DNA from: an uncultured Clostridia bacterium
GTDB lineage: Bacteria > Bacillota > Clostridia > Christensenellales > UBA1242
DNA: 64,000 nt
Reading direction: 5' to 3'
Assembly (NCBI GenBank): GCA_947584415.1
Contig: CANPWN010000002.1
Span: 27,692-91,691, forward strand
In this document: positions 1-64,000 of the stretch, in pieces
Layout: every line of letters starts with the position of its first letter
How positions within the stretch are numbered: the stretch's first letter is position 1
The notes under the pieces: generated by a model
Database searches by the model: none
Told to the model about the DNA's origin: nothing
What the model saw: the letters and a program-made list of their open reading frames with translations, nothing else
Position numbers and translations under genes: made by a program

Positions 1-556
1 TGAGCGCATTGATATGTCCAAAATCAAATGTTGGGATGAGATGAGGGTTGCAAGTGCATATTTGCAAAACTTCCTCATAAGTTCCAATTTGCATTTGTTT
101 TCCCATGGTTTCAGGGCAAAGATATATGCCTTCCAAAAGCCCCTGTTCATCCAAAGAATTGACCAAAGCGGAAATTCTTTCTTTTGCCAAATTGAACGCG
201 TCATTTCTGTCTGCCTTTCCAACTGACGCAGGGTGAAAAATGAGCCTGTCACTTCCAAAAGCACGAAGAAATTTTATGCCTGTGGTGATATAGCCGCAGG
301 TTTTTCCAAACATGATTTCATCAGGATTTGCAAAGTTGATAAAATATGGCGCGTGCAAAGATAATTTTATCCCCTCATTTTTAAACACATTTCCAATTTT
401 TTCAGCAGTTGCAATAGGCATGGTATATCCGCGACCGAAGGAATACTCAAAGGCGTCCAAGCCTTTTTCTTTAACCCATTTTGCCGCTTCCATTGTCGTC
501 TTGTGATTTTCTTTGAAGAAATCTTCACTGTTGCCTGCCGGCCCAAAAAGTGTCAT
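1..556 (-). CDS. Endonuclease IV / xylose-isomerase-like TIM-barrel family protein, 5' part (3' end lies beyond window start)
   Basis: Absent from the ORF track because the window edge truncates it. My translation of the reverse strand from ATG at 556 (SD GGAGAAAGT upstream) gives MTLFGPAGNSEDFFKENHK..LSLHAPYFINFANPDE..DRLIFHPAS..LCPETMGK..FDFGHINAL, open to position 1. The motif order resembles AP endonuclease family 2. Confidence 0.55.
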   Translation of the reverse strand, partial: MTLFGPAGNSEDFFKENHKTTMEAAKWVKEKGLDAFEYSFGRGYTMPIATAEKIGNVFKNEGIKLSLHAPYFINFANPDEIMFGKTCGYITTGIKFLRAFGSDRLIFHPASVGKADRNDAFNLAKERISALVNSLDEQGLLEGIYLCPETMGKQMQIGTYEEVLQICTCNPHLIPTFDFGHINAL

Positions 557-566
557 ACTTTCTCCT

Positions 567-1406
567 TTAATTTAATCTCATTTCAAGTTTTAAAAGTCCG
601 CCTTTAACCCTTCCAATCCCCAAGAAAGTGTTTTGAAAAAGCCTGTATTCACCGTCTTTTACATCAGTTTTAAGAATTTGCCCTTGCAAAAGTTTTTCTT
701 CCTCAGTTTGCGTTATATTCAATTTTTCGTAGTCAAACAACTCTTCGCATGGGATAATTTTGCATTTTCCTTTTTTTATTTCTTCCAAAGTTAAAGCGTC
801 TTTTAGTTGGAACTCTCCACATCTTGTGCGTATTATATCATAACACACGGCACATGTTGATAATGCACTCGCAACATCTCTGCAAATTGACCTTATGTAA
901 GTTCCTGAAGAGCAACTTATTTTGAAGGTGAAAAGGTTTTTTGAAACTTCTTTTTCGACTGACAAATCATAAATTTCAACCTCTTTTTTTTCAAGTGGAA
1001 CTTCTTTTCCAAGCCTTGCGAGGTCATAGGCCTTTTTCCCACCTACTTTTTTTGCTGAAAAATTTGGGGGCAACTGCATTTGCTTGCCAATAAAAGAAGG
1101 AATAACTTTTTCTATCATCTCTCTTGTTATGATTTTGTCATCAGTGCGAGTGATTGTGCCTTCCAAATCAAAAGTATCTGTTTCCTGACCGAAGCAAAAC
1201 GTTGAAAGATATTGTTTGTCTTTTTTTAGATACATGTCAAAAAGTTTTGTGGCGTTATCAAGCGTGATAACAAGCAGTCCTTCCGCCTCGACATCTAAAG
1301 TGCCAAGATGCCCTGCTTTTTTTGCCCCCACACACTTTCTTACTATGTTCACCGCAGAAAAAGATGAGAGGTGTCTTGGTTTGTTTAACAAGATTATGCC
1401 GCTCAT
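567..1406 (-). CDS. truB: tRNA pseudouridine-55 synthase TruB
   Basis: GIILLNKP..S.., catalytic GHLGTLD motif, and last position of the infB-rbfA-truB operon. Confidence 0.9.
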   Translation of the reverse strand: MSGIILLNKPRHLSSFSAVNIVRKCVGAKKAGHLGTLDVEAEGLLVITLDNATKLFDMYLKKDKQYLSTFCFGQETDTFDLEGTITRTDDKIITREMIEKVIPSFIGKQMQLPPNFSAKKVGGKKAYDLARLGKEVPLEKKEVEIYDLSVEKEVSKNLFTFKISCSSGTYIRSICRDVASALSTCAVCYDIIRTRCGEFQLKDALTLEEIKKGKCKIIPCEELFDYEKLNITQTEEEKLLQGQILKTDVKDGEYRLFQNTFLGIGRVKGGLLKLEMRLN

Positions 1407-2362
1407 CTGTTTTCCTTTATTGCTGATATAACTTTGGCTTTCACATCTTTTTCTTTGCCATACAGCATTGCACCAGCGGCGTTAATGTGTCCCCCGCCAC
1501 CAAGTGCGTTTGCTATACCCAAAACATTATGCAAACACTTTGAGCGCAAAGATATTGAAAAAGTGTCCTTTGCCCGTTGCTTTATTAGGCATGCAATATT
1601 GATGCCGTCTATATTTAAAAGTTGGCTTGCAAAATTTGAAAAGTCTGATGCTGATGCTTTAGCGCTGTTGTAATCATTTTCATTTAATACTGATATGCAC
1701 ACATCATCACTTATTTTTTCCATCTTTTCAATCATGATGGCTTCCATCTTTTTTGCTGGAAGTGTTGTGGTGCGCACAAGTTCCGTCACAAAGGTCGTGT
1801 CTGCGCCATATTCATAAAGTTTTAAGCCGTTGCGAAGTGTGCTTGCGGTCACATTTGTGTTGGAATAAAAGTTAGTGTCTGAGATAAGTCCTGCATACAA
1901 ATAAGTGGCTTCTCGGCGGTCTGGTTTTTTGCCAAAGGCTTCAATAACTTCCATTATTATTTCACTGCACGAAGAATATTTTGGGTTTGTAAGTTCCAAA
2001 GAAGTGTCATAATTAAGGCCTTTGTGGTGGTCAAAACGAATTGTGTTTGTGTGGGACTTAAAAAATGGTGCGTATTTCCCTATTCTGTCGGCGTTTGCAC
2101 AATCAACGCTTATAAGACAATCATATTCCTTTGGCTGAGTGCTTAAAAGTGTGGTGTCAAACAAGCGAGCATCAATTTCTGATATTTCGCTGTCAATAAA
2201 CATTTCAACTTCTTTGCCAATTCTTTTCAAAAAGTGAGACAAGGCATAAAGTGATGCAAGCGTGTCCAAATCATAATTCATGTGTGAAAAAACACCAATT
2301 TTTTTTGCCGCTTTTATGGTTTCAATAATTTTTAATAGTTTAGTTGTTTGATTCATCATCAT
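1403..2362 (-). CDS. nrnA: DHH/DHHA1 phosphoesterase (NrnA-like oligoribonuclease/pAp phosphatase)
   Basis: DHH-type N-terminus (SHMNYDLD, DCAN, RFDHH) and DHHA1 motif GGGGHINAAGA. Sits between rbfA and truB. Confidence 0.8.
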   Translation of the reverse strand: MMMNQTTKLLKIIETIKAAKKIGVFSHMNYDLDTLASLYALSHFLKRIGKEVEMFIDSEISEIDARLFDTTLLSTQPKEYDCLISVDCANADRIGKYAPFFKSHTNTIRFDHHKGLNYDTSLELTNPKYSSCSEIIMEVIEAFGKKPDRREATYLYAGLISDTNFYSNTNVTASTLRNGLKLYEYGADTTFVTELVRTTTLPAKKMEAIMIEKMEKISDDVCISVLNENDYNSAKASASDFSNFASQLLNIDGINIACLIKQRAKDTFSISLRSKCLHNVLGIANALGGGGHINAAGAMLYGKEKDVKAKVISAIKENR

Positions 2363-2717
2363 CCTCTTCTAACGGAATTTCAAGGCTATTTAAAAGTTCT
2401 TCAACGCGCAATGCATTTTGCATGTTTTTGTCAAATTCAAAATCAAGTTTTGGAATATATGGCATGTCAAGCATTTGTGAAAGTTTGTTTTTTATGAACC
2501 CTTCAGAACGCCTTAAAACTTTTATCACTTCTTCAGCATTTTCATACTTGCCATCAGTTAGCGCAATTTTTACTTTTGCAAATCTGAAGTCAGGCGTCAC
2601 TTTAACATTGCTTACTGCAACAAAACTGTTGATTCGAGGGTCGTTCATTTGATTTGTTATGATGTGCTGCAATGTCTTTTGCAGCCTAGATGACGCCCTT
2701 TCAATTCTGTTTGACAT
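2340..2717 (-). CDS. rbfA: Ribosome-binding factor A
   Basis: R..R....l...i..il...l.DPR pattern (RIERASSRLQKTLQHIITNQMNDPRI). Directly downstream of infB. Confidence 0.9.
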   Translation of the reverse strand: MSNRIERASSRLQKTLQHIITNQMNDPRINSFVAVSNVKVTPDFRFAKVKIALTDGKYENAEEVIKVLRRSEGFIKNKLSQMLDMPYIPKLDFEFDKNMQNALRVEELLNSLEIPLEEDDDESNN

Positions 2718-2720
2718 CTC

Positions 2721-5162
2721 TTACCCCCTGTTTATTGGAACATTGATTGCAAATTCTATTGTGTCACCTTCTTTGAAATCAAGATTGTCATGCAGTTTAA
2801 TTCCACACTCATATCCCTTTGCAACTTCTGCTTTTTCATCTTTGACAATCTTAAGGCTTTCAACAGTTGTTGAGCCAATCTCTTCGCCATCTCGCATAAC
2901 TTTTGCTATGCAGCCTCTTGTGACTTTTCCGTCCTTAACCATGCAACCAGCAACTTTTCCTGCGGTTGAAAGTTTGAATACCATCCTGATTTCCGCGCTG
3001 CCAATATACTGCTCTTCATACTTGATTGAAAGCATGCCGTTGATTGCGCGCGTTATGTCGTCAACAACTTCATATATGATTTTATATTCTTTGATTTCAA
3101 CCTTCTCTCTATCCGCCAAAATCTTTGCTTTGCCTGAGGCTTTGAGGTTAAAGGATATGATGATTGATTTTGTTGTTTGAGCAAGCACAACATCGCTTTC
3201 TGTGACAGGACCTGGCGCTGCGTGAACAATGTTGACTTTTGCCTCCTCGTTGCTTATTGGACTTAAGGTTGCGCTCAATGCCTCCACAGAGCCTTGTGTG
3301 TCTGCCTTTATGATGATGTTAAGGTTTTTGAGCATGCCTTCATGCACTCTGTCCATAAAGCCGTCCAAACTTACGCCAGAGGTTTTGAGTGCCTTTTCTT
3401 TCTTTATTCTGTCAATACGCTCTTGGATGACCTGCTTTGACATTGTTTCGCTCACAACATAGAATTCGTCACCTGATGATGGAACTTCGGTGAACCCAAG
3501 CACTGATATTGGCGTTGATGGAAGGGCTTGTTTAACAGGTTTTCCATGTTCGTCAAACATTGCCTTAACTTTGCCATAAGTAAGTCCAGCAAGAAAACTG
3601 TCGCCCACTTTGAGCGTTCCATTTTGAACAAGCACCGTGGCAACTGGCCCTCGGTTTTTGTCAAGTTCGGCCTCAAGAATAACACCTGTCGCTTTGCGGT
3701 CAGGGTTTGCCTTTAATTCTTCCATGTCAGCGACAAGCAAAATCATTGACTTAAGTTCGTCAAGCCCTTGTCCTGTTTTTGCTGATATTGGAACAACAAC
3801 TGTGTTTCCGCCCCACTCTTCTGGCAAGATGTCATGTTCGGTGAGTTGTTGCTTTGTTTTTTCTATGTTCGCTTCTGGTTTGTCAATTTTGTTTATTGCA
3901 ACAATCATAGGCACACCGGCAGCCTTGATATGATTGATTGCTTCAACAGTTTGAGGCATAATGCCATCATCAGCGGCAACAACCAAAATTGCTATGTCGG
4001 TCGCTTTTGCACCACGTGCGCGCATTTGTGTGAACGCTGCGTGACCTGGAGTGTCAATGAAAGTGATTTTTTCGTTGTTAAAAGTGATTTGATAAGCGCC
4101 TATCTTTTGAGTTATTCCGCCCGCTTCACTTAAGGCCACATTGCTCTTTCTAAAGGCGTCTAACAGGCTTGTTTTTCCATGGTCGACATGACCCATAACT
4201 GTGACAACAGGTGGACGCTTTTTGAGGAGTTTCTCGTCATCAACTGTGCTCTCGTCAATAAGTTTTTCCTCCATGGTTTTGTCTTTTTTAAGTTCCAAAG
4301 TGATGCCAAATTCACTGCAAACAAGTTCAGCGGTGTCAAAATCTATGGATGAATTGATTGTTGCCATGATGCCAAGTATCATCAACTTTTTGACAATTTC
4401 AACAACAGGCTTTCCCGTTTTTTCGCTCAAATCCTTAACAGAAATTTCTGGACTTGAAAGGACAACATGCGTCACCTTTGGAGCAAGTTGAACTTCTTGC
4501 TTTTTCTTGGCTTTGATTGAAAGTTTTCTTGAACCCATGGTGGTTTCTTCAAAGCCGTCCTCACTCATGGTGATGATGCTCTTTCGGTTGTCCATCCCTT
4601 TCTTCATTGCTGGGCGAGATTTTTCTTCAGGTATATTTTTCTTTGGAGATTTGTTTTTGTTGCCATAATTTCGCTCAGGAGTGACCATAATTTGTTCATC
4701 AGGTGCGAAAGAGCGGAAATTATTGACTTTTGTTGAAACAAAGTTGCTGCCTTTGTTTTGTCCTGATTTGTTTGAAAAATTAGGTTTTTTGTTTGGGTCA
4801 AAACCACCTTTTTGGCCAAAAGGACGGCTTCCATTTTGATTTTGCGGTTTTTTAAAGTCTTGATTTGGCTTTTGATTAAAGTTTTTCTGGTCAAATTTTT
4901 TGAAGTTTGTGTTCTCTTGCTTTGCAGGTTGTGACAAAGGCTGCTGAGGTGCTGGAGCAGGTTTTATTTCCTTTTCCACCGCAGTTTTTTCTTCTGCTTG
5001 CTTTTCCTTTGCTAAAACAAGTTTTTTTGCATTTTGCAAAAGTCGTGCTTGCTCATCAAGTTGAGATTTAAGGTTTCTTATTTCCCTAAGTTTCTCAAGC
5101 AAGTTGCCGTCTTTTTGCAGCGCATGAATTGTTTTAAGATTGTTAAGTCCTTGATTTGCCAA
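2721..5162 (-). CDS. infB: Translation initiation factor IF-2
   Basis: GTPase motifs GHVDHGKTSLLD, DTPGH, NKID. Low-complexity N-terminus. TTG start with GGAG SD. Confidence 0.97.
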   Translation of the reverse strand: MANQGLNNLKTIHALQKDGNLLEKLREIRNLKSQLDEQARLLQNAKKLVLAKEKQAEEKTAVEKEIKPAPAPQQPLSQPAKQENTNFKKFDQKNFNQKPNQDFKKPQNQNGSRPFGQKGGFDPNKKPNFSNKSGQNKGSNFVSTKVNNFRSFAPDEQIMVTPERNYGNKNKSPKKNIPEEKSRPAMKKGMDNRKSIITMSEDGFEETTMGSRKLSIKAKKKQEVQLAPKVTHVVLSSPEISVKDLSEKTGKPVVEIVKKLMILGIMATINSSIDFDTAELVCSEFGITLELKKDKTMEEKLIDESTVDDEKLLKKRPPVVTVMGHVDHGKTSLLDAFRKSNVALSEAGGITQKIGAYQITFNNEKITFIDTPGHAAFTQMRARGAKATDIAILVVAADDGIMPQTVEAINHIKAAGVPMIVAINKIDKPEANIEKTKQQLTEHDILPEEWGGNTVVVPISAKTGQGLDELKSMILLVADMEELKANPDRKATGVILEAELDKNRGPVATVLVQNGTLKVGDSFLAGLTYGKVKAMFDEHGKPVKQALPSTPISVLGFTEVPSSGDEFYVVSETMSKQVIQERIDRIKKEKALKTSGVSLDGFMDRVHEGMLKNLNIIIKADTQGSVEALSATLSPISNEEAKVNIVHAAPGPVTESDVVLAQTTKSIIISFNLKASGKAKILADREKVEIKEYKIIYEVVDDITRAINGMLSIKYEEQYIGSAEIRMVFKLSTAGKVAGCMVKDGKVTRGCIAKVMRDGEEIGSTTVESLKIVKDEKAEVAKGYECGIKLHDNLDFKEGDTIEFAINVPINRG

Positions 5163-5173
5163 AATTTACTCCT

Positions 5174-5455
5174 TCAATTTATTTGTTTTAAAATTTCGTC
5201 TGCCAAACCCTTGTTTTTTATTCCAATAATTTTGTAGGTTTTGTTGTTAAGTTCCCCTAAGTTTTCTATTTCGCGCCCTTCAATTCCCGTTTCAATAAGT
5301 TTTTCATAGACTTTGCGAGAACTTTTTTGAGCGTTTGTGTCAAGCAGCACAAGATACAACTTTTTGTTGTAAGTGGCAAGTTTGTCGCTGCCAATAATCA
5401 CATATCCGGCTTTTAGCGCTATCCCTATATAAGCACTCAAACTTTCTCTTTGCAC
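5174..5455 (-). CDS. ylxQ: L7Ae-family RNA-binding protein YlxQ
   Basis: Size, the GIALKAGYVIIGSDKL pattern, and position between ylxR and infB. Confidence 0.75.
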   Translation of the reverse strand: MQRESLSAYIGIALKAGYVIIGSDKLATYNKKLYLVLLDTNAQKSSRKVYEKLIETGIEGREIENLGELNNKTYKIIGIKNKGLADEILKQIN

Positions 5456-5706
5456 GCTTTTATCAACTCCTCATAGATTTGTTCAGGAACTTCACATTTA
5501 AAGTTTTTGTTGAGAACTTTTGTTTTTTTCAGTTTTTCATGGCATGCTTCGTTTTTGCAAATATATGCACCTCTGCCCGCCATTTTGCCCGTTCTGTCAA
5601 CATAAAAGTTTCCGTCTTTATTTTTTACGACTCTGATAAGTTCGCGCTTGTCAAACATGTTTCGACAAACTATACACATACGCTCTGGTGGTTTTTTATT
5701 CATCAC
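5437..5706 (-). CDS. ylxR: YlxR/RnpM (DUF448) RNA-binding protein
   Basis: RMCIVCR...K.ELIRVV......VD..GK..GRGAYIC signature. Downstream of nusA. Confidence 0.85.
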   Translation of the reverse strand: MMNKKPPERMCIVCRNMFDKRELIRVVKNKDGNFYVDRTGKMAGRGAYICKNEACHEKLKKTKVLNKNFKCEVPEQIYEELIKACKEKV

Positions 5707-6856
5707 CCTCTTCCTTTATTTCATCCAAGTCATCAAAGGACTCAAAGGACTCTTCATCTTCAAGTTCGGTAAGTTCGTATTCAACTTCCTTTGGCTCTTG
5801 CTTTTCTGCACCCCCTAAAGTTGAACTTTCAGGTTTAACTTCAATCTTCCACCCTGTCAGTCTTGCTGCAAGACGCACATTTTGTCCGTTTTTGCCTATT
5901 GCAAGCGACAATTTGTCATCAGGAACAATAACTCTTGACGCGTTAAGGCTTTCGTTTGTTTCAACGCTCAAAACTTTTGCAGGACTAAGAGCGCGAGCAA
6001 TATATTCAAGTGGGTCCTCGCTGTAAAGAATAAGGTCAACTTTTTCGCCATTGAGTTCGGAAACAATTGTGTTTATTCTTATGCCATGATTTCCTACGCA
6101 ACTGCCAATTGGGTCAATGTTCGGTTTTTCAGTGTAAAGTGCAACTTTGCTTCTGCTGCCTGGGTCACGCGCAATATTTTTGATTTTAACATCTCCTGAC
6201 GCAATTTCAGGAATTTCAAGTTCAAACACTTTTCTTACAAAACCAATGTTACTTCTTGTAACTTGAATTTGTGGGCCACGGAAGGAATCTTTAATGCGTT
6301 TGACATAGACTTTAATTCTTTGTCCAACCTCATATTTTTCCCCTGGGATTTGGTCGGTTGGAAGCATAATGCCTTCAACATGTGAGCCAGAAATTTGAAC
6401 ATAAACTGTGCCATTGTCAATTCTCTTCACAATGGTTGTTAAAAGTTCGTCCTCTTTTTCAGAAATCTCGCTGGCTGCCATTTCGCGTTCCATTTCTTTA
6501 AGCCTTTGCATAACAACCTGCTTTGCAGTTTGTGCGGCAATACGGCCAAAGTCCTTGGTTGACTCCTCTGTGGCAACTTCATCTCCAAGTTTGTAAGATT
6601 TTTTAATCAGTCTTGCTTCCTGCAAAGATATTTCTTTGTCTGGGTCGGTCACTTCGTCAACAACAGTTTTATAAGAAAAAATCCTGATTGTGCTTTTTTC
6701 TGGTGATAATTTCACAGACGCGCTCTTTGCCTCGCCATACATTTTTTTATAGGCGGATGTTAAAGCATATTCAAGTGCTTCAATAAACTTTTCCTTGTTG
6801 ATTTTCTTTTCTGTTTCCAAGTCCTCAAGTGCTTGGAAGAAGTCCTTATTTATCAT
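5696..6856 (-). CDS. nusA: Transcription termination/antitermination factor NusA
   Basis: S1 and tandem KH regions (GDVKIKNIARDPGSRSKVA.., IGSCVGNHGIRI, AIGKNGQNVRLAARLTGWKI). Confidence 0.95.
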   Translation of the reverse strand: MINKDFFQALEDLETEKKINKEKFIEALEYALTSAYKKMYGEAKSASVKLSPEKSTIRIFSYKTVVDEVTDPDKEISLQEARLIKKSYKLGDEVATEESTKDFGRIAAQTAKQVVMQRLKEMEREMAASEISEKEDELLTTIVKRIDNGTVYVQISGSHVEGIMLPTDQIPGEKYEVGQRIKVYVKRIKDSFRGPQIQVTRSNIGFVRKVFELEIPEIASGDVKIKNIARDPGSRSKVALYTEKPNIDPIGSCVGNHGIRINTIVSELNGEKVDLILYSEDPLEYIARALSPAKVLSVETNESLNASRVIVPDDKLSLAIGKNGQNVRLAARLTGWKIEVKPESSTLGGAEKQEPKEVEYELTELEDEESFESFDDLDEIKEEGDE

Positions 6857-6867
6857 TTTTTTCTCCT

Positions 6868-7326
6868 TTAAAATTTGACTATAGGCACAATGTGTGCAAT
6901 TTTGCTTTTGGCAAAAAGAAGTTTTTGATTGTTTGAAATAATTTCAACTTCGCTTTCAGAATATCCATTTAGCGTTCCAACAAATTTTTTCTTGCCATCA
7001 AGTTTTGTGAAGAGCGTTATTTCAATTTCCTGCCCCATATTGCGTTTGAAATCTCTTTCGGTTTTGATAGGTCTATCAAGTCCTGGTGAACTAACCGACA
7101 AGATGTATGGCTTGTCCTCAGTTGGATTAAGTTCATCCAAGATTGGGTCAATCTTCTTTGTGACAATTTCGCAATCATCAATGGTGATGCCTTTGTCATT
7201 GTCTATGGTGATAAGAAGTGTCATGTTGCCGTTTTCTTTTTGATAAGTCACTTCAACAAGTTCATATCCCATTTCCTCTATGATTGGCCTCAGTTTTTCT
7301 TCGCAGATATCTTTGACTTTTGACAA
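6868..7326 (-). CDS. rimP: Ribosome maturation factor RimP
   Basis: G.ELV.V.., L.V.ID...GI..DDC, LSVSSPGLDRPI. TTG start after AAGGAGG. Confidence 0.9.
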   Translation of the reverse strand: MSKVKDICEEKLRPIIEEMGYELVEVTYQKENGNMTLLITIDNDKGITIDDCEIVTKKIDPILDELNPTEDKPYILSVSSPGLDRPIKTERDFKRNMGQEIEITLFTKLDGKKKFVGTLNGYSESEVEIISNNQKLLFAKSKIAHIVPIVKF

Positions 7327-7346
7327 TTTTTCCTCCTTCTACAAAT

Positions 7347-7370
7347 GAAGTGGGCATCACTGCCCACTTC
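7347..7370 (-). promoter_or_regulatory. 10-bp perfect hairpin in the rimP-nusA leader
   Basis: GAAGTGGGCA-tcac-TGCCCACTTC between the putative promoter and the rimP SD. No T-tract follows, so it is not a classical terminator. Confidence 0.4.
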
Positions 7371-7389
7371 CAAAATTTCTAGTCAATTT

Positions 7390-7418
7390 AATATATCATA
7401 ATTTTTGCCATAAAGCAA
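7390..7418 (-). promoter_or_regulatory. Putative sigma-A promoter of the rimP-nusA-infB operon
   Basis: The reverse strand reads TTGCTT, a 17-nt spacer, then TATATT. Confidence 0.45.
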
Positions 7419-7451
7419 GAAAAAATCAACATTTTTTTAAGATTTTTAATT

Positions 7452-8981
7452 TTAATTTGCCTCGTTAAGTTTGAGAAGGACTTTTGCCGTTGCAAAAGCA
7501 TCATTATATGCCCTGTGAGCGCCTTTTAAATCTATTCCAAGCGCCGCCGCAACAGTTGTCAATTTGAGGTTGTTTGTTTTTAATTTTTTTGTTCTTGCAA
7601 GCAAAAAGACATCAAGATTTTGATTTGTCAATTTAAGTCCCACCTTTGCCAGTGCTTTTTTTAAAAATTTGTTGTCAAAATCTGTGTTGTTATAGCCTGA
7701 AATGATGCACCCCTCACAGAAATTGTAAAAATCAACAATAACATCTTCAATTTTTGGCGCATTTGCCACCATTTCATTTGTTATATGGTTGATTTTTATT
7801 GTTTCGTCACTGATTTTGTTTAGAGGTTTAACAAATGAAGCAAACCTTTTTGTGATTTTGCCTTTTTCAATTTTGATTGCTCCAATTTCAATTATTTCAT
7901 CAAGTTCAGGGTTAAGCCCGGTTGTTTCCAAGTCATAAACAACAATGTTGCTTGATGCAATAGGTTCGTTATATGTCGGTTCTTTCACAAAAATATTTTC
8001 TTGTTGGTGGTCCTTAAAATCTTCAATTTCAGCAACCACTTTATGCTGGGAAAAATCAACCTCTTCTTCTTCATTTGGCATCACTTTTGTTTGCGCAAGC
8101 GCCATGGCCTTAATGTAATATGTAAGTTTATCATCAAGACCTGGTCTTAAGTCGCCCAAGCACAAAAAGTTCATGCCGTCAGCAAGTGCCTTGCATTTGT
8201 TTTCGTTTGATTTTGGGCAAAAATAGATGCAGTCCAAAGTTTTTCCGTCATACAAGTTGAACGAAAAATAACTTTTGCTCTCCCCTTTGCGCTTGCCTTT
8301 TTTTATGGTGAATTCCTTTTTTGTCACCTTTGAAATTTTGCCAAAAAGAATAAGAGAGGTTTTTGGCGAGGTGTTGTTTTTGATAAGTTCTGGGAAAGGT
8401 TGAATTTTGCTGCCAAACAAATCTTTGATAATTGTGACCTCATATCTATATGTCTTTTTGGGTTTTACGCTGATTGGGACAAAAGGTATGTCGCTGGAGA
8501 TAGCATATTTTTCATCAACAATCAATTTGACTGAAAAGTTTGCAATAAATTCATTTTGCAGAAAGGAAATAAGTTTTTTTTGAACAAAATTTGCTTCAAA
8601 AAGATTGTAAACCTGCTCGCATACGGAAAGCGAAAGCAAAACATTTTCGCCTTCAATTGTAACGCCAATTTGCTCTTCGCTGATTTGTGACAAAATTGAT
8701 TTGTAATTTTGCGCAAAAAAGTCCAATATAACTTTTTTTATAAGCCTTTCATCAAGAAAGCTTTTTTTGAATTTAACCCTTATTTTTGAATTCAATTTGA
8801 GATTATCTTCCACAAGTTTTTGAATAAAAGACCTTGTTTCATTGTCAATTTGATTTTTTTCAGGATACAAAAATGTGATTTCACACTCACCTAATTCTTT
8901 GTCAAGAAAAACGCTGTATAGTTTCAAAAAACCATACTTTCCGCCTTCCGCCTGCATAAGTGCCCGTGTCAATATATCCAT
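7452..8981 (-). CDS. PolC-like N-terminal domain + OB fold + DEDDh 3'-5' exonuclease; no PHP or polymerase domains
   Basis: Exo motifs VVYDLETTGL (ExoI), GYNNTDFDNKFL (ExoII), HRAYNDAFATAKV (ExoIII, His type). An OB-like segment lies upstream (ILFGKISKVTKKEFTIKKGKRKGESKSYFSFNLYDGKTLDCIYF). The gene occupies the polC position upstream of rimP. Confidence 0.6.
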   Translation of the reverse strand: MDILTRALMQAEGGKYGFLKLYSVFLDKELGECEITFLYPEKNQIDNETRSFIQKLVEDNLKLNSKIRVKFKKSFLDERLIKKVILDFFAQNYKSILSQISEEQIGVTIEGENVLLSLSVCEQVYNLFEANFVQKKLISFLQNEFIANFSVKLIVDEKYAISSDIPFVPISVKPKKTYRYEVTIIKDLFGSKIQPFPELIKNNTSPKTSLILFGKISKVTKKEFTIKKGKRKGESKSYFSFNLYDGKTLDCIYFCPKSNENKCKALADGMNFLCLGDLRPGLDDKLTYYIKAMALAQTKVMPNEEEEVDFSQHKVVAEIEDFKDHQQENIFVKEPTYNEPIASSNIVVYDLETTGLNPELDEIIEIGAIKIEKGKITKRFASFVKPLNKISDETIKINHITNEMVANAPKIEDVIVDFYNFCEGCIISGYNNTDFDNKFLKKALAKVGLKLTNQNLDVFLLARTKKLKTNNLKLTTVAAALGIDLKGAHRAYNDAFATAKVLLKLNEAN

Positions 8982-8990
8982 ACTTTTAGT

Positions 8991-10118
8991 TTACAAGACA
9001 AAGTGCAAAATGTCAACTATAATCACAAAAGCAAACAGCACGCACAGGCCAATGAAATGAATTTTGTTTTCAAGTTCCCGCTTTATTGGCTTGCCACGAA
9101 TCCACTCAATCAGTGTAAAGACAACATGAGCGCCATCTAGCGCTGGAATTGGCAACAAGTTGAACACGGCAAGATTTGCTGAGATTGCCGGAATTAAAAT
9201 CAAAAGATTTAACAGACTTGCTTGCGCTGAAGATGCAATTGTTGTGATGGTTGTTATTGGCCCACCTATTAAAGAGATGTCAAGTTGGAAAGTTATAAGA
9301 AGCCACAATGATTTAAGGACTATCCATGCAAGCCCAAAAGCAAAACTCCAACATCTTGCAAGAGCCTCGCCAAAGGAATAAACATAGCGGTTTAAGGTTA
9401 TGCCCAATAGATAATTTTCTTGCTTCAGTTTGCCTTCTTCGTCATATTGCTTAACATCAAACATGCCGCAATCAAGTTCAACTTCTTTTCCATCTCTTCG
9501 CACAGTCACTTTGAAAGAAAAATCTTCAATTGGCTTTCCTTCTTTGACCCAAGCATCCGCTTTGTCTTGCTGCTCTTTTATCAGGTTTTGAAACAGGTCG
9601 CCAAACGCAAAGTCAACTTTTGTGTTTTCAACTTTAAGCACAACATCACCCTTTTGAAATTCATCTGCAACATAGGTGACATCCTCATAATTTTCGCCTT
9701 TGACAGTGACAAAGTTTTCATTAACTTGCATTACATCATAACCAATTGTGCATAAGAGAATCAGCGAAAACAAAACGGCAGTTAAAAAATTCATTGTTAT
9801 TCCGGCAAGAAAAACAATAATTCTTTTCCATGGTTTTTGAGCGTTGAAGGAGTCCTTGGCTTCCCCGCCATCTTTTTCGTCATCTCCTTCACCTTTAAAA
9901 GCGCAGTAGCCACCAAGCGGAAAAAGTCGAATAGAAAATTTCTCTCCTTTTTTTGAGGTATGAGAAAAAAGGGCTTTGCCAAAGCCAATTGAAAACTCTT
10001 CAATTTTAAACTTTAATATCTTGCCCGCAATGTAATGCCCAAGTTCATGAACCATAACCATGAAAAGCAGCACTGCAATTGCAACAACAACATACAAAAG
10101 CCCATTTAAAAAACTCAT
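8991..10118 (-). CDS. rseP: RIP metalloprotease RseP/RasP (M50, site-2 protease)
   Basis: HELGHY zinc motif, PDZ-like middle region, NLLPIPALDG. I place the start at the internal ATG (MSFLNG) with an SD, which avoids overlap with cdsA. Confidence 0.85.
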   Translation of the reverse strand: MSFLNGLLYVVVAIAVLLFMVMVHELGHYIAGKILKFKIEEFSIGFGKALFSHTSKKGEKFSIRLFPLGGYCAFKGEGDDEKDGGEAKDSFNAQKPWKRIIVFLAGITMNFLTAVLFSLILLCTIGYDVMQVNENFVTVKGENYEDVTYVADEFQKGDVVLKVENTKVDFAFGDLFQNLIKEQQDKADAWVKEGKPIEDFSFKVTVRRDGKEVELDCGMFDVKQYDEEGKLKQENYLLGITLNRYVYSFGEALARCWSFAFGLAWIVLKSLWLLITFQLDISLIGGPITTITTIASSAQASLLNLLILIPAISANLAVFNLLPIPALDGAHVVFTLIEWIRGKPIKRELENKIHFIGLCVLFAFVIIVDILHFVL

Positions 10119-10125
10119 TTTTCTC

Positions 10126-11067
10126 CTAAATAAGCACAAAGCAAAATGCAAGCAGCACAAGTGGTGCAACAAGAATATAACTGTCAATTCTGTCAAGCAT
10201 GCCGCCATGCCCTGGAAGTGCTTTGCCAGAGTCTTTCACTGAGGCTTTGCGTTTGATAAAACTTTCAATTAAATCACCAAACTGAGCGACAACCGAGCCA
10301 ACAAACACAATAATTATTAACTTCCATATTTCAAAGTTATTCACAAATGCTGCAAAAAAGTCTATTGAGCCAAAAATTAAATAAACGCAAGCGGACAAGA
10401 GAACACAAAATAATGTTCCCCCAATGCTGCCCGAGATTGTTTTGTTTGGGCTGACTTTTGGGGCAAGTTTTTTGCCGCCAATAAGCATGCCTGTGAGCAT
10501 TGCAAAAGTGTCTGTAAAGATTGGGATAAGCAGCGCAAATATGAGCATTACAAGTCCTGCTATTCCCCCAAAATTATCAATTTTTCCAAAGGCAATTTCA
10601 TCCAAATGATTTATGAAAATCATAAACAAAAACAAAAAGGTTGGATAGATAAGTGATATTGTTGTGTTGAGTGCCTTTTTAAATGAGAAAAGTGCAACAT
10701 TTGGCTTTAAATTGCGAACTTTAATTTCTTTTTTTGTTTGTTTTGGCAAACTAAGTTGCCAAATAAATGTGACAAGTGCAAGAAAAACAATGATTGCAAG
10801 ATTGATAAGAATTACATATCCAAAGCCCAAATTGTATATTATTCCAAGCAGCGTTGCCAAAGTGATAAGCATAGGGTTTGCAACGGAAAGATATATGTTG
10901 TTATAAAGCCCACATCTTGACAATAATTTGGAAATTTCATACGCTGCAACGCCTGCCACAACCATGAAAAACGCGTCAAAAAAGAAAGGACTGACATAGA
11001 TTTTTAGCACGAACATAATCACGAGCGTCAGTGTGATTGCAATTGATGTGAGAATTCTTGTTTTCAT
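10126..11067 (-). CDS. cdsA: Phosphatidate cytidylyltransferase (CDP-diglyceride synthase)
   Basis: Polytopic membrane protein with C-terminal signature KR...VKDSG..LPGHGGMLDRIDS. Start at MKTRIL after GGAGGCAACC. Confidence 0.9.
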   Translation of the reverse strand: MKTRILTSIAITLTLVIMFVLKIYVSPFFFDAFFMVVAGVAAYEISKLLSRCGLYNNIYLSVANPMLITLATLLGIIYNLGFGYVILINLAIIVFLALVTFIWQLSLPKQTKKEIKVRNLKPNVALFSFKKALNTTISLIYPTFLFLFMIFINHLDEIAFGKIDNFGGIAGLVMLIFALLIPIFTDTFAMLTGMLIGGKKLAPKVSPNKTISGSIGGTLFCVLLSACVYLIFGSIDFFAAFVNNFEIWKLIIIVFVGSVVAQFGDLIESFIKRKASVKDSGKALPGHGGMLDRIDSYILVAPLVLLAFCFVLI

Positions 11068-11747
11068 TGGTTGCCTCCAAATCTTCTGTTGCGTTTTGAA
11101 AAAACTTTCAGAGATTTTAATAATTGTTTTTTGTTGAAATCTGGCCAATAACATTTTGGAAAGTAAAGTTCAGAATAGGCCATTTGATAAAGCATAAAGT
11201 TGCTGATTCGCTGTTCACCACTTGTGCGAACAACAAAATCTGGGTCAGGGAAATCTTTTGAATAAAGGTGTTTGGAAATATCTTCGGGGGTCACTTTTTT
11301 CTTCCCTTCACTTATAATTTCGTTGACGGCTTTCACAATATCTTCTCTCCCGCCATAATTGATGCACATGCCAAGATTTAAGGTTTTGCAATTTTTTGTT
11401 TTTTCTTCAATTTTCAACATTTTTTGTCGAAATTTTTTGTCAAATACTGATTTATCACCGAAAAAAGTCACTTTTATGTCGTTTTTTGTAAAATAATCAG
11501 AATTTTCATTGAGATATTCATCTGCTAAGGCAAAAAGGCCGTCAACTTCTTCTTTGCTACGTTTCCAATTTTCAGTTGAAAACATAAAAAAACTTGCATA
11601 CTGAATTTTTAATTCCAAAAGGTTTTCTATGGTCGCTTTCAATGTTTTTGCACCCTCTCGGTGACCTGCATTTCTGGGCAAACCTCTCTTTTTTGCCCAC
11701 CTGCCGTTGCCATCCAAGATGAACGCAATATGTTTGGGATATATCAT
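11064..11747 (-). CDS. uppS: Undecaprenyl-diphosphate synthase
   Basis: HIAFILDGNGRWAK, FS.ENW.R, and RTSGEQRISNF motifs. Confidence 0.93.
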   Translation of the reverse strand: MIYPKHIAFILDGNGRWAKKRGLPRNAGHREGAKTLKATIENLLELKIQYASFFMFSTENWKRSKEEVDGLFALADEYLNENSDYFTKNDIKVTFFGDKSVFDKKFRQKMLKIEEKTKNCKTLNLGMCINYGGREDIVKAVNEIISEGKKKVTPEDISKHLYSKDFPDPDFVVRTSGEQRISNFMLYQMAYSELYFPKCYWPDFNKKQLLKSLKVFSKRNRRFGGNQ

Positions 11748-11761
11748 GTTAACCTCAATAA

Positions 11762-12331
11762 CTAGATTTCCAAAATTTCCTTTTCTTTTGCATTGAAAGT
11801 GCTGTCCACTTTGTCGCAATATTTGTCAAGCAGTTTTTGAACATCTGTTTCTAGTGAAGAGAATTCATCTTCGCTTATTTGCGCGTCCTTTTTCATGTTT
11901 TTTAAGTCATCCATAATGTCACGGCGAGCAGAACGCATTGTTATTTTTGTGTCCTCTGCAATCTTTTTGATTTGCTTTACAATTTCCCTTCTTCTCTCTT
12001 CATTGAGTTGTGGGAAAACCAGGCGAATTACTTTGCCATCATCAGAAGGTGTGATGCCTATGTCAGATGAGGCAATTGCCTTTGAAACATTTTTAACTTG
12101 GCTTGCGTCCCAAACGGTGATGCACAAAATTCTCGCCTCTTGAACTGTTATGTTTGCCATCTGTTTGATTGGGGTTGGAACACCATAATAATCTATGGAA
12201 ATCTTGTCAAGAATATGAGGGTTTGCCCTGCCTGCACGGATGACAAGATATTCATTTGTTTGGTGCGAAAGAGCCTTTTCCAATTCGGCTTCATAGTCAA
12301 AAAACTTTTCGTCAATAATTTCTTGTTGCAT
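11762..12331 (-). CDS. frr: Ribosome recycling factor
   Basis: IRAGRANP..LD.I.VDYYG..TP, ..LNEERRREIVK. Start at MQQEII with an SD. A TTGCCA-17-TATACT promoter lies upstream. Confidence 0.93.
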   Translation of the reverse strand: MQQEIIDEKFFDYEAELEKALSHQTNEYLVIRAGRANPHILDKISIDYYGVPTPIKQMANITVQEARILCITVWDASQVKNVSKAIASSDIGITPSDDGKVIRLVFPQLNEERRREIVKQIKKIAEDTKITMRSARRDIMDDLKNMKKDAQISEDEFSSLETDVQKLLDKYCDKVDSTFNAKEKEILEI

Positions 12332-12377
12332 ATTTTTCTCCTTATCACCTAGTATACATATTTTTCTTTGTTTTGGC

Positions 12378-12409
12378 AAATAAAAAGAGCCTTTTGTTTT
12401 TAAGGCTCT
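12378..12409 (-). terminator. Rho-independent terminator after the 954-aa orphan
   Basis: AGAGCCTT-8 nt loop-AAGGCTCT followed by TTTTTATTT on the reverse strand. Confidence 0.7.
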
Positions 12410-12414
12410 CTTTT

Positions 12415-15279
12415 TTAATTGTCGCGAGTAAGTTCTGATTGGCTGTTTTCAAGTTTTTCGTAAATTTCCCACATCTTGTTGCTCTCTTCCTCGCTTATAT
12501 CATTTCGCTCAAAGCCGTTTGTAAGCACGCTGTTTGCCATTTTTGAGGCTAAGGCTTTGTTGGATTCTGGGTCAGATGAAAGTTTGCCGCGTTTGCTGAA
12601 GTTTGCTAAAACATCAGAAAGCATTGTTTCCAAAAGTTTGGCGTCATCATCTTTTGTTGCATCACTTATGATGTTTGTCACTGCATTTATGCCAATTTCA
12701 TAAAGATTGTCAAGCGCAGTTTTTCCTTCATTATACAAGTCAGAGTTGCCTAAAGCATCCAAGATTATTTTTGCCTTTGCAGATGCGCGAACTTCATCTT
12801 TTGTGCTTTTATCATCTGTTATAACTTTTGTGGCGTTATCCTGCCCCATTTCAATAATTTTTGGCAGACGGCTTTTATATTTTTCATAAAATTTTTGATA
12901 ACTTACGCCAATGCACTCATGGAATTCATGGAGTTTGTCAAACAGTGAGTGCTCTTCATCAAAACTTATGAGTTTGCGTGTCAATTCAAGGTCATCTGAT
13001 GTTTTGTTTTGTTTTGACAAGTAATACATGTCAAGGAAGAAAGAGAAAAGATAAAAATCAGGTTGTTCGTCCGCTGGCAGTTGGCTTGCCGCTGTTTCCA
13101 AAGCGTCTTTGTCAAATTCGCCAAGAAGAACATTTTCTTTGATGTATTGAACATAGTCCTTTGGGTTTTTGAAGCCATATTTTGCCTTTCCACCATACAC
13201 TAGTTTATCATCTGAAATATCCGCAGATGAAACAATGTTGTCGAAGATTTTGTCAAGCATTGCTTTTTCATCATCACTTAACTCAGTCATGTCAATGTCA
13301 TAAAGCTGTGAGCCAATTAAATGGATGATATTTTTTGTGTTTTGGCGTCTTATGGCTCTTTTTTGTGTTGCACCGTTTAAAGATGCAACTGCACGCGTTG
13401 ATTTGCCTGCAAGACCCAACAAAACTGAATTCAAACTGCGAGCAAGTTTTGCCTTTGATTGAAAGTCTGAAGCCTTGTTCAAAACTGCCTTTAAGAACAT
13501 AGGTTTAAGGTCCAGAATTGCAAGGTTTGTTGAAAGTATGTTTGCAACTGTTTCAGAGCCATAATTTTCAAGCAAGGTTTTAAGATTTTCATGATATGCT
13601 TTTTCTTGAGTGTTGTTTTTTCCATAATGGCAGAAAACTCGTTGATTTTTGTTTAAACACAGGTTGCGGTTGTTTTCAGCACGAAGAATTGTGACATCTG
13701 AAAGTGCTTTTTTTATTTTTTCAAAATTTTCCTTCTCTTGCAAAGATGCAATTCCTTCCGCTTGAAGTTTGTCAAGGCAGTCCATGATTTTGTTTTCCCT
13801 GCTCTTGCAGTCCTCAAGATTGAGGTTCATGATTGATGCATCTTCTTCCAAAATTAAAACCGCATATTTTGACAGAGCGTCCCTGCCATAAGCGTTGATA
13901 ACATCTGTTTTTAAGGTCAAGTTTGCTCTGCTGTCAACATAAGAAAAGATTTGTGATGGCTTGTCCTTAATGAACAACTTAACAAGTTGTCTGGACAGTC
14001 TTTGTTGCATTGCTGTGTCAGTCGCGGACAATACAAATTTTCCGTTGTTATCAAACAATTTTAAACCTGAGAAAAATTCCTTATTTCTTGTTACGAAATC
14101 CTGAATTGCCTCGCTCTTTACAACTTCCTCATCAAAGATGTTTGTTAAAAATTCAACAGTTCTGTCAATTGTGTCATTGTTGATTTCAAGCACGGTTGTT
14201 GCGGCAGTTTTAAGAATTTCCAAAATTGTAATTTCGTCTTTTCCTGGGAAAAGCCTTTTCAAATCACTGAATATTTTTGGCATATTTTCATTTGTTTTTG
14301 CAAAATTCTTTGTGTTGTATGTGTCCTGCACCAAAATGCCTTCAGAGCGTGATTTTAATATCTTATCAAGGAGAATATCCTCTTTCGAGATTTTCATATC
14401 TCTAAGTTTTTGCAGTGCTTCATCTTTGCTTACAACTGCCCCCCAAATTGCTTTTTGGATATATTTTTCCGTAAGGAAATCTTCAATTGTTGCTGTTTCA
14501 CGCAAAAAGGTTTCAATGATGTGAACTTTCTCAATGCTGTCAATCACCGCTTCAGTTGCCACGCTTCCTCGCTTTCTTATTTGTTCAACTTCGCACAAGT
14601 CCAAAATTCTGTCAATCACCTGCAAAACTTTTTCGTCAACAAAACCTTTATAGTGGTTATTAAAAACATTTACAAGTTCTGTGACAAGTTGCTCTTTGCC
14701 TTCCATCAAAAGGTCATCAGTTTTGTCTGTGATAGTTTTTTCAAGTTTTTCAAAGCCATCATAGTTGACGGCAAAATGTGATTTGAGAAAATCTTCTCTG
14801 TATTTTGCGTCATCAAGCATTGAATTGCCAAGTTTAATAAGCCTGTTATATTCTTTTTTTATAAATTCGCAGTATTTTAAAACACAGGCTTTTTTGGTTT
14901 CAAAATCAATGTCTATTTTTGTAATTGTGCCTGCTTCGATTCTTGGGCGGTTGATGCTGTATATTAATTGATTGATTGTTGTATCTGAGGTGTTGTTTAA
15001 ACATCTGTCCTTTTTTAAAATTATCCACCAGCCTTCATTATCATTTGATGATGTGTTCCCTACTGCAGGCAAAATTTTTTTAATTTCATCTTTTGAAAGA
15101 TGTTTTATATAGTAAAGTTCGTTAAAATAAAACAACATGTCGTCATCATTGGCTTCTTCAACAAACTTAAGTTCGTCAATTTCTTTTTTAAATTCTTTAA
15201 TTTTTTTGCTAATTTGTTCCGTTTTGAATTTTATATCATCAAGTGGTGTCAAAATTTCTTGAGTTTTCTTTTTCTTCAT
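12415..15279 (-). CDS. Large (954 aa) hypothetical protein, probably alpha-helical and cytosolic, with no recognised domain
   Basis: Long uninterrupted ORF. The best start is MKKKKTQEIL at 15279, after AAGGAGATAAAA. It has its own promoter-like TTGACT-17-TATTTT and terminators on both sides. No signal peptide, TM segment or P-loop is evident. Confidence 0.7.
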   Translation of the reverse strand: MKKKKTQEILTPLDDIKFKTEQISKKIKEFKKEIDELKFVEEANDDDMLFYFNELYYIKHLSKDEIKKILPAVGNTSSNDNEGWWIILKKDRCLNNTSDTTINQLIYSINRPRIEAGTITKIDIDFETKKACVLKYCEFIKKEYNRLIKLGNSMLDDAKYREDFLKSHFAVNYDGFEKLEKTITDKTDDLLMEGKEQLVTELVNVFNNHYKGFVDEKVLQVIDRILDLCEVEQIRKRGSVATEAVIDSIEKVHIIETFLRETATIEDFLTEKYIQKAIWGAVVSKDEALQKLRDMKISKEDILLDKILKSRSEGILVQDTYNTKNFAKTNENMPKIFSDLKRLFPGKDEITILEILKTAATTVLEINNDTIDRTVEFLTNIFDEEVVKSEAIQDFVTRNKEFFSGLKLFDNNGKFVLSATDTAMQQRLSRQLVKLFIKDKPSQIFSYVDSRANLTLKTDVINAYGRDALSKYAVLILEEDASIMNLNLEDCKSRENKIMDCLDKLQAEGIASLQEKENFEKIKKALSDVTILRAENNRNLCLNKNQRVFCHYGKNNTQEKAYHENLKTLLENYGSETVANILSTNLAILDLKPMFLKAVLNKASDFQSKAKLARSLNSVLLGLAGKSTRAVASLNGATQKRAIRRQNTKNIIHLIGSQLYDIDMTELSDDEKAMLDKIFDNIVSSADISDDKLVYGGKAKYGFKNPKDYVQYIKENVLLGEFDKDALETAASQLPADEQPDFYLFSFFLDMYYLSKQNKTSDDLELTRKLISFDEEHSLFDKLHEFHECIGVSYQKFYEKYKSRLPKIIEMGQDNATKVITDDKSTKDEVRASAKAKIILDALGNSDLYNEGKTALDNLYEIGINAVTNIISDATKDDDAKLLETMLSDVLANFSKRGKLSSDPESNKALASKMANSVLTNGFERNDISEEESNKMWEIYEKLENSQSELTRDN

Positions 15280-15345
15280 TTTTATCTCCTTAAAATTAAC
15301 TATATTAAAATAACATATAGCCGCCCAAAAGTCAATACAGATTAG

Positions 15346-15371
15346 AAAAAAAGAAGGCAAATTTTGCCCTC
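15346..15371 (-). terminator. Rho-independent terminator after tsf
   Basis: GAGGGCAAA..TTTGCCTTC stem (one mismatch) followed by T7 on the reverse strand. Confidence 0.6.
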
Positions 15372-15390
15372 TTTTTCATTTTGTTTTAAC

Positions 15391-16041
15391 TTATTTGTTG
15401 CCAGACATTTTTGCAACTTCTTCAGCAAGATTATCTTGCCTTTTTTCAAGGCCTTCACCCATTTCATATCTCACAAAACGGCGAATTGAAATTTTTTCAC
15501 CAGTTGTGAGTGTCGCTTCGTTAAGCACAGTTTGAATTGTTTTTGAACTGTCTTTAACAAAATCTTGGTCCAAAAGGCAGAAGTCTTTGTAAAATTTTAC
15601 AACCCTTCCTTCAACCATTTTTTCAATGATTTTTTCAGGTTTTCCTTCATTTAAGGCTTGAGCACGAAGAATTTCCTTCTCTTTTTCAAGCACGTCTGCA
15701 GGCACTTCTTCTCTTGTGACATATTTTGGGTTTGCGGCTGCAATTTGCATTGCAATGTCTTTTACAAGTGCGTTGAAAGCGTCTGTTCTTGCAACAAAGT
15801 CTGTTTCGCAGTTCACTTCAACAAGCACACCAATTTTTCCACCCATGTGGATGTAAGATGCAACCACACCTTCGGAAGCAATTCTGCCCTGCTTTTTTGA
15901 AGCAGCGGCCATACCTTTTTCTCTGAGCCACTGAGTTGCTTTTTCAAAATCACCATCACATTCTGTGAGAGCCTTTTTGCAGTCCATCATCCCGGCGTTT
16001 GTTCTCGCACGAAGTTCGGCGACATCTTTTGCTGTAAACAT
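15391..16041 (-). CDS. tsf: Elongation factor Ts (short form)
   Basis: [27 protein letters not shown]-terminal UBA-like signature. Confidence 0.95.
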
Positions 16042-16047
16042 ATTGAA

Positions 16048-16968
16048 TTATTCTCCTTTTGTTTCAGTTTTCTTTGCTTTTGTGGTCTTTGCTGTTTCTT
16101 CTGTCTTTTCTTCTTCCTTCACTTCTTCAGCCTTTGGAGCAAGCCTTTTTGGAGAAGGCTTCTTTTTTGACACCTTCTTTTCCTTGTCCTCTGGCTTAAC
16201 TTCCAAAGCAGTGATGGCTTTCATTGCCTCTTCCATGTCAACAGCCTCTTCCTCTTTTGTTTCTGGATTTTCCTGTTTCATGGAAACACCCTCTTTGGCT
16301 TCAATAACAGCGTCTGCAATGGCTGAAGCAATAAGTTTAACTGACCTGATTGCATCATCATTGCCTGGGATAACATATGTTATTCCAGTTGGGTCACAAT
16401 TTGTGTCCACAAGGCCAACCATTGGGATGTGAAGTGACAAAGCTTCTTTTACGCAGATGTGTTCGCAATTAGGGTCAACCACGAAGATAACACCTGGCAT
16501 TTCACGCATGTCCTTAATTCCGCCCAAGTTCTTTTCAAGTTTTGCCCTCTCCGCTTTGAGTGTGGCAACCTCTTTTTTAGGCAGAAGATCAAACTCACCA
16601 ACCTTTTCCATTTGTGTGAGTTTATTGAGCCTTTCAATTCTCTTTAAGATTGTTTTGAAGTTTGTAAGGCATCCGCCAAGCCAACGAGAATTAACATAGA
16701 ACATCCCGCATCTTTCTGCTTCCTCTTTGATGGCTTCTTGTGCCTGTTTTTTCGTTCCTACAAACAGAACGCTTTTTCCTGCAGCAACGGTGTCACGAAC
16801 AAAAACATACGCTTTGTCAATGAGTTCGCTTGTTTTTTCAAGGTTAAGAATATGGATGTCATTTCTTGCCATGAAAATGTAAGGTTTCATTTTTGGGTTC
16901 CATTTTCTTGTTTGGTGACCAAAGTGAACGCCTGCTTCAAGAAGTTGTTTCATTGAAATAACCGACAT
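16048..16968 (-). CDS. rpsB: 30S ribosomal protein S2 with Lys/Glu-rich C-terminal extension
   Basis: [19 protein letters not shown]. Start at MSVISM after GGAGGAAAAAAACA. About 80 aa of K/E/T-rich tail lie beyond the conserved core. Confidence 0.95.
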
Positions 16969-17147
16969 TGTTTTTTTCCTCCTTTTTGTTTTTGTTTCTT
17001 CCCCTTTCTTTTTTGCTCTTCCCCTCAACCTGCACTTGACCCTAAGCACATAGGCAACAATGGGAAAATAAGATAAGAGTGCTTATTTGTCGATTGACAA
17101 AGTCAAGTATAACATAACAAAACAAAAATATCAAGCGATTTGCCATG

Positions 17148-17176
17148 AAAATAAAAAAGGCAGCGATTAAACTGCC
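17148..17176 (-). terminator. Rho-independent terminator overlapping the secF stop
   Basis: GGCAG-8 nt-CTGCC followed by TTTTTTATTTT on the reverse strand. Confidence 0.55.
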
Positions 17177-18261
17177 AATTCGCCGCCTGATTTCTTTTCT
17201 GTTTTCTTCTGTTTGCGTTTGAACCATCTTTGTCCCGGTCTGAAAGCCAAAGCCCATAATCCTGGAGCAAGAAAGACTGAACTATAAAAGCCTGCAAGCA
17301 CGCCAACAACAATTGGAATTGCAAAGTCACGAATATCACTCACACCAATTATTGCAACAAGAGCAATTGTCACAAAGGTTGTCAAAGTTGTGAAAACACT
17401 TCTTGTCATTGTTCCCTTAACTGATGCATTTGCAATGGTTTCGTTTGTATCTTTGTCATATTTTCCGGAACGCTGATTTTCACGCACACGGTCAAATATG
17501 ACAATTGTATTGTTGATTGAGTAGCCAAGAATTGTGACAAGTGCAGCAACAAATGACGCGTTGATTTGCACACGGAAGATGAGCATGAAGGATGTTGTCA
17601 CCAAAAGGTCGTGGAAAAGAGCCAAAATTGTGGCAAGACCGCTTGTGATTTCAAACCTGATTGCAACATAGACCAAAATGAGTGCAAGTGCCACTAGCAT
17701 GGCAATAAATGCGTTCATCAAAAGTTCACTGCTTGCAGAAGGCGTCACCGTTCCAATTGAAGCAACAGCAAATTCACCATTTGTAACCTCACTATAGCCA
17801 AAAGCCTCGGCAAGTTCATCACGAATTGCATTATTGGTTGCCTCAATTTGAGTTGAATTTTGTCCAGATGCATTTTGATATTTAACCTGAACTGCTTGTC
17901 CATCAAAAACATCAAGTTGTGTAACTTCAATGCTTGTTGTTTGGTAAACGCTTGCTTTTAGACCATGATTTGCCAAAACTTCATCAATTTTGCGTTGCAT
18001 TGCAGAATAGTCGCTAGACTTGGTTAAGTCATATTTTTGTGCTGTTGCAATTTCTCCACCATTGTTTGCGTAAATCTTCATGATAGAGCCGCCCGTAAAG
18101 TCCATGCCAAGATTGAACCCAACTGTGCAAAGCAGGATAATTCCAACGATTATGATGATGGCAGGTGCAATCAAAAACCACTTTAAATTCTTGCAATAGT
18201 CAAATTTTGATGAGGCAATTCTTTCGTCAAAAGACAGGCGAGATTTTTTAAACTTTTTCAT
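17167..18261 (-). CDS. secF: Protein translocase subunit SecF
   Basis: Periplasmic loop plus C-terminal 5-TM SecDF signature (GYSINNTIVIFDRVREN). Start at MKKFKK with a GGAGGCAAAAG SD. Confidence 0.9.
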   Translation of the reverse strand: MKKFKKSRLSFDERIASSKFDYCKNLKWFLIAPAIIIIVGIILLCTVGFNLGMDFTGGSIMKIYANNGGEIATAQKYDLTKSSDYSAMQRKIDEVLANHGLKASVYQTTSIEVTQLDVFDGQAVQVKYQNASGQNSTQIEATNNAIRDELAEAFGYSEVTNGEFAVASIGTVTPSASSELLMNAFIAMLVALALILVYVAIRFEITSGLATILALFHDLLVTTSFMLIFRVQINASFVAALVTILGYSINNTIVIFDRVRENQRSGKYDKDTNETIANASVKGTMTRSVFTTLTTFVTIALVAIIGVSDIRDFAIPIVVGVLAGFYSSVFLAPGLWALAFRPGQRWFKRKQKKTEKKSGGELAV

Positions 18262-19675
18262 CTTTTGCCTCCGCACCTATAACAATTTCCTTTTCCGCTC
18301 TTTCGTCTATGCCAGCAATTTCTGTTTCGTCTTCAAGTTGAGGTTTATCAAAATCTGGGTTTAAAATCTTTGAACGCTTTAAACGAAGAGGTTTTACTTT
18401 TGTTGAATTGAGTGGAAGATACCACTTAACCAAAAATCTTGTTACAACAAGCGTTGAGAACATTGAAAGCACAATACCAACAAGCAGTGTCAAAGCAAAG
18501 CCTTTGATTGACGCAGTGCCAAGGAAATACAAGATTATAGATGAAAATATTGTTGTGATATTTGAGTCAAAGATTGGCCAAAAGGCTTTTTTGAAGCCAT
18601 TTTTTGCGGAAAGAGGGATTTTTTTGCCTGAGGCATATTCCTCTTTAATTCTTTCAAAGATGATGATATTTCCGTCCACAGCCATGCCTATTGACAGAAT
18701 AATTCCGGCAATTCCCGGCAAAGTGAGTTGAATAAATGGAATTGCTTGCAGGAAGAAAATCATAAGCAAAATGTAAACAACAAGTGACACATTTGCCAAA
18801 AGTCCAAAATGACCATAGCGAATATACATGATGACCATGACAAGGAAGAGTGCAATTCCTGCGGCAATAAGGCCATACATGAGGGCGTCCTTGCCAAGCG
18901 TTGCACTGACAACGCTGTTGTCCTCAAGTTCAAGGGTTGCACTAAATGTGCCGGACATAATCATTGTGGCATATTCTTTTGCGCTTTCATAGTCAGTGAT
19001 TGAGCCGCCAGAAATAAATGTGCTGCCGCCAGTTATTTGCTCTTCGCAAGTCAGTTGCAAAGGTGTGTCCTCGCCAATATAAACATAAAGTTTTTTATCT
19101 CCACTTGCTGCAGATTGTGTGATAGATGAAAAAGCCTGTGACCCATCATTGTTAAAGTCAACAACAACGCCATAAACATTGTCCTGCTGATTATAACTTA
19201 CATAAACATTTTCAATTTGCTCACCAGAAACAAGTTGTCCAGAATATGACTGAACATCTTCCCTGTTAAGATTGTCTTTGAGTGTGATGTAAAGTGAGGC
19301 AGGCTTGCCGATTATGTCAAAAAGCTCGTCCGTGTTTGTCAGAGACGGAACTTCAATTCTGATTTTGTTTGAACCCTGTCTTACAACAGTTGCTTCCGAG
19401 TAGCCTTCATCATATAACAAACTTTCAAGTCTTGAAACAGTGCTGTCAATTGCGCCTGAAAGGTCATCAGTGTTGGATGTTTGTGAAAGTGAGCATCTGT
19501 AAACAGCAGAAACACCTCCCGACAAATCAAGACCGAGAGGAATTGCATTGATAAAGCCTTTATAATATTTATAAGATGAGCCTGCAAGTGGGAACGAACC
19601 AAAAGTGAAAAAGATTCCAAGCACAATAACAAGCCCAAGTATTACAAATTTCCAGATTGAATGCCTTTTAGCCAT
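18248..19675 (-). CDS. secD: Protein translocase subunit SecD
   Basis: LGLDLSGG, and the C-terminal TM bundle with GMAVDGNIIIFERIKEE. Confidence 0.9.
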   Translation of the reverse strand: MAKRHSIWKFVILGLVIVLGIFFTFGSFPLAGSSYKYYKGFINAIPLGLDLSGGVSAVYRCSLSQTSNTDDLSGAIDSTVSRLESLLYDEGYSEATVVRQGSNKIRIEVPSLTNTDELFDIIGKPASLYITLKDNLNREDVQSYSGQLVSGEQIENVYVSYNQQDNVYGVVVDFNNDGSQAFSSITQSAASGDKKLYVYIGEDTPLQLTCEEQITGGSTFISGGSITDYESAKEYATMIMSGTFSATLELEDNSVVSATLGKDALMYGLIAAGIALFLVMVIMYIRYGHFGLLANVSLVVYILLMIFFLQAIPFIQLTLPGIAGIILSIGMAVDGNIIIFERIKEEYASGKKIPLSAKNGFKKAFWPIFDSNITTIFSSIILYFLGTASIKGFALTLLVGIVLSMFSTLVVTRFLVKWYLPLNSTKVKPLRLKRSKILNPDFDKPQLEDETEIAGIDERAEKEIVIGAEAKDEKV

Positions 19676-19754
19676 TAGAACCCCTTAAAGTAATTACCAT
19701 TATATTTTAAATGATTAAAGGGCTCTTGTCAAATGTTTTTTTGAATTATTTTTC

Positions 19755-20168
19755 TTACCTTGCAGTTTTTTTGATATTGACACAGATTATGCCGCAAATT
19801 CCGCCAATCAAACTGCCAAAAATCACATCATAAACAAGTGTCATGTCAAACACAAAACCACCATTTAAAAGTGAAAAGGTCACAAAAGCGACTAAAGTGT
19901 AAATAAGCCCTATCAAAAGTCCGCTGACTAGCCCCATTTTGCGAAGTTTCCTAAGTCCAAACATCACCCCAAGCAGAATACTCAAACCTTTTATCACTTC
20001 ATTTATTGGTGTGATAAGTTTGTCCGACAAAGATGTAAATTTAAGGCAGAAAGCAAAAATCAAAATTCCAACAAGACTGAAAATAAGCGCAATAATGCTT
20101 CCTTTGACAACGGAGAGAAAAACTGAAGCGTCCTTTTTCTCTTCCATTTTGTTTGCCCTTGCTTTCAT
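19755..20168 (-). CDS. Small 4-TM membrane protein (TIGR04086/YrzE-like)
   Basis: Four hydrophobic segments and Gly-rich TMs. Located between yajC and secD, as in many Clostridia. The start at MKARANK follows GGGGGTGG. Confidence 0.4.
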   Translation of the reverse strand: MKARANKMEEKKDASVFLSVVKGSIIALIFSLVGILIFAFCLKFTSLSDKLITPINEVIKGLSILLGVMFGLRKLRKMGLVSGLLIGLIYTLVAFVTFSLLNGGFVFDMTLVYDVIFGSLIGGICGIICVNIKKTAR

Positions 20169-20249
20169 ATTTGCCACCCCCATAAAATTTATACTTCACT
20201 TTTAAAGTTATGATGGTGGCATGCTAAATATGTTTAAAAAAAAGAAGAC

Positions 20250-20807
20250 TTACGCCTTCTTATTTGTTTTTGTTTTTTTAGCCGTCTCGGTTTGTGGTTT
20301 TGTTTGTTTTTTTGGCTTGCTTTTTTCTTTTGGTTCTTCCGCTTTTACTTCTTGTGGCTTTTCAAGTTGTTTTTCTTCCAGCTTATCTTCAGCCTTAACT
20401 TCCTTTTTACCTTTTTTCTGAACAGGTTTTGCTTCCTGTGGCTTTTCTTCTTTTTCTTCAACTTTTTCTTGTTGAGGTGGAAGTTCTTTTGCCACTTGTG
20501 GCTCGTCCTTAATCACCTGATAAATTGCATAAGCGTCAACGGTCATGTAACTTTTAAACTTGTCTGAGCCTGTTTCAATGGTCACTTGCTTTGCAGTTCC
20601 GTCAAGTTTGATGTCCACTATTTTGCCATAAACGCCGCTGGAAGTAAGCACTTTATCCCCGCGTTTAAGCGAATTTGTTTGCTCGGTCATGCGCTGATTT
20701 TCTTTTTTATTTCTTCTGAGCATAAGAAGAGGATAAGCAATGACCAAAAGGCCAATTAAAACAATTAAAACAATTTGAGTTGCATCAAGTGCAAGAAGTT
20801 GTGACAT
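20250..20807 (-). CDS. yajC: Preprotein translocase subunit YajC with long Lys/Glu/Pro-rich tail
   Basis: Single TM followed by L.RGDKV.T.GG..G.I.. (LKRGDKVLTSSGVYGKIVDI). An extension of about 85 aa follows. Confidence 0.8.
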   Translation of the reverse strand: MSQLLALDATQIVLIVLIGLLVIAYPLLMLRRNKKENQRMTEQTNSLKRGDKVLTSSGVYGKIVDIKLDGTAKQVTIETGSDKFKSYMTVDAYAIYQVIKDEPQVAKELPPQQEKVEEKEEKPQEAKPVQKKGKKEVKAEDKLEEKQLEKPQEVKAEEPKEKSKPKKQTKPQTETAKKTKTNKKA

Positions 20808-20874
20808 AATGATTCTCCTTTTTTGTTATAAGCATATATTAACAGATTAAAATTATTTTTCAAAACGATTTTGA

Positions 20875-22644
20875 TTAAATTTTTTTGGTTTTATCCTCAA
20901 AAATAAGTCTTTCGACAAAATCTTTGAGTTTTATTCCATTTACGCTCTCATTTCCCCTTCCGCGGAAAGATATGGTTTTTGTTTTTTGCTCTTCATCACC
21001 AACAATAACAAGATAAGGAATTTTCATGTTATGTGCTTCCCTAATTTTGTAGCCAATCTTTTCGTTTCTGTCATCTAAGGTTGCTCTTAAACCCTTTTCT
21101 TCAAGTTTTTCAAGAATTTTCTTTGCATAATTTAAATTTCTATCCGTGATTGGCAAAATCTTAACTTGTTCTGGGGCAAGCCAAAGTGGAAATGCACCAG
21201 CATATTTTTCAATAAGATATGCAAGCGTTCTTTCATAGCAGCCAATTGACGAGCGGTGAATTATGATTGGGTTTTTCTTGCTGCCGTCTTTGTCGGTGTA
21301 TTCCATGCCAAATTTTGCAGCAAGCATTTGGTCAATTTGAATTGTGATAAGCGTGTCCTCTTTGCCATAAACATTTTTGATTTGTATGTCAAGTTTTGGC
21401 CCATAGAAAGCCGCCTCTCCAACTCCAACAACATATTCAACATTAAGGTCGTCCAAAATCTTTTTCATGGTTGACTGAGCCTCGTCCCATTGCTCTGGCG
21501 TGCCAATATATTTTTCGCGATTGTTTGGGTCCCATTGTGAGAACCTGTATGATGCGTCTTCTTCAAGACCCAAAGTTTTAAGCATGAAGATTGCAAGTTC
21601 CAAGCATGATTTGAATTCACTTTCAAGTTGCTCAGGTGTGCACATGAGGTGACCTTCTGACAAAGTAAACTGCCTTATGCGGATAAGCCCATGCATTTCG
21701 CCACTTGCTTCATTTCTAAACAGCGTTGATGTTTCATCATAGCGAAGTGGCAGGTCCTTATAAGAGCGGGCTTTGTTTAAATATGCCTGATATTGAAATG
21801 GACAAGTCATTGGCCTAAGGGCATAAACTTCCTTGTCCTTATTTTCATCTCCAAGCACGAACATGCCGTCTTTATAGTGGTCCCAATGCCCTGAAATTTT
21901 ATACAGGTCACTTTTTGCCATGTAAGGCGTTTTGGTTATCTGCCAGCCGCGTTTTGCTTCCTCATCTTCAACAAATCTTTGCATAAGTTGGATAACCTTT
22001 GCACCCCTAGGCAAAAGGATTGGCAAGCCTTGGCCAATATAGTCAACTGTTGTGAAGAGTTCAAGTTCCCTGCCAATTTTGTTATGGTCGCGCTTTTTTG
22101 CCTCTTCAAGCATGTTGATATAAGAGTTTAGTGCTTTTTTATCCTTAAAGCCATAGCAGTAAATTCTTTGCAACATTTTGTTTTTCTCATTTCCCCGCCA
22201 ATATGCACCATTGACAGCGTGAATTTTGTAACCCATATTTTGAAGCGACCTTGTGCTTTCAACATGAGGGCCACGGCAGAGGTCAACAAAATCATCACCA
22301 AGGGAGTAAATTGTTATCTTTTCCTTTGGGTCAAGTTCACTGATAAGTTCACATTTGTATGGGTTATTTTTGAAAAGTTTTAATGCTTCGGCCTTTGTCA
22401 CCTCTTTGCGAGTGAAAGCCTCTCCTTTTCTTATGATTTCATCCATCTTTTTCTCTATTGCAGAAAAATTGTCCGGTGACAAAGGAGCTAATAAATCAAT
22501 GTCATAATAGCAGCCATCATCAATTGCTGGGCCAATGGTCAGTTTTGCGTCAGGATAAAGGCTGACAATTGCTTTTGCCAAAACATGTGCAAGAGAGTGA
22601 CGCATGATATGAAGTTTTTCGTCATTTTCAATTTTCTTTTCCAT
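20875..22644 (-). CDS. thrS: Threonyl-tRNA synthetase (no N-terminal TGS domain)
   Basis: Editing-domain HSLAHVLA at the N-terminus, class II core (RPMTCPFQ, FRNE.SG..HGL.R.RQF), and an anticodon-binding C-terminus. Confidence 0.93.
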   Translation of the reverse strand: MEKKIENDEKLHIMRHSLAHVLAKAIVSLYPDAKLTIGPAIDDGCYYDIDLLAPLSPDNFSAIEKKMDEIIRKGEAFTRKEVTKAEALKLFKNNPYKCELISELDPKEKITIYSLGDDFVDLCRGPHVESTRSLQNMGYKIHAVNGAYWRGNEKNKMLQRIYCYGFKDKKALNSYINMLEEAKKRDHNKIGRELELFTTVDYIGQGLPILLPRGAKVIQLMQRFVEDEEAKRGWQITKTPYMAKSDLYKISGHWDHYKDGMFVLGDENKDKEVYALRPMTCPFQYQAYLNKARSYKDLPLRYDETSTLFRNEASGEMHGLIRIRQFTLSEGHLMCTPEQLESEFKSCLELAIFMLKTLGLEEDASYRFSQWDPNNREKYIGTPEQWDEAQSTMKKILDDLNVEYVVGVGEAAFYGPKLDIQIKNVYGKEDTLITIQIDQMLAAKFGMEYTDKDGSKKNPIIIHRSSIGCYERTLAYLIEKYAGAFPLWLAPEQVKILPITDRNLNYAKKILEKLEEKGLRATLDDRNEKIGYKIREAHNMKIPYLVIVGDEEQKTKTISFRGRGNESVNGIKLKDFVERLIFEDKTKKI

Positions 22645-22654
22645 AATTCCTCCT

Positions 22655-22860
22655 AGGGCAAAATAAAAACGCCCCTAAAAACTTAAGGACGATTGTTCAC
22701 CGCGGTTCCACCTTAATTGCAACTTCTTGCCACTCATTTAAAAGAAAAACATCTTCATTTAAAGTGGTTTCGCTTTCCTCTCCGTCAAGGTTTTTCACCG
22801 CCCAACCCTTCTCTGTGCACTTGTAAGGAAGTTACTTGTCTTCAAACTCCGTTTTTACTT
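22655..22860 (-). promoter_or_regulatory. T-box riboswitch leader, Thr (ACC) specifier, controlling thrS
   Basis: The reverse strand shows stem I AGAGA and GGTGAAAA elements. The specifier loop GAAACCA has ACC at 22766-22768. The T-box sequence TTAAGGTGGAACCGCGGTG lies at 22698-22716. A terminator (CGTCCTTA..TAGGGGCG plus TTTTTATTTT) lies at 22660-22691. Confidence 0.85.
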
Positions 22861-22897
22861 ATGTCTTAATTTTAGCACCAATATAAGTATATGTCAA

Positions 22898-23665
22898 CTA
22901 TTTGGCAAAAGTTTTGGCATCAAATTTTTGCATTTTTGTGTCTTGCGACATAAGGTTAATCCTTCTGTCAAAGATGTTTTTTAGCACAAAGGTGGCATGA
23001 TTTTCATTTTTATAATAAAGATTGATTTTTTGTGGCGAAAGGTCAATCAAATTTCCAATAAGTGCCGCAGAGGATAAAATTTTTGATTTTTTGCCCTCTT
23101 CATAGATGTAATAGCCCTGTTCATCTTCCACAACAATGATTTCATCATTGCAGATATCCAGGTTGTCTATTAAAAATTTGATTAAATCAAAAAACGCGTC
23201 AGATGAGATGAGATAGTCCCGGTTTTCATTTGCCAGCCTTATAAGTTCACGCCACTTGTCCCTTAAAGGTGCAAGTTTGAACCTGTAAAAACTGTCAAGA
23301 TACAAATACTCATCAAAATTTAGTGCCTTTGAGATGATGAAATAATCTGTTTCCTTATCAAAGTTAATCAGCGCTTTTTTAAACGCCTCCAAACTCAAAA
23401 GGTCTTGCACGGGCAAAAAGAGGTGCTTGTTTAAAAAGTCCAATTTGTAATTTTGGCATATTGAAAGAGATATGATTTTTAACAGCACAACTTCTGTTTC
23501 ACTGCGTTTTAAATCATCAACTGCCACCAAAATATTGATAAAACAGCCATCTATACTTTCTGCAACAACGGCATTTAAAGGGCTTAAGTCAGCGCGCAAC
23601 ATGTCAAAAATGCTGTTTGCAACTTCGGTTTGTTTTGAGTCAAGGCTGATTGAAAATTCCCACAT
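22898..23665 (-). CDS. ytxC: YtxC-like (putative sporulation) protein
   Basis: Position immediately upstream of thrS, as for Bacillus ytxC. Patterns LDSFYRFKL..L and the C-terminal LIDLSPQKINLYY resemble YtxC. I prefer the start at MWEFSI, after GGAGAAAG. Confidence 0.5.
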   Translation of the reverse strand: MWEFSISLDSKQTEVANSIFDMLRADLSPLNAVVAESIDGCFINILVAVDDLKRSETEVVLLKIISLSICQNYKLDFLNKHLFLPVQDLLSLEAFKKALINFDKETDYFIISKALNFDEYLYLDSFYRFKLAPLRDKWRELIRLANENRDYLISSDAFFDLIKFLIDNLDICNDEIIVVEDEQGYYIYEEGKKSKILSSAALIGNLIDLSPQKINLYYKNENHATFVLKNIFDRRINLMSQDTKMQKFDAKTFAK

Positions 23666-23747
23666 AACTTTCTCCATCCCATATATGTTATGCAAGGAAG
23701 GAAAAAATACTCTGGCGATTTTTGATTTTTTTTTGAAATAAAAATTC

Positions 23748-25448
23748 TTAGTTTTTTGTTTTCTTAAGGCTGACGGCTTTGGCTTTACCATCAGTCATAA
23801 CATATTCAAGGTCGGCAATGTCATCATATTCATCAGAGTGAGTGAACATTATAACTGTTTTTGTGCGGTCGCGTTCCTTAAGATAAGATTTAACTTTGTT
23901 CCTAAAAGTTGCAGGTGCGTTTTGTGGCAATTCATATATCATAAGCACATTGCAATTTGATAATACTGCCCTCACAAGACCAATCAAAAACAATACGCCG
24001 CTTGATTTAATATCCTGAATTTGTGTGTCATAGCCAAGTGGCATTTTTTCTATGTAAGGGCTAAGTCCAACTTTTTGACATACATTTTCAACTTTTGCAA
24101 AATTTTTGCACATAAGCAAGAGGTTTTCTTTTATTGTTCCTCGCACAAATTCAGGGTGCGAGGCGCAATAATAAATGTGATGGGCAAAGTTTTTTTCATT
24201 AAATTTGTAAATGTCCAAATTGTCAAGAAGTATCATCCCGCCGTTTGGCTTAATTTGCCTTCTTAACATGTTAAAAACAAGCCTTTTCCCGCAGCCTTTG
24301 TCACCTTTGACAACATTTATTCCCTGCATTTTAAAGGACAAATCAACATTGACAAGTTTTCCAAAGTTGTCAGAGCGGATATCATCACAAGCATAACTAA
24401 CATCAATAAACCCAAGATTGTAACCCTCTGTTTTGGAGTTGAGCCTGCCAAATTTGACAAGTTGTTTGTCGTTGAGATTGAGAATAAGGTTGACCCTGTC
24501 AACATCAACACGCATGTTTTCAAGCGAATTTGTTTTGTCAAACAAAGAGTTGAGTTTTTCCGTGCAAGTGGTCAAATATGGAACAATAACAAGATAAACT
24601 GCAATGTCCAAGTCGCCTTTGGAAACAAAGAATAAAAGTAGCGCTGTTACCGCATAAACGACAATGTTCCAGATGGCAAAATAAAGGTTGTTTTTGACTG
24701 ATGAAAGCATGAAATATTTTGTCAGCGCGCCGCAATAGTCATTAACGCGGTGATTGATTTCAGAGTTATATTTCTTTCTTCCGCGGCCTTTAAATTCACT
24801 TATAACACTTTTCCCGTCAATAATTTTGTTGTAAGCATAATGCATGGCGTCTTTTTTTTCGTGCCTTAACCTCATTGCTTTGCCCATGGCTCTGTTAAGA
24901 CCATAATAAGCAAAGAAATTTGCAAAGCCCAAAGCAAGAATAATCAGCCCTGCCCAATAGTTTGCAACAAACACCATGACAAGAATAATGACAACTTGCA
25001 CAAGATATGCAATAAAACTTGCTACAACATCAGGAAAGTCGCTGAGGTTGTCCATGTTGTTAAGACTTATGTTTAAGATTTTTTCTTTGGACAAACGCTT
25101 TATTCCTGACGCTTCACAAGAGATAAGTTTGTCATATATTTTATTTGCGACTCCGACACGGATGTATGTGACTTGGTCATTATAAAATTTGTGTTGGATG
25201 TGTGCAAAAAGACTGCGTAAAATTATGGTGATAAGTTCCAGTGCAAGATTTAAAAATGCCCCGTTCCAATTGTCATTATACATGCAGTCAATTGTTCTTG
25301 CTGCAAAAATTGTGATAAGTGTTAAAAGAACGGTGTAACAAATAAAGAAAAAGATTTGCAGAGCCCAAATTTTTTTGTTTGGGTTTGCAAGGATATACCA
25401 CCTTTTGAAAAGATTTTTCTCATAGGTTGAAGTTTGCGACTTTTTCAT
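23748..25448 (-). CDS. ABC exporter-type fused permease/ATPase with degenerate nucleotide-binding motifs
   Basis: Six-TM N-terminal half and a C-terminal NBD. Walker A is GDKGCGKR, the signature is replaced by KSSGVLFL, Walker B is VLMIYE, and the H-loop is FTHSDE. Confidence 0.65.
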   Translation of the reverse strand: MKKSQTSTYEKNLFKRWYILANPNKKIWALQIFFFICYTVLLTLITIFAARTIDCMYNDNWNGAFLNLALELITIILRSLFAHIQHKFYNDQVTYIRVGVANKIYDKLISCEASGIKRLSKEKILNISLNNMDNLSDFPDVVASFIAYLVQVVIILVMVFVANYWAGLIILALGFANFFAYYGLNRAMGKAMRLRHEKKDAMHYAYNKIIDGKSVISEFKGRGRKKYNSEINHRVNDYCGALTKYFMLSSVKNNLYFAIWNIVVYAVTALLLFFVSKGDLDIAVYLVIVPYLTTCTEKLNSLFDKTNSLENMRVDVDRVNLILNLNDKQLVKFGRLNSKTEGYNLGFIDVSYACDDIRSDNFGKLVNVDLSFKMQGINVVKGDKGCGKRLVFNMLRRQIKPNGGMILLDNLDIYKFNEKNFAHHIYYCASHPEFVRGTIKENLLLMCKNFAKVENVCQKVGLSPYIEKMPLGYDTQIQDIKSSGVLFLIGLVRAVLSNCNVLMIYELPQNAPATFRNKVKSYLKERDRTKTVIMFTHSDEYDDIADLEYVMTDGKAKAVSLKKTKN

Positions 25449-25492
25449 AGCAAATTTATAAACTTTTTGACGAATTTTGTCAAACGAATAAC

Positions 25493-25518
25493 AAAAAAAA
25501 GAAGGAGAACTCTCCTTC
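25493..25518 (-). terminator. Bidirectional rho-independent terminator
   Basis: GAAGGAGA-ac-TCTCCTTC flanked by A8 and T6. Confidence 0.7.
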
Positions 25519-25541
25519 TTTTTTCATGGTTGGCTTAAAGT

Positions 25542-25697
25542 CTAATCTTTGCCAGACTTTCTTGTGGCACATCTGTCGCTTTTTTGATTTGCAGATGACC
25601 TTTCGCTTGAGGCTTCAACATTTCTGCTTGCTGAACCGCAATTTTTTGCAGAAGATGTGTTTTTGCCTGCTTTGTTAGCATTTTTCTTGCCGAACAT
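25542..25697 (-). CDS. 51-aa basic, Ser/Asn/Lys-rich small protein (below ORF-track cutoff)
   Basis: ATG at 25697 is preceded by GGGAGGTGAAAA. My translation is MFGKKNANKAGKNTSSAKNCGSASRNVEASSERSSANQKSDRCATRKSGKD. A strong terminator follows. Confidence 0.5.
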   Translation of the reverse strand: MFGKKNANKAGKNTSSAKNCGSASRNVEASSERSSANQKSDRCATRKSGKD

Positions 25698-25814
25698 TTT
25701 TCACCTCCCATTATTCAGGTTTCCCTGTAAACTTATAATGAGCAAAATGGAGAAAAATATACATTGCAGCCAAGAAAAACTCCAAACTTAGCAAAATTTT
25801 TTGTTTGACAAAAT

Positions 25815-26192
25815 TTATTTCTTGTCAGTCTTCTTTTTGCTGTATTTTTTGCTGTCTTCTTCAAGTAAGGTGTAATATTGGTCAAAAATGCTGATTGCTT
25901 TTTGTTCATCAGTTTCAACCCTAAGGAAAGCCTCGCCATTGTCATCAAGGTCAACTTTGAAAACAATTGCTTCATCATCAGCAATGCCTTCAAGTTTTGT
26001 GATAGGTTTCAAAATGCAATAAAGTTCCTCTTCACCCTGAGGGATAACGGCAACTTGTTCAAATTCAAGTTGTCTTCCTTTTTCATCATACATAAAGATT
26101 GGTGCGGTGTTGTTTTCATCAAGAAGGACATCCAAAAGGTCAACCTTCACCATTTCTTCATTTTTGCTTTTTTCACTTTTTTTAACTGCCAT
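25815..26192 (-). CDS. DUF1292 (UPF0473/YrzB-like) protein
   Basis: Acidic small protein with the DE.G....FE...... / DE..I.... pattern, directly downstream of ruvX as in Bacillus yrrK-yrzB. Confidence 0.6.
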   Translation of the reverse strand: MAVKKSEKSKNEEMVKVDLLDVLLDENNTAPIFMYDEKGRQLEFEQVAVIPQGEEELYCILKPITKLEGIADDEAIVFKVDLDDNGEAFLRVETDEQKAISIFDQYYTLLEEDSKKYSKKKTDKK

Positions 26193-26194
26193 AT

Positions 26195-26626
26195 TTAACC
26201 CCTTTTTTTGTTAATATAATTTTGTAAGATAATTTCTGCTGCGACCATATCAAGCACTTCTTTACGCTTTTTCCAATCAAGTCCGGCTTCTTTTAAAATT
26301 TCCTCTGCCTCAAGTGATGTGAATCTTTCATCTTCAAATTCAACTTCTAGCCCTGAGATTTTGGCAAACTTTTCTGCAAATGTTCTTGTCACAACTGTGA
26401 AATTGCTTTCAGTTCCATCTGCGTTAAGCGGAAGACCAAATACCACTTTGCTTACCTTTTTTTCTTTGGCAAGTTCAGTCAGCGTTTGGATATCCCTGTC
26501 ACTGCCTTTGGAAATGATAACTTTGAAGCCTGAAGCAAGCGTTTTTGTTGGGTCTGAAAAGGCAACGCCAATTCTTTTCCCGCCAAAATCTATGCCCATA
26601 AATGTGTCGTAATCAGTTCTTATCAC
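26195..26626 (-). CDS. ruvX: Holliday junction resolvase-like nuclease RuvX/YqgF
   Basis: MGIDFGGKRIGVAFSD, G.PLN.DG.E., and DER.TS..A motifs. Confidence 0.9.
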   Translation of the reverse strand: MIRTDYDTFMGIDFGGKRIGVAFSDPTKTLASGFKVIISKGSDRDIQTLTELAKEKKVSKVVFGLPLNADGTESNFTVVTRTFAEKFAKISGLEVEFEDERFTSLEAEEILKEAGLDWKKRKEVLDMVAAEIILQNYINKKRG

Positions 26627-26676
26627 AGTTTTATTATACCAAATAAATTTTCTTTTACCAAATGATTTTTATCATT

Positions 26677-29175
26677 TTACTTACATTGAAGTAAATTTTT
26701 GCCAGATTTTACTGAAACAGGAAGAGGGACTTTCAAATCAAGCCAATCTTCCATCTCCCTTTTTAAAAGTTTTTCCATATCATTTTCTTCGCCTGGATAA
26801 ACATCTAAAACAAGTTCGTCATGAATTTGCAGGATAAGTTCACTTTTAAAACCATTTTGTTTTAGGGCTTTTGCAACATTAAGCATGCTTTTTTTGATTA
26901 TGTCTGAGGCTGTCCCCTGAAGAGGCATGTTTAACGCCACTCTTTCTCCAAAAGAGCGAAGTTGGTGATTTGCACCGTTTATCTCCGGAATATGACGAAT
27001 TCTGCCGTATTTTGTTTTAATAAAGCCATGTTGCTTTGCAAATGCAATATTGTTTTCGGAAAAGGTTTTGACAGCGGGATAACGCGAAAAATAGGAGTCA
27101 ATATACTGCTTTGCGCTTTTTCTGGACACTTTGATGTTTTGGCTTAAGCCATAGTCGCTTATGCCATAAATAATTCCAAAATTGACCGCTTTTGCTTCCC
27201 TGCGCATTTTTGGGGTCACTTCGTCTTTGCTAACTCCAAAGATGTCTGCTGCAGTGGAAGTGTGGATATCTTCGCCGCGCTTGTAAATTTCAATCAACCT
27301 TTCTTCGTTGGACATGTCTGCAAGCAGTCTTAGTTCAATTTGATTATAGTCAGCACTTATAAGGCTGCCGCCCTCAAACTTTGAAACAAAAATTTTGCGC
27401 AGCACTTTGCCCTCTTCATCATTTGTTGGGATATTTTGAAGATTTGGGTCAGAGGAAGAAAGTCTGCCGGTGTTTGTGAGTGCTTGATTGAAAGATGTGT
27501 GAATTATGTTCCCTTTTTCCGCACAAAGTCTTTCATAAACATCAATATAGGTGGATTTAAGTTTTTGATATTTTCTGTATTGAATTATGTTTTCAACAAT
27601 TGGGTGTGAATATTTAAGGTCATTTAAAACATCAATGCCCGTTGAATTTTTTTTGTTGCCATAAGAAGTTAAGCCAAGTTTGTCAAACAATATGTGTGCC
27701 ACTTGTTTTGGTGAATTGATGTTAAACTCTTCGCCCGCAAGTTCAAGAATTTGTTTTTTGAGTTCTTCAAGCTTTTGAGTGAATTGTTCATCAATCTCTT
27801 TTAAGGAATTTTCGTCAATTTTAAAGCCGTTTTCTTCCATTTCAAACAACACTTTGCTAAGTGGTAGTTCAAGTTCAAAGTAAAGATTTTTTAATTCAAG
27901 CCTTTCAAGTTTTTCTTCAAATTGTTCCTTTAAAGCAAAGTATTCATCAGTGTTTTCCAAATCAACATTTGTGTTTTCACCCGCGTGAATAAGATAAGAT
28001 GCAAGTTTTAAATCAAAAAAGTTTTCAAGGATTATCCCATATTTTTTTAAGGTGTGCATGTCCGCCTTTGCTGCTTTTGTGATTTTTGTGATGTTTGGGT
28101 TTTCAAAATAAGGTTTAAGCGCCAAAACAACATCATCAGGCGTCAGTGAGTTTGAAAACATGTCATATTTAAGGTCCAGGCAATAAATTTCTCCACCTTT
28201 AACACTGAATTGCATGCTGGAAAGATTGTAACTAAACTCATTTTTTATTGACGAAATAAACGCATTTAAAATGGTCGGGCTTTCAATTGAAATCATCTTT
28301 TTATCTTCAGTTAAAATGGTGCTGCCAAACAAATCTTCCCTCTTTAAAAGAGAGCCGAAGCCAAAGGCTTTAAAATCCTTTTGAACGGACACAGGAAAAG
28401 GAAATGTGAAAGATGTTTTTTTAAGTTCTTCTTGAATATCCGCGTTTGTCACAATTGTGGCAAGTTTTTGCGAAAGATAAGCCATATCTTTGTCGCTTTC
28501 AAGTTTTTCCTTAAGTTTGCCGCTTATTTTGTCAATATTTGCGTAAATTCCATCTAAAGACGAAAAATCTTCCAAGAGTTTTATGGCTGTTTTTTCACCT
28601 ATTCCTTTAACTCCTGGGATATTGTCGGAGGTGTCGCCCATAAGTGCTTTAAGGTCAATAACTTGACGCGGTGAAAGATGAAACTGAGTTTTAAGTTCCC
28701 TTTCAGTCAATTTGTTGACAACACTGACGCCTTTCATTGTCAGCCACACTTCAGTTTTTGGGTCAATAAGTTGCAATAAATCTCTATCTCCTGACAAGAT
28801 GACTTTTTCACCTTCAAGAGTTTTTGCCGCTGTGCCAATGATGTCGTCTGCTTCAATTCCCTCTTTTTCAATGATGGTTATGTTCATTTTTGTCAGCAAA
28901 TCTTTGATTAAAGGAAATTGCGTTCTAAGTTCCTCTGGCATAGGCTTTCGCGTGCCTTTGTAAGCCTCATAAAGGTCATTTCGAAAGGTTTTGCGTGCGT
29001 GGTCAAAGGCAACTATGATGCCTTTTGGTTTATCTTCGGAAATAATTTTTACCAAGATGTTGACAAAGCCATAAACAGCGCCTGTTGGCCTGCCGCTTGG
29101 GTCGGACAAAAAAGGAAGTGCATAAAATGCACGGTTGGCGAGCGAGTTTCCGTCAATGATAAGAATTTTGTCCAC
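26677..29175 (-). CDS. polA: DNA polymerase I
   Basis: 5' nuclease N-terminus (LIIDGNSLANRAFYA, GDRDLLQL, GVKGIGEKTA). Pol motifs DYNQIELRLLA, RREAKAVNFGIIYG, QIHDELV. Confidence 0.95.
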   Translation of the reverse strand: MDKILIIDGNSLANRAFYALPFLSDPSGRPTGAVYGFVNILVKIISEDKPKGIIVAFDHARKTFRNDLYEAYKGTRKPMPEELRTQFPLIKDLLTKMNITIIEKEGIEADDIIGTAAKTLEGEKVILSGDRDLLQLIDPKTEVWLTMKGVSVVNKLTERELKTQFHLSPRQVIDLKALMGDTSDNIPGVKGIGEKTAIKLLEDFSSLDGIYANIDKISGKLKEKLESDKDMAYLSQKLATIVTNADIQEELKKTSFTFPFPVSVQKDFKAFGFGSLLKREDLFGSTILTEDKKMISIESPTILNAFISSIKNEFSYNLSSMQFSVKGGEIYCLDLKYDMFSNSLTPDDVVLALKPYFENPNITKITKAAKADMHTLKKYGIILENFFDLKLASYLIHAGENTNVDLENTDEYFALKEQFEEKLERLELKNLYFELELPLSKVLFEMEENGFKIDENSLKEIDEQFTQKLEELKKQILELAGEEFNINSPKQVAHILFDKLGLTSYGNKKNSTGIDVLNDLKYSHPIVENIIQYRKYQKLKSTYIDVYERLCAEKGNIIHTSFNQALTNTGRLSSSDPNLQNIPTNDEEGKVLRKIFVSKFEGGSLISADYNQIELRLLADMSNEERLIEIYKRGEDIHTSTAADIFGVSKDEVTPKMRREAKAVNFGIIYGISDYGLSQNIKVSRKSAKQYIDSYFSRYPAVKTFSENNIAFAKQHGFIKTKYGRIRHIPEINGANHQLRSFGERVALNMPLQGTASDIIKKSMLNVAKALKQNGFKSELILQIHDELVLDVYPGEENDMEKLLKREMEDWLDLKVPLPVSVKSGKNLLQCK

Positions 29176-29184
29176 ACTTTCTCC

Positions 29185-29475
29185 TTAGGCAAGACCAAAC
29201 AACCCAGCAAAATAATCTGGCATGGCAACAACAACAATGTAAAATATGGTGACAAGTATTAGTAAAATTAGCAATATGATTTTGAATATATTTCCAGTAA
29301 AGTTTGTCATGGCAAAAAGGAACAAAAGAATAACTCCGCCATACATGGAAACATATCTAAGCACCTTTCCCCAACTGCCAAGTGTTTCAAGTGAAGGCAC
29401 AGCGGCAACATAAATCATAAGGGCTATGTAAGCAATGACACAAATTGACAAAATGAAATAAATGGCTTTTTTCAT
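29185..29475 (-). CDS. Small 3-TM membrane protein, unknown function
   Basis: Three hydrophobic segments. The start overlaps the stop of the upstream gene. Confidence 0.45.
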   Translation of the reverse strand: MKKAIYFILSICVIAYIALMIYVAAVPSLETLGSWGKVLRYVSMYGGVILLFLFAMTNFTGNIFKIILLILLILVTIFYIVVVAMPDYFAGLFGLA

Positions 29476-30551
29476 CAGTTCACCTTCTTTAATTTCTTCT
29501 TTTCGTCTTTAACTTTTTCTTTTTCTTCTTTTATTTTTTCCTTCTCTTCTCTAAGTTTTTCTTTTTCTTCTTTTTTATGTTGTTTTTCAAGCAAAAGTTG
29601 GGCTTTATCTTTCTTTGGCTTTTTGTTTTTGAGAGGTTTTATTTTTGAAGATTTAACTTTGCTTTTCTTTGCCTTTTTTGAACGCTTTTTGATGACCATT
29701 TTCTTTGTTCCATCATCTGGCATAGTTTCAAGCAGGCAATCAAGGTTTTCAAACATATCTTTCCACAGCCTTAAGGTTTTTGAAAAATAAAAACCATCTG
29801 CAACGCGCTCATCCATTGTGACCGTAACATTTAAAACTTTGCCAAGTTTGAGTTCTTTGTTCCTTTCAACAACAGGTTCCATCTTTTCCTTGCCCATTGC
29901 AACAAATATGCTTGCATTACCAAAATGATAAAGGTGATGTTTTACAGCGTCAAGTTTGATTGATTTAAGGTTTGTCATAAACAGGCTGCAATGGAAACAA
30001 CTTGCCTCAATAAGTGATTTTGGCAAGCAGTTGTGCCTGTCCATCCAACGAATAAAAACCATGGCAAGACGGAAAAGCCAAGCCGGAAGTTTGCCCAAGA
30101 TATCCGCGTCTTTGGTTGTGCCATAAACAGAGTCCTCACGGGTGTTTTCATAGATGACTTTGTCCACATATTCTTTGATTTGTGGAAGACTTTCCCTGCC
30201 CGTGAAATGAAATTTAAGGTCAACATCCTCGCTTTCATCATCCAGCCTCTTTTTTGCAACCATGCTTAGCGTGATGTCCTTATGCTCATAAATTATGTTG
30301 TGATTAACAAAATAATTGAGTTTTGGGCGAAGATAAAAAAGGCGGACAAGAGATGCAATCATGATGTGTGTGTAAGTGTAATTGTTGCCAAGTTTTCTTT
30401 GGCGCGAGATAAATTCATCAATAGGCTCGCAGCGGAATTTGACATCCATATAGTTTGTTGAACTTATTCTGTCCGGCATAAAAAATGGTGCGGCCTTTGT
30501 CACAGGGTCAAGTTTTTTAACTTTTACACCATCACTTCGTTTTGAAAACAT
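29475..30551 (-). CDS. Stand-alone 2-oxoacid dehydrogenase E2/CAT-like acyltransferase-fold protein with Lys/Glu-rich tail
   Basis: C-terminal catalytic-domain pattern HHLYHFGNASIFVAMGK ... TMDERVADGFYF (the DERxxDG variant of DHRxxDG). About 75 aa of K/E-rich C-terminus. Confidence 0.55.
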   Translation of the reverse strand: MFSKRSDGVKVKKLDPVTKAAPFFMPDRISSTNYMDVKFRCEPIDEFISRQRKLGNNYTYTHIMIASLVRLFYLRPKLNYFVNHNIIYEHKDITLSMVAKKRLDDESEDVDLKFHFTGRESLPQIKEYVDKVIYENTREDSVYGTTKDADILGKLPAWLFRLAMVFIRWMDRHNCLPKSLIEASCFHCSLFMTNLKSIKLDAVKHHLYHFGNASIFVAMGKEKMEPVVERNKELKLGKVLNVTVTMDERVADGFYFSKTLRLWKDMFENLDCLLETMPDDGTKKMVIKKRSKKAKKSKVKSSKIKPLKNKKPKKDKAQLLLEKQHKKEEKEKLREEKEKIKEEKEKVKDEKKKLKKVN

Positions 30552-30628
30552 CTTTTTCTCCTTAACTTTGCGTTACACAACGAATAATATATCACATTTA
30601 ATCTATCTTTCAAAATAATTTGTTAAAC

Positions 30629-31861
30629 TTACTTTTTCTCTCTGCGTTTGAAATAACAGCGGTCTTTCAGACTGTCCGGCAAATACTGCTGTTCTACATA
30701 ACCGCCGTAGTCGTGTGGATATTTGTATTTTTTGCTTGCCTCAGTGTGATTTTTTAAGTAATCAGGAATTCGGTCATCAGAGTGATTTTTGGCATCATCA
30801 ATTGCCATATCCTTTGCAATGACCACCCTGTTATCCTTTGGGCTTTCGCAAACATAAATTATGGCTTGTGTCAGCGCCAAATTTCCCTCTGGCATGCCCA
30901 AATGGTCAAGCGCATACAAAGCACAGCATGCCTGCACAAGCGCATTTGGTGCAGAAAGACCGACATCTTCTGAGGAGTGAGCAATGAGCCTTCTTGCTAA
31001 CACCTGTGGCTCTACGCCAGCCTCTATGAGCCTATTGGCATAATATAAAGCCGCTGTGGCGTCACTTCCACGAAGGCTTTTGCAATAAGCACTCAAAATA
31101 TGATAATAAACATCATCATTAAGGCTCAATGCTTTTCTCTGCAAACACTCGCTTGCAACATCTTTTGTGATAATAATTTCACCTTTTTTGTTTACCGGGG
31201 TTGTGATTGCTGCAATTTCAAGTCCGTTTAAGGCGCTGCGAACATCACCACCGCATGCCGTGGCAAAATATTTGAGCGCTTCGTCATCAGTTTTTATGTT
31301 GTAATCTTTCAGTCCCTCTTCGCATGTCAAAGCACGCTTTAAAACCGTGACAATATCATTTGCGTCAAGTGGCTTAAATTCAAACACGCTGCATCTTGAA
31401 ACAATAGCTCTGGTCATGCTGTAACTTGGGTTTTCAGTGGTGCATCCAACAAAAATTATGTAGCCATTTTCTAAGCTCGCCAGAAGGCTGTCGCTTTGTG
31501 CCTTTGTCCACCTGTGGCACTCGTCAAGCAAAAGATAGGTTTTTTTGCCATAAAGTTCAAAATCATTTTTTGCCTTTTCCATCACCTCTTTGACTTCAGC
31601 AACTCCAGTTGAAATTGCATTGAGTTTGACGAAATTTGAGTTTGAGGTGTCGGCAATAATTCTTGCAAGAGTTGTTTTGCCTGTGCCTGGTGGACCGTAA
31701 AAAATGCAGCTTGGCACACGCTTTGCTTCAATGAGCCTGCGCAAAAGTTTTCCTTTGCCAAGAATATGTTTTTGACCTACAACATCATCAAGCGTTTTTG
31801 GACGCATTTTTTCTGCAAGAGGTTTTTTGTCATTATGCAAATCTTCAAACAAGTTGTTCAT
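30629..31861 (-). CDS. rarA: Replication-associated recombination protein A (RarA/MgsA AAA+ ATPase)
   Basis: RP..LD..VGQ.H, GPPGTGKTTLA, LLDECHRW, SRC..F.., and the MgsA C-terminal region. Confidence 0.92.
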   Translation of the reverse strand: MNNLFEDLHNDKKPLAEKMRPKTLDDVVGQKHILGKGKLLRRLIEAKRVPSCIFYGPPGTGKTTLARIIADTSNSNFVKLNAISTGVAEVKEVMEKAKNDFELYGKKTYLLLDECHRWTKAQSDSLLASLENGYIIFVGCTTENPSYSMTRAIVSRCSVFEFKPLDANDIVTVLKRALTCEEGLKDYNIKTDDEALKYFATACGGDVRSALNGLEIAAITTPVNKKGEIIITKDVASECLQRKALSLNDDVYYHILSAYCKSLRGSDATAALYYANRLIEAGVEPQVLARRLIAHSSEDVGLSAPNALVQACCALYALDHLGMPEGNLALTQAIIYVCESPKDNRVVIAKDMAIDDAKNHSDDRIPDYLKNHTEASKKYKYPHDYGGYVEQQYLPDSLKDRCYFKRREKK

Positions 31862-31942
31862 TGATTTCTAGTTCTCCAATTTGATTATAGCATACTTTAA
31901 AGGTTTTTAGCAAAAAAAATTGAAAACATTTTTTTGGCGCTT

Positions 31943-33124
31943 TCAAACATAAATTTGAAACTGTTTTTTGCCTATGTCCTTAAAAGAAAAAGTCCTGTTT
32001 TTTTTAACGCAAGTGCTTTTAATGTTGTGGCAAGAAATGATTGGAAGGCTGACATACTCTTTCCCGTTAAATATGCTTAATTTTTCAATATTTTTCATGT
32101 TGTTTAGGCAAAAATCATTTTTTCCAGTTAAAACAATTTCATCTTTTAAAAGGCCATATTTTATCTCGCTGTTTCGGTCATATTTTCCATCAAGCCAGGC
32201 CTTCATAATTTTTTCAGGCAAAATTGCGTTGATAAGTGCCTGTTTCTTTTTGTCAGATGACACAATTTTAATGTTAAAAATTTGGCTTGTTTTTATGTGT
32301 GCCATCTGCGTGAAATTTTCAATCTCTTCTCTTGACGAAAGCGAAAATTTTTCGCTGCCGAGATTGAAAAATAAAACCTTTCTTTGCTTTGCCCTAAGCG
32401 GCACTTTTGCTTTGAGATAAACTCTTGCAAAGCAGGAATTTGTAACGCTGTCAACACATGAAAAACTGAAAAAATTAAAGAAAGATGAAAAGTTGAAAAA
32501 ACTTGTTTCAAAAGTTTTTAAATTGACAATTTTGATGTGATTTAGCATTTTTTGAAAGGAATAATAGCCTTTTGGCAGTAAAAGGCTGAGTTCAACGAGG
32601 ACATTTTTTTGTTGAGAGGACAAGTTTGTAAGTTCCAGCATACAATTTCTGCCAGAAAGAAAAAATTGTCTTGAAAAATAGGCTATTTCGCCACCATTAT
32701 TATAACTTTCATAAAAACAGCCGTTGAAAGAGCCTTCCACGCGCTTGCCATCAATTTTAAGATAATTTTCTTGTTCATTTAAATCAAATTTAAAGCCCGA
32801 AGGATAGTTTATATTTAGTTTTTCAAGTTCCTTATCTTTTGAAATGATAAAATCAAGTTTTTTTGCGTTCTTACTCTCTTTTGTAAGAACAAGATTGAAT
32901 TTTTCCTCTTTTTGCGCTTTTTCAAAGCATTTTGCAAGCGTTTTTGTAAGTTGTTTTGAGAAGATAAAAACAGGAAGTGTTGGGTCAACACCATCTTTTA
33001 TCACCCTGTCAAAATCAATGATTTCATTTGTTTGTGGCGAGTGAAAGCGGACACGGTTTAAAATTAAATTTGTCATGTTAAAAATGTAATCTTTCTTTTT
33101 CATGACATAATATTTGCCCAACAT
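31943..33124 (-). CDS. Hypothetical protein (385-393 aa), no recognised domain
   Basis: Long ORF. Alternative start MKKKDYIF at 33103. No SD is evident for either start. Confidence 0.5.
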   Translation of the reverse strand: MLGKYYVMKKKDYIFNMTNLILNRVRFHSPQTNEIIDFDRVIKDGVDPTLPVFIFSKQLTKTLAKCFEKAQKEEKFNLVLTKESKNAKKLDFIISKDKELEKLNINYPSGFKFDLNEQENYLKIDGKRVEGSFNGCFYESYNNGGEIAYFSRQFFLSGRNCMLELTNLSSQQKNVLVELSLLLPKGYYSFQKMLNHIKIVNLKTFETSFFNFSSFFNFFSFSCVDSVTNSCFARVYLKAKVPLRAKQRKVLFFNLGSEKFSLSSREEIENFTQMAHIKTSQIFNIKIVSSDKKKQALINAILPEKIMKAWLDGKYDRNSEIKYGLLKDEIVLTGKNDFCLNNMKNIEKLSIFNGKEYVSLPIISCHNIKSTCVKKNRTFSFKDIGKKQFQIYV

Positions 33125-33138
33125 AACACTTTCTAAAC

Positions 33139-33160
33139 AAAAAAAACACCCTTTCGGGTG
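33139..33160 (-). terminator. Rho-independent terminator after RNase P RNA
   Basis: CACCC-gaaa-GGGTG followed by T8 on the reverse strand. Confidence 0.7.
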
Positions 33161-33161
33161 A

Positions 33162-33509
33162 ATATCAGCCTTGCATAAGCCGAGTTCTGTTTTATGTGGT
33201 CATCTATCTAGGCCTTTTGTCGCCAAAAAGCTCAAGCGGCGCTTTTGAAGGGCGCGTAAGACTTCGTTATTGCCCTTACTTAGCCTTGCATTGGGTGGGG
33301 TTTACAGAGCGAGTCATGTTGCCATAACTCCGGTGGGCTCTTACCCCACCTTTCCATCCTTACCTAAAAAATTTAGGCGGTTTATTTCTGTTGCACTTTC
33401 CTTAAAGTCACCTTCACCAGCCGTTAACTGGCACCCTGTCTTAGAATGCTCGGACTTTCCTCACTTTGCTCATCACAAGCAAACTGCGACCACTCGCTTG
33501 ACTGATATA
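33162..33509 (-). ncRNA. rnpB: RNase P RNA (bacterial type A)
   Basis: The reverse strand carries GAGGAAAGTCCGAGC (CR-I), GGGTGCCAG.TAACGGCTGG, GGAAAGTGCAACAGAAA.AAACCGCC and ACAGAACTCGGCTTAT (CR-V). P1 pairs ATATCAG with CTGATAT. Preceded by TTGACT-17-TACAAT. Confidence 0.9.
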
Positions 33510-33511
33510 AT

Positions 33512-33540
33512 ATTGTAACATATTTGACTTTAAAAGTCAA
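33512..33540 (-). promoter_or_regulatory. Putative promoter of rnpB
   Basis: TTGACT (33535-33540), a 17-nt spacer, then TACAAT (33512-33517) on the reverse strand. Confidence 0.5.
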
Positions 33541-33542
33541 CA

Positions 33543-34895
33543 TTAACTTACGGTGAAAAGCAGTTTTGTGCTTTTTTTGTCCGCAATATAACCTTGAATA
33601 AAGCCGTCCTGTGAAATTTTGAGTGATATGCCATATTTTGCGAGGTCCATGGCGGCTGCCGAACGCCCACCACCAGAGATTGAGCCCGCTTCAATTTTTA
33701 ATATTGCCCCAGCCGCCACAATTGTTCCATCAAAATCAATTATGGTCGCGCCATCCATTGCCACAATTTCTTCCCTGAGTTTGCGATTGAGTTCATGAAA
33801 TTTTTTGCCTTCAATAATCTGATTTAAGCAGACTGACTTATAGCACTTGTTCTTTTTCAAAAATTCGTCATAGCCAAGGGAATAAAACTCTCTTGTGTCA
33901 TCAGCAGAGGTGAAATTGTAAAGTTTGTTTGCCTCTTCAAGTTCAGTGACCTTTTTGAGGTCATAATATTTTTCTTGCAAGATGTCGCGTGCGTCAATGT
34001 GAGTGAGCGCGCCCTGTATCATATCTTTTTTTAGATAAACAATGATGCCGCCGTTATATCTAAAAGAAGTGTCAATTGCAGTCAAATAAATTGCCCTTCT
34101 CACATCTTTGAGTGAGTGCGGATTTCTGTAAGCAAGAAGTTGCATGACTTCTTCATGGTTGTAAATGTTCCACTGTCCGCGTCTGCGAGCGAACATGAGA
34201 AGACGGTTTTTAAAAATGAGCAGGTCACCGTTTTCAGTGAGCGCTATGCCAACTTTTTTGTCGCCACAATATTTTGCAACATAGTTGAATTCGTGCGGTG
34301 CAGTTGACGAAAATCTCCTGACTTTTGCAAGTGAAACATAGCCAATAAGATAACCCTCTCGGTTAAATTCAACAAATGAATTTTTCCCGTCTGAAAGCAG
34401 CGCAAAAAAATCACTTGAAAGCATGTTTGAAAAATGCAAAGGAAGTGGCTCGGTTTGTTCAGTGAGATTTAAAATAATTCCAAAATTTATTTTTTTGCCT
34501 TCATAAGTGCGGTTTGACCAATTTGTCAGTTCATCCACAAGTCCAAGCAAAGTTGACGATGCTGAAGGTGCAACAGTGTCGCAAATTGCTTTTTCGACAG
34601 CTTTGTCAAGCAATGTTTCTTCAAAAGAGGGGTCAAAACCGCTCTCTGCAATGTTTTTTGTTTCTCTTAAGATGTTTTTTAAAAGTGTTAATTCAGACTG
34701 CTGGAAGGCTCTGCCGCGTTTGATGACAAGCCTGTAATCAGCGTTTTTTTCTGGTTTGAGCAAAAGAGTGTTTTGCTTTCCAAGTGCAATTTCTGCTTCA
34801 CGGGTGTTTGAGTCCTCTTCACCGACAAGTTCAGAGCCTGTGAAAAGTGGAAGTATGAGTTTGTTAATCACATAGTAAAATTTCTCTTTCTTCAA
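33543..34895 (-). CDS. Hypothetical protein with divergent diadenylate-cyclase (DAC/DisA_N)-like C-terminal domain
   Basis: The C-terminus reads NGGIIVYLKKD ... AMDGATIIDFDGTIVAAGAIL ... GGGRSAAAMDLAKYGISLKISQDG. This matches the order and spacing of the DAC motifs (GALIVI / hDGAvii..g.I.AA / GTRHRAA / v.vSEE.G), but the RHR is not conserved. TTG start. A TTGCCT-17-TATTAT promoter lies upstream. Confidence 0.5.
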   Translation of the reverse strand: MKKEKFYYVINKLILPLFTGSELVGEEDSNTREAEIALGKQNTLLLKPEKNADYRLVIKRGRAFQQSELTLLKNILRETKNIAESGFDPSFEETLLDKAVEKAICDTVAPSASSTLLGLVDELTNWSNRTYEGKKINFGIILNLTEQTEPLPLHFSNMLSSDFFALLSDGKNSFVEFNREGYLIGYVSLAKVRRFSSTAPHEFNYVAKYCGDKKVGIALTENGDLLIFKNRLLMFARRRGQWNIYNHEEVMQLLAYRNPHSLKDVRRAIYLTAIDTSFRYNGGIIVYLKKDMIQGALTHIDARDILQEKYYDLKKVTELEEANKLYNFTSADDTREFYSLGYDEFLKKNKCYKSVCLNQIIEGKKFHELNRKLREEIVAMDGATIIDFDGTIVAAGAILKIEAGSISGGGRSAAAMDLAKYGISLKISQDGFIQGYIADKKSTKLLFTVS

Positions 34896-34957
34896 CCCGC
34901 TTTACCCCATTTTATATTTTGATAATATAACAAAATTTTTATTTAGGCAAGCAGATT

Positions 34958-35668
34958 TTAATTTTTTTCATAATAATTTTTTGCCAAATCATCTTTAATT
35001 AGCTCAAGTGCTTTTGCCTCAATGCGCGAAACATAACTGCGCGAAATATTGAGTTGTTTTGCAAGTTCTTTTTGTGTGTAAACTTTCTCCCCGTTAAGCC
35101 CATAGCGTTTTGTTAAAATTTCTCTTTCCCTTTTTGAGAGTTTTTTGTTGATTGACGCGTTTATCCTTTCCATCAAAAAACTTGAGTTGGCATTGTTTTC
35201 AACTTCATCTTCATCAGACTGCAAAATGTCCATAAGCAGCACTTCATTGCCCTCTTTGTCAGAAGCAAATTTTGTGTTTAAAGAAATGACATCACGGTGT
35301 TTTTTATTGACGCGAATGAGCATTAAAATTTCATTTTCAATGCATTTTGACGCATATGTTGCGAGTGCTGCGCCCTTTTCATACTTAAAACTGTCAATTG
35401 CTTTTATAAGTCCAATTGTGCCAACGGAAATTAAATCGTCAACCTCAACACTGACTGAGCCTGCATATTTTTTGACAATATGACTTACAAGCCGCAAATT
35501 GTGGGCAATAAGTTTTTTTCTTGCATCCATATCTCCCGCTTCATGATAACTTTCAAGAAGTTTTCTCTCCTCTTCCTTTGCTAGCGGCTTTGGAAAGCCC
35601 TCAACATTATTTATAAATGCAGTAAAACACCTAAGTTTGCTTAAAAAAAACGGTAATGTTTCAAACAC
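34958..35668 (-). CDS. sigK: Sporulation sigma factor, pro-SigK-like
   Basis: FPKPL after a ~25-aa pro-sequence, then IAHNLRLVSHIVKKY, DLISVGTIGLIKAIDSF, KCIENEILM, and a region 4 HTH. I prefer the GTG start at 35668, after AAAGGAGTG. Confidence 0.65.
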   Translation of the reverse strand: MFETLPFFLSKLRCFTAFINNVEGFPKPLAKEEERKLLESYHEAGDMDARKKLIAHNLRLVSHIVKKYAGSVSVEVDDLISVGTIGLIKAIDSFKYEKGAALATYASKCIENEILMLIRVNKKHRDVISLNTKFASDKEGNEVLLMDILQSDEDEVENNANSSFLMERINASINKKLSKREREILTKRYGLNGEKVYTQKELAKQLNISRSYVSRIEAKALELIKDDLAKNYYEKN

Positions 35669-35735
35669 AATTTCACTCCTTTCAGCAAAATATATGTCGA
35701 AAATTGCCGTTTTTTGCTTGGACACATCTTAAATC

Positions 35736-36632
35736 TTAGAAAAGTTCGTTAACAAAATTTTCTGCATTAAATTCGTCTATGTCCTCAACTGACTCGCCTG
35801 TTCCAACAAAGACGACTGGTTTTTTAAGTTCTTTTTCAATAGCAACAACCACCCCGCCTTTTGCAGTGCCATCAAGTTTGGTTAGAACTATGCCGTCAAT
35901 TGGCACAAATTCGTTGAAAGCGGTGATTTGACTGAGTGCGTTTTGTCCTGTTGTTGCATCCAAAACTATGAAGGAAAGTTTTTGCGCCTCAGGATATTCC
36001 CTGTCAATGACTTTATTGATTTTTTTTAACTCTTCCATAAGGTTTGTTTTTGTGTGTAATCTTCCTGCGGTGTCAACAATAAGCACGTCTGTGTTTTTAG
36101 ATTTTGCGGAACTTATGCCGTCAAAAACAACCGCCGCTGCGTCTGCGCCTTCTGCATGTTTAATAATTCTTGTTTTTGTCTTGCTTGCCCAAAGTGAAAG
36201 TTGTTCACTGGCAGCCGCCCTGAAGGTGTCAGCGGCAACGAGTGTGACTGATTTTTTCTTATCTTCAAAGTATTTTGCAAGTTTGCCAATGGTTGTTGTT
36301 TTTCCAACTCCATTGACGCCTATGATGGTTATGATTGTCGGATATGAAAATTCAATTTTTGGTGCGGAAGAGAGAAGTTCGGACAAAATAACTTTGAGTG
36401 CATTTTTCACCTCATCTGCCGTGCGAAGTTTGTTTTTTCTTGCATAAAGCCTGAGGTTTTCGCAAATTTCAACTGATGTTTTAACCCCCATGTCGCACGA
36501 AATCAAAAGTTCCTCAAGTTCGTCATAAAAGTCATCATCAAGTTCGCCATGACTTAAAATTGCATCAAATTTGCGAGCAAACGCCTCGCGCGTTTTCTTT
36601 AGTGCTGATGCCAGTTTTTTGAAAAGTCCCAT
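35736..36632 (-). CDS. ftsY: Signal recognition particle receptor FtsY
   Basis: GVNGVGKTTTIGKLA, DTAGR, and TKLDGTAKGG motifs. Confidence 0.95.
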   Translation of the reverse strand: MGLFKKLASALKKTREAFARKFDAILSHGELDDDFYDELEELLISCDMGVKTSVEICENLRLYARKNKLRTADEVKNALKVILSELLSSAPKIEFSYPTIITIIGVNGVGKTTTIGKLAKYFEDKKKSVTLVAADTFRAAASEQLSLWASKTKTRIIKHAEGADAAAVVFDGISSAKSKNTDVLIVDTAGRLHTKTNLMEELKKINKVIDREYPEAQKLSFIVLDATTGQNALSQITAFNEFVPIDGIVLTKLDGTAKGGVVVAIEKELKKPVVFVGTGESVEDIDEFNAENFVNELF

Positions 36633-39600
36633 TACACCACCTCTGCTTGTTTAATTGCGTCCGCAAGTTTAACAGAAACCACCTTGCTTATGCCCTTTTC
36701 TTCCATAGTCACGCCAAAGAGAGCCTCGGCATGTTCCATTGTCGGCTTTTTGTGAGTGATAAGGATAAACTGGGTTGAACTGGACAATTTTTTAAGATAT
36801 TTGTCAACAATTTCAACATTTGAATCATCTAACGCTGCTTCAACTTCATCAAAAAGGCAGAAAGGAAGTGGTTTAATACGAAGAATAGCAAAGATAAGAG
36901 CCATTGCTGTAAGTGACTTTTCACCGCCTGAATAAAGCGACATGTTTTGGATTTTCTTTCCCGGAGGTTGAACAAAAATTTCAACTCCGCTTTCAAGAGG
37001 GTTCTCTGGGTCAGCAAGTTCAATTTTGGCGTTTCCACCGCCGAAAAGTTCGCGGAAAGTGATTTTAAAACTTGCATTGATTTTTTCAAGTTCGTCTGTG
37101 AATTTTTCAATCATAACAGCGGATAGGTCTTTAATGATTTTCATCAAATCATCCTCTGCTTTCTTAAGGTCATCAGACTGCTCAGAAAGAGTGTTGTATC
37201 TTTCCAATAACGCACTGCAATCTTCAATGGCGTTGACATTAATTGGGCCCAAAGCGGCAATATTACGCTTAATTTTTGCAATTTCTGGCATTGCAACTTT
37301 GATGTCAAAATCAGGTCTTTTCATGCTAAGGCAGTCATTGTAAACAAGCGAATATTCCTCATAAATTCGCTCTTGCATGGTTTCAATGTCGGTGTCAACT
37401 TTGCTCAAATTCATCTCTTCCCTATATTTTTTGTCATTGAGGCGATTTATATCCTCCATAAGAGATGCTTTTTGTGTGTCCAAAGAGCGAATATTGTCAG
37501 AAATGTTTTTCTTTTCTTGTTCAGTCTGTTTTTGCCTTTCAACGAGCGCTTCAAGTTCCTTTTTAGTCTCAGACGAAGGCGCTTTTTTAAGTTTTTCTTT
37601 GATAAGTTCTTCGCCGCTTTCAATGTATTTGAGGTTGTCCTCATAGTGAGATTTTGAATAACTCAAATTTTGAGTTTGACGGCCAATTTCACCCTCAAGC
37701 CTTAAAAGTTCGTTTTTAATGGCGTTAATTTCGGCTTTTTTAGATGCAATTTCAACTTTAACCGTTGTCAAATTTGCGCTTATTTGTTCTCTGTTTTCTC
37801 TGAGTTTAGCACCTGCTTCACGGCGTTTTTGCCTTAAGATGTTAACATCATTTTCATTGCCCGAAATTGCGTTTTGTTTTGAACTTACTTCGCTGTAAGC
37901 CTGGTCAATAAGCGAAAGTTTGTTTGTCACAGTTGTCCTTTCCATGTCAAGCACTTTAAGGTCATCTTCAACTTCACCTATTGCCACTTTGCTGCTTTCA
38001 AGTTTTGCTTTTGCAGAGCCAATTTCAATTGCAATATTAGAAATAACAAGACTGAGTTTGTCAAATTCTTCACGTGCAGACTTTAAATTGCCTTCAAGTT
38101 CAGATTTTCTTTTATCCGCAGTCGAGATGAATTCGCTGAGTTTTGGAATTTCCTTTTTGAGCGTTTCAATCTCTCTTTCGCGGCTCATGATTCCAACCGC
38201 TTCACTCTTCTTGCTTCCGCCGGTGATTGAGCCTTGAGGGTTAATCACATCTCCATCTAAGGTGACAATTTTATATGCAAAGCCGCTCTTTCTGGAAATT
38301 TCAATGGCGTCAACAAGTTTTTCAACAATGATTGTGCCACCCAGTAAACCAGAGATTACATTTTCTATTTTCTTATCATAACTTATAAGTTCGCTTGCAA
38401 CCCCTATGTATCCCCTTGATGATGAAATTTTGCTCTCATCAACACTTCTGCGTTTCATGGATGATATAGGAAGGAAGGTTGCCCTGCCAAAGTTGTTCGC
38501 CTTCAAATATTCGACAAGTTCGTTTGCGCCATGCTCATCATAAGTGACAATGTTTTGCACAGAAGAGCCAAGAGCCACCTCAATTGCTGCCTCATATTTT
38601 TCTGGAACTTTGATAAGAGAAGCCACAACACCAACAATATTTTTTGAAAGTGCTGAGCCTTGAGAGGCAAGTTTTAAAAGTTTTTTAACAGCATAGCCAA
38701 AGCCTTCAAATTCCGCTTGCATTTCAGTTAAAAGTTTAAGTCTATTTTCAAAAACCTTAAGTTCGGTTGCTTTGTTCTGCCTTTCTGACTCGTGGTCACG
38801 AAGAGAGTTTGAAATTTGATTTATTTTTCCTGCAATATCACTTCTTTCCCCTTCCATAGATGCCGCTTTTTTCTCTTTTTCAAAAATTTCGCTTTCAAGT
38901 GTAGTGATGTTGCCCTTAAGTTCTTTTTCCTTCTCTTTTTGCTCAGAAATCTGAGTGTTCAACGATTTAAGGTTTGAAGAGAGAAGTTCTTTTTCCGCAG
39001 TGAATTTTGAAATTGAACTTTTGATGTCAGAAAGAGAGCCAAGCGTTTGAATAAACTCCTTTTCGCTTTGTCCTTCTTCAATTTCGCTGACCTCAATGGC
39101 TTTTGCAAGTGAAAGATATTCATTTGATAATTCGTCAAAACTATTTTCAAGAGTTGAAAGTTTTTCTTCCATGCTTTGAAGTTCAGATTCCTTGTTTTGC
39201 TTTTGCTGATTTGCTGCTTCAAGAAATTTCTCAGCATTTGTCATGTCAAGACTAAGCCTGTCATTTTCCTTTTGAGCAAACTGAATTCTCTCTCTTGCAA
39301 CCTTTGTTTCGCCTTCCTGTTTTTCAAGATTGACGGTAAGTTCCAAGATTTTTGCATTGAGGTTTGAAAGGGTTATATCAAAATTTTGCAGCCTGTTCAT
39401 TGCCTCATCATATTTTTCTGTTGCCGCTTTAAGTTCGCTGTCACGAAGGGTGAATTCTTGATTGATAGCGTCAAGTTTTTCTTTGATTTTTGCTTTAAAT
39501 TCGCTAGCGTTTTCATATTGATAAATGTAAGCGTTAACTTCCAAATCTTTCAAGTCCGCTTTGTATGCAAGATATTTTTTGGCATTTTCAGCTTGTTTTC

Positions 39601-40216
39601 TAAGTGGACCCATTTGCCTGTCAATTTCAAGCAATATGTCCCCCACGCGCGCCAAATTTTGTCTTGCAACATCAAGTCTGCGCTCAGCATCAGTTTTTTC
39701 TTTTTTATATTTTGCAATGCCTGCCGCGTCCTCAAACATTGCCCTTCTGCTTTCTGGCTTGGATTCAACAATTTCTGTGACTTTGCCCTGTCCAATAATG
39801 GAATATCCGCTTTTGCCAAGACCGGAGTTATACAAAAGGTTGTTTATGTCCCTCAAAAGACATGGGTTGCGGTTGATAAGATATTCGCTTTCGCCAGAGC
39901 GGTAAAGTTTTCTTGTGATGATAAGTTCGTCATAGTCAAAATCAAAATAGCGGGTGGAGTTGTCAAAGTGCAAAGACACTTCGCAGTAAGAAAGGCTTTT
40001 TCTTTTTTCCGTTCCATTGAAAATAACATCCTGCATGGTGTCAGCACGAAGGTCTTTAACTTTTTGTTCGCCCAAAACCCAACGAATAGCGTCAGCAACA
40101 TTGCTTTTGCCACATCCGTTAGGGCCAACTATGGCGGTGAACCCGTCATTGAATTCAATTATTGTTCTGTCGGCGAAGGACTTAAAACCCGCCATTTCAA
40201 TTCGTTTTAAAATCAT
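36632..40216 (-). CDS. smc: Chromosome partition protein Smc
   Basis: N-terminal GPNGCGKSN, long coiled coils, a hinge, and C-terminal LSGGEKSLTA..FCLFDEVEAALD. Confidence 0.97.
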   Translation of the reverse strand: MILKRIEMAGFKSFADRTIIEFNDGFTAIVGPNGCGKSNVADAIRWVLGEQKVKDLRADTMQDVIFNGTEKRKSLSYCEVSLHFDNSTRYFDFDYDELIITRKLYRSGESEYLINRNPCLLRDINNLLYNSGLGKSGYSIIGQGKVTEIVESKPESRRAMFEDAAGIAKYKKEKTDAERRLDVARQNLARVGDILLEIDRQMGPLRKQAENAKKYLAYKADLKDLEVNAYIYQYENASEFKAKIKEKLDAINQEFTLRDSELKAATEKYDEAMNRLQNFDITLSNLNAKILELTVNLEKQEGETKVARERIQFAQKENDRLSLDMTNAEKFLEAANQQKQNKESELQSMEEKLSTLENSFDELSNEYLSLAKAIEVSEIEEGQSEKEFIQTLGSLSDIKSSISKFTAEKELLSSNLKSLNTQISEQKEKEKELKGNITTLESEIFEKEKKAASMEGERSDIAGKINQISNSLRDHESERQNKATELKVFENRLKLLTEMQAEFEGFGYAVKKLLKLASQGSALSKNIVGVVASLIKVPEKYEAAIEVALGSSVQNIVTYDEHGANELVEYLKANNFGRATFLPISSMKRRSVDESKISSSRGYIGVASELISYDKKIENVISGLLGGTIIVEKLVDAIEISRKSGFAYKIVTLDGDVINPQGSITGGSKKSEAVGIMSREREIETLKKEIPKLSEFISTADKRKSELEGNLKSAREEFDKLSLVISNIAIEIGSAKAKLESSKVAIGEVEDDLKVLDMERTTVTNKLSLIDQAYSEVSSKQNAISGNENDVNILRQKRREAGAKLRENREQISANLTTVKVEIASKKAEINAIKNELLRLEGEIGRQTQNLSYSKSHYEDNLKYIESGEELIKEKLKKAPSSETKKELEALVERQKQTEQEKKNISDNIRSLDTQKASLMEDINRLNDKKYREEMNLSKVDTDIETMQERIYEEYSLVYNDCLSMKRPDFDIKVAMPEIAKIKRNIAALGPINVNAIEDCSALLERYNTLSEQSDDLKKAEDDLMKIIKDLSAVMIEKFTDELEKINASFKITFRELFGGGNAKIELADPENPLESGVEIFVQPPGKKIQNMSLYSGGEKSLTAMALIFAILRIKPLPFCLFDEVEAALDDSNVEIVDKYLKKLSSSTQFILITHKKPTMEHAEALFGVTMEEKGISKVVSVKLADAIKQAEVV

Positions 40217-40226
40217 TTTTTTCTTC

Positions 40227-40847
40227 CTAGTCTTTAAATAAAATTTTTATTGCTTTTTCGGCGCACGCTTGCTCAGCGGAGTGTTTGTCACTTCCTTCGC
40301 CAGTCGCTATTTTATCCTCATCCATGTAAAAGGTTGAGGAAAAGCCGTTTTGAGTTTTGATTGTTTCATATCTCATACTGCATTTAAAACCGGCCTGCAC
40401 AAGTTCTTGAAGATGGCTTTTATAGTTTGTGTCCTGAACATTTTTAAAGCCTTCCAAATGAAAATTTCTTTCAACAAACTTTCTTGCTTCTTTAAGTCCA
40501 CTGTCAAGATAAATTGCTGCTATGATTGCCTCAATAACATCCGCTTTGACGGCTTTTGGAACATTTTTGCCCATGCTTTTGCCCGTTTTAACCTCACCGG
40601 CAAGACCAAGTTCATCAAAGACTGAGCATAGATAATTTTCCGAAACATAATGGCTTCTTATTATTGTCAAATAGCCTTCGTCTTTGTCCGAATTATTAAA
40701 GAGATATTCTCCAACAAGAAAATCTAATATGCTATCACCTAAAAATTCAAGACGCTCATAATTTTCATGAGATTTTGAACTGTGGGTAACTGCTTTGTTA
40801 AAAAGGCCAATATCCTTTATTTCAACTCCAAGTTTTTCAGCCAGCAT
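40227..40847 (-). CDS. rnc: Ribonuclease III
   Basis: ERLEFLGDSILDF catalytic signature and a C-terminal dsRBD. Confidence 0.9.
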   Translation of the reverse strand: MLAEKLGVEIKDIGLFNKAVTHSSKSHENYERLEFLGDSILDFLVGEYLFNNSDKDEGYLTIIRSHYVSENYLCSVFDELGLAGEVKTGKSMGKNVPKAVKADVIEAIIAAIYLDSGLKEARKFVERNFHLEGFKNVQDTNYKSHLQELVQAGFKCSMRYETIKTQNGFSSTFYMDEDKIATGEGSDKHSAEQACAEKAIKILFKD

Positions 40848-41847
40848 TTGCCACCTCTAACAAACTTTCAATTTTTTCAATAAGTTTGTTTTCATGAAGC
40901 AAAATGGCCTGTTCAACGGAAGCAGCAATATTTATTCTGGTGGATGTGCCATGATTTTTTATGACAAGTTTTTTGCAACCCAAAAAGGCTGAGCCACCAT
41001 GCTGACCCTGAATATCAATTGTCTGCTTAACTTCTTTAAATGACTTTTTCATGAAAAGATAGCCAATTTTTGATAAGAAATGTGACTTGATTGACCTTTT
41101 GAGAATTGACAATAGTGCTTGAATTGCACCCTCAGTGCCTTTTAACAAAACATTTCCCGCAAAGCCATCACTTACAAGCACATCAACATCTCCTGAAAGA
41201 TAGTCCCTGCCTTCAACATTCCCAATAAAATTAACTCCGCAGGTTTTAAGCATTGGATGAGCAAGTTTTGTCAGTTCATTTCCTTTATGCTCTTCTGCAC
41301 CATTGGATAAAAGTCCAACTTTTGGCGCTTTTTGGCCATAGACAATCTCATAATAAGCGCTGCCCATAAGTGCAAAATGGACAAGATTGATTGGCTTGCA
41401 GTCAACATTTGCACCAGCGTCAATCAAAAGAACCTCTTTGCCTTTGACTTTTGTTGGAAGATTTGGTGCAAGAGCCGGACGCGAAATACCTTTTATTCTG
41501 CCAATTTTCATAACGGCACCAGTCAAAATTGCTCCCGTTGGGCCTGCGGAAATAAGGGCAATGACATCATCATTTTCCCTTAAAACATCAAAGGCTTTGA
41601 CAAGAGATGAATTTTCCTTATGTCTGATGGCCTCTGTTGGAGTGTCATCATTTGTGATAACTTCAGGTGCAGACAAAATTGTTATTCTGCCATCACCTCT
41701 GCCAGAAAGAATTGAAGAAATTTTCTCCTCTTCACCACAAATAATAATTTGAACATCCTTGCGTTTTTCACATGCAAGCACGCACCCTTCAACAATCTCT
41801 TCTGGCGCATTGTCGCCACCAAAACCATCAACAACAATCTTATACAT
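40837..41847 (-). CDS. plsX: Phosphate acyltransferase PlsX
   Basis: VDGFGGDNAP, the N.EGRD region, and position downstream of rpmF. Confidence 0.92.
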   Translation of the reverse strand: MYKIVVDGFGGDNAPEEIVEGCVLACEKRKDVQIIICGEEEKISSILSGRGDGRITILSAPEVITNDDTPTEAIRHKENSSLVKAFDVLRENDDVIALISAGPTGAILTGAVMKIGRIKGISRPALAPNLPTKVKGKEVLLIDAGANVDCKPINLVHFALMGSAYYEIVYGQKAPKVGLLSNGAEEHKGNELTKLAHPMLKTCGVNFIGNVEGRDYLSGDVDVLVSDGFAGNVLLKGTEGAIQALLSILKRSIKSHFLSKIGYLFMKKSFKEVKQTIDIQGQHGGSAFLGCKKLVIKNHGTSTRINIAASVEQAILLHENKLIEKIESLLEVANAG

Positions 41848-41931
41848 GCTTTTACCCCTATATTAAACAATTTATTTTAACAAAATAAAAAAATAAAGTA
41901 AAGCAAATTAACCCTCAATTTTTCTTGCATA

Positions 41932-41955
41932 AGAAAAAACGCCTTTACAGGCGTT
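41932..41955 (-). terminator. Rho-independent terminator after rpmF
   Basis: AACGCCT-gtaa-AGGCGTT followed by TTTTTC on the reverse strand. Confidence 0.65.
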
Positions 41956-41967
41956 TTTCAACATTTT

Positions 41968-42003
41968 GTGTGTTTTATGACATAATACTCACATTATATT
42001 GTG
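41968..42003 (-). repeat. 36-nt double-palindrome motif, copy A
   Basis: The reverse strand reads CACAATATAATGTGAGTATTATGTCATAAAACACAC, 31/36 identical to copy B. It abuts the rpmF stop codon. Confidence 0.8.
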
Positions 42004-42198
42004 TTATTTTGTCTTTTTCTTTTCAGTATTGATAACAGTTTCATTTTTGTAAGTTCCGCATTTTGGACATGCCTTGTGAGGTGCTTTAAGTTCGTGACAT
42101 TGTGGGCACTCAACAAGTGTTGGCGCTGACGCCTTAAAATTTGCGGAATTTCTTGAATTTCTTCTTGCTTTTGAAACTTTCCCCTTTGGAACAGCCAT
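42004..42198 (-). CDS. rpmF: 50S ribosomal protein L32
   Basis: MAVPK.K.SK.RR..R, and the zinc ribbon CPQC...H..CP.CG. Confidence 0.93.
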   Translation of the reverse strand: MAVPKGKVSKARRNSRNSANFKASAPTLVECPQCHELKAPHKACPKCGTYKNETVINTEKKKTK

Positions 42199-42268
42199 GA
42201 TTTCCTCCTAAAATTTGATTATACCTTTCAAGTATATTTATTTTGTCTTGATTTGTCAAGCGTTTTGA

Positions 42269-43474
42269 TTATTTTTTAACTTTTGCAAGTTTAACTGTGT
42301 CACGTGCTATCAAAAGTTCCTCATTTGTTGGAATTCGGAAGACTTTAATCTTTGAAGATGGAAGTGACAATTCTTCAATTGTTCCCCGTGGAAGAGAAGC
42401 GTTTTTCTTGCGGTTGAATTTGACTCCTGCATAAGCAAGACTGTCCATCACTCTTTCCCTTAAATCCTCTTGATTTTCGCCAACTCCGGCTGTGAACACA
42501 ATTGCGTCTGCGCCGCCCAAAACAGCAAGCATTGCGCCAACATATTTTGTTATGCGGTAGCAGAGCATGTCAAGAGCAAGTTTTGCCCTTTCATTTCCCT
42601 TTTTGATTGCGGCGTTAAGTTCACGCATGTCGCTTGAAACTCCGCTCACACCAAGCACACCACCTTTTTTGTTGAGATAGTCAACAACTTCGGCTGCGGT
42701 CATACCCTTCTTTTGTGCTAAGAAGGAAACAACTGTTGGGTCAATATCACCACTTCTTGTGCCCATCATAAGCCCTTCAAGTGGCGTAAAGCCCATGGTT
42801 GTGTCAATGCTTTTTCCGTCTTTAATGGCGGTGATTGATGAGCCGTTTCCAATGTGACATGAAATGATTTTAAGTTCCTCCGGCTTTTTGCCCATCACTC
42901 TTGCTGTTTCTGAAAGAATAAAGCGGTGGCTTGTGCCATGGAAACCATATTTGCGGATATGATATTTTTCATAGTCCTTGTAATCTATGCCATACATGTA
43001 TGCTTTTGGTGGCATGGTTGCATGGAAAGCGGTGTCAAACACAACAACTTGTGGTGTTTTTGGCATAACTTTTTTGCAAGCTAGCATTCCGCCAATATTT
43101 GCCTCAGCATGAAGTGGCGAAATGTCCTTGGTCTTTTTAAGATTTTTGATAACTTCATCAGTGATAAGCACGCTTTCTGAGTAAAACCAGCCGCCTTGAA
43201 CGCATCTGTGCCCTATTGCAGAGATTTCGTCAAAAGATTTGATGACCTTGAGTTCGCTGTTTGTCAGCATGTCCAAAATAACGGACATGGCTTGTGTGTG
43301 GTCCTTCATTGGAAGATGTTTGACAATTTCCTGACCTTTTGCTTTATATTCAATAAATGGGTCGCTAAGGCCAATCATTTGGCAAGTGCCTTTTGCAATA
43401 ACTGACTCATCTTTCATTTCAAAAAGTTGAAATTTGATTGATGATGAACCTGCGTTGATAACTAAAACTTTCAT
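42269..43474 (-). CDS. ackA: Acetate kinase
   Basis: VLVINAGSSSIKFQLF, GHR.V.GG, and FHGTSH motifs. Confidence 0.95.
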   Translation of the reverse strand: MKVLVINAGSSSIKFQLFEMKDESVIAKGTCQMIGLSDPFIEYKAKGQEIVKHLPMKDHTQAMSVILDMLTNSELKVIKSFDEISAIGHRCVQGGWFYSESVLITDEVIKNLKKTKDISPLHAEANIGGMLACKKVMPKTPQVVVFDTAFHATMPPKAYMYGIDYKDYEKYHIRKYGFHGTSHRFILSETARVMGKKPEELKIISCHIGNGSSITAIKDGKSIDTTMGFTPLEGLMMGTRSGDIDPTVVSFLAQKKGMTAAEVVDYLNKKGGVLGVSGVSSDMRELNAAIKKGNERAKLALDMLCYRITKYVGAMLAVLGGADAIVFTAGVGENQEDLRERVMDSLAYAGVKFNRKKNASLPRGTIEELSLPSSKIKVFRIPTNEELLIARDTVKLAKVKK

Positions 43475-44454
43475 TTTGTCTCCTTTGCTTGCAGTGCTGT
43501 GATTGCACTGACTAAAATTATATCTTCCACGCTGCAGCCTCTTGAAAGGTCATTGACTGGCTTTTTAAGCCCCTGCAGAATTGGACCAACTGCTGTAAGT
43601 CCGCCAAACATTTGCATTGCCTTATAGGTGATATTTCCACTGTTAAGGTCAGGAAAAATCAATATATTGGCGTTCCCCTGAATTGGACTTTGTGGCGACT
43701 TGATTTTTGCAACATCACTTCTTAGAGCGGTGTCAAGTTGAAGTTCTCCATCACTGACAACGGCAGGTCTTGAAAACTTTTCTGCTGCCTTTTTAACTTT
43801 TTCCGTCATTTCACTTTGGGCGCTACCCTTTGTTGAATAGGACAAAAATGCAACATTTATCTCATCAAATCCAAGTGCCTTTGCTGTGTCAACTGTTTGA
43901 GATGTGATTGTGACAAGTTGCTCGCATGTTGGGTTTTCATTAAGACCGCAATCTGCAAGAAGCAAATTTCTTTTTTTCAAAAAGTCATTTTTGCCAATGA
44001 GCAGCATTGAGGAAGAGATAAGAGTGTCCTTTTTTGCACCTTTAATGATTTGAAGTGCTGGCTTAATTGACCTTTTTGTTGAGCACTCCGCCCCTGCAAC
44101 CATGCCATCTGCAACGCCAATATCAACCAAGAGAGTGGCAAAGTAATATGGGTCGGTCACAAGCCTTTCCGCCTCTTCCATTGTCATGCCCTTTTCTTTT
44201 CGTTTTGCATACAAGTGCTTTACAAGTTTGTTTTTGAGCGGACAAGTTTTTGGGTTCATTATTGTGAATTTGACCAGACTTTTATCCCTGATAGCCAAAC
44301 TTGATTCATCACCAACCAAGATGACATTGCAAATATTTTTCTTCTTCAAAAATTTGACTGCTTCAATGGTTCTGTCACTGAAACCAGCCTCGGGAAAGAT
44401 GATGGTTTTATTTCTCTGTTTTGCCCTTTTGAGCAAGTTTTTTATATCAAACAT
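43471..44454 (-). CDS. pta: Phosphate acetyltransferase
   Basis: Short Pta form with IIFPE, GMV.GA, and the C-terminal SRG.S. Overlaps the ackA start. Confidence 0.9.
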   Translation of the reverse strand: MFDIKNLLKRAKQRNKTIIFPEAGFSDRTIEAVKFLKKKNICNVILVGDESSLAIRDKSLVKFTIMNPKTCPLKNKLVKHLYAKRKEKGMTMEEAERLVTDPYYFATLLVDIGVADGMVAGAECSTKRSIKPALQIIKGAKKDTLISSSMLLIGKNDFLKKRNLLLADCGLNENPTCEQLVTITSQTVDTAKALGFDEINVAFLSYSTKGSAQSEMTEKVKKAAEKFSRPAVVSDGELQLDTALRSDVAKIKSPQSPIQGNANILIFPDLNSGNITYKAMQMFGGLTAVGPILQGLKKPVNDLSRGCSVEDIILVSAITALQAKETK

Positions 44455-44522
44455 ACTAATGTTACCTTTCTAATATTTTATAAACTTAAGTCTTTTATTA
44501 GACTTATCTTAGTATATATAAA

Positions 44523-45476
44523 TTGACGAATTTCTGTCAAACGCTTTCGAGGTTGTTTTTGAAAAAAATCAAAATTTTTCTGACTTTTGCCATTTTTCTG
44601 CTTATCATTTTGATTGCTATTGAACCTAAAAGATACATCACATCTGCACTGGATGGAATTTCTGCATGGACTTTTAATGTGCTACCCTGCATTTTTCCAT
44701 TTATGGTTTTAAACCGCATATTGATTGAACTTGGGCAAATGGACAGGCTTTCAAAATTTTTATCAAAGCCTTTCCAAAAAATTTATGGCACATCTCCCAA
44801 AGCGGGATATGTGTTTTTTATGAGTATTTTGGCTGGATACCCCGTTGGCTCAAAGATGACCGCCGACCTTTATGAAAAGGGGCAAATTGACCTAACATCC
44901 GCATACCGTATGAGCAGTTTTTGCTCTAACTCTGGCCCAATGTTCATCATTGGGACTGTTGGCACACTTTTATTAAAAAATGCCACACTTGGCGTCATAC
45001 TTTTCATCTCGCACATTTTAAGTGCACTTTTAAACGGCTTAATTTTTAGATTTATTCACGCAAAAGAAAAGCGACAAACGCCGTCATCCGCGTATCAAAG
45101 TGAAACCTCCTCCTTTGGTGACATCATATTATCAAGCGTGCAAAGTGTTTTGTGTGTCGGCGGAATAATTTGCCTGTTTTTTATAATTATTGAGTCACTC
45201 TCACCAGTTTTTTCCCTTCTTCCACCCGCTGTTGTCCCGCTTTTTGAAGGACTTATTGAAATGACAAGAGGTTGCATTGACGCAAGTTTGCTATCAACTG
45301 ATTGGGCGACAATAATATGCAGTTTCCTCATAAGTTTTGGCGGTTTTTCAACCATATTGCAGTCCATGGCAATGTTAAAAAAACTGAAAATGCCAATTTG
45401 GTTATTTTCAGTTCAAAAGTTGACGCAAGGGATAATTTCTGCATTTATAACGGCAATAATTTTGCTGATTATCTAG
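44523..45476 (+). CDS. ylbJ: Sporulation integral membrane protein YlbJ-like (nucleoside-recognition domain)
   Basis: Collinear similarity to Bacillus YlbJ by eye (W...V.P...PF..., AGYPVGSKMTADLY, SF.NSGPMFIIG, FGGFS...Q). The start (TTG in the track) is uncertain. Confidence 0.6.
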   Translation: MTNFCQTLSRLFLKKIKIFLTFAIFLLIILIAIEPKRYITSALDGISAWTFNVLPCIFPFMVLNRILIELGQMDRLSKFLSKPFQKIYGTSPKAGYVFFMSILAGYPVGSKMTADLYEKGQIDLTSAYRMSSFCSNSGPMFIIGTVGTLLLKNATLGVILFISHILSALLNGLIFRFIHAKEKRQTPSSAYQSETSSFGDIILSSVQSVLCVGGIICLFFIIIESLSPVFSLLPPAVVPLFEGLIEMTRGCIDASLLSTDWATIICSFLISFGGFSTILQSMAMLKKLKMPIWLFSVQKLTQGIISAFITAIILLII

Positions 45477-46272
45477 TTTCCTTTCTGATTTGCTGGTCAA
45501 TGATTTCTGTAAGTTCCCTCATATAATGCCTTAAAGGTTTAAGCGTGCGGCAGGCATATTTTAAGCCTTTTACAAGCCCTACCAAAAGGTCAAATTCTTG
45601 GTCTATGCAAGCAATAAGCACGCAGTTAAGCATGAGTGTGACATCTTCGGATACAGGTGAAGATTTTTCTTCTTCCAGCCTTTCAATCATTTGAAGTGCC
45701 GTTTCTTTTGCGGCAATAAAGGTGTTATATATCCCCTCAGGGTTTCTTATATATTGCATTGTTCTTTCAATTGGAAATGGCAAGATTTTAAGTTTGTCTT
45801 CTGGCGAAAGATTGTCAAGTTGCTCTTGTGAAAGCGGAAGATATTTTTCCTCTTCTTCACTAGAGCCAAAAGCCTCCATAATCAAGTTTCTGAAAGGAAC
45901 AAAAATGGTTTGCATAAGTTTTTCGGTGTCTATTCTGCCACTTTCATCTTTAAAGTAAGTGTGTGCAAGTTCGTCAAGGTCAATTTTGCCATTGTTTATG
46001 TCTGCCATTAGGCAAAAGACAAGAGCAAGCACTTTAAACTCTTCTTCTGGCATAACAAATTCGCTTTTCCCATCCTCATTTTTGAAAGCAAGTTTAAACT
46101 CAAGACCTTTGTCAAAATCACTTAAGCAGTCCGACATAAGTTCATAAAGTTCAGGCGTTGCAGCAATAATCTCCAAGATTTTGGATATTTTTTTGTCCGC
46201 AAACAAAATCTTACTTCCAATAAGTTCATCACAAAGTGAAATGAGTTTTTCAATGTTTTCCATGTTTTCCAT
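45469..46272 (-). CDS. Hypothetical acidic protein (267 aa)
   Basis: Long ORF with good coding appearance and no recognised motif. Confidence 0.5.
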   Translation of the reverse strand: MENMENIEKLISLCDELIGSKILFADKKISKILEIIAATPELYELMSDCLSDFDKGLEFKLAFKNEDGKSEFVMPEEEFKVLALVFCLMADINNGKIDLDELAHTYFKDESGRIDTEKLMQTIFVPFRNLIMEAFGSSEEEEKYLPLSQEQLDNLSPEDKLKILPFPIERTMQYIRNPEGIYNTFIAAKETALQMIERLEEEKSSPVSEDVTLMLNCVLIACIDQEFDLLVGLVKGLKYACRTLKPLRHYMRELTEIIDQQIRKETR

Positions 46273-46360
46273 AAAAACCTCTCAATGTTATTTTAACATA
46301 AACATCAAAAAAAACAATAAAAAATTTGCAATATTATGAAAAAACTGATATTATTTAAAC

Positions 46361-46921
46361 ATGGACAATTTGATTTCTAATGAAATAAACAACGAAGAAA
46401 AAGTGCGACTCAAACTGACACTTTTGTTTTTTATGGAAAAAATGGAAATTCCATTGACAAAAAATTCACTTTTAGACATTTGTTCAATTGAAAACGACTG
46501 GATAAGTTACATGGACTGCGTTTCAATAATCTCTGATTTGACGGAGGCAGGTTTTATTTACAAAGCGGAAAACTCTGAAAACGCAGAACTTTATTCCATC
46601 ACCTATTCTGGAAGAGAATGCTTGGCTCAACTTTACTCGCGTGTGCCTTATGCTCTAAGAGAAAAAATGACCGAGTATGTCAAAAACAACAAATTGTCTG
46701 TCAAAGCATCACAAGAATACACTTCAACTTATATCAAAAATGAAGACGGCTCTTACACCGTCACACTTCGCATTTATGAACCTATGATTTCCTCGCCTAT
46801 GTTTGAAGTTAAAATCAAAGCGCCTTCCAGGCAAAGCGCAATTGAGGCAGACAAAAAGTGGAAAAGACAAGCGCCAAATGTTTATGAGTTCATATATGAA
46901 AACCTAATCAGCACAGATTAA
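46361..46921 (+). CDS. DUF4364-family protein (winged-helix-like N-terminus)
   Basis: Collinear pattern with clostridial DUF4364 proteins as I recall them (L.LL.F......P....L......., G...L..........K...Y, C-terminal ...WK.....Y..I). Terminator hairpin at 46923-46941. Confidence 0.5.
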   Translation: MDNLISNEINNEEKVRLKLTLLFFMEKMEIPLTKNSLLDICSIENDWISYMDCVSIISDLTEAGFIYKAENSENAELYSITYSGRECLAQLYSRVPYALREKMTEYVKNNKLSVKASQEYTSTYIKNEDGSYTVTLRIYEPMISSPMFEVKIKAPSRQSAIEADKKWKRQAPNVYEFIYENLISTD

Positions 46922-46931
46922 AAAAGTGAAG

Positions 46932-47381
46932 TTAACCTTCACTTTTTTTTAATTTTTCAATCTCACCACGTGCAATTTCATCACAGCGGTTGTTAAGTTC
47001 ATTGTCTGCGTGGCCTTTAACTTTGTTCCAAACAACCTTATGATTTTGCATGGCATTTAAAAGCCTTTGCCAAAGTTCAACATTTTGAACTGGCGTTTTG
47101 CCTTTTGTTCGCCAGCCGCTCATCAGCCAATAACTGACCCAATCTTGCAAAAACGCATTGACAACATACGCAGAGTCGCTGTAAACTTCAATTTCGCATG
47201 GCTCTTTGAGTGCTTCAAGGCCACTTATAACCCCCATGAGTTCCATGCGGTTGTTGGTTGTTTCTTTTTCACCGCCGGAAAGCACTTTTTCATGTCCGCC
47301 GCACCTTAATATAGATGCCCAGCCCCCCATCCCAGGGTTGCCAGAGCAAGCGCCATCCGTGTATAAAATCACTTTTTTCAT
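46932..47381 (-). CDS. rnhA: Ribonuclease HI
   Basis: LYTDGACSGNPG.GGWA, TNNRMEL, the SDS.Y region, and W.KVKGHA....N...D..A. Confidence 0.92.
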   Translation of the reverse strand: MKKVILYTDGACSGNPGMGGWASILRCGGHEKVLSGGEKETTNNRMELMGVISGLEALKEPCEIEVYSDSAYVVNAFLQDWVSYWLMSGWRTKGKTPVQNVELWQRLLNAMQNHKVVWNKVKGHADNELNNRCDEIARGEIEKLKKSEG

Positions 47382-47758
47382 TGAAGCCTCAACTTTTCGG
47401 CAAGTTTTTTGAGGTTTCTCTTTTTGCCGTCCGCTTCAATAGAAATTGCGTTTTTATTCCCCTTTCTTGGAATAATGTGAATATGGATATGTTTTACATC
47501 AAGTCCAACTATTGCCATGCTTGTGCCTGTGTATCCCAGCGAAATATAATGGTCGGCGACTTTCTTTGCAACTTTCATAAGGTCAGAAAACTCCTTTTCA
47601 GTTGCAGTATTCAAGTTTTCAATATGTTTTTTTGTGATGACCAAAGTGTGTCCTTCCTGGTCATCACTTATGTCCAAAAATGCGAGGTGTTTTTTGTCCT
47701 CATAAATTTTATTGCAAGGAATTTCACCTTTGACAATTTTACAAAATACGCAGTCCAT
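47378..47758 (-). CDS. HIT-family nucleotide hydrolase/transferase
   Basis: CVFCKI and the histidine triad HIHIHIIPR. Confidence 0.88.
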   Translation of the reverse strand: MDCVFCKIVKGEIPCNKIYEDKKHLAFLDISDDQEGHTLVITKKHIENLNTATEKEFSDLMKVAKKVADHYISLGYTGTSMAIVGLDVKHIHIHIIPRKGNKNAISIEADGKKRNLKKLAEKLRLQ

Positions 47759-47828
47759 ACGCTCTCCTTAATCACATTTTAACATTAAAACAAAATTTTT
47801 CAAAACAAAAAAAGTGATTGCTGCACTT

Positions 47829-48920
47829 TTATTTAAGGTCAGGGTCAATGTTTTCTATCCATTGTCTTGCATTTTCAAACATATCTTCCGCTTTTGAGAT
47901 GTTCTGCTCATTTATGTTCTCTTCGTTAAGGGCAACATAGCCATCTTCCGCATATTGAACATTGCCATATTTGTCACGCGTCAACAACTTTGCCCCAATT
48001 CCCTTATCTTCACTAAACATCCTGTTGACCATTGTTCTAAGGTTGGCTTCAACAACCTTTGCTTGCTCGCTATCTTTAAGATTGAGCCTGTCTGTGTCCC
48101 ACATTTCAATGAACTGGTTGCAAAGAGAATAGATAACTCTGACATTTTTAACTCTTTCATCAAAAGTAGGTTTGTTTGCTTCTTGCATTTCAAGTTCAAG
48201 ACGCTTTTGTTCTTCATAGAGTTTTGCAATTTCCTGTTCCCTTGCTTCTCTTTCGGCCTTCTCTGTGGCCTTTCTTATCTTTTTTTCCGCTATTCTTTGT
48301 TCCCTTTCCGCTTTTTGTCTGCGGTCTTTTTCAGCGAGGGTGCAATATCCCTTATATCCAGAGTTGAAAATTTTGTTTCTAAAAGTTACTTTTAACGCTT
48401 CAAAAACAATGTCATGAATTGGTGCTTTGATTTCGCTGCGAACTCCAAATATTGAAGGCTTTACATAATAATTGCTTTTAAATAGAGGGTCATTGAATAG
48501 GCCTGTTTTTTTGAACGCTTTTTCATACGCTTTGCTATATTCCAAAATGTCGTAAAGTTTGTTGTAATCACTTTCATTGAATTGATAATCAATAAAGTCC
48601 TCTTTTGACAAATTTTGTAAGCCAAAATCAGAAAAAAGCGTGCAAATATGCTGTGTTTCAGTGACAAAAATGTTGTTCTTATCTATTCCTCCTGCAAATG
48701 ATTGGTTAAGAATTTCAAAATAAAGGCTGTTCATATAAAACAAGGAATTGTAAAGCACAGTTTTTGCATTTATTGAAATTTGTGTCATTGTGTCATAATA
48801 TTCTTTTTGGTCTGGGGTCATGTCTTCAACTTTCACATTAAGTTCAGGGTCTTTTACAAGCCTTTCTCCCTTTGGAATTTCAACATTATATTCATTGTTT
48901 GCGGTTATAATAGATTGCAT
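47829..48920 (-). CDS. Hypothetical protein (363 aa) with central charged coiled-coil
   Basis: Strong SD (AAGGAGAGG), its own TTGACA-17-TAAAAT promoter, and its own terminator (AAGTG..CACTT plus T7 near 47795-47822). No recognised domain. Confidence 0.55.
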   Translation of the reverse strand: MQSIITANNEYNVEIPKGERLVKDPELNVKVEDMTPDQKEYYDTMTQISINAKTVLYNSLFYMNSLYFEILNQSFAGGIDKNNIFVTETQHICTLFSDFGLQNLSKEDFIDYQFNESDYNKLYDILEYSKAYEKAFKKTGLFNDPLFKSNYYVKPSIFGVRSEIKAPIHDIVFEALKVTFRNKIFNSGYKGYCTLAEKDRRQKAEREQRIAEKKIRKATEKAEREAREQEIAKLYEEQKRLELEMQEANKPTFDERVKNVRVIYSLCNQFIEMWDTDRLNLKDSEQAKVVEANLRTMVNRMFSEDKGIGAKLLTRDKYGNVQYAEDGYVALNEENINEQNISKAEDMFENARQWIENIDPDLK

Positions 48921-48945
48921 AAATCCTCTCCTTATTTGCAGAGTA

Positions 48946-48974
48946 ATTTTAATATATTTAATTCATATTGTCAA
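48946..48974 (-). promoter_or_regulatory. Putative sigma-A promoter of the 363-aa orphan
   Basis: TTGACA (48969-48974), a 17-nt spacer, then TAAAAT (48946-48951) on the reverse strand. Confidence 0.5.
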
Positions 48975-48983
48975 TATCAAAAT

Positions 48984-49007
48984 TAAAAAAAAGCACCCAA
49001 AAGTGCT
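48984..49007 (-). terminator. Rho-independent terminator after metG
   Basis: AGCAC-6 nt-GTGCT followed by T8 on the reverse strand. Confidence 0.6.
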
Positions 49008-49016
49008 ATTTTTTTA

Positions 49017-50630
49017 TTATAATTTTACTTCGTCAAGTTTGACGCGGTTAAAGAGAATATTCACATCTTTTAATACTATGGAAGGGTCATAATTCACCTC
49101 TCCCCACTTCTCTTCTTTGACTCCAAGCATATTTTTGACCTTCGCCGCCGCCTTTGGCATAAGTGGAGAAGAGATATTGGCAAGATTTGATATCAAATAC
49201 AGGCAATTTGATGTCACACGGTCAAATTCTGCTTTGTTTGTTTCATAAAGTGTCCATGGCGCGCTTTCGTCATAATATTTGTTGCAATATTTGATAAAAT
49301 TGAAAATTTCTTCAACTGCTGCCCTATTTTCACCCCTTTCAATCAATTCACCAATAGTTTTGTAGGCGCTTTGGACATATTTTTGAACATTTTGGTCAAT
49401 TTGTATCTTTGGCAGTTCTCCGCCAAAGCGCTTTAGCAAAAAGGACAAGTTTCTATTTACAAAATTTCCATAGCCACCCACCAAATGTTTGTTGTGGATA
49501 TCAACAAAATCATTGACTGAAAATGATGTGTCTTTCTTTTCTGGGTTGTTATACATAAAGAAATATCTTATTGAGTCAGAGTCAAAATTTTCAAGCAGTT
49601 CTTCCACAGTTACAAGATTGCCTTTTGATTTTGACATTTTTGTGCCGCCTAAGTTGACATATTCAGACGCAATAATCATGTCAGGCTGCTGAATTTGTGG
49701 GTTTAATGCCTGCAAAATTCCTGGCAAAATTATTGTGTGGAAAACAATGTTATCTTTTCCTAAAATGTAAAAACATTTGGTATTTTTGTCTGTGATAAAA
49801 TTCCAAAAATCTTTTCCATGTTCTTCGCAATATCTTTCCCCAGCGGTCAAATAACCCATGAGTGCGTCAAACCAAACATACATGCGTTTGTCTTTGAAGC
49901 CATCAAAAGGAAGTTCCACTCCCCAATCAATCTGTCTTGTCAGCGCCCTATCTTTCAGCCCTTGCTTTAGATATTTGCTTGTTTCATTGATTGTTGTTTG
50001 TCGCCATGAATTTTTATGGCTATCTAGCAATTTTTGAATTCCCTTTGAAAATTTGTGTAATGCAAAATAAAGGTGTTTATTCTTTTTCTTAACTGCAGCG
50101 TTGCCACAAAGTTTGCAGCACGGATTAACAATCATATCGGGGCTAAGTTCGGTCAAACAATGGTCACATTGGTCACCATTGGTCTCTGAGCCACAAACAG
50201 GACAAATGCCCTTAATTTCCCTGTCAGAGATAAATTTGTTGCAGTTTTCACAGAAAAGTTCGTCCTCTTCTTTTTCATAAATGTAGCCATGTTCATAAAT
50301 TTTTTTGATGAACTGTTGAACATGAGTTTTATGATAATCAGTCATTGTGGCTGTGTAAAGGTCATAGGAAAAATCAAGACTTGCAAAAGCCTGATTAAAA
50401 AGCGCGTCATATTTTTGTGCCACCTCCATTGGAGAAAGGTTTTGAGCCTTGGCGCTTACGGTTATTGGAGTGCCGTGGCAGTCTGAACCAGAAACATACA
50501 AAACTTCTGCGCCCTTTTGCCTAAAATATCTGGCAATAAAATCTCCCGGCAGAAGTGCCGCGAGATGACCAATATGAAGTTTGTTGTTGGCATAAGGCCA
50601 AGCGCCGCCAATAAAAATTTGTTCTTTCAT
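49017..50630 (-). CDS. metG: Methionyl-tRNA synthetase (short form)
   Basis: HIGH-type motif LHIGHLAA, a Cys-rich zinc knuckle insert, and KMSKS. Confidence 0.95.
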   Translation of the reverse strand: MKEQIFIGGAWPYANNKLHIGHLAALLPGDFIARYFRQKGAEVLYVSGSDCHGTPITVSAKAQNLSPMEVAQKYDALFNQAFASLDFSYDLYTATMTDYHKTHVQQFIKKIYEHGYIYEKEEDELFCENCNKFISDREIKGICPVCGSETNGDQCDHCLTELSPDMIVNPCCKLCGNAAVKKKNKHLYFALHKFSKGIQKLLDSHKNSWRQTTINETSKYLKQGLKDRALTRQIDWGVELPFDGFKDKRMYVWFDALMGYLTAGERYCEEHGKDFWNFITDKNTKCFYILGKDNIVFHTIILPGILQALNPQIQQPDMIIASEYVNLGGTKMSKSKGNLVTVEELLENFDSDSIRYFFMYNNPEKKDTSFSVNDFVDIHNKHLVGGYGNFVNRNLSFLLKRFGGELPKIQIDQNVQKYVQSAYKTIGELIERGENRAAVEEIFNFIKYCNKYYDESAPWTLYETNKAEFDRVTSNCLYLISNLANISSPLMPKAAAKVKNMLGVKEEKWGEVNYDPSIVLKDVNILFNRVKLDEVKL

Positions 50631-50661
50631 GTTATCTCCTGCCTTTTAGAATAGCAAAATT

Positions 50662-51183
50662 TTATATTTCCCCATCAATAACAAAAGGATTATATTCTTC
50701 TTCATCAGTAAATCTTGTTGCAAGTCTTTCCTCAAAACTCTCCCATGCCGCTTTTGCTGGCAAATATCTGTTGCTTTTTGCATAAACTGAAAAATTTGCT
50801 GATGCCCTATCTTCATTTCCGTCTAATCCGCCGTGAGCCTTTAAAATCCCATAGGCCGCCAAAATATGATAATAATCTTTTCTTACGCACCCAAACCCGT
50901 CTTCAATTGCACTGTTGACAATTTGCGCAACACCGTTTAAATCTTCATCTTCCAAGAGATATTCCACAAACTGGCCATCTCTTTCTTTAAAATAATCATT
51001 TTCAACATTGTTGTTTTTTAAATTGCCACTCTTAATGGAATATTCTTTAACAACGCCTGGGTTTATTGCATAATCAATAAAAAACCTCGCTGCCAAAAGT
51101 TGATTAAGTGAGCAAGCAGAATAATTGAGTGGTTTGCCATAAAATTTGCTGTAAATTGACTGGTTTTTCGTTTCGTATATCAT
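50662..51183 (-). CDS. Hypothetical protein (173 aa)
   Basis: ORF 31 nt upstream of metG on the same strand. No recognised motif. Confidence 0.45.
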   Translation of the reverse strand: MIYETKNQSIYSKFYGKPLNYSACSLNQLLAARFFIDYAINPGVVKEYSIKSGNLKNNNVENDYFKERDGQFVEYLLEDEDLNGVAQIVNSAIEDGFGCVRKDYYHILAAYGILKAHGGLDGNEDRASANFSVYAKSNRYLPAKAAWESFEERLATRFTDEEEYNPFVIDGEI

Positions 51184-51240
51184 TTTTATCCTTTCGTTTG
51201 AGAAAAAACAAGCAAAATTGCTGTTTTTTATTTTTAATGG

Positions 51241-51492
51241 TTATCCTTGCAAACCGCGTGACTGTCTGTCCATATCTTCCACAACAATGTCATAAATCTC
51301 GCCTACGCTGGCACAATATTCAAGCACCTTCCACGGCTCATTTGTGTGAAAATGAATTTTAATAAGTTCATCATCACCCACCACCAGCAAGCAGTCGCCT
51401 TTAAAATTCTTTTCAAAATACTTTCGAACTTTGCTGTCGTCCAAATTTTTGCCTTCAATCAAAAGTTGTGTGTCATACTTATAATCAATCAT
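51241..51492 (-). CDS. Small protein resembling the middle segment of DAK2-fusion protein YloV
   Basis: GDCLLVVGDDELIKIHFHTNEPWKVLEYCASVGEIYDIVVEDMDRQ parallels the YloV segment GDSLLV..D.....VH.HT..P..VL......G.L..I.I.NM..Q. SD is AAAGGAGAAAAAA. Confidence 0.45.
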   Translation of the reverse strand: MIDYKYDTQLLIEGKNLDDSKVRKYFEKNFKGDCLLVVGDDELIKIHFHTNEPWKVLEYCASVGEIYDIVVEDMDRQSRGLQG

Positions 51493-51541
51493 TTTTTTCT
51501 CCTTTTTAAGAAAGTCGGTTTTTACGTCTTTTATATTTAAT

Positions 51542-51841
51542 TAATGGCGCAGAGGTCGGGATTTGCTCCGCATCACTTCGTGAACATTGCTGCCGCAATT
51601 CGCTATCACACCGGGGCGGGCAAACGCAAAAAATCAATTTGCCTTTGCTTTTCCGCCCGTTCAAATCCTAATCTTCGAAGTAATGGCGCAGAGGTCGGGA
51701 TTTGCTCCGCATCACTTCGTGAACGCCCATTGCCATGGGCTTGCTTTCACGCCGGGGCGGGCAAACGCAATAACATTGCCTTTGCTTTCCCGCCCGTTCA
51801 AATCCTAACCTTCGAAGTAATGGCGCAGAGGTCGGGATTTG
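51542..51841 (-). repeat. Tandem 137-139 bp units (2 copies), each bounded by a 24-nt repeat equal to the 3' end of tRNA-Ser
   Basis: TAATGGCGCAGAGGTCGGGATTTG occurs at 51542-51565, 51681-51704 and 51818-51841. The third copy is the genuine tRNA 3' end. The intervening 113-115 bp segments are diverged copies of each other. Confidence 0.9.
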
Positions 51842-51909
51842 AACCCGAGGTGGCTTTTGACCACACACGCTTTCCAAGCGTGCACATTAGACCGCTCTGA
51901 CACCTCTGC
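51821..51909 (-). tRNA. tRNA-Ser (anticodon GGA), CCA encoded
   Basis: The reverse strand reads GCAGAGGTGTCAGAGCGGTCTAATGTGCACGCTTGGAAAGCGTGTGTGGTCAAAAGCCACCTCGGGTTCAAATCCCGACCTCTGCGCCA. Acceptor stem is GCAGAGG/CCTCTGC, the anticodon loop is TTGGAAA, the variable arm is long, and the T-arm is TCGGG-TTCAAAT-CCCGA. Confidence 0.9.
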
Positions 51910-51987
51910 ACATATTAAGTTTTCTTTGCGAGCGGTCTAATTATTTTCGGGTTCCCTGAAATTGCTTGCCAATTTTAGGGTTAAAGT

Positions 51988-52006
51988 CCGCTCTGACACC
52001 TCTGCA
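51988..52006 (-). repeat. 19-nt duplicate of the tRNA-Ser 5' end, 96 bp upstream of the gene
   Basis: CCGCTCTGACACCTCTGCA at 51988-52006 is identical to 51892-51910. Confidence 0.85.
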
Positions 52007-52027
52007 TAATATTGAGAATGTGAAAAT

Positions 52028-52056
52028 AATTTAACAAAACGAACAGAATTTGTCAA
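52028..52056 (-). promoter_or_regulatory. Putative promoter driving the tRNA-Ser locus
   Basis: TTGACA (52051-52056), a 17-nt spacer, then TAAATT (52028-52033) on the reverse strand. Confidence 0.45.
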
Positions 52057-52092
52057 CCAAAAATGCTTATTTGATATAAAACAAATTTAAAC

Positions 52093-52128
52093 CACAATAT
52101 GTTGTGGCTATTATGTCATAAAACACAG
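52093..52128 (+). repeat. 36-nt double-palindrome motif, copy B
   Basis: CACAATATGTTGTGGCTATTATGTCATAAAACACAG, starting 1 nt beyond the mnmA stop. Confidence 0.8.
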
Positions 52129-52129
52129 T

Positions 52130-53212
52130 TTATTTTGATTTTTTAAATGATTCGTCAATAACGCCGCCTCCAAGACAAATGCCTTCAGAGGTGTATAAAA
52201 CAACATATTGCCCTGGGGTTATTGCCCTCTGAGGCTCTTTGAAATCCACCTTTATGTGCTTTTCGTCCAAGATGGTCACCTTAACTGCTTGGTCCGGCTG
52301 ACGGTATCTGAACTTTGCAAAAATTTCAAGTTCTTTTTGTTCTGGCAAATGTGGTATCCAGTTCATTTCGCTTGCATATAAGCCATCAGAAAAAAGCGCG
52401 TCCTCTTCTCCCTGAGAGACAATCAATAGGTTGTTTTTAAGGTCCTTTTTGACAACAAACCATCTTTGGCCGTTTCCGCCCTTCATGCCACCGATATTTA
52501 GACCACGGCGCTGTCCGAGTGTGTAATACATAAGTCCTTCATGTCTGCCCACTTTATTGCCCTCGAGGTCGACTATATCCCCCTCTTGTGCCGGCAAATA
52601 GCCTTTGAGGAAGTTTTTAAAGTTCCTTTCCCCAATAAAACAAATCCCCGTTGAATCCTTCTTCTCTGCGGTCGAGAGGCCAAGTTCGGCGGCTATGTGT
52701 CTAACCTCGGGCTTGTCTATGTCGGCAAGCGGGAAAAGCACACTTTTAAGTTGCTCTTGAGAGAGTTGATTCAAGAAATATGACTGGTCTTTGTTCAAAT
52801 CATGAGATTTTGCAAGATAAACCTCGCCATCTTTTTCAATCTTTTTTGCGTAATGCCCTGTTGCAATCATGTCTGCGCCAAGACGCCTTGCTTGTTCCAA
52901 AAAAGGCCCAAATTTGATTTCTCTGTTGCATAGAACATCTGGGTTTGGCGTTCTTCCTTTCTTATATTCCTCCAAGAAATGAGAGAAAACTCTGTCATAA
53001 TATTGTTTTGCATAATTGACGGAAAAATAAGGGATATCAAGTTTGCTGCACACGCGTTTTACATCTTCAAAATCACTTTCTGCCGTGCATGAGCCGTCCT
53101 GCTCTTCCCAGTTGACCATAAAAAGCCCAATAACATCATGGCCTTGCTTTTTTAATAAATAGGCTGCGACCGAACTGTCAACTCCGCCGCTAATTCCAAC
53201 AACAACTCTCAT
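52130..53212 (-). CDS. mnmA: tRNA 2-thiouridine(34) synthase MnmA
   Basis: PP-loop VVVGISGGVDSSVAA, plus NPD..CN and FIGER patterns. Confidence 0.95.
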   Translation of the reverse strand: MRVVVGISGGVDSSVAAYLLKKQGHDVIGLFMVNWEEQDGSCTAESDFEDVKRVCSKLDIPYFSVNYAKQYYDRVFSHFLEEYKKGRTPNPDVLCNREIKFGPFLEQARRLGADMIATGHYAKKIEKDGEVYLAKSHDLNKDQSYFLNQLSQEQLKSVLFPLADIDKPEVRHIAAELGLSTAEKKDSTGICFIGERNFKNFLKGYLPAQEGDIVDLEGNKVGRHEGLMYYTLGQRRGLNIGGMKGGNGQRWFVVKKDLKNNLLIVSQGEEDALFSDGLYASEMNWIPHLPEQKELEIFAKFRYRQPDQAVKVTILDEKHIKVDFKEPQRAITPGQYVVLYTSEGICLGGGVIDESFKKSK

Positions 53213-53718
53213 TTTTCTTCCTCCTTGGCGACAACAACCTTGTTTTCTGATGGAAGAGAAACAGGAATTTTAAATTTATAAGTGCAAACTCTGACAATAT
53301 CCAGCATCCAACAAATGCCATAAGCACCAACAAAAACAGCACCGACATTGACAAGCGTTTCACCCCACTCTGTGCTCATTAAATATCCATTGAAATAAAC
53401 CAAACTGAAGAGTAAGGCAAAGCCAAGCAGATAAAATATACCCCACCACCAGCGGCGAGTGTAAAAATATTGCCCACCAAAAAGCCCAAAAAGAACGGTG
53501 TATAAAATCAATTTCCAGCGTTTTAAATCTGGCGGTGTTTTTCTTATCATTATGATTTTATTGCGCTCATGCTTTTTATATCTTTCCGCTGCGGCCTTAT
53601 TTGTTGCCATATCAAGTTTGCTAAAAACAAGTCCACACTCTGGACATTTATACTGATTTAAAAGTGCCTTACAGCCACAGCGTGGGCATTTTTGCGTTTG
53701 TCTGCCTGTCAAATTCAT
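53209..53718 (-). CDS. Zinc-ribbon + TM2-domain membrane protein
   Basis: CPRCGC..//..CPECG ribbon, then a TM2-like LFGLFGGQYFYTRRWWWGIFYLL and two further TM segments. I place the start at MNLTGRQ to avoid overlap with the cyclase. The stop overlaps the mnmA start. Confidence 0.55.
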   Translation of the reverse strand: MNLTGRQTQKCPRCGCKALLNQYKCPECGLVFSKLDMATNKAAAERYKKHERNKIIMIRKTPPDLKRWKLILYTVLFGLFGGQYFYTRRWWWGIFYLLGFALLFSLVYFNGYLMSTEWGETLVNVGAVFVGAYGICWMLDIVRVCTYKFKIPVSLPSENKVVVAKEEEK

Positions 53719-53749
53719 AGCAAAAGCATACTCTTTTTTAACGGAGTTG

Positions 53750-55198
53750 TCAATCTTTATCGGCTTTATCACACGCTTTATTAAAATAAACATAGGAGGC
53801 TTTGTCATCACTGACATATTTTAAAACCTCTTTAAAATTGCCCTTCGCTTTGAAATATTTGCCATCTAAATACGCCCTCACGCCTTCTTCAAAGGTGTTT
53901 TTAAGATGAATAAGCCTGTCACGCTTCTTTCTTGGATAGACCATTAAACTTTCAAATAGGCTTGTGTTTTCAACGCCATCAACCATGACTGAACCAACAT
54001 AACGGTAGTCGAATTCATAGTCCGTTGGCACTTCGTTCAAACTATCCTTTGAAAAAATGACCTTTGTTCCAAGCAGATGATTTATATCCTCCATTTTTGA
54101 TGCCAAATTGACAACATCTGAAATTATGGTTGGGCTTTTTCTTTCTTCTTCACCAACAATGCCAAACATCACTTCGCCAGTGTGAATTGAAATTTTAACT
54201 TCAACATTTGGCAGCGCTTTTTGACTTCGGTTTTTGACTTCTATTGCTCTGTAAATTGCAGTTGAACACTCAATTGCCCTTTCAGGTTTTGAAAAGACTG
54301 CCAAAATTCCATCACCCATATATTTATCAACAAAACCACCATGTTTTCTTATTATTGGTGAAACGACATTTAAGTAAGAATTTATAAAATTAAAATTCTC
54401 CTCCAGCGAAAGTGTTGAAGATAGTTTGGTTGAACTTACAATATCACAAAACAGCGTTGTTGCATGCTTTTGAATTTGGTTGCCAAGTTCAAGTTCAGTT
54501 ATGGAGTTTTTGCCAAGAAATTTTAAAAACTCCTTAGGGATAAATTTTTGCGCCTCCAAATCAGTTTGACGGACAAGATTTTCTTTTTCTTTGTAATTAT
54601 AATTTATCTTTTCAAGACTTGCCTCTATGTTTTTAAACTGCTTTGATTTGCCTATTGAAAAACTTTCCTCTCTCACCCTTCCGTCACCTAAACGGTAAGT
54701 GATTTTTTCAACTCTTTGCACTGGGCGACAGGCGAAATAAAATATGAAAAATATTGCTATGGCATAAACAAGACTTATAAGCAGTGCCCACAAGAGTGTG
54801 TTTGTTGAACTTGCTGATGAAAGTTTTAATGTTTTTGCAACAAGTTGCACACTCCCGCCCTCTGAGTTTGGAATAACCGAAAGAAAGTAAATTCCACCGC
54901 CATACAAGAGGGATAAAGGAAGAATCATGAAAAATAGCACACTCCCAAGCCTAAGTGTTCTCAAAAAACGGACAAAAAGTATTATGCCAAAAACACTTGC
55001 AAGACTTCCCAAAACAATTGCACTTATTCCAAGAGGGTTTAAACTTACAAAAATACTTCCTCCCACAAGGGCAAATGAACGGAAAAAATAAACACTTAAC
55101 ACCACCGAAGGAATAAGCGTCAGCAAAAATATCAATATAAAAATCTTTGTTGAAAGCCTCATGCCTTTATTTTGAGAAAAAAGCAAAATTGTATTCAA
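53750..55198 (-). CDS. Membrane-anchored class III nucleotidyl (adenylate-type) cyclase
   Basis: N-terminal multi-TM region, a HAMP-like linker, and a catalytic domain with LFCDIVSST, DKYMGDGILAVF, IHTGEVMFGIVG, ISDVVNLASKME. The start is uncertain (TTG at 55198 or ATG at 55162), and neither has a clear SD. Confidence 0.8.
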   Translation of the reverse strand: MNTILLFSQNKGMRLSTKIFILIFLLTLIPSVVLSVYFFRSFALVGGSIFVSLNPLGISAIVLGSLASVFGIILFVRFLRTLRLGSVLFFMILPLSLLYGGGIYFLSVIPNSEGGSVQLVAKTLKLSSASSTNTLLWALLISLVYAIAIFFIFYFACRPVQRVEKITYRLGDGRVREESFSIGKSKQFKNIEASLEKINYNYKEKENLVRQTDLEAQKFIPKEFLKFLGKNSITELELGNQIQKHATTLFCDIVSSTKLSSTLSLEENFNFINSYLNVVSPIIRKHGGFVDKYMGDGILAVFSKPERAIECSTAIYRAIEVKNRSQKALPNVEVKISIHTGEVMFGIVGEEERKSPTIISDVVNLASKMEDINHLLGTKVIFSKDSLNEVPTDYEFDYRYVGSVMVDGVENTSLFESLMVYPRKKRDRLIHLKNTFEEGVRAYLDGKYFKAKGNFKEVLKYVSDDKASYVYFNKACDKADKD

Positions 55199-55248
55199 AA
55201 CGAATAGAAAAACTTTTGTGAAACATAATAAGGCAAAAGGAGAACGAA

Positions 55249-55692
55249 ATGGACAAAAATGAACTTTTGATGGACTATGTCAATGCCATCTATCAAAACA
55301 TCAACGCAGGCACACAATCAATTGAGGATATACTTCCAAAAATTGAAGATGACGCCTTCAAAAAGGAAGTGGCGGAAATTCAGAGCGACTACATGGCGCT
55401 TGGAAAAGAGTGCGAAATGTTTGCCAAAAGCGAGCATATTGAAGGTTTTAAGGGTAATAACTGGTTTGAAAAAGCACGCATGTGGATGAGCGTTAACATG
55501 TCAACTATGACAGACCACTCCAACCGCAAAATCGCTGAACTTCTTTTGTTTGGCACTTTTATGGGTTATGTCACCTGCGTGAAGGACTTGTCTGACCACA
55601 AAAATATTTCAAAAGAGTTAGATGAAATTTTGGAAAAACTTAAAACCTATCAGCGTCAAAGCATGGAAAAATTGTTTAAGTATCTTGACTAA
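55249..55692 (+). CDS. Hypothetical helical protein (147 aa)
   Basis: Good SD (AAAAGGAGAACGAA-ATG). No recognised motif. The 3' end overlaps the convergent gene by 4 nt. Confidence 0.5.
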   Translation: MDKNELLMDYVNAIYQNINAGTQSIEDILPKIEDDAFKKEVAEIQSDYMALGKECEMFAKSEHIEGFKGNNWFEKARMWMSVNMSTMTDHSNRKIAELLLFGTFMGYVTCVKDLSDHKNISKELDEILEKLKTYQRQSMEKLFKYLD

Positions 55693-56003
55693 GGTTTTAT
55701 AAGTTTGCCTTTATAGAGAATAAAAACTTGCCTGTCATCAAAAAATGGCAGGTTTTTTATTGCCAGACGCAACTCTTCAACAAACACCTCTTCGCTATTT
55801 GGATAGTCATAAAAAAAATACTGCCCTTCCAAAGGGTTATATTCAAACACGCTTTTGTTTTTTATCTCACTTCCCTTAACTTCCAAATGAAAAGAGGCCT
55901 TATCTTCAACAATAATAAAATAAACAAACCCTATTTCGTCTGCGAGCGGGTCATCCTCTAACATGCCATCAAGATATGCATACAAACTTTTTTCAAGTTC
56001 CAT
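55689..56003 (-). CDS. Hypothetical small acidic protein (104 aa)
   Basis: Its ATG overlaps the TGA of the upstream gene (TGATG), which implies translational coupling. No recognised motif. Confidence 0.5.
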   Translation of the reverse strand: MELEKSLYAYLDGMLEDDPLADEIGFVYFIIVEDKASFHLEVKGSEIKNKSVFEYNPLEGQYFFYDYPNSEEVFVEELRLAIKNLPFFDDRQVFILYKGKLIKP

Positions 56004-56506
56004 CACACGCCCCTAAGAAAAATCACAACGCACTCACTGATAAGGCTTAAAATTAAAAAGACAAGTGCAAAGTTAAAATACAAAAACTTGCTTTTAATGG
56101 CTTTTGCAGATGCGACAACTTGCCTTGCTAAGTCAAGGTCAAAATTGTCAGGCTTATACCCTTTGAAGAGCGGATAGGCTCTGACAATGCAACTGACATA
56201 ATCTTCTGGCGAAAGTGAGGCAATCACTTTGTAATAGAGAAGATTGTCAGTTTTTGTCTTTCCACTTGGAGAAGTGAAATGAAAATTTTTGACCGACAAT
56301 GCCAAAAAAGAATATATGACGCTGACAAGTGAAAATAGCGCCGCCACACCGCTAAGCACCCTTATAAGTGGCGAAGCAGAAGAGAGAAAGGTGGCGCAAA
56401 ACACAGCGAGCGCAGACGCCAAAGCAATTGAAATGGAGTGCTTTGTTTCAGCGTATTTAAGTTGCTCTTCAAGTCGGTCAAAAACATATTTTAAAGTCTG
56501 TTTCAC
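56003..56506 (-). CDS. Three-TM small membrane protein (PycTM/DUF5706- or SLATT-like architecture, unverified)
   Basis: An N-terminal amphipathic helix ends in YAETKHSISIAL and runs into a TM hairpin. A ~70-aa soluble segment and a C-terminal TM follow. GTG start with no SD, 19 nt after the M50 protease gene. Confidence 0.45.
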   Translation of the reverse strand: MKQTLKYVFDRLEEQLKYAETKHSISIALASALAVFCATFLSSASPLIRVLSGVAALFSLVSVIYSFLALSVKNFHFTSPSGKTKTDNLLYYKVIASLSPEDYVSCIVRAYPLFKGYKPDNFDLDLARQVVASAKAIKSKFLYFNFALVFLILSLISECVVIFLRGV

Positions 56507-56525
56507 AATTTAATTTTTGACAAAT

Positions 56526-57359
56526 TTACAAATTTAATTCTTTGAGCGAAGTTGTAAGCGGATAATTCATGCATAAGGAAATAACCTTTTTTTCAGATAT
56601 CATTTTGGTCTTCCCCTCTGATAAAACAAAAAAAATTGTCAATTTTGATTGGTCAATGTTTTTTATAAGTTCACCGAGTGTCACATTTTCACTTACAGAA
56701 AGCGTTTTGACCGAAGAAAAGTCTTTGATGACTTTTTTAAAAACAGAGATATGCTCATATTTTCCCTCAAATTTCGTTTCAATTACCCCACAAATAAGAA
56801 AAACAACCATTAGTGCAAGTGTTGGGTTATAGTCATAAAAACAGGTCAAAATAAAGCCTGCCAAAAACAAAATTGAAAAGGCAATGTTAAACGCTATTGA
56901 CAAGTTTAACGCTTTTTTGCGTGATATCTTTTCGCTCAACAACCCCGTTAACATCCTTCCACCATCAATCGGATAAGCAGGAAGCAAATTGAAAAGAGCC
57001 AAAAACAGACTGCAAACACAAAGGTTAAAAGTGAAATTGTATGTCACTGGGCAAATCCACCATAATGATGATATGGTGGCACTTAAAATAATGTTTGCCA
57101 TAGGCCCAGCCAAAGCAATCTTAACCTCATCTTTTGGCAAAAATTTGCCGTCTTTGTAATTCAATGCAACACCATAAGGGGCAAGATAAAAGTTGGTCAG
57201 TTTATAGCCCAGACGCTTTGCGACATAATAGTGCCCAAATTCATGTACAAGCACAGACAAAAATAAAACCAAAAACTCTGCTATCTGCCCTGTTGCAACA
57301 AACCAAATGAATAACAAAAAAAAGGTTGGATGAATTGGAATTTTTCTTAATATCCGCAT
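56526..57359 (-). CDS. spoIVFB: M50 metalloprotease, SpoIVFB-like
   Basis: HEFGHY, GPMANI, FNLLPAYPIDGGRML, and a C-terminal soluble domain. I prefer the start at MRILRK (GGTGA SD). The track ORF extends to 57455 with a Cys-rich peptide. Confidence 0.5.
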   Translation of the reverse strand: MRILRKIPIHPTFFLLFIWFVATGQIAEFLVLFLSVLVHEFGHYYVAKRLGYKLTNFYLAPYGVALNYKDGKFLPKDEVKIALAGPMANIILSATISSLWWICPVTYNFTFNLCVCSLFLALFNLLPAYPIDGGRMLTGLLSEKISRKKALNLSIAFNIAFSILFLAGFILTCFYDYNPTLALMVVFLICGVIETKFEGKYEHISVFKKVIKDFSSVKTLSVSENVTLGELIKNIDQSKLTIFFVLSEGKTKMISEKKVISLCMNYPLTTSLKELNL

Positions 57360-57468
57360 ATCTTCATCACCACAAGCACAACCACCGCCGTCACATTGGC
57401 AATAATCATATAAACAATACTTCTGCGCATAACACATCTTATGATTTAAAAACAAAAATTATTATAAC

Positions 57469-57500
57469 CACAAGATGTTGTGTGTGTTATGTCATAATAC
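57469..57500 (+). repeat. Double-palindrome motif, copy C
   Basis: CACAAGATGTTGTGTGTGTTATGTCATAATAC, 27/32 identical to copy B. Lies in a divergent intergenic region. Confidence 0.7.
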
Positions 57501-57515
57501 TTCAAACATAAGCCG

Positions 57516-57544
57516 TTGACATGAATTGATTAAAGTGTTATTAT
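57516..57544 (+). promoter_or_regulatory. Putative promoter of the 287-aa gene
   Basis: TTGACA, a 17-nt spacer, then TATTAT with TG at the extended -10 position. Confidence 0.5.
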
Positions 57545-57562
57545 GATTGTGTTGGAGAAATC

Positions 57563-58426
57563 ATGAAAAAGAAATCTTTAGAAAAATATAATGCAATAAT
57601 TGTGCAAGATGGAGTTTTGTGTTACGCTCATCCGATAACATTAAATCAACAAAGAAAAATTGCGGCTCAATTCCCTGCTTTCACTTGTGCAGAACTTGAT
57701 AAAAAGGCAGTCAAAGAAAATGCATTCAAACTTCGTGACAAAAATGGCAGATTCTTTGGCTGGTGTTTGACACCTTCGGTTTCAACCCAAGATTTTTCGC
57801 AGGACAATGCCATAATCAATGGGTTTTACAAAGACAATGCAGTCTTTCATATTTCACATGATGGTGGAATCAGCCCTTACATGGCAAGTTTTAAAGGATA
57901 TGGCTTGCGAGTTAGCATTCATTTAAAATATATGTCTGACAGCAAAGTGACAAAATCCTGTGTGAACAAAACTTTGACCAACAATATCTGCACTCATGCA
58001 ATCAATTACAATCCAGGCAATTCATTCCCCCTCACAATTACTTCAACTGCTCCAGTTGTCATGTTTGGTAAACGGGAATATTTATGGCTTAATAGAAACG
58101 AATGTGAAACAAATCAAGAAGATTTTATGGACCTTGTATCACTTAAAATTATAGCGAAGGCTAAAGGATATAAAAAAGGCGAATTTAATTTTGCAGATAA
58201 TAAAAAATTGCAAAGGCAATGCGTTGAAAAAGCTTTACAAGATAGCGATGAAGAAGAATTGCCCCTTGTAATGAAAGGATTTTTATTTGAACAAGAAAAT
58301 TATCAAAGGTTTATATTGCCTCAAGCCGAAAAAATTGAATGGCCTCAAAATATTGAAAATTTTTCTCAATTTGATATTTCTGATTCTGATAGTTTTATGT
58401 TAGATTGCACAGAAAAAACAAAATAA
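57563..58426 (+). CDS. Hypothetical protein (287 aa)
   Basis: SD GGAGAAATC-ATG and terminator CTGCC-ataa-GGCAG plus T7 at 58430-58450. The segment GWCLTPS...GYGLRVSIHL is faintly reminiscent of DUF6273-type domains. Confidence 0.5.
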   Translation: MKKKSLEKYNAIIVQDGVLCYAHPITLNQQRKIAAQFPAFTCAELDKKAVKENAFKLRDKNGRFFGWCLTPSVSTQDFSQDNAIINGFYKDNAVFHISHDGGISPYMASFKGYGLRVSIHLKYMSDSKVTKSCVNKTLTNNICTHAINYNPGNSFPLTITSTAPVVMFGKREYLWLNRNECETNQEDFMDLVSLKIIAKAKGYKKGEFNFADNKKLQRQCVEKALQDSDEEELPLVMKGFLFEQENYQRFILPQAEKIEWPQNIENFSQFDISDSDSFMLDCTEKTK

Positions 58427-58446
58427 ACTGCCATAAGGCAGTTTTT

Positions 58447-59115
58447 TTATGCTTCGCTTTGGGTGTCATCATTAAAGAAGTCCTCTCCGTCATCTTCGGC
58501 TGGAGGAAGTTCATCTTCAAACTTAAAGTTGTCAGTGTTTTTGAAAAGTGAATTGTCGCTTTGTTCATCCTCTTCGTCAAGCACTTTAATTCTTTCCAAA
58601 AGTTGATTATAATCTGGCAAATCTTCCACAGAGGTGATGTTAAATCTCTTCAAAAACTGCTCGGTTGTGCCAAACATAAATGGTCTGCCAACCGCGTCTT
58701 TTCTTCCGACAATTTCAATCATGTTTTGGTCCAAAAGCGCTTGGGTTGCATAGTCACAATTAACGCGCCTAATGTCCTCTATTTCAAGTTTTGTGACAGG
58801 CTGCTTGTAAGCAATTATAGCAAGCGTTTCAAGTGCAGCGCGGGTCAATGCTTTTTCACGAATTGGACTTAAAACATCCTCTATGTATGTTGCAAAATTA
58901 GGATTGGTTGCAAGTTGAATTTTATTCTTATATCTGATAAGATGCAAACCGTTTTCCTTACTGCACTCCTTTTCAAGTTCATCAATGGCTTTGTCAAGTT
59001 CTTTCTCAGTAACTTCAAGTTTTTCTGCCAAAATTGACCTTTCAACGCCATCTCCTGACGCAAAAAGAATTGCCTTTAAAACTTCCTTTAAATTGTATTG
59101 CGTGTCTATGCTCAT
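58447..59115 (-). CDS. scpB: Segregation and condensation protein B
   Basis: ILFASGDGV, IAYKQPVT..EIE.IRRV, and GRP..FGTT motifs, with an acidic tail. Confidence 0.92.
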   Translation of the reverse strand: MSIDTQYNLKEVLKAILFASGDGVERSILAEKLEVTEKELDKAIDELEKECSKENGLHLIRYKNKIQLATNPNFATYIEDVLSPIREKALTRAALETLAIIAYKQPVTKLEIEDIRRVNCDYATQALLDQNMIEIVGRKDAVGRPFMFGTTEQFLKRFNITSVEDLPDYNQLLERIKVLDEEDEQSDNSLFKNTDNFKFEDELPPAEDDGEDFFNDDTQSEA

Positions 59116-59864
59116 ACGCCCTCCTCTGTGGAAATAATATGTATTTTATCAAATATCCCGTTTTGTTCAACCCGAATTGTTTGAAGTTTAAGTAAGTCCA
59201 AAAGTGCCAAAAAGACATTTATCATTTCGCTCTTCGTCATGTCTGGCGCAAACAAATCCTCAAACTCAAACCGCTTATGCTCATGTGCATACGAGCGGAT
59301 TGAAATGATTTTTTCTGCCACAGTAAATCTGTCCTTAACAACCGTTTTTGGCTGCTCTAATTCCTTTGGTTTCATTGACGCTCTGGCAAGAATACCAGCA
59401 AAAGCGTCCAAAAGTTTGTCAAGCACCATATCTTTGACAATGATTTTGACCTTTTCTGTTTCCTCTCCTGGCATACGGTAAAACTTGTTGATATCCTCTC
59501 TTTCCTTAAGTCCAGCGCCAATTTCTTTGAAGAGTTCATATTCTTTAAGTCGGCGAAGTAACAGTGCCTCGCTGTCCTCCTCTTCACTCTCCTCTTCCTC
59601 CATGCTTGGAAGAAGATATTTGCTTTTTATTTCAATCAAAATTGCCGCAACTGCAATGAACTCGCTCGCCTTTTCCATGTCTATGCCATCAAGACCTTTC
59701 ATATATTCAAGATATTGGTCTGTGACATCTGCAAGTTTGACATCCATAATGTCCATCTTAGAAGAGCGGATAAGATGCAACAATAAATCAAGTGGACCCT
59801 CAAAATTGTCCAACTTAAATCTGTATCTGTCATCTAAAAAATTTAATTGTTCGGTTTCGCTCAT
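59112..59864 (-). CDS. scpA: Segregation and condensation protein A
   Basis: F.GPLDLLLHLI. Overlaps the scpB start. Confidence 0.9.
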   Translation of the reverse strand: MSETEQLNFLDDRYRFKLDNFEGPLDLLLHLIRSSKMDIMDVKLADVTDQYLEYMKGLDGIDMEKASEFIAVAAILIEIKSKYLLPSMEEEESEEEDSEALLLRRLKEYELFKEIGAGLKEREDINKFYRMPGEETEKVKIIVKDMVLDKLLDAFAGILARASMKPKELEQPKTVVKDRFTVAEKIISIRSYAHEHKRFEFEDLFAPDMTKSEMINVFLALLDLLKLQTIRVEQNGIFDKIHIISTEEGV

Positions 59865-60563
59865 CTAAAAAAGCCTCCAGAGTTTGAAAAATAGTTCTTC
59901 AACGCCAAACACCGCATAATGATAAATAATGTCAAACACCGGCAAGATGATGAATATCATCAAAACCAGTCCGCCATAACGATACATAAACTGCACAAAC
60001 TTGTTTTCTGTCCTTAAAAATGATGCTAAGAAGTTGAACCCATCCAAAGGATATATCGGCAGAAGATTGAATAATGCAAGGGAGATGTTTAAAGAAGTTG
60101 AAAACGACAATAGGAAATATGCAAAAAGTCCTATTGTGCTGTTAAGATTAAGCCTGCCACCAAAGAAGAATAACAGGCAACTGAAAATCAACCCTAAAAC
60201 AAAATTTGTCACAACTCCTGAGCATGAAACAAGCCTTATGCCCTTTTTATAATTGCGAAAATTGAGCGGGTTGACCGGCACAGGTTTTGCCCAGCCAAAT
60301 CCAACGAAAAGGAAGGAAACCATCCCCCACGCGTCAAGATGCTTGAACGGGTTAAGCGAAAGTCTGCCCATTGCTTTTGCAGTTTTGTCACCGCACCAAT
60401 ATGCTACCAGTCCATGAGATAGTTCATGCAAAACAAAGGCAATAAGCAAGGAAATAGCATAGGCAAGGAAAAATGCCAAAAATTGCATACCATTAAGTTG
60501 AAGTGTGAACAAGTAGTAAATCATAGGACAACTTAGTATAGCAAAAATATATTTTTTTGACAA
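59865..60563 (-). CDS. Site-2 protease family (M50) membrane protein
   Basis: HELSHG and NLLPIYPLDGF motifs, with the compact 232-aa architecture common upstream of scpA. Confidence 0.75.
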   Translation of the reverse strand: MSKKYIFAILSCPMIYYLFTLQLNGMQFLAFFLAYAISLLIAFVLHELSHGLVAYWCGDKTAKAMGRLSLNPFKHLDAWGMVSFLFVGFGWAKPVPVNPLNFRNYKKGIRLVSCSGVVTNFVLGLIFSCLLFFFGGRLNLNSTIGLFAYFLLSFSTSLNISLALFNLLPIYPLDGFNFLASFLRTENKFVQFMYRYGGLVLMIFIILPVFDIIYHYAVFGVEELFFKLWRLF

Positions 60564-60626
60564 ACAAAAACCGCTCTTTTAATTTAAGAGCGGTCAAGTT
60601 TTTCAACTTAATTGTAAGTTATATTG

Positions 60627-61796
60627 TCACCATTTGTCAATTATTCTTTCAAGTGTGTCCATATATCCCATCTTTTCAAGATTTTCATTTGTCACAATGT
60701 CAATTTCTTTTACAATGACGCCATCTTTTGAAACAACAATTTTTCCAACACTTTCATCTGCTTTTACAGGCGCTTTGACGGAGTTTGGCAGGTTAACTTC
60801 AACGCTGTATCCACCATCTTCTCCTTTCTTTACAAGAGCGGTGTAATTTTCTTTTGCATAAAGACCAGTGCATAATATCTTGCCTTTTGAAACAGTCGCG
60901 TCAGCAAGTTTTTGTTCGCTGTTCACCAAAAAGATGTTTTCAAAATTTGCAAAGCCATAATTTAAAAGTTTTGAGCACTCGTTAAATCTTGTTTTTGAGT
61001 CCTTTGCGCCAACAATAACACCAATTAGCCTCATATCTCCACGCTTTGCTGTTGCACTTAAGCAGCAACCCGCCTCATTTGTTGAACCTGTCTTTCCACC
61101 ATCACAACCATTGAAGTATTTTATAAGTCTGTTCGTGTTGACAAGACCTGTTTTTCTGCCTGATGGATGGATAAGGTCCTCCATCCAAATTGTTGAATAA
61201 TCATGATAAATTTTATGTTTTGTCACTTCCTTTAAAACAAGGGCGCTATCATAGGCTGATGAATATTGCTCTGGAGAAGGAAGTCCTGTGCAATTTTCAT
61301 AGTTTGTATCCTCCATCTTTAAGGCCTTCGCACGCTTGTTCATAAGTTTAACAAACCCCTCTTCGCTGCCAGCAATATGCTCAGCAAGAGCAACTGACGC
61401 GTCATTTGCAGATGCAATGATAACGCTTTTTAACAAATCTTCAACCGAATATTCAACATAAGGGTCAATGAACACTTGACTTCCGCCCATGCTTGATGCG
61501 TTTTCAGAAGTTGTGACCATGTCAGAGAGTTGAAGTTCCCCTTTTTCAAGTTCTTCCAAAGTGAGAAGAATAGTCATCATTTTGACCATGCTTGCAACTG
61601 GGGCTTTTTTATGCTCATCTTTTTTCATAAGCACTTCGCCAGAATAATAATCCATCAAAACTGCACTTTTGCTTGTGATGTCATCAGCCTGCTCAGCATG
61701 GACAGTTGTTACAACGCTGCCACAACATATTGTGAGTATTATAACATAAATGAGCAAAGATATTGAAAATGCTGTTAAAATCTTTTTCATATTCAC
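60627..61796 (-). CDS. dacB: D-alanyl-D-alanine carboxypeptidase (S11, DacB/DacF-like)
   Basis: Signal peptide, active-site SMVKMMT (SxxK), SAND (SxN), KTG, and a C-terminal PBP5 domain. Confidence 0.88.
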   Translation of the reverse strand: MNMKKILTAFSISLLIYVIILTICCGSVVTTVHAEQADDITSKSAVLMDYYSGEVLMKKDEHKKAPVASMVKMMTILLTLEELEKGELQLSDMVTTSENASSMGGSQVFIDPYVEYSVEDLLKSVIIASANDASVALAEHIAGSEEGFVKLMNKRAKALKMEDTNYENCTGLPSPEQYSSAYDSALVLKEVTKHKIYHDYSTIWMEDLIHPSGRKTGLVNTNRLIKYFNGCDGGKTGSTNEAGCCLSATAKRGDMRLIGVIVGAKDSKTRFNECSKLLNYGFANFENIFLVNSEQKLADATVSKGKILCTGLYAKENYTALVKKGEDGGYSVEVNLPNSVKAPVKADESVGKIVVSKDGVIVKEIDIVTNENLEKMGYMDTLERIIDKW

Positions 61797-61863
61797 CCCT
61801 TTAAAAGATGTTTAAAAAAACGCTCTTTTAAGGTAGCGTTTGCAAAAATTTTTATTTAATTCA

Positions 61864-62493
61864 TCATATTACCAAAATTATGTTTGACGAAAACAGACTT
61901 AAAAGCACCGTTTCCACAACATTTATAATTAAGCAAATCAAAAGAAAAATCAAAAACATCTTTCCCCGACTTTCTGACTTCGAACCAAATTTTTTGCAAT
62001 TTGAATTGGCTTTTGATATTAAGGACAGAAACATCACCATCACTGCGAGCAGCAATATTTGACATGGCAAAACAATGAATATGGTTTGAAGAAGTCCGCT
62101 CATACCAAAGTTTGAGCATAAACCACAGATGTTGAACCCCAAAAGATATCCTCTGAAAGAGAGAACTAACACTCCTATTGGCATTGTAAATGCACGAAGA
62201 GAACAAATGTAACAGACGCCAAACACAACAATGATTGAAAAACTGCGTGAGAAAAACGCGCCAAGTCCAGTTTTTATGCCGCTTATTGAAAGGATGTATT
62301 CATTTGATAAAAAGTTTGTTTTACTTGAGCAAAATATGACTATGCCGGCAATAAAACATAAGAGGGTTATTATGCCAATAAGGATTATCCTTCCCTTACA
62401 AGAACATAAACTTTCCTTAAAGGACAACTTAACGCGACTGAAAATGGCCTGAGATTTTCTTTTCATAGAATAAAATATTACAAATCTCGACAA
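61864..62493 (-). CDS. spoIIM: SpoIIM-like integral membrane protein
   Basis: Five or six TM segments with FRGYLLGF and LP.Q.LLL patterns resembling SpoIIM. Terminator at about 61821-61845. Confidence 0.45.
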   Translation of the reverse strand: MSRFVIFYSMKRKSQAIFSRVKLSFKESLCSCKGRIILIGIITLLCFIAGIVIFCSSKTNFLSNEYILSISGIKTGLGAFFSRSFSIIVVFGVCYICSLRAFTMPIGVLVLSFRGYLLGFNICGLCSNFGMSGLLQTIFIVLPCQILLLAVMVMFLSLISKANSNCKKFGSKSESRGKMFLIFLLICLIINVVETVLLSLFSSNIILVI

Positions 62494-62513
62494 AAAAGAA
62501 CGGTAAATATTGC

Positions 62514-63716
62514 TTAGAAAATCTCCAAAAGTTTTTCTGCCACCATTTTGGCATGTTCATAAGTTAAAGCACCCTGAAAATATGCCACATAAGGCGGTCT
62601 GATTGGGCTGTCACAACTAAGCTCAATGCTTGCCCCGCCAACAAATGTTCCCGCTGCCATGATGACTTCATCTTCGTAGCCTGGCATTGCCCACGGATAT
62701 GGAGTGACAAAACTGTCAACAGGTGAAAGTTTTTGAATTGTTTGAACAAATTTGATAAGTTTGTCCTTATCATTTAAAACTATGCTGCGAATTATGTCGC
62801 TGCTTTTTTCTTCGCTATTTGGTATTGACTCATAGCCTTTTTCTTCCATTACTTTGCCAATTAGCATTGAACCTTTGATTGCTTGCGCGACAACATGTGG
62901 AGCAAGAAATAAGCCCTGATAAAAAAGGCGGTAGCCACTTTCATAAGAGCCGACCTCTCGACCAAGTGATGGGCATGTAAAACGTTTTTCAATAAGTTCA
63001 ATGGCCTTCTTTGTGCCAACAATGTATCCACCTGTCGGGACAAGGCCGCCACCTGCATTTTTTATAAGCGAGCCTATTATAACATCTGCATGATTTTGAG
63101 TTGGCTCTGCTGTTTCAACAAACTCGCCATAGCAATTGTCGACAACAACAAAGGTGTTTTCTGAAATGCTTTTAACAAAAGATGCAACTTTGCCTATCTC
63201 ATCAACGCTTAGCGCCTTTCGTGTTGAATAGCCGCGTGAACGCTGGATAAAAACAACTTTTGGGGATAATTTTTTAACTTTTTTCTTGATTGCGTCATAG
63301 TCAAAGTCATTATCCTTTAACTCAATTTTTTCATAGTTAATGCCATAATCCATAAGACTGCCATTTCCTTTTCCAACAAGGGTTTCGGATAAGGTGTCAT
63401 ACAAATCACCAGTTATTGACAAAAGCGTGTCTTTTGGCCTAAGAAGTCCATAAAGCGCGGTTGAAATTGTGTGTGTGCCACATGTGAAAAGCGGGCTGAC
63501 AATGGCGTCCTCGCCACCAAAGACTTTGCTAAACAGCATATTTAAAGTTTCCCTGCCCTTATCATCATAGCCATAGCCGGTCGTTCCGCAGAACATTGTG
63601 GCAGAAATGCGGCACTCGGCAAAAGCGCTCATAACTTTCTTTTGATTGAAATATGCAACCTCGTTAACCTCTTTGAATTTATCCTTTAGTTTTTCTTCTA
63701 TCTCATCAATTTTCAT
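62514..63716 (-). CDS. ynbB: YnbB/aluminium-resistance family PLP-dependent protein (Met gamma-lyase-like fold)
   Basis: N-terminal pattern F..C.......GTTGYGYDD.GR..L...F..VFG.EDA.V, and position downstream of miaA. Confidence 0.75.
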   Translation of the reverse strand: MKIDEIEEKLKDKFKEVNEVAYFNQKKVMSAFAECRISATMFCGTTGYGYDDKGRETLNMLFSKVFGGEDAIVSPLFTCGTHTISTALYGLLRPKDTLLSITGDLYDTLSETLVGKGNGSLMDYGINYEKIELKDNDFDYDAIKKKVKKLSPKVVFIQRSRGYSTRKALSVDEIGKVASFVKSISENTFVVVDNCYGEFVETAEPTQNHADVIIGSLIKNAGGGLVPTGGYIVGTKKAIELIEKRFTCPSLGREVGSYESGYRLFYQGLFLAPHVVAQAIKGSMLIGKVMEEKGYESIPNSEEKSSDIIRSIVLNDKDKLIKFVQTIQKLSPVDSFVTPYPWAMPGYEDEVIMAAGTFVGGASIELSCDSPIRPPYVAYFQGALTYEHAKMVAEKLLEIF

Positions 63717-64000
63717 ACCAACTCCTTACATATTCAATGGCCTGATTTTGCTCATTAACATCAAACATCTTAACGCCCATACCTCTTAAAAAGGTCATTT
63801 GGCGCTTTGCATAATTTCTTGTGTGACGCTTGATTAACTCTGTTAGTTCATTAAAGTTTATCTCACCATTAAGATATTTTATTGTTTCCTTATAACCTAT
63901 TGCTTGCATTGATTGTGAAGAAGGCGTCACTTTGTCCTTTAAAAGATTTTGAACCTCTTTAACCAAACCCTGCTCAAGCATTTTATCTGTTCGAAGGTTG
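63706..64000 (-). CDS. miaA: tRNA dimethylallyltransferase MiaA, C-terminal part (5' end beyond window)
   Basis: QAIGYKE...L.GE, RNYAKRQMTF. The reading frame stays open to the window end. Confidence 0.85.
   Translation of the reverse strand, partial: NLRTDKMLEQGLVKEVQNLLKDKVTPSSQSMQAIGYKETIKYLNGEINFNELTELIKRHTRNYAKRQMTFLRGMGVKMFDVNEQNQAIEYVRSWYEN

Follow-up and report, generated by a model that had tools for sequence, protein, structure and literature searches.

A divergent diadenylate cyclase-like protein with a variant active site, encoded between sigK and rnpB in an uncultured Clostridia bacterium

Synthesis of c-di-AMP is ascribed to well-catalogued classes of diadenylate cyclases (DACs), and genome surveys count these enzymes by means of the Pfam DisA_N model. 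The architectures in which DAC domains are joined to sensor domains were reportedly catalogued by Galperin in 2023, with 22 families. In CdaA, the acidic residue of the S-E-E motif takes part in metal binding. In canonical DACs such as CdaM, a mutant with AAA in place of RHR is inactive (PMC13022847). PanS enzymes carrying DGF and GGR motifs, however, make 3'3'-cUA or c-di-AMP, and mutation of these motifs abolishes the product (bioRxiv 10.64898/2026.08.10.743927). A DAC that has lost RHR need therefore not be inactive, and the requirement for RHR, stated in a preliminary description of the present locus, does not serve to separate active from inactive DACs.

The analysed window comprised 64,000 nucleotides of an uncultured Clostridia bacterium (contig CANPWN010000002.1, positions 27,692 to 91,691). 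The gene under study is a complete open reading frame at 33543..34895 on the (-) strand, encoding 450 amino acids from a TTG start, with the stop codon at 33543-33545 (-). A database protein (P0001) was 100% identical to the product, comparison of homologues showed a shared start position, with MEKEKFY, and a GGGG ribosome-binding site was located about 9 nt upstream of the start. The open reading frame is a real gene.

As had been described, the gene lies between sigK and rnpB. The upstream neighbour at 34958-35725 (-) encodes the sporulation sigma factor SigK (NF004471, 273 bits; cut-off 252), and the downstream neighbour at 33161-33505 (-) is the RNase P RNA gene (RF00010, 275.7 bits). The sigma-A-type promoter-like site TTGCCT-17-TATTAT, previously taken as the gene's own promoter, is present in the 62 bp that separate the gene from sigK (34922..34950, (-)). 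Its 9/12 matches in the pattern scan are by themselves at chance level. In most relatives, a comparable site (TTGCAA/TTGACA-17-TATACT/TAAAAT) was found upstream of the orthologue. Scanning for promoters and terminators revealed no terminator-like site between sigK and the DAC-like gene, and located the rnpB promoter (TTGACT-17-TACAAT, 33540..33512, (-)) as beginning just past the stop codon of the latter.

In 73 of 80 related loci, the orthologue is immediately preceded by sigK on the same strand, and in 68 it is followed by rnpB. The order smc-ftsY-sigK-X-rnpB-...-polA was kept in up to 80 Clostridia genomes, and the 11-kb region around the gene was syntenic throughout. Given this conserved order, the uniform base composition around the gene and the recurrent upstream promoter, the DAC-like gene appears to be a stable core-genome gene in the lineage of the window. 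In a six-frame search of the window and 90 loci, no G[TSA]RH[RK] motif was found near DGA or DGG, i.e., no canonical DAC was detected nearby.

The C-terminal domain, residues 259-450 (33546..34121, (-)), was recognised as DAC (DisA_N)-like by Foldseek, by hhalign and by matches of Pfam PF02457 to relatives. These results, together with motif conservation, bear out the earlier suggestion of a divergent domain of this type at the C-terminus. The proposed HMM search against PF02457 gave a divided answer: the window protein itself had no Pfam match, DAC included, even at E<=10, whereas the DAC profile matched 5 of the 24 close relatives scanned and, in a set of 114 diverse ones, 30 (E<=0.1), with a best E of 4.8e-7. 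The resemblance to DAC thus exceeds chance. Proteins P0055 and P0064 reached 28.1 and 26.9 bits, respectively, against the PF02457 gathering cut-off of 27 bits, over positions 44-96 of the 119 in the profile. Homology of the window protein to DACs is thus inferred via its relatives and not directly.

When the predicted structure was compared with known ones, as had also been proposed, the AF2 model of the window protein (pLDDT 78.8) retrieved only DisA or CdaA at ranks 1-15 of the Foldseek search in PDB. The E-values of these matches ranged from 1.4e-3 to 4.9e-2 and the probabilities from 0.98 to 1.00 over about 202 aligned columns, while the matches that followed had probabilities of at most 0.2. 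Target-normalised TM-scores against DAC-only chains were 0.43-0.53 for this model, in which residues 247-279, in the first half of the DAC domain, were modelled poorly (pLDDT <50). Alignment of the C-terminal domain with the CdaA profile by hhalign gave P=8e-4. HMMER searches of PDB with the single protein and two family profiles, on the other hand, retrieved no DAC chain; the homology is too remote for profile-to-sequence search. Phosphoglycerate kinase, Arp8 and TNFAIP8, which appeared in the same searches, were dismissed as chance-level matches. No match to the window protein was found in PADLOC, and in NCBIfam only DS2_3 (NF053872 DS2_3_antiphage) was matched, over residues 368-403, with a score of 13.3 bits where the cut-off is 630. 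According to the model, the C-terminal ~190 residues adopt the DAC fold, and they are distantly related to the enzymes of c-di-AMP synthesis. The maximum Kyte-Doolittle mean over 19 residues was 1.44 and was located in the DAC core, consistent with a soluble protein.

After its first strand and before the DGA strand, the domain carries a subfamily-specific helical insertion at residues 308-350 (33846..33974, (-)), which was checked in the translation; more than half of 144 family members have a gap there. Helices were predicted at residues 308-324, 328-337 and 342-348. An extra segment had been noted before, with a length of about 60 residues. Its existence was confirmed, but relative to the protein's own family it comprises about 43 residues; a size of ~60 is nearer to that seen relative to CdaA. 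Most distant members, about 400-420 residues long, were matched in two stretches.

In the translation, DGA, GGGR and SQDG follow one another as the motifs of DACs do, and at matching distances, as the preliminary description had recognised. The DGA motif (D381-G382-A383; 33747..33755, (-)) aligns by hhalign with D171-G172-A173 of CdaA. At the canonical G-T-R-H-R position the protein has GGGR (G408-R411; 33663..33674, (-)), with GGGRSAA aligned to GTRHRAA, and at the canonical VSEETG position SQDG (S428-G431; 33603..33614, (-)). In the alignment with CdaA, S428 falls on S222 and a gap stands at E224, whose place D430 may take; the register of R411 relative to R203, H204 and R205 is uncertain.

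Conservation was counted in 139 diverse family members, 25-44% identical to the window protein. D381 and G382 were present in all 139 and A383 in 131. G409 and R411 were likewise found in 139/139, with G or A at position 410 in 138. S428 was invariant (139/139), D430 was present in 138 and G431 in 134. RHR did not occur at the GGGR site in any of the 139 members, R411 alone being retained and invariant. The earlier reading of GRS in place of RHR holds for the window protein, where the site reads GGGRS. The absence of RHR is fixed across the family and not a sign of decay, and the invariant or nearly invariant G-G/A-R, DGA and S-x-D positions argue for a working active site over a decayed pseudo-enzyme.

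The N-terminal part, previously described as about 270 residues without a recognisable motif, indeed matched nothing in Pfam, NCBIfam or PADLOC over 260 residues and had no significant structural match in PDB. The AF2 model of residues 1-260 was nevertheless confident (pLDDT 84.8, pTM 0.83), and this region is predicted to form two domains specific to the family. In the model, domain A (residues 1-127; 34515..34895, (-)) consists of a helix, a four-stranded sheet and three long helices, and carries the conserved motifs LPLF.G and R.Q.F...E. Foldseek yielded only weak longin/roadblock/PAS-like matches for it, with probabilities of at most 0.30, and Robl_LC7 matched 2 of 114 members at E of about 0.01. 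Domain B (residues 128-258; 34122..34514, (-)) is an alpha/beta domain in the model. Across 139 sequences it has three invariant residues, P200, W242 and the E132 of the WS..TYEG motif, which equal the putative catalytic residues in conservation, and R238 of the FAKRRG.W motif is nearly invariant.

A second, more degenerate DAC copy had been suspected in this N-terminal half. Comparison of domain B with the C-terminal domain by hhalign gave P=0.014, with none of 150 column shuffles reaching the score (z-score ~3.4), and comparison with CdaA gave P=0.027; its secondary-structure elements also follow one another as they do in the DAC domain. Against this, Foldseek found no DAC match for the 1-260 model in PDB or BFVD. 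Domain B is possibly a very degenerate DAC-like duplicate. DACNK, considered as its identity, was rejected, as there was a single match (E=0.13) among 138 members scanned.

The protein had been regarded as an orphan, which does not hold: at least 554 homologues were found, and clustering at 50% identity gave at least 1254 representatives of the family, whose members come from Bacillota, a Bipolaricaulota MAG and alphaproteobacterial plasmids. This large family is unnamed in current protein-family databases.

With moderate confidence, we interpret the window protein as a soluble cytosolic signalling enzyme of the DAC/DisA_N superfamily from a large unannotated family, namely a nucleotide cyclase under sensor control that would represent a new DAC class. 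This reading is favoured by the fold matches, the Pfam matches on relatives, the hhalign match to CdaA, the invariant active site, the PanS precedent, the predicted solubility, the confident N-terminal model with its invariant residues and the core-genome context. Against it stand the failure of the window protein itself to match Pfam DAC, the HMMER searches that retrieved no DAC chain, the missing His and second Arg of RHR, the uncertain register of R411 and the poorly modelled residues 247-279; nor was a receptor or effector gene found linked to the DAC-like gene. Of the readings offered in the preliminary description, the data agree best with a sensor-fused signalling protein of an undescribed subfamily, the N-terminal module having no counterpart in the databases searched. 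In canonical DACs, residues at the DGA and TRHR positions touch the nucleotide at its ribose and phosphates. As in other DACs, two DAC domains would pair face to face and condense two NTPs to a cyclic dinucleotide. The product may be c-di-AMP or, by analogy with PanS of the GGR type, another such as cUA. The N-terminal module would sense an input or control the pairing of the DAC domains. A probable sigma-A-type promoter of its own lies just past sigK, with no terminator in between; the gene is probably expressed vegetatively, and read-through from sigK may occur late in sporulation.

The same active site can be read differently, as that of a pseudo-enzyme or receptor. Its DAC-like domain would then bind a nucleotide, whether ATP, c-di-AMP or some other, without cyclising it, and the protein would act as a nucleotide-responsive regulator or scaffold. 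We consider this rather unlikely, although several observations agree with it: RHR is reduced to a single Arg in all 139 members and canonical DACs are inactive when RHR is mutated, the similarity to the Pfam DAC profile is weak and confined to part of its length, the N-terminal module is large and family-specific, and domain B, if it is a degenerate duplicate, might fill the partner face of the DAC domain. The invariant residues are, however, those that the CdaA alignment marks as catalytically important (the Asp of DGA, the Gly-Arg loop and Ser-x-Asp), PanS enzymes of the GGR type are active, and identity in 139/139 members at five positions is stricter than is usual for pure binding sites.

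Genomic contexts bear on two further readings. About a dozen distant contexts were sampled, and the distant members were often found in mobile or defence-type surroundings. The copy on an Agrobacterium vitis plasmid adjoins a type II CBASS operon, the Bipolaricaulota copy lies amid integrase, DUF4365, Mrr_cat, large helicase and TerB genes, another is near a resolvase and ParE/RelB, and a truncated copy in Paracoccus is flanked by IS elements. In two members a DNA-binding domain (HU or Schlafen AlbA_2) is fused to the N-terminus, one is directly upstream of addB/addA, and DAC domains are now known from the defence systems DS-2C and PanS. All this would suit a family of mainly single-gene, mobile conflict or defence cyclases sensing phage or DNA, with the window copy as a domesticated chromosomal descendant. 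We nevertheless judge this improbable: PADLOC gave no match and DS2_3 only 13 bits against 630, no conserved effector partner was seen in any sampled context (the 80 related loci and the dozen or so distant ones), a scan of IMG/VR viral contigs with the alignment of close relatives found no relatives, the window copy resides in a uniformly composed, deeply syntenic core region, and the distant contexts amount to about a dozen. The neighbourhood of sigK, in turn, might suggest a cyclase dedicated to sporulation, coupled to sigK, similar in function to CdaS and active in the mother cell at a late stage. In its favour, sigK is immediately upstream on the same strand in 73 of 80 loci, among them eight (L063-L065, L067, L069, L077, L079 and the short L070) in which sigK was the only tested neighbour detected beside the gene, or sigK together with rnpB (L070, L077); the gap has no terminator, and the distant member P0200 follows a stand-alone gene for a 68-residue GerE/LuxR-type HTH protein. 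The last can be described only as a generic LuxR/GerE-type HTH protein and cannot be named GerE; other distant members have unrelated neighbours. Since the whole 11-kb region is syntenic, adjacency to sigK alone tells little, and the recurrent upstream promoter is of the sigma-A type (TTGCAA-17-TATACT), not sigma-K or sigma-E. The family also extends to Bipolaricaulota and Alphaproteobacteria, groups not known to form endospores. A role restricted to sporulation is thus very unlikely.

The cyclase reading, were it correct, would have consequences beyond this locus. The family mostly escapes the Pfam model although its variant active site is strictly conserved, so surveys of cyclic-dinucleotide producers, including those among gut Clostridia, may be incomplete. 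As DACs of the GGR type make cUA besides c-di-AMP, the family is a testable candidate for a new nucleotide signal or regulatory input, and its N-terminal 260 residues, confidently folded in the model, resemble no solved structure. A bolder version, to which we assign a low probability, would describe a widespread but overlooked enzyme class of the DAC superfamily, of at least 1254 clusters at 50% identity and mostly below the Pfam DAC threshold, with an invariant DGA/G-G-R/S-x-D active site whose signal may not be c-di-AMP. Its two-domain N-terminal sensor would include one domain that is an ancient degenerate DAC duplicate, and its members would be single-gene mobile sensors of DNA or phage, domesticated beside sigK in one lineage of gut Clostridia.

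In comparison with CdaA/DacA (PF02457; L. monocytogenes CdaA, PDB 4rv7/6hvl), the C-terminal catalytic domain is homologous, and D171-G172-A173 and S222 of CdaA align with DGA and S428 of the window protein. CdaA, however, has three N-terminal transmembrane helices (PF19293), whereas the window protein is predicted to be soluble and has no PF19293 match. The full GTRHR and SEETG of CdaA are replaced by GGGR and SQDG, the domain contains the 43-residue insertion, and its similarity lies below the Pfam threshold.

DisA, the DNA integrity scanning protein, provided the best structural matches of the model of the window protein (9y9y, 9y4s, 3c1y). The two family members fused to DNA-binding domains form a loose parallel to it. 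In DisA, the DAC domain has RHR and is N-terminal, and a helical linker joins it to an HhH DNA-binding domain, while in the window protein the DAC-like domain is C-terminal (259-450), with no HhH and no further Pfam domain.

The design of uncharacterised, presumed N-terminal sensor domains followed by a C-terminal DAC is common to the window protein, to DS-2C (DACNG + DACNH + DAC) of the CBASS-like DS-2 systems and to the other catalogued sensor-DAC architectures. DS-2C retains select residues of DGA and RHR, and the weak DS2_3 match of NCBIfam on the window protein lies over the DGA region. In contrast to DS-2C, neither the window protein nor the 138 members scanned had a Pfam DACNG or DACNH match.

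PanS of the Panoptoo anti-phage system (Ragucci, Haley & Kranzusch, bioRxiv 2026, 10.64898/2026.08.10.743927) is a minimal DAC of about 150 residues with no further domain, and its gene forms a two-gene operon with that of an S2TM-beta effector, whereas the window protein has 450 residues, of which 260 form the N-terminal module, and is flanked by sigK and rnpB with no partner gene. PanS has DGF where the window protein has DGA. The DAC fold is common to both, and, as judged by the motifs described for PanS, both appear to have a glycine-rich G-G-R loop in place of RHR and to keep D-G-x.

The C-terminal domain of the window protein, the 450-residue product of the gene at 33543-34895 on the minus strand (TTG start in the ORF list), has a diadenylate-cyclase (DAC) fold; the kinship is remote, and independent methods were concordant. 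The protein itself gave no Pfam match at E ≤ 10, whereas the HMM comparison with PF02457 suggested in the preliminary description succeeded for 5 of 24 close relatives and, in a diverse set of them, for 30 of 114 (best E 4.8e-7). Two relatives, P0055 and P0064, scored 28.1 and 26.9 bits (gathering score 27), and their matches span profile positions 44-96 of 119, the DGA-to-SEE core. A PDB search with an AlphaFold2 model (pLDDT 78.8) returned only DisA or CdaA chains at ranks 1-15 (probability 0.98-1.00, approximately 202 aligned columns, target-normalised TM-score 0.43-0.53 for DAC-only chains), and all later matches had probabilities of 0.2 or lower.

A CdaA profile was built from 120 database sequences, and the L. 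monocytogenes CdaA 101-273 reference was checked to be 100% identical to 6hvl/4rv7. Aligned to this profile by hhalign, the family's C-terminal domain gave P=8e-4, with D381-G382-A383 placed on CdaA D171-G172-A173, GGGRSAA on GTRHRAA and S428 on S222; HMMER profiles of the family did not reach the DAC chains of the PDB. Together with the Pfam and structural matches, the hhalign result bears out the DAC-like domain proposed earlier, and its three motifs were located on the minus strand at 33747-33755 (DGA), 33663-33674 (GGGR) and 33603-33614 (SQDG).

Conservation was evaluated in 139 sequences that share just 25-44% identity with the window protein. D381, G382, G409, R411 and S428 were present in all 139, followed by D430 (138), K426 (137), G431 (134), A414 (133), and A383 and A413 (131 each), while position 410 was G in 119 and A in 19. 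Judged from sequence, such near-invariance at this level of identity speaks for a working site kept by purifying selection rather than for decay. The missing RHR motif was confirmed as a fixed trait of the family, as none of the 139 members carries it at the GGGR site.

The N-terminal 260 residues, modelled alone, gave a confident structure (pLDDT 84.8, pTM 0.83) with two domains: A (residues 1-127; a helix, a four-stranded sheet and three long helices) and B (residues 128-258; alpha/beta). Neither had a significant structural match in PDB or BFVD, the best match of the module reaching a probability of 0.30 with longin/COPI-zeta-like folds. No Pfam family covers this region in the 138 members scanned; Robl_LC7 matched 2 of 114 members (E about 0.01) and DACNK 1 of 138 (E=0.13). 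E132 (in WS..TYEG), P200 and W242 are as invariant as the catalytic residues, and R238 (in FAKRRG.W) is conserved in 90% or more of the members.

It had been suspected that this half holds a second copy of the DAC domain in degenerate form. Domain B has its secondary-structure elements (b-a-a-b-b-a-b-b-b-b) in the same order as the DAC domain, and hhalign aligned it with the C-terminal domain in the proposed register (P=0.014; score reached by 0 of 150 column shuffles, z-score ~3.4) and with CdaA (LTENGDLLIF on VSEETGGISL, P=0.027). However, Foldseek found no DAC with the N-terminal model, and the "SDG" taken as a DGA counterpart reads S-N-G in most of the family. The second copy is a tentative proposal, somewhat doubtful on balance.

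The protein is no orphan: a word-indexed search returned at least 554 homologues, the best 120 of them full length and 52-100% identical, and 1.84 billion cluster representatives, searched exhaustively with a profile, yielded at least 1254 relatives at E ≤ 1e-3 and 397 at E ≤ 1e-30. Distant members are mostly ~400-420 aa long and match in two stretches; these have no counterpart of residues ~308-350, which are predicted to be helical and where over half of 144 aligned sequences have a gap. The insertion described as ~60 aa is real, but it comprises ~43 residues and is subfamily-specific. Among reference genomes, the 80 loci nearest to this one belong to uncultured gut Clostridia (Christensenella-like, Ca. 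Caccovivens, Ca. Caccopulliclostridium).

The protein belongs to the DAC superfamily and is hence of a known kind. Three features are without parallel in Pfam (2025), NCBIfam (2026), PADLOC (2023) and PDB: the signature [ILMV]-D-G-A ... G-[GA]-R-x-A-A ... K-[IV]-S-x-D-G, the N-terminal module of 260 residues and the escape of most members from the Pfam model. This novelty is relative to those four databases, and a census published in 2023, which covers 22 DAC families, may already describe the family.

The DAC-like gene has a ribosome-binding site (GGGG) ~9 nt 5' of its start, and its start residue is that of the homologues. All surrounding genes are on the minus strand, in the order plsX, rnc, smc, ftsY, sigK (34958-35725), DAC-like gene, rnpB (RNase P RNA; 33161-33505), an unknown 393-aa gene, rarA, an unknown 358-aa gene and polA, and composition is uniform across the region; the earlier placement between pro-sigK and rnpB was therefore right. 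The proposed TTGCCT-17-TATTAT promoter is present in the 62-bp gap after sigK, which contains no terminator, but it is not above chance by itself (6 such sites observed in the region, 5.3 expected).

Further observations concerned the neighbouring genes. A strong promoter-like site of its own precedes rnpB (33507-33540, minus): TTGACT-17-TACAAT, TG-extended, beginning 2 nt past the DAC-like stop codon. A stem-loop with T-run terminator lies directly 3' of the RNase P RNA (33147-33160, minus). The listed GTG start of SigK lies ~18 residues ahead of the family-model alignment and ~37 ahead of the conserved FP.PL region, which suggests that either the pro-sequence is long or translation truly begins further on. 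The 393-aa ORF (31943-33124, minus), in the region's lowest-GC kilobase (32%), has no Pfam or NCBIfam match; syntenic in 60 of 80 relatives yet only 28-53% identical, it has evolved far more rapidly than the genes around it. The 358-aa ORF (29475-30551, minus) is conserved in synteny (identity 40-82%), has no NCBIfam name and matches only the C-terminal end of the 2-oxoacid dehydrogenase acyltransferase catalytic domain (partial, residues 217-273, E 3.8e-7). A 297-aa ORF (22898-23791, minus) has a below-threshold match to the Pfam model for YtxC-like sporulation proteins (31.3 bits, cut-off 33.1), which, with sigK, is consistent with a spore-forming host.

Neighbours of distant members were varied, and no conserved partner was seen. 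P0200 lies beside a stand-alone LuxR/GerE-type HTH gene and uvrC, P0145 beside a Ser/Thr kinase and P0187 beside a resolvase and ParE/RelB. Downstream of P0124 (L087, 5001-8613), across a gap of 8 bp, come an AddB-like PD-(D/E)XK nuclease gene and then a UvrD/AddA-type helicase gene, an arrangement suggestive of joint transcription with an operon for double-strand-break repair in one distant lineage. Plasmid-borne members, each annotated "hypothetical protein", occur in Agrobacterium vitis, Paracoccus albus and Vescimonas fastidiosa. The first (pRvVAT039d, WP_235678681.1) is convergent with a complete type II CBASS operon (L091, 8369-12771: patatin-like phospholipase, DncV-like CD-NTase, ThiF/E1-like, JAB/MPN), and the third accompanies conjugation genes. 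The P. albus p2 copy (L092, 7001-8122), between IS1380 and IS3 transposases and truncated just past the DGA strand, is probably a pseudogene. A Ca. Bipolaricaulota copy, named by NCBI only from its apparently fused HU domain, adjoins integrase, DUF4365, Mrr_cat, helicase and TerB genes. Candidate N-terminal DNA-binding fusions were found in two members: HU in P0179 (MFC2108516.1, L095 6001-7569; residues 1-89, E 1.2e-24), whose NCBI name is only "HU family DNA-binding protein", and Schlafen AlbA_2 in P0136 (L096 5198-7021; residues 26-147, E 6.5e-7). A scan of IMG/VR viral contigs with the alignment of close relatives found no family members.

A sporulation cyclase coupled to sigK appears improbable. 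sigK lies immediately 5' on the same strand in 73 of 80 related loci, with rnpB 3' in 68, and the pair is kept in eight loci (L063-L065, L067, L069, L077, L079 and the short L070) in which no tested neighbour other than sigK was detected beside the gene, apart from rnpB in L070 and L077. However, synteny extends across all ~11 kb of the region, and proximity is therefore by itself a weak sign of coupling; among the relatives, a sigma-A-type TTGCAA/TTGACA-17-TATACT/TAAAAT recurs 5' of most orthologues, and no sigma-K- or sigma-E-like CATA -10 element was seen there. That the family primarily senses conflict or serves defence, the window copy being domesticated, is rather unlikely; it would be compatible with a soluble cyclase.

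Such a soluble DAC-superfamily nucleotide cyclase, N-terminally regulated and with a PanS-like G-G-R active-site variant, is the reading we favour, by a modest degree of confidence. The protein has no transmembrane segment, the N-terminal module would regulate the cyclase activity of the DAC domain, and we infer that the protein is catalytic, dimerises and forms a product. A nucleotide-binding pseudo-enzyme is a less probable but serious alternative, to which the absent RHR is pertinent. In canonical enzymes the motif is indeed required: CdaM RHR-to-AAA mutants are inactive (PMC13022847), and in DacA, T207 ahead of RHR contacts the nucleotide together with D176/G177 (PMC6368335). The requirement does not extend to PanS, the minimal DAC of the Panoptoo anti-phage system, whose conserved catalytic motifs are DGF and GGR; D71, G72, G107 and R108 contact its product, 3'3'-cUA or c-di-AMP, and mutation of either motif abolishes product formation (10.64898/2026.08.10.743927, 2026 preprint). 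The G-G-R of the window-protein family has the same form as the active GGR of PanS, so that loss of the histidine and second arginine is no argument for inactivity.
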